Below are positions 1 to 64,000 of a stretch of DNA of 64,000 bases, piece by piece. Position 1 is the stretch's first letter; each line of letters begins with the position of its first letter. Both the position numbers and the translations under genes were made by a program. The notes beneath the pieces are model-generated. The model was not told the DNA's origin. It saw only the letters and a program-made list of their open reading frames with translations, and made no database searches. Origin of the DNA: Octopus vulgaris (lineage: Eukaryota); the NCBI GenBank assembly GCA_951406725.2, contig OX597814.1, positions 48,856,001-48,920,000 of the forward strand, read 5' to 3'.

Positions 1-59
1 GTCGGTCACCCACGAGCGTGGTGCATGCATGCGTGTATGCGTGCGCGAACGTGCACAAG

Positions 60-1260
60 CGTGTATGTGCGCGCGCCTGCGAGTGTGTGTGTAAGTATGT
101 ATGTGTGTGGATGTGTGAGTGTGTCTGTGTGTAAGTCTGGGTGTCAGTGTGTCCGATGAATGTATGTAAGTATGTGTGTGTATATGTGTGTATATAGATG
201 TATGTCCGTGTGTGTGTGTGTGTATGTGTATGAGTGTGTATGTATGTACGTGTGTGTGTGGAAGTGTGTGTATGTGCATGTGTGTGCGCGTGCATGCAGG
301 TGTGTGAGTGAGTGTGTGTGTGTATGTGTGAGTGTGTATGTCTGTGTGTGTAGGATACATGTATGTGTATGGGTGTATGTATGTGTGTGTGTGTATGTAT
401 GTGTACGTGCGTGTGTGTGTGTGTATGCATGTATGCATGTATGCGTATGCATGTGCGTATGTGTGTGTGTGTGTGCATGTGTGTAGGTATATATGTATGT
501 GCGTATATGTGTGTGTATGTGCGTACATGTGTGTGAGTGTATGCATGTGTGTGTATGTAGGTGTATGTATGTATGTATGTATGTATGTATGGGTGTGTGT
601 ATGTATGTGTGTGTATGCATGTGTGTGTATGTAGGTGTGTAGGCGTGTGTGTATAGGTGTATGTATGTATGTATGTATGGGTGTATCCGTGTGTGTTTGT
701 GTGTGTGTATGCATGTGTATGTAGGTGTGTGTGTACGTATGTAATATATGTATGTATGCGTGTGTGTGCGTGTGTATGCGTGTGTGTGTGTATGTAGGTG
801 CGTATGTATGTGTGTGGGAGTGTAGGTGTGTGTGTGCGTGTATGTGTGCGTGTGCGTGTATATGTTGGTGTGTGTGTGTGTGTGAGTGTGAGTGTATGGG
901 TGTTTGTCATGCATGTGTGTGCGCGTGCAGGCGAGTGTGTGTGTAAGTATGTGTGTGTGTGTATGTATGTGTGAGTGTGTATGTGTGTATGTCTGTGTGT
1001 ATGTATGTGCGTATAGGAGTATGTAAGTATGTGTGTGTGTATATGTGTGGGTGTATGTATATATGTATGTGTGTGTGTGTGTGCATGTGTGTAAGTATAT
1101 GTGTGTGGGCGTATGTATGTGTATGTGTGTGTGTTTATGTATGTGTGTATGTATGTGTGTAGGCGTGTGTGTATAGGTGTATGTATGTATGGGTGTGTGT
1201 CTGTGAGTGTTTGTGTGTGTGTGTAGGTATGTGTGTATGTATGAGTGAAGGTATGGCTGT
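60..1260. repeat. Degenerate (GT)n/(GTAT)n microsatellite
   Basis: Direct inspection. Confidence 0.95.
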
Positions 1261-1261
1261 G

Positions 1262-1418
1262 TAGGAGAGTTTACGAAAAAAAACAAAAGACGAAGACAGG
1301 TGGTGTACAAAACAAACAGATGTATTAGTATAACGCTCAGGAATAGAAAAAGTCTTTTACGTTTCGAGCCTACGCTCTTCTACAGAAAGGGACACAGAAA
1401 AAAACAAGGAGAGAAAAA
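1262..1418 (-). mobile_element. Small Penelope pLTR-like repeat in a microsatellite, copy 1
   Basis: Homologous to 21777-21985; carries the HHR-like motif. Confidence 0.6.
1353..1390 (-). ncRNA. Minimal hammerhead-like motif (U at core position 6, extra A)
   Basis: Minus strand reads cuuu CUGUAGA A gagc guag gcuc GAAA cg UA aaag; palindromic ACGU stem III. Confidence 0.55.
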
Positions 1419-1487
1419 TATATACATACATACATACATACATACATACATACATACATACATACATACATACATACATACATACAT

Positions 1488-1680
1488 GAATTTGTGTGTT
1501 TGTGTTAGTCCCCCACCATCGGTTGACAACCGATGTTGGTGTGTTTACGTTTCCCGTAACTTAGCGGTTCGGCAAAAGAGACCGATATAATAAGTACTAG
1601 GCTTACAAAAAATAAGTCCTGGGGTCGATTTGTTTGCCTAAAGACGGTGCTCCAGCAAGACCGCAGTCAAATGATTGAAG
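1488..1680 (+). mobile_element. SINE family B, 3' half
   Basis: gtttacgt..cgtaacttagcggttcggcaaaagagaccgat. Confidence 0.82.
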
Positions 1681-2142
1681 ACGCAAAAAAACCCTCTTCA
1701 GTTGAAGTGCTTACCGTGAGTATCATTTGATTTTATACATGCATTCATACATACATTCATACAAACATACATACATACATACATTCTTACGTACATGCAT
1801 GCATGCATACATGCATACATAAATACATACATACATATATACATACATACATTCATATATATATATAGTTGAGAATATGTGGAAAACATAAAAACTGGAA
1901 GAGAAATGCCTTCGTTTCACATAGTTTAATATCTTTTTAAAAGAAATTTTTTTTTATATATAGATATTTTATGGATGTAGTAATATCCAACCGTTTTTCG
2001 CTATATATATATATATATATATATATATGGGGGGGGGTGTAAAAGTGAGAAAAGTTGGTGCAACTGTATTATATATAACGTATGTGTGTGTATGTGTGCG
2101 TGTGTGTAAGCCAAAAAACAATAACTGCACAAACAAACGGTC

Positions 2143-2677
2143 ACCAAATCCTCATCAGTTATCAGCCAGTACAAGGGACCATCAGTTATCAGCCAGAAGG
2201 TCAAACGCAAATTTGCGTCTTCAACGATAATATTACTCCCCTCTGGTGGCGCCGACAATAAGGAGCATCCGGGAAATGGCGAGCCAATGAACAAGGAACC
2301 AAACGTGACAGAAAGTGAACAAATAAACAAGCAAAAAGGCTGAACAAATATGTAATACAGAGAGTGAACATACAATCATGAAATAAATGTGACTCAAGAC
2401 CAGATCGTTAATGGACAGACGAGGGACAAGTACGAAAACAAACAAGACGAAATGTGGGGTCTGACAGGCACATTACTTCATGTTTGTGTTGACTTTCTGC
2501 ATTGCATATTTGATTATTTCTTGTTTGTTCATTTTCTGTCATATTTGGTCCCTTGTTCATTGATTCACCATTTCCCGGAGGCTTCTTGCTGCCGGCGCCA
2601 TCAGAGGGAAGTTATGTTATCGTTGAAGACGCGAAATTGCGTTTGACCCTCTGGTCGATAACTGATGAGGATTTGGT
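2143..2677. repeat. Long imperfect inverted repeat (arms about 2143-2331 and 2520-2677)
   Basis: For example ggtcaaacgcaaatttgcgtcttcaacgataa is the reverse complement of ttatcgttgaagacgcgaaattgcgtttgacc, with minor differences; ccgggaaatgg pairs with ccatttcccgg. Confidence 0.85.
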
Positions 2678-2735
2678 AATCTTCTGCGCCCGTTTCCTGT
2701 TTGTTTTTGCATAAATATATATATACAAAAACGAA

Positions 2736-2789
<54 letters not shown>

Positions 2790-2978
2790 TATGTATATTA
2801 TTACTTTTCTGACATCTTTTTTCATCATTTTATTTTTTTCTGGTAATGGGCTGGCATCCAAAACGTCAAGACTCTTTTAAGCATTAAACTAATAAAGCAT
2901 TTGTTCGAACCTTTCCCTTCTGTGTTGTCTTCATTCTGTGCTGAATGTCTAATATATCTCTTTCTATCAGTATCTAGC

Positions 2979-3120
<142 letters not shown>

Positions 3121-4758
3121 TGTATGTATGCTGCCCTTCTCAGCCGACCCATATCAAACAAAAAAAAAGTAATAAGAAGAAAAGTGAATGGGCGATGAAA
3201 TCCGCTAATAAAGCATAATGAACTTGAAAATTGATTCACTTATCATATCATCGTAATGAAATTAATGAGTTAAGAGACGTTTTGAATATTGAACTAACCC
3301 AACTCAGTTATCTGCCAGAGAACAGGAGATATACTGAATTTTTGTAATGTATATGTAAAGAGAACTGAAGTGCTGATAGCACTTAGTAGAGTTAATAGGT
3401 CAATAGAATCAGCAAGTTATTTTGTAATTAGAATGGGGTGCTTTTCAGACAGAGTAGACGACGTATTTGGTTGTAAGGTTGAAGCGACACGGACGTGAAC
3501 CAGAAAATAGGTTTTATAAATAAACAGATACCTCGTAAGAGGAAGTTGGTTAGCATCAAGAGTATAGCCGATTGATATTAGTGAATGAGTGAGAATAGCT
3601 GGAAGAAGTTTTGCTTGGTAGGCTGGGGTTAGTGTTTTAAGATAGTTGGGAACTAAAGTACGAGATTCCCTTAGGAACGGAAACAACGAACGTTTATAAA
3701 GCGAAGGAGAATTTATTGGATATCTTCGTGTTTATTTTAATAACAGCTTTCACCATTTAGATTTGTTTTGTTTTACTGTCATTGTTTGGCTTGAGAGAAA
3801 ACGGGAGCGTCAGATTTGTTTTGTTACGATTTTATGTTCTGTACATCTATCGAATAAAAGTCTCGTGATCATATTTTATTTTTATTGGGAGAAAAGGACT
3901 TGTAGAGAACAGGAAGGAAAAAAAGATTCAAAATTACGCACTGACTTTTGAGACTGATTCCTAGACCGTTAGGCTTATACTAGTAAATATTATCTTTAAC
4001 TTGTACATAACAATGGAAAGTGTGTTGGTGTCTAGATCGGATAATAAAATATGGATGTGCGACGCTGTTCTCCAATAGTTCAAAACCTACGGACATCCTA
4101 GAGTCAACACTAAATTGCTGGACAGTGGCTAGAGAATACTTTTGACTACCTTAATGGATTTTTACCCGCCCTGAAGCAGTTACAAGGCAGTATGATTGGG
4201 CTTGTAACAAAAGAACAACTGTCAGAATATATTTAATAAATGAGTATGTATATGCGTGTAACTGTGCATCTCCGTACGTACGTACGTACGTACGTACGGA
4301 CGGACGGACGGACGGACGGACGGACTTATGGATGGATGGATGGATGGATGGTTTGTTTTTTTAATCACAAAAATATACTTTTTTTCTAACAACTTAGTGA
4401 AAGGAGGAAGACAACACCCATCGCCACTTTCAAAGACTCCATGACTGGCGGAGTGAGAAGAAAGAAGTTATCCTCGAATCGGAGACAATATTAACCTGAA
4501 TGCTTGCAACAAAATGGACTTCTCTGAAGACACCCAAGGGGCAAGGAGGCGGATTTGAAGTGGGTGACGGACGTATGTTTATATATCACTAAGTTGTACT
4601 TGATGTTGCAGCTTTATTTTGTTATGATGAGTATACGTCGTAGGTCGTATGTGTATATGTATACAGGTGCGTATTTGTGTATACACGTGCACGTGTTTCT
4701 ATATATGTATAATATTAAATAGACATAATACATACAAACATATATAAATAAATACATT

Positions 4759-4804
<46 letters not shown>

Positions 4805-5326
4805 TACATGTATATTTATGTATTCACACACATACATATACACTCACACACACACACATATATGTGTATGTGTGAAAACAAACATCAAAGACGCCTTGCC
4901 AAGTAAAGAGTGCAAGACCTACTTAAAGATGTTACAAGCTCTTTTCCTGGTGGTGACTAAAGCTATTACCCTTTTTGGAACACTTCTGTATTTTCACCAG
5001 CTGCCTCAGTGTCAGAATCGTTTCACCTCTTCTCTTGTATGCTTTGTTTGAGTTGGCAACCAAGACTGAATTAGCTTTCTCTTACAGAAAGGTTTCATCT
5101 GCGGTCTCTTGTCAGCCACATCCAGTTAGAAAGGGTCTCAGATGCTATGGCTATCTCCCTAGCGGTTTATTTTTAAGTTGCCTGGGTTCTAAACAATCAT
5201 CTCTAAGAAATAGTGCACTGATCTTGCTAGAAACCTGCGGCAGTTGTCTTCAATGGCGAATAAGTCTTTGACAAAGCTTTACCAACCACGTCCTGGTGCT
5301 TGAATTCCTTCAGTTGATACTATCTT

Positions 5327-5714
5327 ATTTCTTTATTGCCCACAAGGGGCTAAACATAGAGAGGACAAACAAGGACAGACAAAGGGATTATGTCGATTAT
5401 ATCGACCCCAGGGCGTAACTGGTACATATTTAATCGACCCCGAAAGGATGAAAGGCAAAGTCGACCTCGGTGGAATCTGAACTCAGAACGTAGCGGCAGA
5501 CGAAATACCTATTTCTTTACTACCCACAAGGGGCTAAACACAGAGGGGACAAACAAGGACAGACAAACGGATTAAGTCGATTACATCAACCCCAGTGCGT
5601 AACTGTACTTAATTTATCCACCCCGGCGGAATTTGAACTCAGAACGTAACGGCAGGCGAAATACGGCTACGCATTTCGCCCGGCGTGCTAACGATTCTGC
5701 CAGCTCGCCGCCTT
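5327..5714 (-). mobile_element. SINE family A (tRNA-like head), internally duplicated
   Basis: ggcggcgagctggcagaa head, gagttcaaattcc B box, gcctttcatcctttcggggtcgat core; TSD gttgatac(t/c)atctt. Confidence 0.9.
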
Positions 5715-6498
5715 CGTTGATACCATCTTTGATCTGCTTGTGACAAATTCTGTCTTCCCTGGAATATTTGTGGTTTTATATTCTTATACTCTAAAAACAA
5801 AACAAATACTTTCTATGAGATTTTACGTTGACCATGGTGAAATTAGTTGAAACTTTAGCGCACCAGATTAAAACTGTATTATAGCTTCATTGTTATAGAT
5901 TTTGAATTGAAATATCACAGGTTTTGACTTCAGTGTTCATATATCTGAGTTCGATAAAATGTCCCATTGATATATTCAAGTACCTTTTGCTGGGTACGTT
6001 CTTCCAAGATATAAGTGCTTCTTACAAAACTATCTTTTTTGAGGCTTAAGAATAACATAATAGTATTATACATTTTACCCACATACTGATAAGATTGAAT
6101 AGAATATGTGTTAATGTTTAGCCCACGTCAGTGGCCTTTTCGGAGGAAGAAAATTGTATCCTTTCATCAACAGCGATAAATTGACTTAGGGAAATATAGG
6201 CTATAAAGCTCTTTTCGGAAACTATAAAACAACTGTAGTAGTTTGAACACACTACTAATATAATATATAATATGGCATGTAATCACTTGATGCACTTACC
6301 ATCATTGGTGTGCATTCCAGCACAGTGTTGGATGAGTGGTGGTGGTGTAAGGAGGATATAAGTGTGGCTATTTTTTATGTGTGCGTTATTTATGTCCGTC
6401 TGGGTCATATGGGAGGGTTATGCTGTTGTTGTTCTTTAGTGCCAGGTTAGTATTGATCGAGTACATCAAAGACCTTCCCTGCATACATACATACACAC

Positions 6499-6556
<58 letters not shown>

Positions 6557-6568
6557 GTATGCATGTAC

Positions 6569-6622
<54 letters not shown>

Positions 6623-6741
6623 ATATATATGTATATATATATACGTATGCATGTATGTATATGTATATATATAAATATATGTATGTATATGTATATATAT
6701 ATATGTATCTATGTATGTATGTATGCATATGTATATATATG

Positions 6742-7624
6742 TAATAAATTAATAAATAAATAAAACATATGCATGTATACATACATATATGTACGTACCT
6801 ACCTCTACATGTATATATACATGCATATATGGGTACAGGACACCAAAAAAACGTCGAACACAATGAGAAACGAAAACATAAACACAAAACCAAGGAAATG
6901 GACATTTTTAAAAAACAACGAAAAAATAGAGTACAGGACATACAAAACAAGGAAAATTCCCCTTCTTCAGTCGCCTTAATTTCATCTACTCCACGTTTCG
7001 AAGGTCAAGGTGATACATGACTTCAATGAAATTTTCCTTCCCGCGAAAATCAAATTAAATAAAATTTGAGATTTTTTGCGGAGGGGTAAAAATGGTAACA
7101 AAAACAGGACAGTAACGACAATACAAAATATAAACAGTAAAAGACAGGACAGAAAATAACAGTAATACAAACAAGAAGGGCTGTTAAGCCAAACGAGATG
7201 AAAAAATTTTACGAACGCTATTGTTTGAGGACGGCAGAGAGAACAGATTACCGTCTCTACTTGACGGAGTCCAGGAGAAGAAAGACAGAAATAGCCATCT
7301 CATCACGTGACCGCGACGGGAAGGAGGAGGAGGAGTAAGAGAAGGGAGAGAAAAAAAGGGGGAATGATTGTAGAGAAAAGAATGAAGAATGAGAAAGAGA
7401 GGGAGAGACAGTAAGGTAGAAGAAAAGGAAAGCCAAAGAATGAAGGCTGAGAAAGGGAAGGGAGAGAAAGGTTAAGAGTGCGCGTCATTTTTAATACTAA
7501 GAACAATCTTACTTAGAAAGGGATGCGTGCGTTCTGTCATATAATAAATTAATAAATAAATAAAACATATGCATATATACATACATATATGTACGTACCT
7601 ACCTCTACATGTATATATACATGC

Positions 7625-7628
<4 letters not shown>
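6742..7628. mobile_element. About 710-bp element bracketed by an 87-bp direct repeat (6742-6828 and 7542-7628)
   Basis: taataaattaataaataaataaaacatatgcat...gtacgtacctacctctacatgtatatatacatgcatat occurs twice, 800 bp apart, with 1 mismatch. Confidence 0.7.
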
Positions 7629-7655
<27 letters not shown>

Positions 7656-7859
7656 TGTATGTATGTATGTATGTATGTATGTATGTATGTATGTATGTAT
7701 GTATGTATGTATGTGTATATATATGTATGTATGTATATATAGGGTGAGAGAGTTGGTATGTGAAAGCACGTAGTTAGATGTATAAAAAAACAAAATAGAA
7801 CGAAAACTGCAGAAGATTTGTATTATATGGTGAAAAATATAATAAAATCATCATATTAG

Positions 7860-8745
7860 GAAAATTATATGTAAAATTTTGTGTATAGTGACATTTGTTT
7901 TTGGAGAAATAACCGGTGGTTTCGCATTTTCTTTTCAAATTTCTCAAATTTCTTTACCGATGTTGTGTCATCTATTCGTCATGGTGTTCGGAATAGGGGT
8001 AGGTAATCAGGGATTTTTTTTCGATATAAGGGAGATAATAAAAAATGTTGGGAATGATTAGGTTTTCTTAATTTAACATGATTTGGTTTTGATAGAATAA
8101 AATGTTAGAAATGGTTAAACTTTGGTTTATATTTTTCAATGAGGTAAGTTTCCTTATTTAAAAATGCTAGAAATGGTTAAGTTTTGGCTTATATTTTTCA
8201 ATGAAATAGGTTTCCTTATTTAATCTAACTTGTGTTGATGTCCTAACAGCACATTGATAAAATGGAAAGATTACAAATTGTGGTAGCAGTTGTTTTGAGC
8301 ATCTGTCAATGTGTTCACTAAAGGGTATCATTCTGTATTCTGGGAATGAAATCTACTGAGCAATAATCCCGTGGACCCTATGTAGTTCTGGTGGCAGCCC
8401 GAACATCTAATAACATAAATCAGGTTTTCCGAGGCACAAGTAAAGCCAGATTTTGAATTTTTGTCCCTCTTTAAAAAGGAATTCTGATCCTTCTGGAAAA
8501 ATAGGGCATGTTGCGCAATTTGGTCGGCCACATTTTTTCACTTTTGCGTCCGTTATTTTAGAAAATAATTTTGCCTTTGTGCGGACCTTTTTTAGTGACT
8601 TCGGTTGTTTGTGGCTTTTAATGATCTTATGTGTGTGTAAAATTTCCTTTAATTTGGGGTCCTTATGTAGCATTGGTAGATTTTGGGTAATGATGGTGAA
8701 GGCTTCTTTGTTTCTGGGGTTGTAAGGGGTTGTAAGATGCGGCAA
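7860..8745 (-). mobile_element. Penelope-like element 3' remnant: frameshifted GIY-YIG endonuclease plus 3' region with HHR
   Basis: Frames read KCGRPNCATC, FTCASENLIYVIRCSGCHQNYIGSTG and RLNKETYFIEKYKPKLNHF* (stop near 8168). The last ~62 bp are tandemly duplicated (8099-8222). Confidence 0.88.
7904..7945 (-). ncRNA. Minimal hammerhead (U3-A8 variant) in the 3' region of a Penelope-like element
   Basis: Minus strand reads gagaaau UUGAAAA g aaaaug c GAAA cc acc gg UU auuucuc. 7-bp stem I, 3-bp stem III, single-pair stem II. Confidence 0.6.
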
Positions 8746-8759
8746 AACGTCTCAGGCAA

Positions 8760-9600
8760 GCCCCAGTAACTTCTGCTGCATCTGAAAAGAATTGTACTGT
8801 ATGGCATTGTCGAGAAGAAAGACAATGCCCATGTGATTAGAGACTGCTAGACACTTCTGGTGTATCGCAACGTTTAATTTGTCCAGCTGGTCTCCAGCTG
8901 CACATCCGAATTAACAGTCCTGACTGTGGCAAGAAGCTCGTTAAAGACAACACCCTTCCAATCTTCCAAAATTGAAAGCATGACCTTCTTCAGGTAAAAT
9001 CCTGCTTTGGAGATTGTATCTGGTGGCTCATCGCGCTTCTCTCATTATCGTTTGCGCTTCACATTGTTATAGACGATCCAATTTTCGTCCTCTGTCACCT
9101 TTCTCTTTAAAAAAAAAAAAAGTATAGTTTTCCGCAACGAATAGCAGATGGAAATCCGTTAGGCAAGGTCAGTCTGGTTTGCCTCATGTGACACTCAAGA
9201 ATCGAGCCTGATGACGTAACCAAGTTGATGCAGATGGTTATCAACACCCGATGTTGATATTTGGAGAATATCTGCGATCATTCCGGTCGTATAACGAGGG
9301 TTAATGTTGCTGTTAATCTTTTTTAGAGTGAAGGACATCTTCAACCGAAAAGTTTTTAAATCCACATCTGGCACACACATTTATGCAGGTTTCCACTGCT
9401 TTCTAGCCATATTTTTAAAAAAACGCATGAGGTGTCAATAATGTTCATTTTGGCACTTCATTTTCAGGGTGATCCCAAGCACACAAAATACAACCTGTCT
9501 CGTAAGTTCGCGTAGAATTACGTTGAACTAAGGGTGGTCATGCGCAAGAGATAGGCTGAACTTAGCTACTTATTAGAGTGCTTGAAGCTTAATGACGAAC
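8760..9600 (-). mobile_element. Decayed mariner (Tc1/mariner) transposase
   Basis: Minus strand reads HLHQLGYVIRLDS*VSHE (WVPHEL-like), FLKRKVTEDENWIVYNNVKRKR, KKVMLSILEDWKGVV and GIVFLLDNA, with stops and frameshifts. Confidence 0.88.
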
Positions 9601-9788
9601 ATATACATACATACATATACACACACAAATACATGTATATATATATATATACATACATACAAACATATATATTACATATATGTAGATACATACACACTTT
9701 TATATATACATATACATGCTTACATACATACACACATACATGCATGCGTACATACATACATACATACATACATACATACATACATACA

Positions 9789-9821
<33 letters not shown>

Positions 9822-10082
9822 CATTTACGAATATGACAGAAAACAAGGTGATATAATGACAGCTGGAATGCGGGTTAACGATGAAAAGATTCGATCACCC
9901 GTTCTGCCAACCTCGTTTCCTAAATGCTAACGCGCATTCATATTTCCGTAAATTTTATATTTTCATCAATGCCATTGATAAATAAAATTAATTCACCAAC
10001 GTTCTTACCCACTGGTGCGCTGTATTGTCTCTCTGTTGCACTACAATAATCTTTGCTTTTTGAATTCAATAAGGTCAATACC

Positions 10083-10316
10083 TATTTCTTTACTACCCAC
10101 AAGGGGCTAAACACAGAGAGGACAAACAAGGACAGACAAGCGGATTAAGTCGATTATATCGACCCCAGTGCGTAACTGGTACTTAATTGATCGATCCCGA
10201 AAGGATGAAAGGTAAAGTCGACCTCGGCGGAATTTGAACTCAGAACGTAACGGCAGACGAAATACGACTACGTATTTCGCCCGGCGTGCTAACGTTTCTG
10301 CCAGCTCGCCGTCTTA
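10083..10316 (-). mobile_element. SINE family A
   Basis: Full copy; TSD taaggtcaatacc (10070-10082 and 10318-10330). Confidence 0.92.
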
Positions 10317-11019
10317 GTAAGGTCAATACCACTCTGGCCTAAACCCACTTTATGTACATTTTCTTTTATCCTCTAACCACATCGTTGTCTGTGACAACCA
10401 CACCATCGAACATTTTTCCACACCTCGTGAACTGCAGTTCTTTTTCATCCTCACCATGTACACATTTTCTCCTATAAAACCTCGACTTACAGAAGTTCAA
10501 ACTATACGTCAGTCTACAAGGACTATCGACTCTACTCTCTTCCTCGGACGAGCCAATCACTTTAGCCACAACCCACCCAATCAACCTACGAGAACTAGTA
10601 AGATACTACCACCCAAATCAAACCCTACTGTCTTGAAAAAGAAGAGGCGTAGTCACAGCTGGAATACCTTTCATAGCGGGTCTGCTCGATCAGAAGTTTC
10701 ACCTGGGATTAAAATAACAACTCTCTTCCTCTAATTAATAATAAATTATAAGTCCTGTAAGATTGTGATTAACATAATCAAACGAAGTCAGTAAAGTCAA
10801 ACAAATGTATGAATGGCATTTGTTATGCGTTAGTGGGACCAAGAAAACATTGAAGGTTTCTGGTAGGATTCTTCAGCCCTTCATCGAACACGAATTCACG
10901 AACAGACTAATACATTTTCCATAGGAAATAGTTGTGTTTTCCTTAGAAATATCGAAATTGATAGCTTATCATTCAAAGAACAGATCGACTCAAATCACAT
11001 GTTCATGCACCCCCCCCCC

Positions 11020-11365
11020 CCCCACACACACACACATGCACGCAACACACTCTCATATACACACAAATACATACCCTTACATACTTATGCGCGCACACAC
11101 ACACATACATACATACATACATACATATGCATACATACACACACACATACATACATACATACATACATATGCATACATACACACACACATACATACATAC
11201 ATACATACATACACACATACATACATACATACATATGCATACATACACAAACACATACATACATACATACATATGCATACATACACACATACATACATAC
11301 ATACATACATACATACATACATACATACATACATACATACATACATACATACATACACGCGCACA
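11020..11365. repeat. (CATA)n/(CA)n compound microsatellite
   Basis: Direct inspection. Confidence 0.95.
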
Positions 11366-12127
11366 CTTTCCTTTATCCTCGCGAAAGTTTAAATTTGAAT
11401 GATTCTTTAAACGAAAAACTTATACAATTTTATTTTGTTCTTCTTTCATTGTCTTTCTCCTTCGTTCCTTTTTTTCCGACTGAACTAAATTTCTTTCATT
11501 CTCATAACTTTCGCAAACTGTTTTTGCTTTTTGTTTTGTTTCTCTTTTTTCGTCTTCTCACCACCACCACCACCACCACCACCATCACTTCTTACCTTCT
11601 CATATTCTTTTTTTCTTTTCGTTTTTTTTTTTTTTTTTTTTTTTGTTTCCTCCTTCAGCTTGTCTGTTCCCTTTCGTTTCAAGATTGTCAGGGTGTAATA
11701 ACTATCTCTACATTTTCAAAGGGCTTCCTTAGCATCACCTTTACCATCTGCCGTCTCCGCTGCTACACCATCACCGTTGCTGCCATTGCTGTTCTGCTGC
11801 TGTTTCTAAGGGGTGGGAGATAGAGGGTGAACGATGGTCGGGTGGGGTGGGGCTAAAAGGCCGGTAAGGGTTCCTCAAACTGCTTCAGGTGGAAGGAAGT
11901 AAAGTGGAGACAGAGGATAGAGAGAAAAAGGGGCAGAGAGGGTAATAATGCAATTGGATGATGCGTTGCATCACATTCTGATGTCGTCACAAAAGTCACA
12001 CCATTACTAAAAAACACTTCGAAATACCTTAAAACCTATCTTCCTCTTTCCAACATCCTTCAGCCTTCATTATTCTTCCCTTTATATTCCCCTACCACTA
12101 ATTATCTCACTCTCACTCCCTACCTAC

Positions 12128-12213
<86 letters not shown>

Positions 12214-12826
12214 GTCTATCTATCTGTATGTCTATCTGTCTGTCTATCTAGTCTTCGCTCAGTCTATCGTCCAATCTATCTAAATCTCTTTTTGTCGACT
12301 TCATTAACTTCTATCTATTTACCTACATACCTTCTCTGCATACATATTTAAAGCCATCTCTCACTCTCTCTCTCATTCATTCTTTCTTTCCCCCTCCACA
12401 CATACATGCATGCAGACATACATACATACATACATACATACATACATACATACATACATACATACATACATACATACATACATACATACATACGTCTGTG
12501 TATGTGCACCACACACACACATACCCCTCCATCCAACCAACAAAAACTCATACAAAACAACCAACAATCCCACACATACTTCTGATGCCCCCTCCGACAC
12601 CCTTCCACATCCTTCTTCCCTTCCCATAATTACTTCTATATTTTATTCATTCTCTCTTTCTTTCTTTCTTTCTTTCTTTTTTTTCTCACTTTTCTTTTAT
12701 TCTTCATTTCTTTTCACCACCGTTCCCCTTGTTATGCCGACAAGCTTGTTGTTTTGTGAGACTAATCAGTAAGCAGTCAGGTCTCGAACTTCTGCGAACA
12801 TTATTCTATCTATCATAGAAAAATAT

Positions 12827-12873
<47 letters not shown>

Positions 12874-13308
12874 GTGTTTACATTTCATCATCACCTTTAT
12901 GCACTCACGCTCGCGCACATATTTGAACTGTTTCATAGTTTGAAATAAGCGAAATCGAAGGCATATCAAATCACACGTGACACGCAAAAATACCAAAGTT
13001 GACCGAAAAGATTTAAAAAAAAAAAAAAATGACCAAGGGTAAAACGCAGATCGATAACCAATTACGCGGCACGGCCCCAAGCACGCAGCAAAAGCTTACA
13101 GTAAGTGAACGTTATTATATTAATTTTATACTTGTGCGCGCGCGCGTGAGTGTTTGTATGTGTGTGTGTTTTTTTTTTTTACATATGCATACCTATACAT
13201 AATGACAAGTACTCTCAGATATAAAGCATTTACTAATGTGCTACAAAAATAATTGCGCCAGTGCAACATGTCATATACATATACATACACGCATACATCA
13301 TATAAACA

Positions 13309-13371
<63 letters not shown>

Positions 13372-14154
13372 TCACATACGCACATACACCCACACATTCC
13401 TACATGCACACTCGTGCACGCACACACACACACACACATACACGCATTTTAAACCTTCATTTGCGCTCACAACGGTTGTTGATACATATTCACAAACAAA
13501 CAATACAAAATATGTAAAACATTCCAGAAGTTTAATCTGGAGTATGTTCACACATGCAAGTAGTATATGCACATATGCAAATATGCACACATGCAAATAG
13601 TCACAAACAATGACAGGCATACTCACATACATACCTATATACATTCACACAAATATACACACTCATACATGCATGCATACATACATACATACATACATAC
13701 ATACATACATACATACATACATACATACATACATACATGCATGCATGTATACATACATACATACATACATACATACATACATACATACATACATACATAC
13801 ATACATACACACATACATACATACAGCCTAGTTTATGTTGTCTAAATTTCGTTGGAAGAGTTCTGTTACTTGTTCAGAGACCAGCTCATTCTCTATTGGT
13901 GAAATATTTTAAAAAGAAAACCAAGGCAAACATACATTCAGAGATGGGTGTATATACACGCATTTTCTCATGCATATGTACATGGGACAAGAAAAATATA
14001 TGTGTGCCCGCTCGTATAAAGCAGTGGGTGGGGACTATGTTGTCATCAGAATATAACTGTTCTACCCTTCCCTCATTTATCCTATTTTCATTTCTGTTTT
14101 TAATTTAAAACTTAATTCTTTAAAGGTTTCATTCTTATTATCTCCTACTGAGCT

Positions 14155-14345
14155 AAGGCGGTGAGCTGGCAGAACTGTACAAAATGCTTAGCGGCATTTC
14201 GTCTGTCTTTACGTTCTGAGCCGTGGTCGACTTTGCCTTTCATCCGTCGAGGTTAATAAAATAAGAACCAGCCGGATACTGGAGTCGACGTAATCGACTT
14301 GCCCCTTCCTCCAAAAACTGCTGACCTTGTGTCAAAATTTGAAAC
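14155..14345 (+). mobile_element. SINE family A, diverged
   Basis: Head and core recognisable. Confidence 0.8.
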
Positions 14346-15857
14346 CTTTATCTTATACTTAGTCATGAACAAGTCCAACGTGGTTGCTATCAACTGATAG
14401 TGTCCACTTTCTCCCTCTGGTCTCTGGTTGTTAAGATGTTTCACTTAAGGTTCTCCTCGTAATTGTGATCTTCAACTATTGTTTATAGCTTCAGGAGGAA
14501 TATTCCTTGTCCCACAGACTTATTCTTGACTCACTATCTTGACCTGAAGCAATCACCGATGATCCATTGATTCAAACATGGTTATGAGACTGTCCTTTCC
14601 CGTTCATTACAATGTACCGTTGACCTACAGTATTCGAGACATTATTCTTCACACACAAACACTCTAAATCTATCTTCCCTTCTCACCTCTGAAATCATCT
14701 TGGTTGGTCAGTTATAAAACGTCTAGATAGACGCTCTACTTAACAGTAATAACGACCAAATACTCGTGCCTATCACATCCTACTGTTTGAAGGGATACAG
14801 AATGATCCAGACTGGAATGCCTTTGCTCAGTTTTCTGAAGTCAGAGCAAAACTGAGGTTAAACATCACCGCCGCGACCACCACCGCCGCTACCAACAGCA
14901 ACAACTAGAATGATCACACATTGGTGAATATCTCCGATCATGATGGGATCAAGCATTTAATCTGTCTCATGTATGCACAGAATTACTATATATTTATTTG
15001 TAGTTAAATCCATTTATTTATAAACATTCCAATTATTTACAAACTTTCGTGTATCTAATGAGTATATTAAATATCTACATGTCTTTGATTATAGATATAT
15101 ATGTATGTATGTGTATATATATATATTACACACACACACACATACACACACACACTAATTTAACCGCATGTAAATGCATTACTGCTCTATTATTTAGAAT
15201 GCTCTAGCTCGGGAACGAAATTTGCTTAAGGGCTGCAAACCCAGACCCAAAATGTTTTACAAACAAGGTCATATATGTTGTTTTATTTATTTGTGTTCTT
15301 TGTTCTTTGAGAAGAAACCTAATTCAAGTTACTTTTTACAGATCACTTTTTATTCACTGTTTTCTAAATCTGAGAAAAGTAAGCAGGGGTGCAAATTTTG
15401 ACTTTACACACCACAAAAATTTTAGAGGGTGCAAGCGCATCCCTTGTCCCGAACCCATAGCTTTTTCGGATATATGATCCACGTGTGTGTGTGTGGGTGT
15501 GTGTGTGTGTGTGTGTTAGTGTGTGTGTGTGTCCGTATATGTATGTAATGTATATGTGTATGTGTAATACTAATATATGCATGCATACATGTGTAACGAA
15601 GCGTAAATGGCATGTATACAACAATGAATGATATCTATGTAGTTATTTATTTGTGAATAAATATGCTTGTAACAAGCACTTAGACCGACAGAAATTTGTA
15701 CGTAAATTGTGTGTGGGAGCAAGGAAGTGAGACGTCTGTGCGTGTGCACGTGTGTTTGTATGCGCATAGGTGTGTGGTGGTTGTGGTGGTGCTGTTATTG
15801 CTGCTGCAATGGTGATGATGATGATGATGATGATGACGACGACGACGACGACGATGA

Positions 15858-16045
15858 TTAGCCTCGGATCAGTTCTGATCGAGCAGGTCTATGATCAAAG
15901 GCATTCCGTTATGTTCTTTTCTAAGACAGTAAATAGGGTGTCGCTTAAGGTTAGATCAACCGGAACTTTGAGAAAGATTTGCCTACTATTTCTAGCGTGT
16001 CGAACAACTGACGGCAAGAAGTCTTCTTTGCTGGTTCGTGTATGA
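15858..16045 (-). mobile_element. Older SINE-like family D (further copies near 10655-10720, 14780-14865, 17545-17750 and 37480-37880)
   Basis: Shared ctgatcgagcag..ctatgatcaaaggcattcc block in several copies. Confidence 0.65.
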
Positions 16046-16435
16046 AGAAGAGTGTATGCGTGTGTGTACGTGTACGTTTTTGCAAGTGCATGTAAAGATT
16101 CAACAGCGAGTGAAATATGTAATATATTTGTAAAGAATGTTGGCATTCTGCAGTAAAATAATTAAAAGAAAATTACTTTCAAAATTAAAAGCAAAAGTTA
16201 AAGCCTACAGATTTAGATAATTTTGCGGTGTCTACTTTTAGTTACGAGTGGATGTGAACGGTTATCGAAGTGTATGTAAGACAATGAAACAATCAGGAAA
16301 CCAAAATTCAGTAGTATTGTAGAATACAGTCAACTTTTGTCTGAGCTTGAAATTCTTGCTTCTTTCGATGGTTGTGTGTGTGTGTGTCTGTATGTGTGTC
16401 TGTGTGTGTGTGTGTGCGGGCGTGTTTGTATACAA

Positions 16436-16695
16436 TTCTACTTGTTTCAGTCAATGGGCTGCAGCCATGCTGGAGAATCTACTTACAGTGTTGGTCGAAT
16501 AAGTCGACCCCAGTACCATTTTTAAAACCTGGTGTTTATTCTATCGGTCTCTTTTGCCAAATTGCTAGGTTACAGAAACGTAAAACAAACCTACACCAGT
16601 TGTGTTGTTCGGGAAAAACACATCCACAAAGACACATGCTTACACTCGTAAAGACACACACATCCATACACACACACACACACACACACATACAT

Positions 16696-16754
<59 letters not shown>

Positions 16755-17050
16755 TACATACATACATACATACAAGCACACATATATATATATACACATA
16801 TATATATATATGTATATTATATATACATATATACATATCCGTGTGTGTGTCTGTGCCTGTGCTTGTTCTCTTCACACCGCTTGATAACCGGTGTTGCTTT
16901 GTTTACGTCCCCGTATTCTAGCGGTTCGGCAAAATTAGAAACCGATGTGATATATACCAAATTTTAAAATAAACTACTGGGTCGATTTATTCGACTAAAC
17001 TCTTCCAGGCTTTACTCCAGCATAGCCACAGTCCGATGATTGCAACAAGG
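16436..17050. mobile_element. Two family B 3' halves in opposite orientation around a microsatellite
   Basis: 16436-16625 (-) and 16850-17050 (+). Confidence 0.72.
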
Positions 17051-17841
17051 AGCCTATGATATATATGCTATTGTCACCATCCTTTCGGGGTCGACAAAAG
17101 AAAAGAACTATCATACCAATCCAAGGATGTAGAATGGTGGTATTTGCTCCACCTCTTTGTGTTTGAATATAAATCTCGAAATGGCCCACTTGGTAGTGGG
17201 GGCCATCATCCGTCGCCCGCTAAAGATTCTTTAGCGGAAGATTCCACTTTGTTGCACGCTTTGGGGCCAGATCTTCGGCTTGAGGATATTTTCCTCCCTC
17301 CCACCAATCTCAGAAGCCCTATGAAGAATCATGGGTACTTCTTTCTCTCTTAACTAAAGAAGAAAGTTTTTATACTTATGCGAGAAAACGACAGACATAT
17401 TTGTTGCTAGTGAATTATTGTCTCTTTTCGAACCGAAACATATTTGAAATTTAATAATAATTGATAATTTATAATGAAAGATGATAAGTATATTAAGTAT
17501 GTATATTTATGCTGTTATGTTCTTGTTATTATTTACACCTGGTTTAGAAATGATCACTCATCAAGGATCAAAGACGTTCCCGCCAGGTTTCTTTTCTTTT
17601 CAGGAAGTCTATCTACGACTACATTATCCAATATGTTCTACATGATTTTAAAGACAGTAGGATGAGCTTTGAGGGAGATAGGTTACTGTTTCTAGCAGTT
17701 CAAACGGTCCTATCAAGACTCCCTTCCACTCATTGGTAGAACCATGGCTTTATCTTCAAAGCAGTTATCAATAGTGAGCGTTCTTCTCAAACTACTGCTG
17801 GGATTCGTAAATATTTGTATATTATTTTGTATGATGTGTGA

Positions 17842-17878
<37 letters not shown>

Positions 17879-20717
17879 AATACATACATACACACACACA
17901 AACACAAACATACACACATGCACACACATTAATAGTATCTTTTAAAAGAACATATATCTAAAAGATATCAAAGAGGATGAGATTGAGAAGCTTCAGTATT
18001 TTCAAACATCCAATCTTCAATCTTACTCAAGTATTTCATTTTACTTTATTTTTTAATTATTTTATTTTAGGTTTCAACTTAGACTAGTAGAGATATAAAA
18101 AGTAAATATTCAGTACTTAAGATTTGCTTTGATCGTTTCATTCTTGCGATGATATTAAAATATTTTGCTAGTACTCCCACATTCCATTTTTAGGCTACAA
18201 ATAAAGTCTTATATTGAATTAATAAATAATTTAATTAACTTCTTTTCAAAACATGGCAAAGTTAATTACATAATATAGTTAGTTTCAGTTTCGAGAATAC
18301 AACATCAGTAAAGCTGACTAAAGTGAACGGCAAGCGCCTCGTTTTGAATTAGCAAACTGCAAGAATAGTCGGAACAATAGCTGTAGGAAGAATACACCTT
18401 TTGTCTCATATGTCTTCGGTACATTAACCAAAAGGGGAAAAAAATGAATTGTTAGCAGTAGATTAAAAATACATTCATTCTTAACAGATGCAACATCAAA
18501 CAGATTAGGGGGATAATTTTTAAGACCTATACAGTGATGAGTTCCTCATGTCAGTGTAGCATGAAGAGGAGATGGGCTCCACTAGGTTTCCTTGCTCCAT
18601 GCATTCTACATGTAGACAGAGTCTAAAGAGAAAGATGATATGAAGTAAACTAGACAAGTTTATGTTACTAAATTGCTACGGAAGTCATGGGTTGGATCGT
18701 ATTTTTCATAATCACGACATTTTGCACTAGAGTTTTTATACGATTGCATATATCTTCTAAATATGTAAAGTTAATTGATATATATTTCTTTTTTCAATGT
18801 TAAGTGATATAATAGGCAATAATATCAAACCGAAAAGAGAAACTTTCCCAAATGCTGCTAATGATCTTTATTATGCATTCTATTTAAATTATTAGGAGTT
18901 TGTTCATTCATAAATATGTTATATATGACATCTAAAAGCATTCTACTTTAAGTGATATTTAAAAAATTACCGTATCCGTTCGTTCAATAATCTGTTATTT
19001 TGTATAAATTGCTAACATAATCTATTTTTCTCTGGAACACCGTACATATATTTTGTTTATTTAATTTCTTTCATATCATTTTATTAACCTTAACTTTTAT
19101 AATTCATTCTATATTAACTTGGTTGGGTTGTAGGAAAATCCTAAGAGACTTCATCTCTGTGTACAATATCTAAGACAAGTCCGGCTGATGTCATCAATCC
19201 ATTCTCCAATCTATATTCAATGGAGGAACTCGCTGCTGCACATTAGTAAACCCTTCGTCAATTTTACAGCGCAGCTCTACCACAGCCTACATTGATGAAT
19301 TATTCCTGTTTTAAAAGGAGTCTATTGCTGGATGGCCTGTACCTTGTTATGTGAAGGTCCAGCATTGTCACATTTGTGTCACGCTGATTCTACCTAAGAA
19401 ATATATTAAGTGTACACATGTCTGTGGAATACTCAGTCAATTGAACGCTCAAACGTTGAAATCGATGAGAGAGGCCATTAATATTCCTATCCAGCTGAAT
19501 ATATTTGCATCGTTATAGGAATAGATATTGGAGAATCATAATTTCTTAACCACATATACGATAGCAACGACAGAGTACAGACTGACGAATTCTACTCTGG
19601 TTATTGGGCGCCACATTTAGCTAAGTCTTCAGTATTTTATTTCTTTGATGAGTGATCAGGATCTTTCGCCACTGCTTCGCTTGTCTCTGAAGTGTGTTAA
19701 CATGTTAGAAATAATTCTCTTCCACACAAAATAACGTCAGTTGCTTATGCTTAGTTAAAGTTCAGCATTGCAAGGTAATGAAGCAGAGCAATGCGATCTG
19801 TAGATGTTTGTAGTACAGTGAGAGTGTGACAGCATGAAATGATGTTACAAGATGTGAAATCAAGTTTGCAAAGAAATATGAAGTATTTCATGTCAGATAA
19901 CTACCCTTTCTGTTTTCGCTGTCTATACTGAGAATCTATAAAATATCGATATTATAACAAGCTGAAATGTCAATATTTAGTACACTGTTACTGCTACAGC
20001 GTTGTTTCGGTAGAAGACACTTAACGCAAAACAGCCGAATTTTCCTAGCTCTCCTTTATGGCTCATTAATGTTAACAGAGACAGGTCTACATAACTGGAA
20101 AGTATTTCGTTATTTTCTAGTACTGAAATCAACTCTGAGGCTAGTAGTGGGAGAGAGAACGTAGCCTGAAAACGTCCCCATGTATTCTGCTTTTAAACCA
20201 CATGAAGATCGGATCTTCAAGTTGTGGTGAGCCAATAAGCCGTTCGAGTTACAAGACGCATTTTCCTAAATACACATTTGCAAAGTCATTAATCCACATA
20301 TGAGTTCATATCTCACAAATACAGACGCATTTCAAGTATTTGTCTGAAGGGGAAATTACTGTTCCCTAACCTTGGCACAGGATTACAAATATGTATGTAG
20401 ACTCATATTGTTGTGTGGACGCCCCCAGACGATGAAGTAGGCTGGCCCAATACGTAGATATAGAGGGAGAAGTCTAGACGTCGTCAGACTAGAGAAGTAA
20501 GAGTAGAATTGAGTAGAAGGCATCCGAACGTGCGACATAACTCATATCGATATGGATTTGATTAGAATTATAGTAATTTTAACTGCACTGCTATTTTTTT
20601 TTTTTTTTTTTTTTTGGGAAATGTCCATCAAAAATGAATGAATATCACTGCCACTCGCTTCCATTTCTAAAAAGCATTAAAATCCTTAGCTTGTACATAT
20701 CCCGAATAACGGAGTAG

Positions 20718-21055
20718 GATGATGATGATGATGACGATGGGAACGGCGACAACGACGACGACGTTAACGATAATGATGGTTGTTGTTGTTATTGTTTTTG
20801 TTGTTGTTGGTGGTGGTGGTGGTGGTGGTGGTGGTGGTGGTGGTGGTGGTGGTGGTGGTGGTGGTGGTGGTGGTGGTGGTGGTGGTGGTGGTGGTGGTGG
20901 TGGTGGTGGTGGTGGTGGTGGTGGTGATGGTGATGGTGGTGGTGGTGGGTGGTGGTGGTTGTGGTGGTGGTGGTGGTGGTGGTGGTGGTGGTGGTGGTGG
21001 TGGTGGTGGTGGTGGTGGTGGTGGTGGTGGAGGAGGCTGCGACAACGATGATGGC
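20718..21055. repeat. (GAT)/(GTT)/(GGT)n triplet tract
   Basis: About 220 bp of nearly pure GGT. Confidence 0.95.
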
Positions 21056-21310
21056 ACCAAACGCCGGCATGCAGAAACATATACGCATACAACCTTTACA
21101 CGATTACAGTGTGTATGATAGTGTAAAGTTTGTATGTTATGAAACGAATTAACTGTGTCTATCTGTGAGCATGGTGTTAGAAATTATAAATACCAATTTC
21201 ATATAAAGAAAGGAGAAACAGGCCCCCTAATGGGTTAGAACCACTTATCTATCGCTTGCTAGGTGACCATATTACTGATTATACAACAGGATGCCAATCA
21301 ATCTCTCTCG

Positions 21311-21372
<62 letters not shown>

Positions 21373-21395
21373 TTCTTTCTCTCTCTCTCTCTCGT

Positions 21396-21426
<31 letters not shown>

Positions 21427-21571
21427 TTCCTCTCTCTTTCTCTCTCCCTCCCTTTCTCAAATTAGGTACTTCAATTTATTGTTCTCTGCAATGTTTTTTC
21501 TTAAACTGAAGTATTTTTATTTCTGCATGATAATTAGCCATTTACATATAATTATATATATATAGATACAT

Positions 21572-21672
<101 letters not shown>

Positions 21673-21708
21673 TACATACATACATACATACATACATACA
21701 TACATACA

Positions 21709-21776
<68 letters not shown>

Positions 21777-21777
<1 letters not shown>

Positions 21778-21985
21778 GGGAAGCTTTATGAAAATAAACA
21801 AAAGACGAAGGCAGGTTTACGGAAATAAACAAAAGACGAAGGCAGGTGGAATACAAACAAACAATTGTATTAGTATGGCGCTCAGGAATATAATTAAAAC
21901 AAGTCTTTTACGTTTCGAGCCTACGCTCTTCAACAGAAAGATACACAGAGAAGAAACACAGAAAGAAGGAGAGAAAAAAAATGCG
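21777..21985 (-). mobile_element. Small Penelope pLTR-like repeat, copy 2
   Basis: Homologous to 1262-1418; internal duplication of aaataaacaaaagacgaaggcaggt; abuts (TA)n. Confidence 0.6.
21904..21941 (-). ncRNA. Minimal hammerhead-like motif, second copy
   Basis: Minus strand reads ucuuu CUGUUGA A gagc guag gcuc GAAA cg UA aaaga. Within the core it differs from copy 1 only at the free position N7. Confidence 0.55.
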
Positions 21986-22305
21986 TTATACATACATATA
22001 GTGTGTGTGCACGCGCGTATGTATTAGAAAACAAAAAGAAGAAAATACTCTGAGAATTTTATCATGCATAAAAGCAAAAATGTTTTTACATTTTTATTAA
22101 AATATGCATATTTTGATAAAAATGAAAATACTTTCCTATTTTTATAAGTGATAAAGTTTTCAAAGCATTTATATATATATATATATTTTATATATATATA
22201 TAAATTTATTCGAGTAAGACTTATATATATATTTTATATATATATATATATATATCGTCGGTAAAACATAAATCCGAAAAAGAAGCATGCTCTTGGCCTT
22301 ATCTT

Positions 22306-22343
<38 letters not shown>

Positions 22344-22346
22344 GAT

Positions 22347-22505
22347 AGGCGCAGGCGTGAGTAAGTGGTAAGAAGCTTACTTCCCAACCACATGGTTCCG
22401 GGTTCAGTCCCACTGTGTAGCCCCTTTGAGAAGTGTCTTGTGCTATAGCCTCAGATCCACCAAAGCCTTGTGAGTGGATTTGGTAGACAAAAACTGAAAA
22501 TCCAC

Positions 22506-22510
<5 letters not shown>
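22347..22510 (+). mobile_element. SINE family B, 5' half
   Basis: Head runs into (TG)n. Confidence 0.82.
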
Positions 22511-22598
<88 letters not shown>

Positions 22599-23148
22599 GT
22601 GTGTAAATGTGTTGTATATGTTCATTATTTTACTCAGGCACAAATCCCTGTATATATTTATATTCACTTCGATTCCACCTTTATTCACTTTGAAAGGCCT
22701 GCAATCGGACCAACAAGAAACAACAGCCAAAACTTCTTCAAATTACACACTACTGTCTTAGAAATTTGAAAGATACATAACACAACGTAGTTATGGATAC
22801 ATTATATCCGATTGGAAGACTAGTTGGATAGCTTTAATGATTGGTCTGCTCGATTAAGCCTGGCCGGTCCTAAACAACAATCAAGTTTCGTAGGGGAATG
22901 TATAATAGATTCAATTGATTACTGATATTTATAATATCAACCCAATGTGATGAAGATCAAACTACACATCGGCAGTATTTGAAGATAGTCGAGTAATGAA
23001 ACCTAAATGAAGAAATGCATTAGTTTGGAGTTCTGTGTTGTATTTAAGTACTGGTCTTCGTTTATGGTGTGAACGTTGTATAGCAAAAGGTGAACTCGTA
23101 GCAGACAAAGACCGCTCCGCAGTTTCAAGCTATCCACTTCAGCTACAC

Positions 23149-23416
23149 CAGTGGCTCTCAACTGGATTCCTCATGACCATTGGGGGTCCATATAAGATTA
23201 GGATTTTGTTGTGAAAATTTATGTGCAATAGTTTGGTTATACTTCTATAATACCCAAAATATCGTAACAGTTTTTTTTTTTAATATATCATACCTGATAA
23301 TATTTAATTATAAAAATATAATCGGATTTTTTAAACTTCAAATGGCTATGGGGATCCAGTCGAGTAAAAAAAGGAACCAAAGGGGTTCATAGGCAAAAAA
23401 TGGTTGAGAATCTATG
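23149..23416. mobile_element. hAT/Charlie-like MITE
   Basis: TIRs cagtggctctcaac and gttgagaatctatg; imperfect 8-bp TSD agctacac/aaatacac. Confidence 0.65.
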
Positions 23417-23544
23417 AAATACACCCTACTGCCATTCACAAAAGGTTTAAACATCCCATTTGCTTTCTCCCTAATATATAAAAGTTTTGTGTCAATACTC
23501 TCTCGCTAAAATACATCATGTCATATCAACACATCTAAAATTCG

Positions 23545-23750
23545 TAGAAAGGAGGATAGCTGGCAGAATTGTCTACACCCTGGACAAAATGCTTTGCGAC
23601 ATTTCTTCTTGTGCTTTACGTTCTGAGTTCAAATCCCTTCGAGGTCAAATTTGCCTTTCGTCTCTTCGAGGTCGATAAGTTAAAGTAGCAGTCAAATACT
23701 GAAGTCAATGTAACTGACTTGCCCCTTTCTCTCAAAATGGCTGGCCTTGA
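23545..23750 (+). mobile_element. SINE family A, diverged
   Basis: gctggcagaatt...gttctgagttcaaat...ttgcctttc. Confidence 0.75.
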
Positions 23751-25279
23751 ACTCTGCAAGGTATCGGCGTCTCGTTCAGGGGAATATTGGGATCTCGGTT
23801 ACTTATACGCCATGGAAACTGGGTAACCGGCCTTATATGTTCTTAGGTACGAGAAAAAAATTATAGGTTTTCGAACAAAATAACACTGAATTGAGTGTTT
23901 TGCGAAGATAGAACAGTCCCACCGAAATATAAAATTATTATTGTTCAACTCTTGGAAATCAACATCGTATGTGATTTCAATGCGTATAAGACTTTCTAGC
24001 TCTTCTTGTTTCTCAAGGTTAAAATCTTTTTCATCCCAAACTGCCTATATCAATTAGTATCTTCACCCACTCGTATCACTGCTTAACACACTGACTTCCA
24101 AGATACTTACCTTTACATCCAACCTACCGTCGGTCGTAGTTTCTTCCGTAATAAAGTTTCACAGCATCCAAGGTGCAAATACACTTTTAGTGTCGCTATT
24201 TTATTCAACAGGCAAAACAAGCCAGAGAAAATCTTGCACCCATTCTCACCGACGCCCAAGAGCTGCAACCCTGTCCCTATTGGCTCCTCTTACAACACCT
24301 CTACGTATAGAATCATTCGGCCATTGTCTTAGCATGAATTTTCATACAATATCCCCCTACTTCGCAGTATCTTTTGTTCCTCGAACCCTCTGCAACATAC
24401 AAGGTAAAATGGAAAGGTACTTCAACTAGATGCTTCACACACTAGAAATATAAGTACAAGTTCTTTTATTTGGAGGTTATTATTATGTTTTTGTAGTGCT
24501 GAATAATGACTCGGATACAGATGGTGGATACAGATGGTGTAGATATACTCTCAATAGAAAAATAGGTATGTAGGTAGCATAATTTACGACAATCAGAAAT
24601 AGAATAATTATATTCAGACAAATGATAGACCACATAGAGTATCCATCGCCATTTCATTATTTTCCAAGAGTTGCAATATCGGACAATTTGATAAACTAAT
24701 TCATTGAAGACATTGTTCAGGCTACTTAAAGAGTCGGTGACAGTGATACTGTCATCAGAACTATGTGTCTAACATAGCATTATATGTAATACTACTAAAC
24801 AAATTTGAATTAGTCTTTTGATGTTCATTGCCTTAAATATACTGATACTATCTTAATTACATTTTTCATGCGGAGAGAGTCTCTGAGTAATTTTCGTTTG
24901 TGACTCATTTTTGCTAAATGTACTATTATATTCATCAGAGTATTTTTATATAAAAATTAGGTGTTAAATATTATATTCCATTACTCCAGTATTATAGAAC
25001 GCCTTATTTTACTCTGGCAATATTTAACTTGTCACTCTTACTCATTCAATTCTACTTAAGCGATGTCGATTGTTACATCAAAACAGTTCTAAACATTTCT
25101 TACCAAATTCAGTCCTATAACTTAAAACTACTTTTGCTCTCGAAACATTACCAGAGCACATGCCACATATTTACAAAATGATTTTCTTGATAACAACTTC
25201 TTACTCCTAAAAGTGTTTCATCTCCCCACTTCTGGTGCTTTATTATTAAAATCTCATCTCATTTCATCTCACCTCTCTT

Positions 25280-25322
<43 letters not shown>

Positions 25323-26874
25323 CACACTCTTTCTCTCTCGCTCTCTCTCTCTCTCTCACTCTGCAAATACATACAAATATGCCATATTTTCAGACACACA
25401 TGCACCTATGCACATACACACATAAATGCATATTCGCACACGTACAAACGCGCGCGCGCACGCGCACGCGCACGCGCACGCGCACACACTCTACAATGTA
25501 TATGCAAAGTTAATTAACTGCTATTTTGGAAATTCTCTGGTATCCACTTTGCTATTCTTGAAAACTAATTAGCTTCTTTTTCGTTTGAATTAAGTCTTCA
25601 AGATATTAAAGAGCGATAATTTAGTTGACTTCTCTATTTTTTTTTTTTAATTCTTAAATGAAGGCTTTGGTAATGAGTTTTATTCGGAGTATTGAATCTA
25701 TTGCTTTCAAAGACTTAACAGAGATTATTCCTGGGAAATCTATCGACATAGTTGCAATACATAAGCTGAATTAGAGCAAAGCTTTTCTTAAAATTGCTTT
25801 ATCTATCCCCATGTCATATCATTGGATGCTTTATTACTTTTATCCAGTTGTGACGAACTAATTGCGTTTGCACAAATCTAACGATAAGATCGGAATTTTT
25901 CTTAACTATAATAACATTTTTCAAAGTGAAATTTATTTTAATTACTTTCTACAAACAAGAACATGATATTTATCTGAAAACTAACTATTATGTCTTGTTC
26001 TGAAACGTAAATAGATGTTACTGACTCATTGTCTTGTATCGTCTGTTGATCCAGTGATGAAACTCATCGTCTATGAGGTTCTCATAGTCTGTGAGGTTCT
26101 CCTAGAGTTTAACAGCTGGAATATTACAAGAGATTTTTACGATAACTATCAAATAAAAAGAAATGTAAGTACCCTGTGAGACTACAGGCACTGTGTACAT
26201 ACAGTCTTGGGTAGGGATTCGGAAGAGAGAATTACAAAAGGTATGAAATGAAATCAGTGGGTACGAAGATAAAGGAGGAAAATGTGCAGAAGACCAGACA
26301 TAAGGTTAGTGAGTGAGCGAGAGTTAGTCAAGCAAAATAAAAGCTCTTATCAAGTCGAGTTCGCATCTCAGCTTTGCTTCTCGATTGAAGCTTGTTTCAC
26401 TTCACTTCTTTAATGATCTTGAGAAATGCATGGTGTCGTACAATATTATTCTACTTCTGTAACCAGATCTGATTAGGTACCTAAATAAGAAATCAAAAAG
26501 CGTTGTTAATAGGGTTCGAATGATTAAGTTGAATACGAGAGTATTGTCTGTATTTTGAATATAAAAATAATTAAAATAATTTAATATACTTTTATTCCAT
26601 TGTTGGTTTCAGTCATTTACTGTGGTTACAGTGGAGCAATGCCTTCAAGAGTTTTGTCGATGATATTTTACTTCTTTCAGTGGGAAACTAAATTCATCGT
26701 TTTCTGGTTGTCGAACCACCGTAAAGGAAAATTATATAAACACAGAACCGGTTTTAGTAATGATGCATTCTTATATTGTGTCCCTTCTGTTCCGCAAAGA
26801 GTATCTAAAGTTGGGCAGAAACACATACAAAAACTTATATATATACACGCGTGCCACACACACTCACACACACG

Positions 26875-26935
<61 letters not shown>

Positions 26936-27360
26936 CACCTTTTTTTTTGCCTGTTCATTCTGTCACGCTAACGAGAAGAGTGACAATAGGAAGATCAAAA
27001 TGAGAAGCAATCGAAGGATGGGGTGTTTATTATGCTGATTGGAGTGACAAAGAGAGAAAATGAGCGAGAGGAGATTTATAATGAAAGTGAGTTGTATGGA
27101 GTGTTGGATTAGCAGACCAATGAACATCAACGAAAGAGACTGAATAAATTCAACAAGGATTCGTATTTCAAAGCAAAGCAACTGGATATAAAAGATGGCT
27201 ACTTTATTACGTGTCATACAGAGTTCAACTAACTAAATGGAATGACAGATTATCTTGGAATTACAGATTGAAAATCACGAGGCCCAAGAAAAACTCTTGT
27301 AATCAATCATCTTGTCAAGGATTCTGGTAATTAAGGAATTGTCGTAATTAAATATTTCTA

Positions 27361-27937
27361 TATTCTTTTCTACACTAGGCACAAGGCCCGAAATTTGGGG
27401 GAAGGGGGCCAGTCGATTAGATCGACCCCAGTACGCAACTGATACCTAATTGATCGATCCCGAAAGGATGAAAGGCAAAGTCGACCACGGCGGAATTTGA
27501 ATTCAGAACGTAAAGACAGACGAAATACCTATTTCTTTACTACCCACAAGGGGCTAAACACAGAGAGGACAAACAAGGACAGACAAACGGATTAAGTCGA
27601 TTATATCGAACCCAGTGTATAACTAGTACTTATTTAATCGACCCCGAAAGGATGAAAGGCAAAGTCGACCACGGCGGAATTTGAATTCAGAACGTAAAGA
27701 CAGACGAAATACCTATTTCTTTACTACCCACAAGGGGCTAAACACAGAGAGGACAAACAAGGACAGACAAACGGATTAAGTCAATTATATCGAACTCAGT
27801 GTATAACTGGTACTTATTTAATCGACCCCGAAAGGAAGAAAGGCAAAGTCGACCTCGGCGGAATTTGAACTCATAACGTAACGGCAGACGAAATTCGGCT
27901 ACGCATTTCGCCCGGCGTGCTAACGTTTCTGCCAGCT
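27361..27937 (-). mobile_element. SINE family A multimer (183-bp body plus tail repeated)
   Basis: Three core copies with cgaaatacctatttctttactacccac junctions. Confidence 0.9.
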
Positions 27938-28412
27938 TGTATATTTTATTTGTATTCAAATAAACAAATCATAAAAGAGGACGTTTGGTGCGACATAAAC
28001 TTGAAGTGGACATGATAATAAATTTTGCTTGCAATTTTCTATAATTTGTGTGTATGTATGTATGTATGTATGTATGTATGTATGTATGTATGTATGTATG
28101 TATGTATGTATAGAGTGTTTGAAGTGGTGTACAGATATTGAATATTGAGAAAAAGGAAGCAGTCAGAATTTGGATAATCCTTTAGTAGAACATTCGTTCG
28201 TTTTCGAACACAAGACAAAATAAAAATCAAAATGGTAAAAACAGAATGTTTTGTTGTTCATTTATATGAATCGAATGTTCTTTTGCTTTGTTTAGAAGAG
28301 GAGTATATTGTTTTTGTGTTTGGGGATAAAGGGAGAGAGAGAGAAGAAAAGCAAAGCGGGGAGGAAATAGATTGTTGTGATGAGAAGTACGACACCCCCT
28401 TGCAAGAGATAT

Positions 28413-29250
28413 GTTTCTTTATTGGCCACACAGGGCTGAACACATAGGGGACAAAATACAAAGTAGAGCTTTTCTTTTGGGGAATAAGAAGAGAAGAAAG
28501 AAAAAAGTGGGTCGAATTTCGATCAAACGGGATTGTTGGGAAAAAAAGGGCCGATCAATAGGGATCGTGTACCACAGAAATGTCGATGTAAAAAAGGGAA
28601 ACAGATTAGGTTTATCCGTAGAAAGAAAAACCTACGGAAAAGACCACGGTAACCTTGGGCAATAACGTCATATAAAAAACACATTTAGTAAGTGACTCTC
28701 TTTTTTCCCTTCTTTTTTTTATTTTGGTTCATAGGATTATGCTCAAGCTGACTCCGTCATTTACACGTGCCATCCTTGCTACATTCGCCCATCTTTTTTT
28801 CAAACATTCACTAGACAAAACTTCCCTCTCTACTCTCACCTTCCTCTTCAAGTGATACTTGAAGCTGATGAGAGATTGACCAGAGAGGAAAGTGTTTGTC
28901 TCTAGACCTTGCAGACGCGTCCACCATACATATTCTTTGGTCATAGCCACAAGTACGATGAAAATGGCTTTCCCTTCCCGTTTCAAGGAAGGAAGCGCGA
29001 CAATATTCACGATAGACTCGGTTGATAAACCGACTCGTCCCACACGCGATACCAGTCGTTTGACATAGGGTCACAGGTCGGAAATGGTTGGACACTGTAC
29101 GAGTGCGTACAGGACGGTTTCGTCGCTCTAACCGCATCTCGGGTAGGTCAGCCCGTGTTTCTCGAGCCATGCCTGTAGAGCCTATCCCGAACGGGTAGCG
29201 CTTCTCGATAGCACTGCCAGGCCAGGGATTTCTGGAAGTTGTCCATATCT
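28413..29250 (-). mobile_element. 5'-truncated L1/Tx1-like LINE 3' end
   Basis: FQKSLAWQCYREALPVRDRLYRHG...PRCG*SDETVLYALVQC (decayed zf-RVT), ORF2 C-terminus, and a T-rich 3' UTR ending aataaagaaa. Confidence 0.8.
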
Positions 29251-29649
29251 GAGAAAGAAGGATAGAACCATTTTACTACTGATTAGGAAAGATATCTAAT
29301 GTAGCTAGTTAGCAAAGTAATTCGTGATTCTGTCTTTATTCTCCTAATTTATGAATATTGTACCAATATTTAATGTCTGTTCATGCAAAGCATAGAATAA
29401 TACAGAAGATTGACTTGGCTATAGAGTGTAAAAGAATATACATTTTCATAGGACTTTGAACTCTATTTTATAATTCTTTAATTTATATTATTTTGTAACT
29501 CACACGCCCTTGTGAGAAAATGTGTTTATTTACAAATATGTTGATAGGTATACAATTGAAAAAGAAAATGAAAGGAGCAAGAAAAAAGAAAAATATTTTG
29601 TAATGAAATTTCAATGAATCGACCGCACCAAATTGAAAAAAAAACCTCT

Positions 29650-29661
29650 TTCTCTCACACA

Positions 29662-29692
<31 letters not shown>

Positions 29693-29715
29693 TCTCTCTC
29701 TCTCACACACACACA

Positions 29716-29752
<37 letters not shown>

Positions 29753-29769
29753 TCTCTCTCTCACACACA

Positions 29770-29866
<97 letters not shown>

Positions 29867-29930
29867 TCATACTCTCTCTCTCTCTCACACACACACACGC
29901 GCACACACACTCTCTCTCTTTCTCTCTATC
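29650..29930. repeat. Alternating (CT)n(CA)n compound repeat
   Basis: Direct inspection. Confidence 0.95.
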
Positions 29931-30164
29931 TACCTATCTATCCTTTCCCCATCCTTTATTATTATTTTTCTCCTCTTTCTTGATTGTCCTGAAACCTCTC
30001 TCTCTCTATCTATTCCCCACCACGCTTTTCTTTTCTTTCTCTCTCACTTTTCCAGAATAATAATAATGATAATAAACTATATGTTTGATTTACTTGTTTC
30101 GAAGCTAAGTTAATTTCAATAAATCGGGAACTTATATTGTATGGTTTTAACTTTTATCGTTTGT

Positions 30165-30368
30165 ATTTTGCTTGTTTCGGTCATTGGAGAAGGGGGCACT
30201 GCCTTGAAAGCTTTTAGTTGAACAAATCGACTCGGTACTTATTTTTAAGCCTGGTATATATTCTGTCGTCTATTTTACCGGACAACTGGGTTATGGGGAT
30301 GTAAACAAACCAACATCGGTTGCGAAGCGGTGGTAGGGGACAAACACAAACATACGGACACACAGACG

Positions 30369-30426
<58 letters not shown>

Positions 30427-30597
30427 ACGGGCTTCTTTCAGTTTCCGTCTACCGAATCCACTCACCAGGCTTTGGTCGGCCTGGGGCTATAGTAGACTAG
30501 AAGACACTTGCCCAAGGTGTGACAAACAGTAGAACTGAACTCGGAACCATGTAGTTGGGAAGCAAATTTCTTACTACACAGCCATACCTGCGCCTAT
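30165..30597 (-). mobile_element. SINE family B
   Basis: Reverse complement of the family sequence. Confidence 0.85.
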
Positions 30598-32286
30598 AAG
30601 CCATGTTATTTCTTCATCGTTGTCAAAGTGCATGTCACTGGTCATTCATTCTAAGTTATTTCCCATAGGTAATTTTCCATTTAATTTAGCAACTAGTCTT
30701 TAAATGTTCTTTACTCTTTTTATATACATTTAAGTCTTACAACTGGGTCGAATCAATGTAAACTAATTGCTGAGCTGATAACGCCTGTTGAAGAGGAAAC
30801 ATATCTTCATAGCTGTTTCTTGTTACTGTTTTCGAGTGGATTTTGCCTGAATATGGTCTATGATGTCTCTGTGTAGCAACAGTACTATCTCAGATGTGGG
30901 TGAAGAACTGCATTGTGGATCCTTAAGGAGGGTTTGTAGTTATAGGGAGATGGGGCTGAAGAATTTTATAGATTTGAAAAGAAAGGTGAGCCTTTCAGAC
31001 ACAGTCTTTGCAATGTTAATGATAAGCGTTCACCAGGTGAAATCCTTTGCAATATTAAGACGTAGATTTTGGTGTAAACACAACGGGTCTTCCTGCGTTC
31101 TGCTCATATTTAATAGGTTTGAGATGTGATTGTGTTTGTAGGGATTATGATCTATCTTTACTTTCATTTGATATTTCGCTTACGATTTATCTATTTTTTG
31201 TATTTTGCTGTTGAAAGAGACAAAATTATATCGACAAGTTTCTGCACAGTTTCCATTTAGGAAATTTTACTTAGAGGTTATTGGTGAATCTGAAGCTATC
31301 ATAGAAGACAGTTACCCAAAGTGTCATTCAGTGGGATTGAAACCAGAATTATGTGGTTACGAAGCAAACTTCCTAACCATACTGATATAGACATATCTAC
31401 ACTTGATACACAAGTAGTGAGCGTGTCTGTAAATATGTGAGTTTATATTTGTGCATATACTTTGGGGCAATCTTAAACTGGAAATAGATTTGAAAAACAT
31501 CGATTAAAACATTGGCAAATATATGCAAATATTGTGGAACAAAACTATCCATTTCGGTATACAATCGCGAACGGTAGATAAAATTCAGTTATCATGGAAA
31601 CGTAGCACATCTAAAGTTAAAATATGTGTGCGTGTGTGAGCGTATATGAACATCTTGAAATGTTGAGTTTAATAAGCACAGATAGTAAATTCAATTTCAA
31701 TGAAGATAGAACATCCATTTTGTACGAGAAGAGAAAGATTCTAACCATTCCTAATTATTTTATAGCGTGGTAATTAATAATCGACTTCCCTCTTGGTCAA
31801 GTAACTGAAAACATATACTTTAGAAATGTCTCGTTTTAAATTATTTGCGAATACGTAATTTTTATGTTGTGTCAAGCCAAATAAACTTTCAATCTGTTAG
31901 AGTTTTTACTTCAGCTGCTAGAAATCACAGATATGTAGAATAGATCGGCTGAACCGACCAAATCAAATCTTAGTCAAGACTCTTCTTCCACGGTCCCCGC
32001 ACACACTGGATGATGCTTATAAGATTCTCAGGGGAAATATTATGCTATGAAATTAGCATTTCTGTTTCTCATATTTCTGTAGTTTCTCGTTGTTAAGGAG
32101 ATGAATATAAATACAATGTTAACATACGTTTATTACCATAGCGAAGCTCGAGGCTCAGCACCAGTCAGATATTATATTTTAAAAGCCAATCTTCTTGCAT
32201 TGTATATGACATTATTGGTTCATTTAAACGCTGTATAAAAAATTCTCAACTTAACTGTCAATTTTATAAATATGAAATAATTATAT

Positions 32287-32453
32287 AGGCGTAGAAGTGG
32301 CTGTGTGATAAGTGGCTTGCTTACGAACCACATGGTTCCGGGTTCAGTCCCACTGCTTGGCACCTTGGGTAAGAGTCTTCTACTATAGCCTCGGGCCGAC
32401 CAAAGCCTTGTGAGTGGATTTGGTAGACGGAAACTGGAAAGAAGCCCGTTGTA

Positions 32454-32524
<71 letters not shown>

Positions 32525-32740
32525 GTGTACATGTTTATGTGTCTGTGTTTGTCCCCCCCCCCAACATCGCTTGACAACCGATGCTGATGTGTTTACGTCC
32601 CCGTAACTTAGCGGTTCAGTAAAAGAGACCGATAGAATAAGTACTAGGCTTACACAGAATAAGTCCTGCAGTCGATTTGCTCGACTAAAGGCGGTGCTCC
32701 AGCATGGCTACAGTCAAATGACTGAAACAAGTAAAAGAGT
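32287..32740 (+). mobile_element. SINE family B (tRNA-like head, internal microsatellite), full length
   Basis: gtggctgtgtg..ggttccgggttcagtccc..caccttggg..(TA)n..gactgaaacaagtaaaagag. Confidence 0.9.
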
Positions 32741-33800
32741 ATATATTTTAAGTGAAAATTCTGCTTGATTATACTTTGTATGTGATAAATACAAACTATA
32801 TCATATTAAACTGAGTTAATGAAATAGTTAATTCAGAATTTCATAGATCTCTACAGACTTATGAAAATAAAGCTTTTAACATTTAATACAGATAGTGTAC
32901 ATAACATTAGAAAGATTAATCATTTTCGTGAAGCTGATCAAATTGTCCATTTCTCATGTCAACAAATATTTTTAATGCTATGAATTTAGATGATTATGGT
33001 TAAGTGTAAAGCAGATGTCATTGGATATCAATATTCTGCATTTTCATTCAAGATATTTCTAAAATAATGTTTTCTTCAGAAGCGACACAATTTCTTCAAA
33101 AGCTGTACAATTATTGCACAAATGCATTGATCCCAGATCAGAGACAATTTAAGTAGCTTGACAAATGAAAGAAAATAAAGTCTAATGAAATAAATTATTA
33201 AAACAGACTTATACGATCAGTCAACAAGTTATTCTTGAGATGCGAAGTATTTACCATATTAGATGTCTCAAATTGTTTGAGAACCGAGAATATCAAGTAG
33301 ATTAATTTTTCTGCTAATGCAAGTATAATATAACTAACAAGCCCGTTCTTATGAATTTCGAGTATGCACCATTGCAGCAGTTAAGTAAATATGTACATTT
33401 GATCTAAAGTCTGGGTTAAGAAATAAGTGGCCCTGCTATTACACTCATAACAGTTAGTTAATTACTCTGAAACCGCAGACTGTTTAGTTCACTTCTTGCA
33501 TTTCTTGAAGTTAAAACAATCATTTTGCGATTGAAGGGAACGAAATTCAGCGCAATGTACCCAGCTGCAAATATTAAGATAACAAGCAATATAATACCGA
33601 ATTACTTAGATTGTTTCTTCTTAATTAAGATATTTATGAGAGCGCAAGAGAATCTGCATGTAGACTGTGTATATATGTATACACACGCGCGGGCGCACGA
33701 ACACACACACACAATTAGTATGTATGTTTGTTCGCTGTCTTGCTAATAGGATAGTTTTTAAGAAGGCTATCGAACAACAATTACAGAGTTGTAGTATAAG

Positions 33801-33977
33801 CGGTAGCGTAGCTGGAGAGTGTGCCACTCGGAGCAGTCCTTGAGTTTACAGTCCCCATCCGCGGCCCAATAAAGCTTTTACGACCTTATATAGTAGACCC
33901 AAAAGTGCCGTCCCCATAAAAGCTTCGCCCAGGGCAGACCACCTTCCGTCGTTCGCCGTTTTCCACCTACGCTATTG
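33801..33977. mobile_element. Small MITE
   Basis: 16-bp imperfect TIRs cggtagcgtagctgga and tccacctacgctattg (13/16); GC-rich interior; no clear TSD. Confidence 0.5.
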
Positions 33978-34049
33978 TATGGGGATGAAAGGATGAATTC
34001 GTTTAAGGTCTAATGCAGCATATTTCATGGGTTGGAAGTTATTTTTCAA

Positions 34050-34374
<325 letters not shown>

Positions 34375-34530
34375 ACATAAGGGACTAAAGCCATCTGAAT
34401 ATGGCTAGGGACAGGGCAGGGTGGTGGGGGTGTTACTGTTGCATTTAGCCCCAGGCGAACATCGACGTCACCAGAAAGGCTCGACACCGTCACGGTGCCC
34501 TAAACCTGCAAAGGGAGGTAATTCCCCGAT

Positions 34531-34604
34531 GAAGCGGAAACCACACACGGACCATGGTTTCAAGGTGTATTGCCTATCATCGGCGTGTGGTAGGCCTCCG
34601 CTTC
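34531..34604 (-). ncRNA. Type I hammerhead ribozyme, unit 1 (predicted cut GUC| between 34550 and 34549)
   Basis: Minus strand reads gaagcgga..accacacg CCGAUGA u agg caauaca ccu u GAAA ccaugg UC cgugugugguu uccgcuuc. Stems I, II and III form; stem III ACCAUGGU is palindromic. Confidence 0.8.
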
Positions 34605-34889
34605 CTCGACGAATTCTCACTATGCAGGATTTCTTATATAGATTTTCAAGCAAAATACATTTGCTGATTTCGAAAATCTGTTCGAAAGCAATAATAATTC
34701 TCTAAAAGGGATATAGACAGTAACTGCTCGATAACATAAGGGACTAAAGCCATCTGAATATGGCTAGGGACAGGGCAGGGTGGTGGGGGTGTTACTGTTG
34801 CATTTAGCCCCAGGCGAACATCGACGTCACCAGAAAGGCTCGACACCGTCACGGTGCCCTAAACCTGCAAAGGGAGGTAATTCCCCGAT

Positions 34890-34963
34890 GAAGCGGAAAC
34901 CACACACGGACCATGGTTTCAAGGTGTATTGCCTATCATCGGCGTGTGGTAGGCCTCCGCTTC
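34890..34963 (-). ncRNA. Type I hammerhead ribozyme, unit 2
   Basis: Same motif as unit 1. Confidence 0.8.
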
Positions 34964-35248
34964 CTCGACGAATTCTCACTATGCAGGATTTCTTATATAG
35001 ATTTTCAAGCAAAATACATTTGTTGATTTCGAAAATCTGTTCGAAAGCAATAATAATTCTCTAAAAGGGATATAGACAGTAACTGCTCGATAACATAAGG
35101 GACTAAAGCCATCTGAATATGGCTAGGGACAGGGCAGGGTGGTGGGGGTGTTACTGTTGCATTTAGCCCCAGGCGAACATCGACGTCACCAGAAAGGCTC
35201 GACACCGTCACGGTGCCCTAAACCTGCAAAGGGAGGTAATTCCCCGAT

Positions 35249-35322
35249 GAAGCGGAAACCACACACGGACCATGGTTTCAAGGTGTATTGCCTATCATCG
35301 GCGTGTGGTAGGCCTCCGCTTC
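35249..35322 (-). ncRNA. Type I hammerhead ribozyme, unit 3
   Basis: Same motif as unit 1. Confidence 0.8.
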
Positions 35323-35606
35323 CTCGACGAATTCTCACTATGCAGGATTTCTTATATAGATTTTCAAGCAAAATACATTTGCTGATTTCGAAAATCTGTT
35401 CGAAAGCAATAATAATTCTCTAAAAGGGATATAGACAGTAACTGCTCGATAACATAAGGGACTAAAGCCATCTGAATATGGCTAGGGACAGGGCAGGGTG
35501 GTGGGGGTGTTACTGTTGCATTTAGCCCCAGGCGAACATCGACGTCACCAGAAAGGCTCGACACCGTCACGGTGCCCTAAACCTGCAAAGGAGGTAATTC
35601 CCCGAT

Positions 35607-35680
35607 GAAGCGGAAACCACACACGGACCATGGTTTCAAGGTGTATTGCCTATCATCGGCGTGTGGTAGGCCTCCGCTTC
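35607..35680 (-). ncRNA. Type I hammerhead ribozyme, unit 4
   Basis: Same motif as unit 1. Confidence 0.8.
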
Positions 35681-35965
35681 CTCGACGAATTCTCACTATG
35701 CAGGATTTCTTATATAGATTTTCAAGCAAAATACATTTGTTGATTTCGAAAATCTGTTCGAAAGCAATAATAATTCTCTAAAAGGGATATAGACAGTAAC
35801 TGCTCGATAACATAAGGGACTAAAGCCATCTGAATATGGCTAGGGACAGGGCAGGGTGGTGGGGGTGTTACTGTTGCATTTAGCCCCAGGCGAACATCGA
35901 CGTCACCAGAAAGGCTCGACACCGTCACGGTGCCCTAAACCTGCAAAGGGAGGTAATTCCCCGAT

Positions 35966-36039
35966 GAAGCGGAAACCACACACGGACCATGGTTTCAAGG
36001 TGTATTGCCTATCATCGGCGTGTGGTAGGCCTCCGCTTC
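35966..36039 (-). ncRNA. Type I hammerhead ribozyme, unit 5
   Basis: Same motif as unit 1. Confidence 0.8.
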
Positions 36040-36382
36040 CTCGACGAATTCTCACTATGCAGGGTGCGTGTGTATGTGTTAAAGAAAAGAACATTTGCTG
36101 ATTTCGAAAATCTGTTCGAAAGCAATAATAATTCTCTAAAAGGGATATAGACAGTAACTGCTCGATAACATAAGGGACTAAAGCCATCTGAATATGGCTA
36201 GGGACAGGGCAGGGTGGTGGGGGTGTTACTGTTGCATTTAGCCCCAGGCGAACATCCATAAAGAGGCATACTCTAAAACATTAAGAACAGTCTGACAAGT
36301 CGCCTACAGCCAAACGCTTTATAGGTGCGAAACCAACTTTCACTTTCAGACTGGCCATAACAAACAACTACATACATACAGT

Positions 36383-36669
36383 GGAGGCGCAATGGCCCAG
36401 TGGTTAGGGCAGCGGACTCGCGGTTGTAGGATCGCGGTTTCGATTCCCAGACCGGGCGATGTGAGTGTTTATTGAGCGAAAACACCTAAAGCTCCACAAG
36501 GCTCCGGCAGTGGGTGGCGATTCCTGCTGTACTCTTTCGCCACAACTTTCTCTCACTCTTTTTTTCTGTTGGCCTGCTCACTTAGCCAGCGGGGTGGCGT
36601 CATTTGAAGGCTAAAACAATGTGACCAGCGATGTGTAGCAACATCTGATAGCCTAGTCGGTCATGTGAT

Positions 36670-36675
<6 letters not shown>
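36383..36675 (+). mobile_element. SINE family C (tRNA-Arg-like head)
   Basis: ggaggcgcaatggcccagtggttagggcagcggacTCGcgg..ggtttcgattccc; A and B boxes present. Confidence 0.85.
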
Positions 36676-36729
<54 letters not shown>

Positions 36730-37066
36730 GTACGTACGTGTGTATGTATGTATGTGTGCATGTGAGATCCAGATGCGCAATCCGTCCTAGTAGCATAAAA
36801 CTCTTACTGACTTTACTTTGCACCGTATGAAAACGCTAATCCTTTTATTATAGCCTTGAAAGGTTCACGAAGTACGCTGCATTGCTATGTGGCTATTGTG
36901 TGAAAGTCAATACTCTAGTTCTCACTTATTTGTTGATGTGTTTTCAGTGCATCAACAATTTTGTTTGTTGGCTTTAAAAGTATTAAGTTACATTTGTTAA
37001 TAACAACCACCAAAGACATCAGCGTGATTAATTTGGAGAATAATTTTTAAAAAAAGTTTTTATAAA

Positions 37067-37200
37067 AGGCACAGAAGTGGCTGTGTGGCAATAAGCTTGC
37101 TTGGATAAGTGTCTTCTATAATAGCCTTGGGCCAACCAAAGCTTTGTGAATGGATTTGGGAGGCGGAAACTGAAAGAAGCCCGTCGTATATATGTGTGTG

Positions 37201-37285
<85 letters not shown>

Positions 37286-37445
37286 TCACAGTTTGACAAC
37301 CGGTATGTTTACGTCACCGTAACTTATCGGATCGAAAAAAGGACCGATAGAATAAGTACATGGCTTTAAAAAAAGTACTGTTGTCGATTCATCAAGGCGG
37401 TGCCCCAGTATGGCCGCAGTCTACTAATTGAAACAAGTAATAGAA
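37067..37445 (+). mobile_element. SINE family B with a head deletion
   Basis: Homology; internal (TG)n. Confidence 0.82.
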
Positions 37446-38484
37446 AAGAAAAAACTATATTTATTTCTGTTCAGTTCTACATCAGCTTTGATCGAGGAAT
37501 GACTAAATAGTTCCATCCCAGGCCGTTTCATCTTATATTCAGGAATAGTGTATCTAGGTTTACATTATTCAACACGCCAGCACTTTTTTAAAGCTCATAA
37601 GATGTGATCTGAAGGAGAATTGGCAGTTGTTTCTTGCATGTGAAGCAACTCCGTATGTGAGTATGAATTGTTTTTAACTGCTACTCCTGTTGCTGTTGTT
37701 GTTGGAGGTGGGGTTTAACCCCGAGTTAACCCTGATCAAAGCAGACCTATGATCAAAGCATTCTAGCCGTGACTTTTTCCTCTGTACAGGAAATTCATGA
37801 CCACAGTATTCAGCATGCTATTTCCTAATTTCTTAGTGGGCGATTTGAGGGAGATTGGCTGCTATTTCTATCATGCAAAGGCTCCTTCGTTAGCCATCTT
37901 ATCACAAGTGTAGGAGAGAAAATGTAAAATGCAAGGTACATATCGACAGAGAGAGGAAGAGAGAGGCAGAGAGACAGAGACAGATAGGCAGGATGGCAGA
38001 ACCCATTAGTTTGAGCACCAAATATCCTACTTGTATGTTGCGTATGTGAGTAGAAATTTAGTCGCTGGTGAGTTAGATTTTTGGGGCTTGAGAGAAAGAG
38101 CAGGTACAATCCCAAGTGACAGCAAACATTCCACATCGCTTATATTCAGTTTTTTTTGTAGATGAGAAATAAAGTGATGCAAAGCACCAGTGTTTCATAT
38201 ATGGATTTGTAGTAGATGAGTCATAAATTATGAAGAATTTCTTGTGTCTGTTCGTACTTATATGTGTACGAGCGTGCGTGTGTGTCGGAGAAGAGACGTA
38301 TCCATTTCTATTGGCCTTCAATATTTGACATCTGGCTTGACTTCAAGGAAGATAAGTATGTTTTTCGTTTATAGGTTTATCTTTCTGTCCCTCTATATTA
38401 GTAGTTCTTGTTTTTTTTTTTTTTTGGGGGGGGGCTCGGAATACGTAAGTATAAGTCATTTTAGTAATTATTATACTGTATCAG

Positions 38485-38519
38485 GAAGTTGAATCACAGA
38501 ACGCATCCACTGAGCCATG
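38485..38519 (+). CDS. Candidate alpha-tubulin start exon (5' UTR plus ATG at 38517-38519)
   Basis: Exon 2 starts at Arg2, so the ATG must end an upstream exon. gagccATG|gtaaat has a good Kozak context and a GT donor; a possible acceptor (atcag|) ends at 38484. Best of several ATG|GT candidates, not proven. Confidence 0.45.
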
Positions 38520-39428
38520 GTAAATTTTCTTCTGATTAAAATCTTTAATTATTTTGTTAAATATTTCCCAGCTATAAAAATTGACAACACCCATTCTTAC
38601 ATAATTAATTCTTCGAACTAAGACGCGAGTACAACTATTAAAATTTACAGAGTAGGTCGGAAAAGAACTGAAAAATGTGGTATCTGCAAAACATTTTTAG
38701 TAGGCCAGTGCGGCGGAAGTTTATAGGTTCACTGCTACGTTTAACTGTTAACAGCCATCCAATTAGATAAACTGGGTCAGATGAGAAAGCTATCAGAGAT
38801 TGAGGCCACTTTCTAGTTTCACAGAGACAAATGGTTAAAAGGTAAGGCCAAATAGATATCCCGAGAGGTTAATATAGAAAAAGAAAACATGATCCATAAC
38901 TACCGAATCAACTTCAATCAGAACATCTGTAATAAATTCACACTCTGAACATCTAATTACATTGCTCTAGCTCCATCTTCTTTTCTCGTCTTTTCCATAT
39001 GCTTACGTTTGTATGTTGAAGGTTGGTGTATGTATGTTTGTATATTGTGTTTGAGTATATCAGATGAGTGTGTGTGACAGAGAGTGTATGCGTACAATAA
39101 GCTACTATTTTATGTCGGTTGTTTTCCCCTTAACTATAGTTTTTCTTCGCGCTAATGGCAGTTTTCATAACATTTTATATTGTTATTAGCTTAGCCAACT
39201 TTATAGCTACTGACCGTGTGACTTTAACTCATTTTGAGTAATTTAAATTATAATATTATTGCAATTAAAATGTGTAGCATAGCTCTATTGTACATGTGTG
39301 GCAAGTCTTGTGGCTTTTTATTCCTTAATTTAACTTTAAATATATACACCATTTCCAAAATACTTATTCAAAAACCCAAGACCATGAAAACGTCATTGGA
39401 CCTCACTTTAATACATGAAACTAATATT

Positions 39429-39637
39429 GGTTTCAAATTTTGGCACAAGGTCAGCAAGTTCAAGTGGAGTGGGGAAGGTCGATTACACCAACCCCAGTGC
39501 TTAACTGGTAATTATTTTATCGACCCCGAAAGGATGAAAGGCAAAATCGACTTTGATGGCAACGCAGATCGGAAAAACTGACGAAATGCCGTTAGCATTT
39601 TGCCCAGAGAGCTACCGTTTCTGCTAGCTCGCCGTCC
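39429..39637 (-). mobile_element. SINE family A
   Basis: TSD of about 20 bp, taatacatg(g)aaactaatatt. Confidence 0.85.
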
Positions 39638-40077
39638 TAATACATGGAAACTAATATTTATAACATTTTATACTTTTGATAAAGATACAATCCAAAGACA
39701 TCCCCACATTATCGGTAAGCAATCCTACATACGTATTCATAACTTCACAGTGTATAACCACAAGAATCTACAAATATCTTCACTACAAGAATTTGATGTT
39801 GGAGAATTTTAATTAGTGTGGTTCAATAAAGTCATTATCTTATTTCGGAAAAAAAAAAACACAAATCTCACAGTGATGGTCGGTGACGTAAAATAGAACA
39901 ACTTGTCTCATCGCACCACCGCCGTCACTGTATCCAATAAACGCGCTAATACTGATACGAATGTCCCGTTTTGGAGGATAACCGCTTGTTAAAAAGTTAT
40001 GATTTATGTACTTCAGTAAATACTTCTCTAATATTTTACGCTTCTTCCGCGTTGCTCCACAGTCGAATAAAAGGTCA

Positions 40078-40282
40078 TTATTGGTTTCAAATTTTGGTAC
40101 AAAGCCAGCAATTTCGGGGAGGGGTAAGTCGATTACATCGACCTCAAGACTCAACTGGTGTATATTTTATCGACTCCGAAAGGCAAAATTGACCTCAGCG
40201 GAATACAAACGTAGAGACAGACGAAATGCCGTTAAATATTTTTGCCCGGCATGCTAACAATTCTGCCAGCTCGCTTCCTTAA
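40078..40282 (-). mobile_element. SINE family A
   Basis: Homology to the other copies. Confidence 0.82.
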
Positions 40283-43200
40283 TTACTAACGGTAAATTTT
40301 GTATTGAATATTTCACGTATCAAATTATACGAATATTTGCAAAGCAATATGATTTTACATAAACAACGATTAATGAAATACAAATAACTTAATTCACCAA
40401 TACACTGGAGTGCAGGGGTCGGGACCTTTGGACACTTATGCTCCACCTGACCTCAAATTATTTTATTTCATTCTTCACAAAACCTCAGTGTCACTCCCAT
40501 ATGCAAGTCTGTTCCAATGGATTAATCTGTATTATATAATTTACTATGTAAACAGAAGAAAATAAGTATGCATAATTATAATTAATAAAACAATTAAATT
40601 TTCATTGCTATACTTTGGAAGAATCACTCTACCAATAAACACATGCACCAATCGTGGTTCACTTCAATTTCAGTTATACTATAAGAAATCTTTCACCCCA
40701 TAATATTTGTGAGTGTGTTTATTAACGGTTTAATTCTACCAAAGTTTAACCGTATTGGTTTAAACTTACAGATTTGCATTAAAATTTTTGCATATCAAAT
40801 TCAAAGAGAAATTTTTATTGATAGCTAATATCTCCATTCGCTGACATTGAGGAATAGGTATATCCCATGCCCCATTTACCACCTTATTTCCATTACTGAC
40901 TTATAATATTGGAAGAAGATAGCTTATTCCTACCCTGATTTCTCAAAAATTAGTAACTTCAACAAATTGAAATTAGACTTAGTCTTTCTCGGCCTACAAA
41001 AGATCTAACTTTGCGAGCTTTAAAATATGTCGTTGCAGTACCTAACTATATTTGATGTATGTTTGTATGTATATGTGTGTGAGTGTATATATGTGTGATT
41101 TGGATTTTGTCAAGCTCAAATAATATTTCATCACTAAACATCAAGACTACACCTACCAATTATTTAAATCAACTTCCTTTTTTTTTTTTTCACTTTCATC
41201 AGAAATAAAATTCTAGTCTGTCTGAGAGAAAATGGAAATTTAAATGTAATAGCATCTTATAAATCTTAAATGTTAACATTGCTAATACACAGCACACCTA
41301 ATATTCACTGTTTCTTTCGTCAATTTAACACTTTATGCTGTTTAGCGCAAAAACAACAAAGAAGCACTATCCACATTTGTACTGTACACAGTACTAATTC
41401 TCAGAGCCGATTGTACACTTAGCAATTCTTTCATAACTGCTTCGGCGAAAAGATGAAGTCTATGCTTCGATCATAAGGTCATAATAAGACCAGAGCATTT
41501 CCGGAGTTGTCTAAATAATTTGCTGAAATAATTAAAATTGTGTTCCTTTCTAATAAAGGTACACGGCCTGAAATTTTGGGTAAAGTATTGTCTGTTTTAA
41601 TAATTTAAATACTTGACTAGTATTTATTTTATCTCCTCATAATTATTTCCAGCTAGTTCTTTTTTACTTTTTATCGTTCCCAGCATTAAGTGTTAACATC
41701 AAGTTATGCTGCCAATGGTACTACCAATGATACTCTACAAATGCTAGCCTAGTTTTCTTTATATACAAATATATTAGGAACACGAAAATGTTCGCTCAAG
41801 AAACCAAGTAAATAGATTTCATTTGTAAAAAGATACTAATAAGGAAATTTTAAATTAAAAACAAATGTCATTAATATCATTGATGACTGACTGCTAACAT
41901 CTGTTGTGAATTAAACAGACGTGCGAGACAGTAAGTGATGATTGACAAGCTCTGTTGTTGGTTCATTTATGATAATTACTGTGGTAAGGGTGATTTTTTT
42001 CATTGCAATTATATTACTCTGGTACTGGTCATTTAAAACTCTCTTCTTTCATTACCACATTTTTTTCTTTTCAACATTGGTCTCATTCGTAGACTCAGTT
42101 ATTTTTAGCTATCTGGTTTCATTTTATTCTTTCAAATGCCAAGGTATACATTAAACTCAGCAAAAAATTCTTTTTGCTTTCAATGACAATTATTTATCCC
42201 CGTTAGATTTAACGCGACGATAGTTGCAACTAGACCATTCTGTCGGCTGATGACCAGCCAATTGTTGTATTGTTTATGTTTCGTATTCCATCGTCGGTGT
42301 TGTGCAGTTTCATTAAACACTCAATAATTTTTTTAATGTCTCTTTCATGCGAAGCGTTAGTCAGGTTTTCACTTGTTTCCTTAGCAAACAAACTTCATCT
42401 GAATTCATGAGCTCAACTTCATAATTTTTACAGATATAGATTTCTATCAGTTTACTTCAACTCCAGATTTTTGCTTAAAATAAAACAGATCTGCAACACT
42501 AAATAAAACTTTAACTCAGTCATAGTCCCACTCAAAACTTATGTGTGACTCCTCCGTAGAGTACATTCTACAAATTCATGGTATTGTAATTTAGACTAAC
42601 CGGAAAAAAAAAAAACTATCCGTACATTTTAAGGAGCTAAACTATGAGAAACCTAAGCGAGTAGTAAAATATGCGATGAAAAAAGTCCCCGTCACCACCA
42701 CCACTACCACCGGGAATCGATTAAAATTACGCCTATAATGAAAAATACTTCATTAACATCAATAAAAAATTCTTGTAAAAGGCAAGAAAGAGAACTATGA
42801 AATTGATTAAAACTCTAATGGGAGGACATGCAATATATGAGTTTAGTGAAATACATTCAGTGATTAAGTAATTTAAAATAATGACATAGTAATGAAAAGA
42901 AAAATCATTAACGTAGTGGTTATTCTCTTCAAAAGTAAAGGAGATGACTTCGAAATTTGAATTTATAAAAAACTGAATGTTGGCATGCATTGATGAACGT
43001 TCTCCATGTAAATGATTATCTTGCTGTTACAATTATGACTTCAACTGAAAAAGATTCTGTTTGGCGAATTTGTCTCAAGTGTACACAAAGAATAGTGATA
43101 GAATTTGGTAGCTAGACCAGTCTACATGGACATGAATCGGATTGAAAAATTAAAAACGAAATACCAACTCAATAGTAATCTATCTAGCTGCTGTCTTTTG

Positions 43201-43355
43201 CCGGCAAATTTAGATTTTTCTGTTCCAAAGTAGAAAAGTAAAACGTCTTTATTAAGCACGTTTTGATATGCAAGCATGTATACTTAGCTTTTCTTCTCAT
43301 GTCACTTTTCACATTTTTAACCATCAAATCATTCAGATAAATTCTTCACACGATA

Positions 43356-43423
<68 letters not shown>

Positions 43424-44774
43424 TCTCTCTCGCTCGCTCTTGCCTTCTCTCTGTAATACACATATACAAACACATTCTTACAAGTACTGTCGAAGTAAAC
43501 ATTTTATACACTTAAGCAACCACAAAATCTCTTATTCCTTCAGAAAAAATGTTAAATTGGTTACTGGCCCTGAAACAATCTTCGGCATAAAATTATTCAG
43601 TTTGTTTTTCTTCCAACGATTAAGAATTTCACTGTTGCGGATGAGTAAATATAAGCTATAAACATCTTTTGTCGACAAATGCTTGTCATAACAGATTCGT
43701 GTCATGAAAAGCATTATCATTCAAAGCATTCTTTCTATTAATAAGACAGTTTTGTGTTTTAATGGCAGCTAGAAAATGGCTTCTAAACGAATCTATCAAT
43801 GGTACTAAATACAATGAAATTCCTCATTCTTTTCTCTTTAGACTTCTTCAGCGGAACAAAAAGACAAATAAACAAACCTTATGTGCGACGATAATGATGG
43901 GAAAACACATAGTTTGGGTTTCGCTTTACAAATGTATGCCTGGAGCAAATAACAGAGAAGGGAAAGAAAAACAAGTTGTTCTGTGTATCTGTCTTCTCAC
44001 TCATTTACTCAGCATTCCAGTTTGCTCTATAGTAAAACCTTTCCTGTTATTGCTTCTTCTTCTTTTCCTTTCCTTGATTTTTTTTTTCAGCCAACGCTTT
44101 TATCACCTACACCTCACACCACCCACGAAAGAAGCCCAATTGTGAGTTGTAAATGAGGTTTTACGCGTTGGATTTCTTTTCATAAGCATATAAAAACATT
44201 TCCAAGTTACTCTTCAAGTTTTTCGGGTTTGAGAATTAGAATTTCGTCTTGAAATTAATGCCCGCTTTAGAAAGATATAGGTTATAATGTTAATTATGCA
44301 GTTTTTGATTGGTTGTTATTTTGTAATTTTGAGGAGTCAAGTACATGCCATTACTACTTTAAAAAAATTACCATAATGTATAAGGAAACCGAGAAGCTTG
44401 TCGTATTTTCTTGTAATATTGCGTACAAATGAATAAATTAACGGTTTAAATGACAGTCGTTAAAAATTACCGTATACACTATAATAAAAAATATATTGTA
44501 TCAAGACTCTCAAAGAGAATGAATAATACTTTTTAATCTTTGTTTCTTAATCTTTGTTTATTTAATCTTTGCTTATTTTAATCCTTGGTTATTAACAACG
44601 GCCCTAGCAGAAATATAGTAAAGTCTCACAAATGTAATGAATGCAGTGAGTTGGAAAACTTTGATTAATTGGGATTATCCTAGCAAACCAGTAAACTAAA
44701 ACCCTTTCTCTGTTTGATGCTTAAGATTTAAGATGTATGTATGTATGTATGTATGTATGTATGTATGTATGTAT

Positions 44775-45942
44775 GTATGTATAAAACTGAGAATGTATGT
44801 CTGTCTGTGTGTTTCCCTAAAACTTGAGAACTACACAACCAATTTCATTCAAATTTTACACATGTCTTGCTTAGGGTCCGGGGAGTGTGATCGGCAAAAA
44901 CATTTTTTAACTTTTTGCCTAGGGCGAGCCCACAGCAATATCATATCTTCTCCACTACGATTCCCTAAAACTTGAGAACTACACAACCAATTTCATTCAA
45001 ATTTTACACATGCCTTACTTAGGGTCCATGTAGTTTCATGGGCAAACAAAATGTTCAACTTCTTGCCTAGAGCGAGCCCATAGCAATATCATATCTTCTC
45101 CACTATTTCAGTATTACGTCTTAAAAGTGAAACAAAAACATTTCTCTATTTTATGTCAGATGCTTTCACTTTAACAATAAAATAATAATAACAATTGAAT
45201 TATATGTAGTAAGTAATAATTAAAATCAAACTAAAATATAATATAATCGTAACATAACAGAAGTAAAAATAGCAATTGATATAAAATTGCATCAATGATT
45301 TGAACTTGAATAAGTGGTTTCACATGAATGGGAATAAATTAAAAATAAAATTAGTGTGCAGAAATGGAATAGTCCAGATGGATAATAAAAAATTAAATTA
45401 AAGATAAGACTATTGTCTATAAAGTATACAATGTAGAGAAAAAAGATTTGAGCACCTGGAGGAAAGCACCTTCGAAAAGTGTCTTGGTGCGACTATGAAA
45501 GATATTTAACCAGAGGCGGTAAATTCGCCACAATAGAAGCAAGGTTCGAGTCAATGGAGCGTGCAAGGGAGTACTTGACTCGAACTTGCAAAGTGGAAAT
45601 ATTTTATTTTTACCTTTATATCTGGAACGTAGCACGTCCCGTATAAAAATTTAAAATGCCCCCCTCCCCCAGAAGTAGAGGTAGGCTGGATTGTAGCCAC
45701 ACTTCTATACAAGAGGGAGGACAAGATACAATTGATCGAAATCACAAGAGACGGGCTATCAATTCCAGTCTGTTATATATTTTGAGTATTGTTATCACTA
45801 GCGATATCAAGATATAACTTTGTATTTTGTATTTTATGTGTAGATGTATATATATAGATGTACATGTAATATGTATACATATATATACGCATATATACAT
45901 GCACTAGCACTATGACCTGGCAACGACGGGTCATAATGCTAG
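44775..45942 (+). mobile_element. Non-autonomous Helitron
   Basis: 5' tataaaactgagaatgtatgtctgtctgt; 3' hairpin tatgacc/ggtcata (45911-45935) followed by CTAG|t; internal 148-bp tandem duplication (44813-45105). Confidence 0.75.
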
Positions 45943-46034
45943 TATATACGCGGTGAAGCTACACATTAGCGTCGTATTTTTACGTTCGCTATTTCCAGTA
46001 AATATCGGTACTTAGTTGTGCCATTTATTTACTA

Positions 46035-46094
<60 letters not shown>

Positions 46095-46111
46095 GTATGT
46101 ATGTATGTATG

Positions 46112-46166
<55 letters not shown>

Positions 46167-46217
46167 TTTTCTACTCTAGGCACAAGGCCCGAAATTTATA
46201 TATATATATGGGTTCCT

Positions 46218-46437
46218 AAGGCGGCGAGCTGTCAGGAACGTTAGCAAGCCGAGCGAAATGCTTAGCAGTATTTCGTCTGTCTTTACGTTCTGAGTTCAAA
46301 TTCCACCGAGGTTGATTTTGCCTTTCATCCTTTCGGGGTTGATAAATTAAGTACCAGTTGCGTACTAGAGTCGATGTAATCGACTGGCCCCGCCTCCCCC
46401 AAAATTTCGGGCCTTGTGCCTAGAGTAGAAAAGAATA
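46218..46437 (+). mobile_element. SINE family A
   Basis: Full copy; an inverted copy of its tail lies at about 46163-46197. Confidence 0.9.
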
Positions 46438-46848
46438 TATATGGGTTTCTTTATTATTTAAGCTATTATATTTTCTAAGCCTAATCAGAGTACAATCTTC
46501 TACATTACCAAGTGATTCTTTCTTCATTTCTTTTCTACGTAAGGTGAAAGCTAATCTTTGCTGACGAGGTCATAACAAAGCCGAAACACTCTCGGAACTA
46601 TCTTCTATACTAGTCAAAATATTGAAAATAACGTTGATCATTGGAAAATATCGTTTCATCGCATAATTATTTCTAGTAAGCTATCAGGTGCTTTCTGCAT
46701 TATATATGTTTATATTAATCTGAGATACTTTACACTAAAAGCATTCGTGTTTTTGAATTTAAGTTCCACAAAAGTAGAGTCAAAACCAACGATTCTCAGC
46801 TATTGCAGTTCTCCGTGTAATACGCCGAGAGAATTTTATTTTTAATAA

Positions 46849-47080
46849 AGGCGGCGAGCTGGCAGAATCGTTAGCACGCCGGGCGAAAAGCTTTGCAGTA
46901 TTTCGTCTCCCGTTACGTTCTGAGTTCAAATTCCGCCGAGGTCGACTTTACCTTTCATCCTTTTGGGGTCGATAAATAAAGTACCAGTTACGCACTGGGG
47001 TCGATCTAAACGACTTAATCCCTTTGTCTGTCCTTGTTTGTCCCCTCTATGTTTAGCCCTTTGTGGGCAATAAAGAAATA
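46849..47080 (+). mobile_element. SINE family A
   Basis: Full copy; perfect 18-bp TSD agaattttatttttaata. Confidence 0.93.
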
Positions 47081-47369
47081 AGAATTTTATTTTTAATATT
47101 TGAATATAAAAACAAAGTTTCGATAATTTAATACGTTAACGTTCAATACTTTTTCGAGAAAATATTTTTCAGCTTTTATTTGCAATAAATGTTGTATTGT
47201 AGCTTTTATATCCATAATTAAACTTTGCTAAATTTACTCTCTAAACTGCTCGGTTAAACATTTGACTAAAATTTGTTTTAAAGTTATCTTTTATCGTTAA
47301 TCATTTCAGTTTTCATATGTCCTACTCTTTTATTTTTAATTATTTATTTATTCATTTATTTATTTCCAG

Positions 47370-47601
47370 CGAGAATGTATTTCAATACATGTCGGTCAAG
47401 CGGGAGTGCAGATTGGAAACGCTTGCTGGGAACTGTATTGCTTGGAGCACGGTATTCATCCAAGTGGTTACCTTCAGCAAGACAACCCAGATGATGCAGA
47501 CTTAAATGAAGAAATTTCTTTCAATGCCTTCTTCAGGGAGACAACTGCTGGCAAGCATGTTCCTAGAGCTGTATATGTTGACTTGGAGCCTAGTGTCGTA
47601 G
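47370..47601 (+). CDS. TUBA: Alpha-tubulin exon 2 ([28 protein letters not shown]...[13 protein letters not shown])
   Basis: ttccag| acceptor and g|gtttgt donor. Translation matches the alpha-tubulin N-terminus. 232 nt, against 223 nt for the canonical exon. Confidence 0.97.
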
Positions 47602-47655
47602 GTTTGTAAATGATTTTGTTGGTGCATGTATTCATCAGGAATAATGATAATAGGA

Positions 47656-47730
<75 letters not shown>

Positions 47731-47804
47731 CGTGTGTATGTATGTGTACGCGCGCGTGCTCTTGTCCACATGATTTATCTTTCATCCTTCCAGTAAAGTA
47801 GCAT

Positions 47805-48900
47805 TGAATGCAGTACGAAAAGGATCCGAATAAGAAGGACGCCTTAAACAACTGCAGTCTCACGGCTCTGCTAAGCAGAGAGTTAAAAAATATTCTTTTC
47901 TACTCTATGTACAAGGCCCAAAATTTTTGGGAAGCGAGCCAGTCGATTAGATCGACCCCAGTACGCAACGGGTACTTAATTTATCGATCCAGAAAGGATG
48001 AAAGGCAAAGTCGACCTCGACAGAATTTGAACTCAGAACGTAAAGACAGACGAAATACTGCTAAGAATTTCGCTTGGCATGCTAACATTTCTGCCAGCTC
48101 ACCGCCTCGCAAGTTAAAAATATTGGCAAAGATGCTGGCCAAAAGCTTAGTGTTTGTCCCAAAGATCTGTGCAATTCCCAGTAGATCTCTCCATAACAGC
48201 CCACATCTAATGTTATGTATTATAATGTAGTTTTGGGGAATAAATCTAATGTTAGTTAGTAAGACACTGATCAATAAAAATCAGTCCTACCATCGCTACC
48301 TGGAAGTTATCCTCAGTCGATCCCGTTTTCAGAAGTTTGATCGCTACACTGTATAGTGGCATTTGTTTAGAGGTTAGTGGATGCTATACTTGGGGATGAC
48401 CTGATAACGATTCTGCATGTTGATGAAAACAGTCTGAGCAGTCGTTTCTGGAAACTTTCAAGTCGGACATTTTAGACAACTTCCATAAAGCCTTGGTCTG
48501 ATAGTGTTAGTAAGATGCATTGCTTGCTTAGGACAAGCTACGGTTATGGGAGTGTGACAGCAGCTAGACTTCTACTAGATGTACGCAGGGCACCGAAACA
48601 ATCTTATATGCTTTTGTTCACTATTCGTGCATTACTGATTTATGAGCTTGTGTCGAACAGTTGTCATACATAGGTGTTATACATAGATGCAGCTGTTAGT
48701 CGCATCTGTCATAAAAATCGGCTCACCACTCAAGAAAATGAAAAAGAACACTTTTGAGCCCTTTTGAAGCATTAGGACAATCTGGAGTTTTGCGGGCTTT
48801 CGTCCGAATTACCATAAGTCGTCTTCCTCACTGGAGGCGAGCTTCTCTTGTTGAAATTTCTTCGGTAAATTCGCCCTCTTTTTATACGATATAAAGCCTA
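47805..48900 (+). mobile_element. Decayed L1/Tx1-like RT fragment interrupted by a SINE
   Basis: KDPNKKDALNNCSLTALLSRELK-[SINE]-ILAKMLAKSL...CAIPSRSLHN resembles RT domains 1-2. The right boundary is approximate. Confidence 0.6.
47895..48107 (-). mobile_element. SINE family A inserted in a LINE RT remnant
   Basis: TSD agttaaaaa(a)tatt (47881-47894 and 48112-48124). Confidence 0.9.
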
Positions 48901-49358
48901 CTGTTTTATATTTCTATGTTGTATTGGGTACTTGAGTCTAATAACAGATTTTATCATCATCATTGTCTTCGTCGTTGTTGTTACAATGATTTTAAAAGCA
49001 TCAATATATCAAAAGTCTTAGTTAAGTATGACTGTATGGTCACAGCCATATCCCCAAGATTGAAATCTGTGAGACATAAACTGTTAGAGGAACCTTTACT
49101 GTTCTTGAGTGGTTAGACTTAATTCATCATCTAATTTAACAATACCACCTGGCTTTTTGGTGCCTTCAGCGAAGTTCACCATGTTACACGTATTCACGTC
49201 AATTCTCCACTCTGAGAATAACTCCCTCCATTGCTTCCTTTTTATCAACAGTTACAGAGGTTCCAGAAAACGTCATGAGTACTTCAAGTCATTTGATTTT
49301 TCTTTTTGAACTTAAATCGCAATTCTTGAAATAACGAAATGCTATTCCTGTATTTCAG

Positions 49359-49507
49359 ATGAAGTTCGCACAGGCATGTACAGTCAGCTTTTCCACCCCG
49401 AACAACTCATTAGCGGTAAAGAAGATGCTGCCAACAACTACGCAAGAGGTCACTACACAGTTGGTAGAGAAATAATTGACCAAGTCCTGAACTCCATCAG
49501 GAAAATG
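49359..49507 (+). CDS. TUBA: Alpha-tubulin exon 3 ([50 protein letters not shown])
   Basis: tttcag| acceptor and atg|gtaaga donor; 149 nt; phase matches exon 2; [13 protein letters not shown] motif. Confidence 0.97.
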
Positions 49508-49614
49508 GTAAGATTATCAAGCGAAATATTTAAAGAGGAGAGGGTTGATGATTGATGGAGAGTTCCTTAACAGTGGACGTGAGATATTAGGAAAGGATAC
49601 CTTATTACTCAATG

Positions 49615-49672
<58 letters not shown>

Positions 49673-49677
<5 letters not shown>

Positions 49678-49887
49678 GTTGCATACTGTCAACTTAATGT
49701 GACAGTCCCATGAAGGGAATCATAATACTGCTATTTAGCCCTAGGAAGCAGCAACGCTTCATCTCGGTCTTGACACATTTCCTGTGTCCTTATGTTTACA
49801 AGGGGGAGATAAGCACCTACACCCAGCTAAGCCTGCATCCAGAGATTAGTTTCTGAGTCTTTGCTCGTCATCAGTCTGGAGCAGCAT

Positions 49888-49890
<3 letters not shown>
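49673..49890 (-). mobile_element. Solo retrozyme/pLTR-like element between two (TA)n tracts in a tubulin intron
   Basis: Shares colinear blocks with the 359-bp unit (tactg..atttagccc.agg, gacac..gtg.cc hairpin, caa.ggg.g.taa, HHR). (TA)n on both sides. Confidence 0.65.
49833..49884 (-). ncRNA. Type I hammerhead in a diverged solo relative of the 359-bp unit
   Basis: Minus strand reads cugc uccaga CUGAUGA c gag caaaga cuc a GAAA cuaa UC ucugga u gcag. Canonical core; stem III is one change from the palindrome ACUAGU. Confidence 0.75.
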
Positions 49891-49934
<44 letters not shown>

Positions 49935-49949
49935 TTATTCTTTTATTTT

Positions 49950-50313
49950 TTACTTGTTTTAGTCATTAGACTGTAGCCATACTAGGACACCACCGTGAAA
50001 AAAATTTTAAAGCCTAGTACGTATTCTATCGGTCCCTTTTACCGAACCGCTGGATAATGGGGACATAAACACACCAATTCAAGTAATCAAGCAGTGGTGT
50101 GGACAACTCCCCCCCCCCCATATATATATATATATATATACATATATATACGACAGGCTTCTTTAAGTTTCCGTCTACCAAATCCACTCACAAGGCTTTG
50201 GTCGGCTTGAGACTGTAGCAGAAGACACTTGTCCAAGGTGCTATGCAGTAGGATTGAACCTGGAACCATGTGGTTGGGAAGCAAACTTCTTGCCACACTG
50301 CCACGCCTGCACC
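49950..50313 (-). mobile_element. SINE family B
   Basis: Reverse complement of the family sequence. Confidence 0.85.
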
Positions 50314-50567
50314 TAAATCTGTTAGTTGTTAATATTATCTAAGTGATCTTTAAACAGTAAAGATTATTTTGATTTCTGATGTCTGATCATCGTCAGTTTT
50401 CTTATTCTCAGGTCTGTACATAATACCGGACTAGATTCGAACTAGGAACTTCTATTTCCAAATATCAACTAAACTACTTATGCATAACCGAGCCTTCTTA
50501 GGTATCGCAACCTTTCTTCCCCACAACCGCAAAAGTTTAAATTTAAATGTTTAATTCTTCTTTCATA

Positions 50568-50775
50568 AGATGGCGAGGTGGCAAAACCATTAGTGCGTCA
50601 GAATAAGTTCTCTTTATCGCTCATTACATTCTGAGTTCAAATCCCGCTGAGGCTAACTTTATCTTTCATTTCTCCGGGATCGATAAAATAAAGTGCTACC
50701 AGTCAAGTACTAAAGTCGATGTAATCGACTAACCACTTTCCCCTCAAAACTGCAGGCCTTCTTCCAAAATCAGAA
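50568..50775 (+). mobile_element. SINE family A, diverged
   Basis: Head, B box and core recognisable. Confidence 0.75.
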
Positions 50776-51216
50776 AGCTGCATTAATCTCCTCCTTTCTT
50801 ATCTTCATTTTCCTTCATTTCATTTTGTTCTTTTTGTCTACTTCCATTTTTTTTTTCACAGAGTAAAAAACATTCACGATTTTTTAATTCTTTCATTGAA
50901 TAAGTTCCATTATTCTGCAACTCATTACTTAGTTGTATGTTTCCATCAATAGTAGAAACTTACCCAAGTTCACTAGCTTAAACCTAAGTTCACTGTTGTT
51001 TTCCAGCCTCCTCACTGCGGGAAGACCTATCAAACTATAGGTACTAATTTCCGCTATATAACGATGCAGTTAAAAATACCTTTTACCAGTGTTTAGTTGA
51101 ACCTATGGGATCTAATTAAAAGTTGATTCTACTGGCATAAGGAACATTTTCACGAATCCAGAAACTTTACATATGCGGAAAATGGAACTTAATGAAAGTG
51201 CTTATCATATAAAGGT

Positions 51217-51222
51217 CATGAC

Positions 51223-51263
<41 letters not shown>

Positions 51264-51357
51264 CGACGACGATGACGATGATGACGATGATGCCGATGAT
51301 GACGATGATGATGATGATGACAACGACGACGACGACGACGACGACGATGATGATGAA

Positions 51358-51389
<32 letters not shown>

Positions 51390-51525
51390 CGACGACGATG
51401 ACGATGATGACGATGATGCCGATGATGATGATGACGATGATGATGATGGTGATGACGACGACGACGACGACGACGACGACGATGATGATGATGATGATGA
51501 TGATGATGATAACGATGCAGTTAAT
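51217..51525. repeat. (GAT/GAC)n intronic triplet repeat
   Basis: Direct inspection. Confidence 0.95.
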
Positions 51526-51966
51526 GACGACCGGAAATCATTGGTATCTGTACTTAAAGTATGTTTGTATTGGGGATGGTGGAGGCAAGAAGACAACAAT
51601 AATGGTTAAAAAGAAACAACTTCGGTAACGTTGTTTTACTTTTTAATTAGCTTGAAATTGAAACTTTCATCTTATTGGTTTTGCTTATGTAGACTGTTCT
51701 ATTTGATATTCTTCTACATCTTTGAATACCTGTGTAGTTTTATATTTAGGTGCATGGTACAATACCTAACTACTGAGTCATATATAGACGAAGCGTTATC
51801 ATACCCAAAACATTATACATATGTCTGAAAAAGAAAACTCCTAATTAGAAGCGTTGCAGTTGTTAAGACTGTGTTTGACTGATCCATTTACGGGAAAATA
51901 ATGTAACATTTTCTCTTCTTTTTTTACATTGCGATTTTAAAGAAATTTATTCTCTTTCTTACACAG

Positions 51967-52119
51967 GCCGATCAATGTTCTGGATTGCAAGGTTTCCTCG
52001 TGTTCCATAGTTTTGGTGGCGGCACCGGTAGTGGTTTCTCCTCACTCCTAATGGAAAGACTATCTTCAGATTACGGCAAGAAATCCAAATTAGAATTCGC
52101 CGTGTATCCAGCACCTCTG
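51967..52119 (+). CDS. TUBA: Alpha-tubulin exon 4 ([51 protein letters not shown])
   Basis: acacag| acceptor and ctg|gtaatc donor; tubulin signature GGGTGSG; 153 nt, phase 0/0. Confidence 0.97.
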
Positions 52120-52497
52120 GTAATCAACTTACGTCATTTCTTAATTTGTCTCATTACTTTCCTCGCCTTACTTTCTCAAGAATTTCAAGTCACCAATTAC
52201 TTAATGAGTAATGTGAGGGAGAAGTAAGGAAGATGTCCATTATTCATTTGTTATACATTGCGCTCAAGTCAGACAGATTTAGGAATTGTGATTTTCGTGC
52301 CCTTTTTTCTAATATGCATTGACTGCACAACAGGATCGAAACTGCTACGATAATTCGGATCGTAAATCAATTAGCCGGATCTTATTACTATCACACGGTC
52401 CTTTCTTTATTATAATCTATTCAATATTAAAATGCACTATTACTAAGTCATGAGTATAAAAATAAATTATTAATGTTATCAATATTAAAATATTATA

Positions 52498-52900
52498 AGG
52501 CGGCGAGCTGGCAGAAACGTTAGCACACCGGGTGAGACGCTTAGGGGTATTTCCTCCGCCGCTGCGTTCTGAGTTCAAATTCCACCGACGTCGACTTTGC
52601 CTTTCATCCTTTCGGGGTCGATTAAATAAGTACCAGTTACGCACTAGGGGCCATGTAATCGACTTAATCCGTTTGTCTGTCCTTGTTTGACCCCTCTGTG
52701 TTTATTTAGCCCCTTGTGGGTAGTAAAGAAATATGTATTTTGTCTCTCTTTACGTTCTGAGTTCAAATTCCGCCGAAGTCGACTTTACCTTTCATCCTTT
52801 GAGAGTCGATAAATTAAGTACCAGTTGCATACTCGGGTCGATCTAATCGACTAGTCCCCTTCCCCAAAATTTCGGACCTTGTGATTAGAGTAGAAGATAT
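52498..52900 (+). mobile_element. SINE family A dimer
   Basis: Two cores with two different tail types. Confidence 0.88.
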
Positions 52901-53769
52901 TAGAACATTATATAATCACAACTCAGTCATTCATAGCTTTTAATATAATATATCACTTTGCACATATGTTCTATTGCTTTATATCATACTAACAAAATTA
53001 GACACTCATTCTGTAACCAGTACTGGTTTCAGAGATATTAGGTTGAATTGAACCACTTGGCATAGGATTTAGAGTTCATATTTGTCGGTAAACATTACAC
53101 TGTATAATGAATAGGTTTCCAGGGTAGATACTACTTACCAGTTTTTGCATTACTCTGGACTAGACATGGAGAAATTTCCCATGTTTATTTTCCTCAAACA
53201 CTTTTATATGAAAAAATGCAAGCTCAGTCTATATTGAGGTCATCGACATTTGAGACTACAGTATCTATATAGTTATAGTATGTATTAATACGGAACATCA
53301 AGTATAAATATTAACCAACAAGTAAAAAATGAAGTCACATGAGTCAGTGTTTCGATGTGTGTTAGTGAATGGCTGTTAAACAGCCGATGTTTTCTTTTTA
53401 GTTTTTATTTAGTCGATGTGATTGAATGAGTTAATATGAAGTTGAAGACTTAGGTTGTATGAAAAGAGTAAAACGATACACCAAGGAATACTGCACTGAA
53501 TTAAAATTCTCCGATCAATGTCGTTTGGAGTTGAATTCCATTAATTTAAACTTCCTTAGACACACAACATGAAAACAACGACTTTCAGCTATACAATGTT
53601 TCCTTGCAACACAATGTGTCATGATACTCACTCACTTCCACTACTAAATGTTACAATTAGCAGACTAGTGGAACCGTATTGCACCCTACCTTAATACTGC
53701 ACTCTCCTTGATAGAAAAAATTCGTTGTCAGCATCCAGTTCACTTAGTCTTCACGAACAAAAAGACAAC

Positions 53770-53920
53770 TGGCATTCCGTCGGTTACGATCAACGGAACA
53801 GCCTGCTCGTGAAGTTAACGTGCAAGTGGTTGAGCACTCCACAAACACGTATACCCTTAACATAGTTCTCGAGAAGATTCAGCGTGACACAGAATGTGAC
53901 AAGGTTGGTCCTTTGAAATA
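53770..53920 (+). repeat. Interspersed repeat (reverse-complement copy at about 19340-19500)
   Basis: cagcgtgacacagaatgtgacaa matches ttgtcacatttgtgtcacgctg on the other strand. Confidence 0.65.
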
Positions 53921-54993
53921 TGTAAGCTGCAATTTACGAACCATATTTTCCTTGTTCTTTCTCCACCAAATATACCCAATCAAAATCAGGTCGATCTCGA
54001 AAAAATATCTGAATACAATCTGATAGGCATTTCACTCTTCATTTTACCAGTGTTGTCAATCCTGTGGACTTTATATTTTAATATCGACCAAACGCACCAC
54101 TTTTTAATGCAAACCATACTCTTCCTTCCTATATAAAAAGTCCACACAATGCTGTTTCTATCTATACAAACTACGAAGCTCTCTTTAATCTTCCTTCATA
54201 TTTTGTATACAGATTTCATAGCTTTGCAACCCAGTCGCCTTATGCCAGAATTTCTATTAACAAAACCTTAAACGTGTCATTTAGTAGACACATTATAATC
54301 TCTTTCAACATCACTTATACATCATTATTACAACATACCATGGAATCAGTCTTATACCATTCAATCTGCCTGCTTTGGTACACATCGCTAAAACCATCAA
54401 AGTCACTACAACTACTGATGATCTCCCTTTGTGAGAACATTTACACCTTTGAATTCTTTATAACATTGTATCTCAAAATACTGTTGAATCAAACTATATC
54501 TCAAAAATTGCCCACATACTTGGGACGACTGTATCCCAACCTCCAGAAGATCATCTGACTTGGCGGGCAAATATTTACTGACCAACATGCAACCAGGCAC
54601 CTGCAACTGAGATGGGGTTTCTCGGTCTCATCTAGTACCATTCTCATGGTTCTTGCTCCTCTGAACTTCAATGTTACATACAAATCCTATCGAATCTACT
54701 CGATATTCCTTGTGTTCATTAAAGGGAATTCCAACCACAAAATTACTACATTCTGGTATTCCCTCCCTACTCACACTTTTTCTACATATATTAATTTATA
54801 GAAGTTAGACATAATCATTATCGTCGCTCCTGCTTTAAGGTCTTCGAGGATTATGGACACTGATCTTCTTCCACGAATTTAATAATTTGAAAAATAAAAT
54901 AATTTCCTGTTTTATACTTTTCTTTGTTATCAAATTCATTGACTTCTTCAAAACAATTGAATTAAACATGTCAATCATTCTGTTTATTCTTAG

Positions 54994-55302
<309 letters not shown>

Positions 55303-56834
55303 TGAATATAGTTCGTTGCTTATTTTCGTTGATTTTGGAGCGGATGTTGATAATGAATGTGACTTTAAAATTTTCAAAATCGATGTAATATATTCTAATA
55401 GAATATTAAACCAATTCAAACTACTAACAGCCACCGTTGACGAAAATCATAGTGTGCCTAATTAATAAAATCAAAATTCTACTCCTTATCATGATATATC
55501 CATTTAAAGAATTCTCTCTCATTTTTATAAATTGCTTTGTTTACAACATTTACAGCCGATAATATTTCGAATTTCTAGAATTTAGCTGTATTTTGTCTGT
55601 AATATATTAGTGTTTTGGCAAAATAACTTTTGCCCCATTTAAATATGCTAACTTTAAATGGAGTATAAACACTCTTTTCTTACTTTTTTTTTATAGTTTC
55701 ATTTCAAAAAATACCTAAATGTAACTCATCTTCCTTTTCGACTTGCAACTGCTCGATATTTCTATCTCATTTATTATTCAGCATCGGTGAGCTCACGTTT
55801 GGTGCCAAACATCACCGGACAAACAAAATATTGCTTAAAATTTTATTTATCCCACTTAGTGTGAATATTCATAACGCAAATAAACAATATTGTACAATAC
55901 TTTTGCAAGGATGTGTCTAGTACATTGCTAGGTGTTTTGTACCTAGGTGTCTCGTTTAATGTGTCTTTTTACACAATCCTAAGCTAACAAGTGATATTTT
56001 CCTCATAACTATGGTAGGTTAGTAAAAACTGTCACATGCTCTACTAGGCTTGGCCTATGAATATACTATAATGAGACCCCATGGGATCAAAACTTAAGTT
56101 CAACGTACGATCGAGATATATACAAATCAGAATTTTAAAGTTGACTGGAGATTCGGCGTGTGTTATTCTTGGAGCTACGGTTTATGTGTGCTATGAATCT
56201 ACTGTATTACCATTTTCAAAACCCGTTCTGAATTCCGAAACATGCTTAGTCCCAAGAGACTATATATTTGCATTAACATTTTCATCAAACGGCATGTATG
56301 TCGTGTTCGTTTATACTATGTTGGGTTTGTTAGCATAAACTACATGTTCGGTACAACGGATCTTTAGTTTTTAAGATGAAAATAGACCGTTTTTTAAAGT
56401 AACATAAGTGTTTAGGTGGTAGTTAATGCATAATACTCTGAGAAGATATGTGATATTCTTAAATGCAATCACTTATATTGGCGAAATTTATCAACTTTAT
56501 TTGTTGTAATGTTTCTTTTCTTTAGTAAAAATTACAAAATTTCATTTTTTTTTTATTGTTTAAGCAAAACCGTAGATTATTTTTAAATTATCGCAATATG
56601 TTCCTTCTTAGACTATCTTAAATTATATTTTCGTCATTTCTCACGTACTAATAAAACGGAGAGTTTTCAAGCCAAATTTGCTTTTATACTTTAATATTTT
56701 ATATTTGATTTTTTGTTAACCTATAATTTAAAGTTTCTTCTCTGGCATTTGGACAAACTTTCTACATAATGACGAGAACGGTATTTTTATTATACATGTT
56801 TGAAATATCCGAGATAAACTTTTTCATTGTCATT

Positions 56835-57264
<430 letters not shown>

Positions 57265-57295
57265 TTATTCTCTTATCAAACATTCTTTCTAACAG

Positions 57296-57556
57296 CTGAG
57301 AAAGCCTACCACGAGCAATTGACAGTTCACGAGATTACAAACGCATGCTTTAATACAACTAACCAAATGGTAAAATGTGACTTGCAGCAAGGGAAGTACA
57401 TGTCATGCTGTATGTTGTACAGAGGAGACGTGGCACCAAAAGATGTCAACTCTGCTATCGCAGCCATCAAGACAAGAAATTCAATCCAGTTTGTGGATTG
57501 GTGTCCTACCGGCTTCAAAGTAGGAATAAATAACCAACCCCCAACACTTGTTCCAG
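57296..57556 (+). CDS. TUBA: Alpha-tubulin exon 6 ([11 protein letters not shown]...[23 protein letters not shown]); remaining exon(s) lie beyond the window
   Basis: taacag| acceptor and cag|gtctgt donor; 261 nt; [12 protein letters not shown] motif. No GDLAKV exon found before 64000. Confidence 0.97.
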
Positions 57557-57604
57557 GTCTGTATGTTTTAAATTTGATATTAGCCTATCTTAATAATGAT
57601 AGAT

Positions 57605-58090
57605 GAGGTCAATGTAATCGACTTTGCTAGCCTTGTTTCAAAATTTGAATTAATATTTTTTTCTTTTTGTGGTGAATAAGGCGTCGTGCCAGCAGAATAA
57701 CCAGCGCGCCGGACAAAATACTTAACGGCATTTCGTCTGTCTTTACATTTTGAGTACAAATGCTGTCGAGGTCATTCTTCCGGGATCGATAAAATAAGTA
57801 CCAATTAAGCACTGGGGTCGATATAATCGGTTAGCCTTCTCCCCCAAAATTTCAGGCCTTATGCCTGTAGTAGAAAGGAGTATTTTTATGGTGAATAAGG
57901 CGGCAAGTAGGCAGAATCGTTTGCGCACCGGGCAAAATGCTTAGCAGCGTTTCGTCCATCTTTACGTTCTGAGTTCAAATTCTACCGAGGTCAACTGGAG
58001 TCGGTAAAATAAGTACCCGTCAAGTACTGGGGTCGATATAAATTACCTGCCCCTTCCCCTCAAAATTGCTGGCCTTGTACCAATATTAAG
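57605..58090 (+). mobile_element. Cluster of family A SINEs (fragment plus two copies)
   Basis: Heads at about 57678 and 57897, each preceded by tggtgaataa. Confidence 0.82.
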
Positions 58091-59170
58091 AACTATCTTT
58101 ATACAGTCAGAATGAAAAGAAATCTGTGAAAGCCTATTAAATTCTTGCTTTACTGTGATAATTAACTTGTTTGTTTCTTCTTTTTCTCTGAGTGAAGAAA
58201 TTAGATGCATCGTTATCAATCAGAAACTCTGTTATTCTACAGAGTACTTTTAGAACTTGATGAAAAATTCTACATTTTAAAGGACATTTGTAGGGAATTC
58301 TTTTTTAAATATTTCTGAATTCTATTTTTAAAACTGTACATGCTTTTCGTTATTGTTTTTTGTCATATATAATTAAAATCTATTTGAATTTTTCTATCTT
58401 ATGTAGCTGGATTAAATACAGATTTGCCTTTGCTTCATCTTCAACTAAACGTTACTAAATATATTTTATTTCTTTTGCACTTGAATTTCGTGTGTGCGTG
58501 TGTGTGTGTTTGTTTGTGTGTGTGTGTAAGTGTGTGTGTGTATGTGTGTGTGTGTGTGTGCGAATGTGCGTGCATTATATTTCAATATGCAAATTTTTCA
58601 CTCTTACACAATTACAATATTGTACATCAATTTAATGATTATCTCATCACAACTTTCCTCATTACGGTGACATCTATATTCGTCTTGAGGAGGTCTAATA
58701 ACACCTAAACCTATCCAATGCTGTCTCCTGTCTTTACCAAATTCGTCACTGAGTTTTCTTTTCTTCGCCGCATAGGTATTTTTAATTCAAAATTCTACAC
58801 CCAATGCGTTACATATGTAAATACTATCTTATATCAATAATACATAATGAATTGGCAGTGAAAAGCAAAGTGGCACATTTGGAATACTATCTGATATTCA
58901 ATTTCCGTAGAACCTTATCATACGTATTTCCAAGATCGATAAATTAAGAACCGTACCATATTAGAATTGGTTCAATTTACCGTTAACGCACCCCACTAAA
59001 TATCTGGCTATCTGCGGAAGAAACCAATATTTCCTTTTGCTGATTGTATTTCATGACTTTAAACCAAAATCCCATTGCAATTTGCTCCATCAAGAGTGAC
59101 AATTGTATGTACGCTACGGCGTTTACTTTAGCAAGGTACAGTATTACTATCAAGTATAATGAGAAACTGT

Positions 59171-59728
59171 GGAGGCGCATGGCTTAGTGGTTAAGGTGTT
59201 GAACTCATGATCGTAAGGTTGTGGTTTCGATTCCTGGACCGGACAATGCGTTGTGTTCTTGAGCAAAACACTTCATTTCACGTTGCTCCCGTCTACTCAA
59301 CTGGCAAAAATGAGTAATCCTGCGACGAACTGGCGTCCCGTCCAGGTGAGGAATCTCTACGCCAATGAAACCGGGAAAACGGCCCTTATGAGCCTGGCAT
59401 GGCTCGAAAAGGAACATTAGTGGAGGCGCAATGGCCCAGTGGTTTGGGCAGCGGACTCGCTGTCGGAGGATCACGGTTTCGATTCCCAGATCGGGCATTG
59501 TGTATGTTTATTGAGCGAAGCACCTAAAGCTCCACGAGGCTCCGGCAGGGGGGGGGGCGACCCTTGCTTTACTCTTTCGCCCCAACTTTCACTCTTTCTT
59601 CCTGTTTCTTGAGTAACGCTGCGATGGACTGGCGTCCCGTCCAGCTGGGGGGAATACATATGCCACAGAAACCGGGAAACCGGGCCCATGAGCCTGACTA
59701 GGCTTGAAAAGGGCGCATAAAAAAAAAT
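59171..59728 (+). mobile_element. Tandem pair of related tRNA-derived SINEs (59171-59414 and 59422-59728) within one TSD
   Basis: 14-bp TSD ataatgagaaactg (59156-59169 and 59727-59740). Confidence 0.88.
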
Positions 59729-60055
59729 AATGAGAAACTGGAGATAAAGCGCAAATGCAAAAGGTGTAAAATTTCGTTATAACAGTCACAAGAAAATATG
59801 TGAACGAATGTAAAGCAGGATTTTTTAAAGTAAATATAATTAAATGTTATACAAGTAAGACAGAAAATTAATCTAAAACAAGATGTAAAAAAATTTAAAT
59901 GCATGATATAAAATATTTTAAAATAACAGAATGGTAGCAGCTGATAGAATTGTAGCAAACATGTAAAGCAACCATTGTATATTCTTGATGTTAACCAGAC
60001 AGATGGTTGTTTGCTAAATGGTAAAACCATAAAATTATCGAAGGTTCATTAACGT

Positions 60056-60220
60056 AGGCGTTGGAGTGGCTGTGTGGTAAGTAGCTTTCTTACGAACCAC
60101 ATGGTTCCGGGTTCAGTCCCACTGCGTGGCACCTTGGGCAAATGTCTTCTGTTATAGTCTCGGGCCGACCAAAGCCTTGTGAGTGGATTTGGTAGACGGA
60201 AACTGAAAAAAGCCCGTCGC

Positions 60221-60289
<69 letters not shown>

Positions 60290-60505
60290 TGTGTCTGTGT
60301 TTGTCCGCCAACATCGCTTGACAACCGATGCTGGAGTGTTTACGTCCCCGTAACTTAGCGGTTCAGCAAAAGAGACCGATAGAATAAGTACTAGGCTTAC
60401 AAAGAATAAGTCTTGGGGTCGATTTGCTCGACTAAAGGCGGTGCTCCAGCATGGCCACAGTCAAATGACTGAAACAAGTAAAAGAGTAAAAGAGTAAAGA
60501 GTAAG
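60056..60505 (+). mobile_element. SINE family B, full length, inside a ~190-bp duplication
   Basis: Same structure as 32287-32740; (aagagt)n tail. Confidence 0.92.
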
Positions 60506-61867
60506 AAAGACAGAACACTAATCTAAAACAAGATGTAAAAAGATTTAAACGCATGATATAAAATATTTTAATATAACAGAATGGTAGCAGCTGATAGAAT
60601 TGTAGCAAACATGTAAAGCAACCATTATATATTCTTAATGTTAACCAGACAGATGGTTGTTAGCTAAATGGTAAAGCCATAAAATTATCGAAGGTTCATT
60701 AACAGTTTAACCTTAAAATGAACATAGCCTTCAAAGCTTCATGCTTCATACGGGAAACAGAAAACAGACATAGAACTGAAATACAAGAACTTACATTATA
60801 ACTCAAGTGTGAGTGTGTAACAGAAAGGCATGTGTACGAGTATACGGTGAACATGTATATATATATATATATATATATATATGCATGTATGTGTGTGTAC
60901 ATGTATGTATGTATATATGTGTGAATGTATTTATGTATGTATGTGTGTATGTGTGTATGTATGCATGCATGTATGTATGTATGTATGTATGTATATGTAT
61001 ATTTGAGCATATGTGCGTATCTACAAGGTGTATTCAACAAAAAATATAACGGTGGGGTCAATGGTAATAAATAGATGTAATTTTTGTTTTAAATCTGTAA
61101 ATTAATAGAATTAAGATGAGAATTAGTAATTTGTAACAGTTCTTGGAAGTTTTCCAAATTACCATGTTAATCTAAATCTCCCGTTTCCATCTTACTACAG
61201 CCCTATCAAATTAAATATTACGCAGCCTGATTGCTTTCCTACATAAAACATTAGGCACATATATTAGACATACCCACCTCACAATGGTAGAATAAGATCT
61301 GTGGTAATTCAGAAAATGACAAAATTTTCACGATGTGTGGTCTTTTTGTGTTTACTAAGAGATGTTAGTTGTCTTTCCAAGAAAATAGTGTTCTTAGCAG
61401 TCAGCGAAATTATAGTTGTAAATTAGGTCAGATGAAGGATTTATATTATTGCTATTCAAGGTGTTAACATCTAATAACATTGAAGGAGGAGGTAAGACGA
61501 TCGGGATATTAGCGCGATGAAAGTATGTCATTGCAGAATAACCGTAAAATAAAACAGCAAAAACAAAAAAAATGAAAGTAACAATGAAGGCAAGGCCTTG
61601 TAAAAGGGGAAAGGAAGAGCAGAGTAAAAGAAAAAAACAAAGGAGAAAGAGTAAATGTGAGATGAGGTTGTGAATAAAGAAATTAGTGCGTTTGTAATCT
61701 TGTGTATACACCACCACAATCAGATTTTTGTAATATATAGAATTCACAAAATTAGAGGAAACTTTTAAACCAACTATTTATAAGTAGAAGTCAGCGTCTT
61801 TGCTCAACTGTTAGAAGAAGAAGGATAAAAATGAATATAGCTTAATTAATTTCAAGTCCCGAGTTTT

Positions 61868-61914
61868 GTCGTGCTGACGAGTCTAAAAGGAGGACGAAAT
61901 AGTACTTTTGCGAC
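61868..61914 (+). ncRNA. Possible degenerate minimal hammerhead
   Basis: gtcgt g CTGACGA gtct aaaagga ggac GAAA tag TA c tttt gcgac. Core and stem II are good; stem I is bulged and stem III is weak. Confidence 0.4.
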
Positions 61915-63884
61915 TACCAGTGATTTTCAGAACTTTATCTCATGGAAATGTAAAAAGAAAAAGAATTATATAGAAATATACTCTTAACTGTTTAATATAA
62001 CAAAAATAAAAATTCCTCAACGTGCTTAAAGCCAAAAGTAATTCTTTCCCCCACTTTGATAGCAGTCAACCACGTGTTCGTATGCATTTGATACTGCTTA
62101 ATGGCTTTAGTTCTACATTAGTTCTAACTTATTTGAGGTAACAACATTAAGTCTATATCGTTACCAAGGGGAAAATCAACTTCTGAAGCAGGATACAAGG
62201 AATATATGAGTGATCCTGCTCCAAAGTAAATCTTCCATTACAAAATGTTGTTTAAAAAGCTTTATCTTTCATCAGGCGGCGTAAAAAAAAAAGGATCTCG
62301 TTCCTCTGCGACAAGCTGTCAGTTATGTGGTTAGATGTAAAACTACCCAGAATATAAGAATGTATAGAAAAAGAAACCCATTTTATATCGAACAGGTAGA
62401 AACAATGTTTCGAGGAAAAGTTACGACAAATTGCTTAACATAGAATTAACTTACTAGAGTTATACATATTTTTTAACATACGTACTTCACAGAATTAGCC
62501 TAATATATGACCTTTTTCTTTCACATCCATGTGCACGCGCGCACATAGCGTGCAGGAGAGAATGAGGATAGTAAGGATGTCGTTCCATCAAAACGGTATA
62601 GGATGCTAAGCGTACCATGTACTATCGTTAAAATAATCTCAAAAAGGATTATTTAGGTTAGTGACTGTAAAATTCACTCAAAGTTTGTAGACTTCTGACC
62701 ATGTTAAATATCATTGCTTATCGAAAATATTGAAAAAAAAAAACTAAAGTTTTTTAGTCTATTTTTGTTTAAGCCTCGAACTATTTGAATATTGTATAAA
62801 AGGAATGTTGGAGATTAACACCGCTGTAAGATAGTTTGAGCACGAAATATATATATATATACCTAACTCTTCTGAGAGGTAACATTTTGTTAGCTACGTG
62901 GCCTTTCACTGAGTTTTTGTTATCATCTTGTATTTCTGTGCTTGCTAACACGATAGATGAGAGGAATCATCTGTTTCGTAGAAACTCTTGGTTTATCTCT
63001 TGATATGCGTCAACCTTTGTCTGCAAATGCAGTTAACTAAGAAAATATTAATTCAAAGAGAAAGATTTGAACACTCTCTGTTCTAATCTACTTCCTCTTT
63101 TTCACTCCCTATCAGTCATCGTCCGTCCTACATTCTTGTACTACAATTAAACATACTAACGATTCAAAAAGAAAGTATGTTTTCATGACTTAATGATTAA
63201 GAGAAAGATAACCACATGCTTCCCTAGAAACATTTCAGTAAGCAGAATAAAACTACTTTCGTCCCCTCTCCCGAGATGCTACTCTAAAATTTGAAGGTTC
63301 AAATGGACCTCGAAACTTTCTGTTAAATCTTTTCAATAAAGATATGAATATCGAGTGAAATTTAAAGCTGTACGTTTCTCCTTTTTGTTTTTTGTTTTTG
63401 TAGAAATATATGATTAGTATAAAATATAAGCAAAGTAGACAGATTTTTATGCATGATTATGAATGTATGGTTGATTGAATATGGTAACTGATCTCAATGG
63501 CTGAGATGACTACTGGTAATTTTTTATGCGCACCAGAATGACCAAACATCAATACACTTATACAAATTAACGAGCTGCTTGTGAAACTATCTTTCCTAGT
63601 AGTTTTTACAGCGAAATTTCAAACACTATCAAAATCAATACTCAGTTTCGCATTTTGTATATTTTCATGAATATACTAAACTAACCTAATCTGAAGAATG
63701 ATTTGTATTGCAGTACTTTTCGTTTCGAAAATATCATTCAGAACTTCAGTGGAATCTTAAACGGAACATAATTCGAGCAATTTTAGATGCTCGAATATTT
63801 AAAATATTAATCTGACATACATAAAAATAAAACTCCGAAACTGAACACATCGAACAATATGTTAAAAGGTATTATTGTCGCACA

Positions 63885-64000
63885 GGCGGCGAGCTGGCTG
63901 AATCGTTAGCACGCCGGGCGAAATGCTCAGCGGTATTTCGTCTGCCGCTACGTTCTGAGTTCAAATTCCGCCGAGGTCGACTTTGCCTTTCATCCTTTCG
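63885..64000 (+). mobile_element. SINE family A, cut by the window end
   Basis: Young head and core. Confidence 0.9.

What the first reader, a model, noticed from the sequence alone, without database searches (positions are those of the whole stretch)
49673..49890. Diverged solo relative gives covariation support for the ribozyme fold
Seen: a ~220-bp island between two (TA)n runs is colinear with the 359-bp unit but highly diverged, while pairing is kept. Stem I is uccaga/ucugga versus cacacg/cgugug, stem II is gag/cuc versus agg/ccu, loop II starts CAA in both, stem III is (near-)palindromic, and the core is canonical CUGAUGA/GAAA. Inference: the structure is under selection in an old, diversified family that targets (TA)n. 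It is antisense to tubulin, so it would not cut the pre-mRNA.
Basis: partly seen in the sequence, partly recalled or inferred. Interest (0 to 1): 0.72.

Follow-up and report, generated by a model that had tools for sequence, protein, structure and literature searches.

The report
Truncated copy of hammerhead retrozyme family
This 218-base intron insert is a shortened, mutated copy of a common non-coding jumping repeat with a predicted self-cutting RNA; its many diverged relatives keep the same fold, carry the insertion scars of Penelope-type enzymes, and in four places are joined to other such RNAs exactly at the predicted cut site, which suggests that the cutting happens in living cells.

Summary
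Observation confirmed. 49673-49890 (-) is homologous to the 359-bp array (profile E 4e-10 and 1e-13; pairwise alone is marginal), and six of nine stem I/II pairs differ on both sides with none broken. It is not a lone relic. It is a 5'-truncated 0.6-unit copy of a separate ~350-bp tandem family (360 exact hammerhead matches), 8 substitutions from the family majority, two of them in the ribozyme. The genome holds about ten or more subfamilies (5,930 motif matches, control 8). Across 33 representatives, stems I and II covary beyond a tree-aware null, and ten different stem III palindromes point to dimer cleavage. Insertions end at two fixed sites, one per inverted arm, often in (TA)n: the Penelope-like footprint. 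Four chimeric insertions, one from this family, join two hammerhead RNAs at both predicted cut sites. Verdict: a new member of animal non-LTR retrozymes. Selection acts on the source lineages; this copy is likely dead. Cleavage, circular RNA and the partner enzyme are untested or not found. This scan found the two-start footprint and U6 joined at ribozyme cuts before, on other DNA.

The parts
49673..49890 (-). 5'-truncated copy (about -45 to +170 relative to the predicted cut) of a ~350-bp non-coding hammerhead repeat family (family B); its 3' end is the family's first fixed end (site 1)
49838..49880 (-). Type I hammerhead motif: 6-bp stem I, CUGAUGA, 3-bp stem II with C.A first pair and CAAAGA loop, GAAA, stem III; predicted cut between 49844 and 49843
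   Evidence: sequence, coordinates, covariation
49846..49846 (-). Private G-to-A change that breaks the stem III palindrome (ACUAGU to ACUAAU)
   Evidence: 93 of the first 100 listed of 360 family matches have ACTAGT (counted from the listing); duplex -4.8 versus +1.8 kcal/mol; all laid contigs of 4 runs carry the family base
49882..49882 (-). Private A-to-G change in the UAC internal loop 1 of extended stem I
49772..49788 (-). Conserved downstream hairpin shared by all subfamilies
   Evidence: same-branch co-change p 0.03
49733..49745 (-). Best-conserved downstream motif (3' arm of a covarying hairpin); candidate protein-recognition region, inferred
49685..49706 (-). Terminal hairpin just before the fixed 3' end (site 1), the inferred reverse-transcription start
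49619..49672 (.). (TA)27 tract at the element's 3' end, the inferred target
49890..49931 (.). (TA)21 tract at the element's 5' end
49359..49507 (+). Tubulin exon upstream of the host intron; the next exon lies within 51907-52224
   Evidence: Pfam PF00091; contigs of two runs cover 49357-49508 as parts of longer records
34375..36256 (-). 5.2-unit array of the 359-bp sister subfamily (family A; core CCGAUGA, stem III ACCAUGGU); its 3' end aligns with the solo's 3' end

Best explanation
The insert is a shortened, mutated copy of a ~350-base non-coding tandem repeat (an animal non-LTR retrozyme) whose hammerhead is predicted to cut only as a pair, and it was likely pasted into a TA repeat by a Penelope-type enzyme supplied by another element. 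Shown: family, copy anatomy, covarying stems, palindromes, two fixed 3' ends, inverted arms, chimeric junctions. Inferred steps: tandem source copies are transcribed; two hammerheads pair through the self-complementary stem III and cut; a protein ligase (RtcB-type, as reported for other retrozymes) closes monomers into circles and now and then joins fragments of different RNAs; a Penelope-like RT/GIY-YIG protein nicks AT-rich DNA and starts copying inside the RNA at about +170 or +228, one start for each DNA end, running through the ribozyme site on a circular or uncut multimeric template. This copy stopped after about 215 bases in one arm, lies antisense in a tubulin intron and would be inactive.
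For: Family: 2277 candidates, the 39 best other copies 92-94% identical; 350-bp tandem dimer; longest ATG frame 48 aa. Fold: 22 of 29 pairs with double changes, 92.6% of cells paired versus 26-52% when slid; 2 of 29 pairs at E<0.05 with a tree-shuffle null, and the 4 top-ranked of 13,861 column pairs are all proposed pairs; same-branch co-changes 11.0 versus 2.8 (stem I) and 8.5 versus 2.0 (stem II), p 5e-5. Dimer: 27 of 30 stem III palindromic, 4.0 expected; RNAcofold gives the double hammerhead for the family majority but not for the solo. Penelope footprint: 41 of 70 ends at site 1, 24 at site 2, 5 elsewhere; two-armed insertions with one end of each type in 21 of 32 family B and 16 of 18 family A cases; tail, inversion and internal starts are described for PLEs (PMC11167929; 10.1101/2021.04.23.441226). 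Cleavage in cells: four independent chimeras joined at two predicted cut sites, two of them with the same junction in both arms.
Against: No autonomous partner with a homologous repeat was found: 33 GIY-YIG loci from at least three Penelope-like families gave no hit to their own end repeats. Rfam does not call the motif. The G10.1-C11.1 pair is missing in families A and B, and family A has U4C. 40 of 70 copies read through the cut site and 5' ends do not pile up there (5 of 70 within -2..+5). The C3-G8 to U3-A8 change and the stem I extension are not significant on the tree (p 0.24, 0.50). The 33 sequences were hand-picked, come from one genome, and the tree included the tested columns. The chimeras are few; one junction has 3 bases of microhomology, and the donor hammerhead of the other three has GCAA for GAAA and a weak stem I. 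In a preprint 8 of 9 predicted Xenopus dimers did not cleave in vitro (10.64898/2026.07.22.740005).
Confidence: 0.85

Rival explanations
1. The insert is the 3' end repeat (pseudo-LTR) of an autonomous Penelope-like element, left by 5' truncation, not a separate non-coding element.
For: PLE end repeats carry palindromic type I hammerheads and give the same scars (PMC4209133, PMC11167929); several Penelope-like families with long open frames exist in this genome.
Against: Upstream of the hammerhead the copies run into the family's own 3' part, i.e. a closed ~350-bp unit, in families A, B and the other subfamilies where enough is kept; no coding frame; no homology to the end repeats in 33 PLE loci.
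Confidence: 0.06
2. The family spreads by Penelope-type insertion, but the hammerhead no longer cuts; the fold is kept as a protein-binding structure and templates are uncut multimeric transcripts.
For: Non-canonical first stem II pair, U4C in family A; 40 of 70 copies cross the cut site; cleavage was not needed for insertion by the anole PLE in vitro (PMC11167929); some arrays hold mixed units in the same order on both arms (L340).
Against: Catalytic residues and ten different perfect palindromes are kept across subfamilies about 60% alike; junctions exactly at the predicted cut sites.
Confidence: 0.07
3. The paired changes come from DNA-level correction of inverted repeats during copying, not from selection on an RNA fold.
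For: Inverted repeats can be homogenised by template switching (general knowledge, recalled); two downstream hairpins covary as well.
Against: The stems frame an invariant unpaired hammerhead core with fixed spacing; the 3-bp stem II covaries; the first stem II pair, which abuts the others, is unpaired in 12 of 33.
Confidence: 0.02

Closest known systems
Animal non-LTR retrozymes (Cervera and de la Pena 2020, PMC7229834, passages and sections 14 and 17 read; Li, Clavereau and Pollet 2026, 10.64898/2026.07.22.740005, parts 1-3 of 5 read)
   Same: Non-coding 350-360-bp tandem unit with one type I hammerhead (mussel units are 350-390 bp), low GC (41-47%), monomers and arrays, dimer-type stem III as in amphibians, proposed Penelope mobilisation.
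   Different: No cephalopod or comparable family appears in the parts read; here about ten or more coexisting subfamilies with different palindromes, a relaxed 10.1-11.1 pair, and direct insertion scars (two starts, inverted arms) instead of homology to a PLE end repeat. Circular RNA not shown here.
Penelope-like elements and their hammerheads (PMC4209133, parts 1-2 of 4; PMC11167929, parts 1-2 of 4; 10.1101/2021.04.23.441226, passages)
   Same: Two internal 3' ends separated by a tail, inverted 5'-truncated arm, AT/(TA)n targets, palindromic stem III, U3-A8 core variant in some subfamilies.
   Different: No reading frame; tail about 45-58 bases rather than 30-40; 6-bp stem I with a short stem II and CAA loop, like canonical metazoan hammerheads rather than the long-stem-II minimal PLE type.
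U6/LINE-1 chimeras made by RtcB ligation before retrotransposition (PMC6789731, abstract and introduction seen)
   Same: A 2',3'-cyclic-phosphate end joined to a 5'-OH end, then reverse transcribed and inserted.
   Different: Here both ends would come from hammerhead cuts and the inserting enzyme would be Penelope-type; the ligase is inferred, not tested.

Membership tests
Type I hammerhead ribozyme | Conserved core C3 U4 G5 A6 N7 G8 A9, G12 A13 A14, A15.1-U16.1, H17 | tested here: met
   solo sequence; invariant columns over 33 sequences
Type I hammerhead ribozyme | Three-way junction closed by stem I, with covarying stems I and II | tested here: met
Type I hammerhead ribozyme | G10.1-C11.1 closing pair of a 4-bp stem II | tested here: not met
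   C.A in the solo and most of family B, U.U in family A; G-C in 8 of 33 representatives
Type I hammerhead ribozyme | Stem III, or a palindrome that forms it in a dimer | tested here: met
   family: ACUAGU in 93 of 100 listed, 27 of 30 palindromic across subfamilies; this copy is broken (ACUAAU)
Type I hammerhead ribozyme | Match to an Rfam hammerhead model | tested here: not met
Type I hammerhead ribozyme | Self-cleavage | not testable with these tools
   indirect only: junctions at predicted cut sites
Non-LTR retrozyme | Tandem unit of about 170-400 bp with one type I hammerhead | tested here: met
   350-bp dimer L175; 359-bp arrays; the window copy itself is 0.6 unit
Non-LTR retrozyme | Non-coding, no LTR features, dispersed in many copies | tested here: met
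Non-LTR retrozyme | Expressed as unit-length linear and circular RNA | not testable with these tools
   only assembled contigs of runs guessed to be RNA were offered
Non-LTR retrozyme | End repeat homologous to an autonomous PLE | tested here: inconclusive
   no homology in 33 PLE loci; the sample is a small part of 6136 and 16630 candidates
Penelope-like element (autonomous) | RT plus GIY-YIG reading frame | tested here: not met
Penelope-like element (insertion mode) | Two fixed 3' ends with a tail, inverted 5'-truncated arm, AT/(TA)n target | tested here: met

The most novel reading that the evidence does not exclude
The genome carries a radiating population of ribozyme RNA circles in which each lineage has its own stem III palindrome as a self-recognition code for paired cleavage, and in which cut fragments are cross-ligated to the cut 3' ends of Penelope elements, so that retrozymes can swap the end that the copying enzyme recognises and thereby change partner or found new families.
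Probability: 0.25. Interest if true: 0.7.

Novelty: new member of a known kind. Interest (0 to 1): 0.42.

Why it matters
How animal retrozymes are copied, and whether their weak dimer-type hammerheads cut in cells, are open questions: the published link to Penelope elements rests on co-occurrence and end-repeat homology, and the anole study saw no RNA ends at the ribozyme site. This family gives a natural covariation series, ten palindrome variants to test pairing specificity, insertion scars that name the enzyme class, and fossil junctions that point to cleavage and ligation in the germline. The window copy itself is an ordinary decaying insertion with no predicted effect on tubulin.

Tried and rejected
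Rfam: nothing relevant. Other CTGANGA..GAAA matches in the window: 13 besides the solo; none passed my descriptor, which also misses the solo because of its broken stem III. Two hammerheads 3.58 kb apart looked like the ends of a coding element but are a tandem duplication without a frame. Partner search: a young Neptune-like family with frames up to 1214 codons, a 781-codon family and others end in (TA)n and have their own hammerheads, but none is homologous to this unit; one search added only unnamed relatives. The idea that the solo is a full copy of a transcript starting at about -46: 6 of 70 5' ends fall in -53..-45 on a broad spread, not a clear peak. A pile-up of 5' ends at the cut site: 5 of 70, not clear. 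One search collapsed segments with identical flanks (65); one search corrects this (70). Expression: no RNA holder listed on record; runs X1, X3, X5, X8, X13 are contigs guessed to be RNA; 'goes back 359' joints fit genomic tandems as well as circles. Cross-pairing of stem III palindromes does not explain the chimeras (duplex -0.2 and 0.0 kcal/mol). Lunse et al. on dimeric PLE hammerheads was not held; I know it only as cited in PMC6765202. Supplements of the bioRxiv preprint were closed and those of the other papers were not opened; they may list related families.

Full report
Observation. The 218 bases at 49673-49890 lie between (TA)27 and (TA)21. On the minus strand they hold a type I hammerhead layout: TCCAGA/TCTGGA stem I, CTGATGA, GAG/CTC stem II with loop CAAAGA, GAAA, ACTAAT, and a predicted cut after 49844. 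The 359-bp array at 34375-36256 has the same layout with CACACG/CGTGTG, CCGATGA, AGG/CCT and ACCATGGT. The pairwise alignment is colinear to the last base, so both elements end at the same aligned position in (TA)n. It beats all 1000 shuffles under two lenient scorings but not under two strict ones (54 and 24 of 1000). Tubulin exons on the plus strand flank the insert, so it is antisense and intronic. Rfam has no hammerhead match here.

What it is. The window lies in G000 (2.8 Gb; earlier notes call it a probable cephalopod, which I did not test). The solo has 2277 candidate relatives; 40 were scored and the other 39 are 92-94% identical. A family pattern gives 360 matches against 0 for the control. 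Copies run upstream into the family's own 3' part and a tandem dimer gives a unit of 350 bp, 204 of 337 aligned bases identical to the 359-bp unit, with no frame over 48 codons. The window copy spans about -45 to +170 from the cut site and differs from the family majority at 8 of 214 sites, among them loop 1 (49882) and stem III (49846). Seventy copies chosen on a 3' motif average 6.9% from the majority; core positions do mutate in them (10 of 460 cells), though less than other sites (4.5%, which includes sub-lineage variants). So this is a decaying truncated copy of a second family, not an old lone relative.

Superfamily and covariation. A degenerate pattern that fixes the core, CAA and GAAAC..GTC but not the pairing has 5930 matches against 8 for the control. 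In the first 30 loci the inner three stem II pairs form in 29 and stem III is a perfect palindrome in 27, 4.0 expected (these are about ten subfamilies, not 30 independent cases). I aligned 33 hand-picked representatives. Of 29 proposed pairs 22 show double changes, and 92.6% of cells pair against 26-52% with slid partners. With an R-scape-like tree-shuffle null of my own, 2 of 29 pairs reach E<0.05 and the four best of 13,861 column pairs are all proposed pairs. Changes on the same branch number 11.0 versus 2.8 for stem I and 8.5 versus 2.0 for stem II (p 5e-5); two downstream hairpins also covary (p 0.03 and 5e-5); the C3-G8 switch and the stem I extension do not reach significance (p 0.24, 0.50). 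The tree included the tested columns. Ten distinct palindromes occur, and each pairs best with itself (with ACATGT nearly as good on ACACGTGT). RNAcofold folds two family-majority cores into the double hammerhead, but not two copies of the solo. Dimer cleavage through such palindromes is the published model (PMC4209133, parts 1-2 read; PMC6765202, passages).

How it spreads. Among 70 family B segments chosen only on a 3' motif, 41 end at +164..176, 24 at +214..237 and 5 elsewhere; 25 of 70 ends abut (TA)4 or longer against 4.4% of background 34-mers; 40 of 70 extend 5' past the cut site. Of 32 loci with two inverted arms, 21 have one end of each type and none has two of the same type; 11 have a second end I could not assign. 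In 22 young family A stretches, 16 of 18 two-armed insertions have one arm ending near +178 and the other near +222, nearly all in TA tracts, and private variants are often shared by all units of both arms. Tail, inverted arm and two internal starts are the marks of Penelope-like elements (PMC11167929, parts 1-2; 10.1101/2021.04.23.441226, passages). Penelope-like families with long open frames are present, but none of 33 loci has an end repeat homologous to this unit. The partner is not identified. A circular template fits the homogeneous arrays; L340, with mixed units in the same order on both arms, fits a multimeric one.

Hint of cutting in cells. L061 showed a retrozyme hammerhead that ends at C17 and continues into the 3' end of a GIY-YIG element. 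In that element the same sequence begins right after its own predicted cut site. Targeted searches listed 41 hammerheads with a non-family base after C17; 33 are point variants or other subfamilies, and 8 rows at 6 independent places lose homology there. Four of the six continue with the post-cut end of another hammerhead element: three of a sister subfamily (C1:1716107 with its duplicate, C15:13484393, C5:142466247; different variants of either partner) and one of the solo's own family (L381, C3:116938264; native partner in L115). Two have the junction in both arms. For comparison none of 48 hammerhead-selected family B copies breaks between +1 and +61. The halves cannot re-form stem I, and their palindromes do not cross-pair, so a protein ligase is the likely joiner, as for retrozyme circles (PMC7229834) and U6/L1 chimeras (PMC6789731, abstract). 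Limits: four events, found partly after the fact; 3 bases of microhomology at L381; an atypical donor ribozyme (GCAA) in the other three; the L115 element has no frame in the stretch held.

Comparison and novelty. The family meets the tested features of animal non-LTR retrozymes (PMC7229834; 10.64898/2026.07.22.740005, which sampled 31 vertebrates, 3 insects and 1 coral). It works like a Penelope-mobilised element but is not an autonomous one. Searches for hammerhead or retrozyme with octopus, cephalopod or mollusc, for non-autonomous Penelope anatomy and for cleavage-site chimeras listed no paper on this family or on hammerhead-to-hammerhead chimeras; I saw most only as listings. A squid genome paper counts 235 hammerhead hits without analysis (PMC6962438, passages). 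Earlier notes of this scan report the two-start footprint for other retrozymes of this genome and U6 joined at ribozyme cuts; I saw those after, or independently of, my own counts, except the LINE-target and start-site idea, which I took from them and tested in part.

Verdict. Real, well supported as a structure, and a new member of a known class. The window copy is likely inactive and harmless to tubulin. The added value is the natural palindrome series and the cut-site chimeras. Interest 0.42.

Noticed in passing
L004:1365-1508; also L007, L011, L099, L100, L416 just upstream of the hammerhead: LINE-like 3' ends abut the retrozyme about 45-57 bases upstream of the cut site; in L004 a ~140-bp fragment sits between two copies of a 16-base target duplication. 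Agrees with earlier notes on a Tx1 LINE that targets these repeats.
   Followed up: partly
window 34375-36256: The array alternates a variant at one unit position (period two), as if copied from a two-unit template or duplicated as a dimer; its 5'-most full unit also has a replaced patch near 36060-36090.
   Followed up: partly
L142-L144 (G000:C13:24945000-24954000, C10:56744000-56752000, C2:34638500-34647500): Very young Neptune-like Penelope family: 150 of 150 scored matches identical over 165 aa, frames up to 1214 codons, own hammerhead with core CTGTTGA, ends in (TA)n.
   Followed up: partly
L301, L306, L316, L310, L348-L377: Two further GIY-YIG families with U3-A8 hammerheads in their end repeats; one (1981 motif matches) has GCAA in place of GAAA in the copies seen.
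   Followed up: partly
L068, L213, L202, L093, L105, L401, L402, L408, L417: Small duplications, insertions or one-base losses right at the predicted cut site in several copies; could be scars of imprecise ligation.
   Followed up: no
window 46561-46586 (+), 61874-61899 (+), 28865-28891 (+): Other CTGANGA..GAAA motifs inside common repeats; 14 such matches in the window against 3.9 expected; none passed my type I descriptor, other topologies untested.
   Followed up: no
L091 (G000:C1:1714000-1722000): A 3.58-kb tandem duplication that carries one of the chimeric insertions twice.
   Followed up: yes
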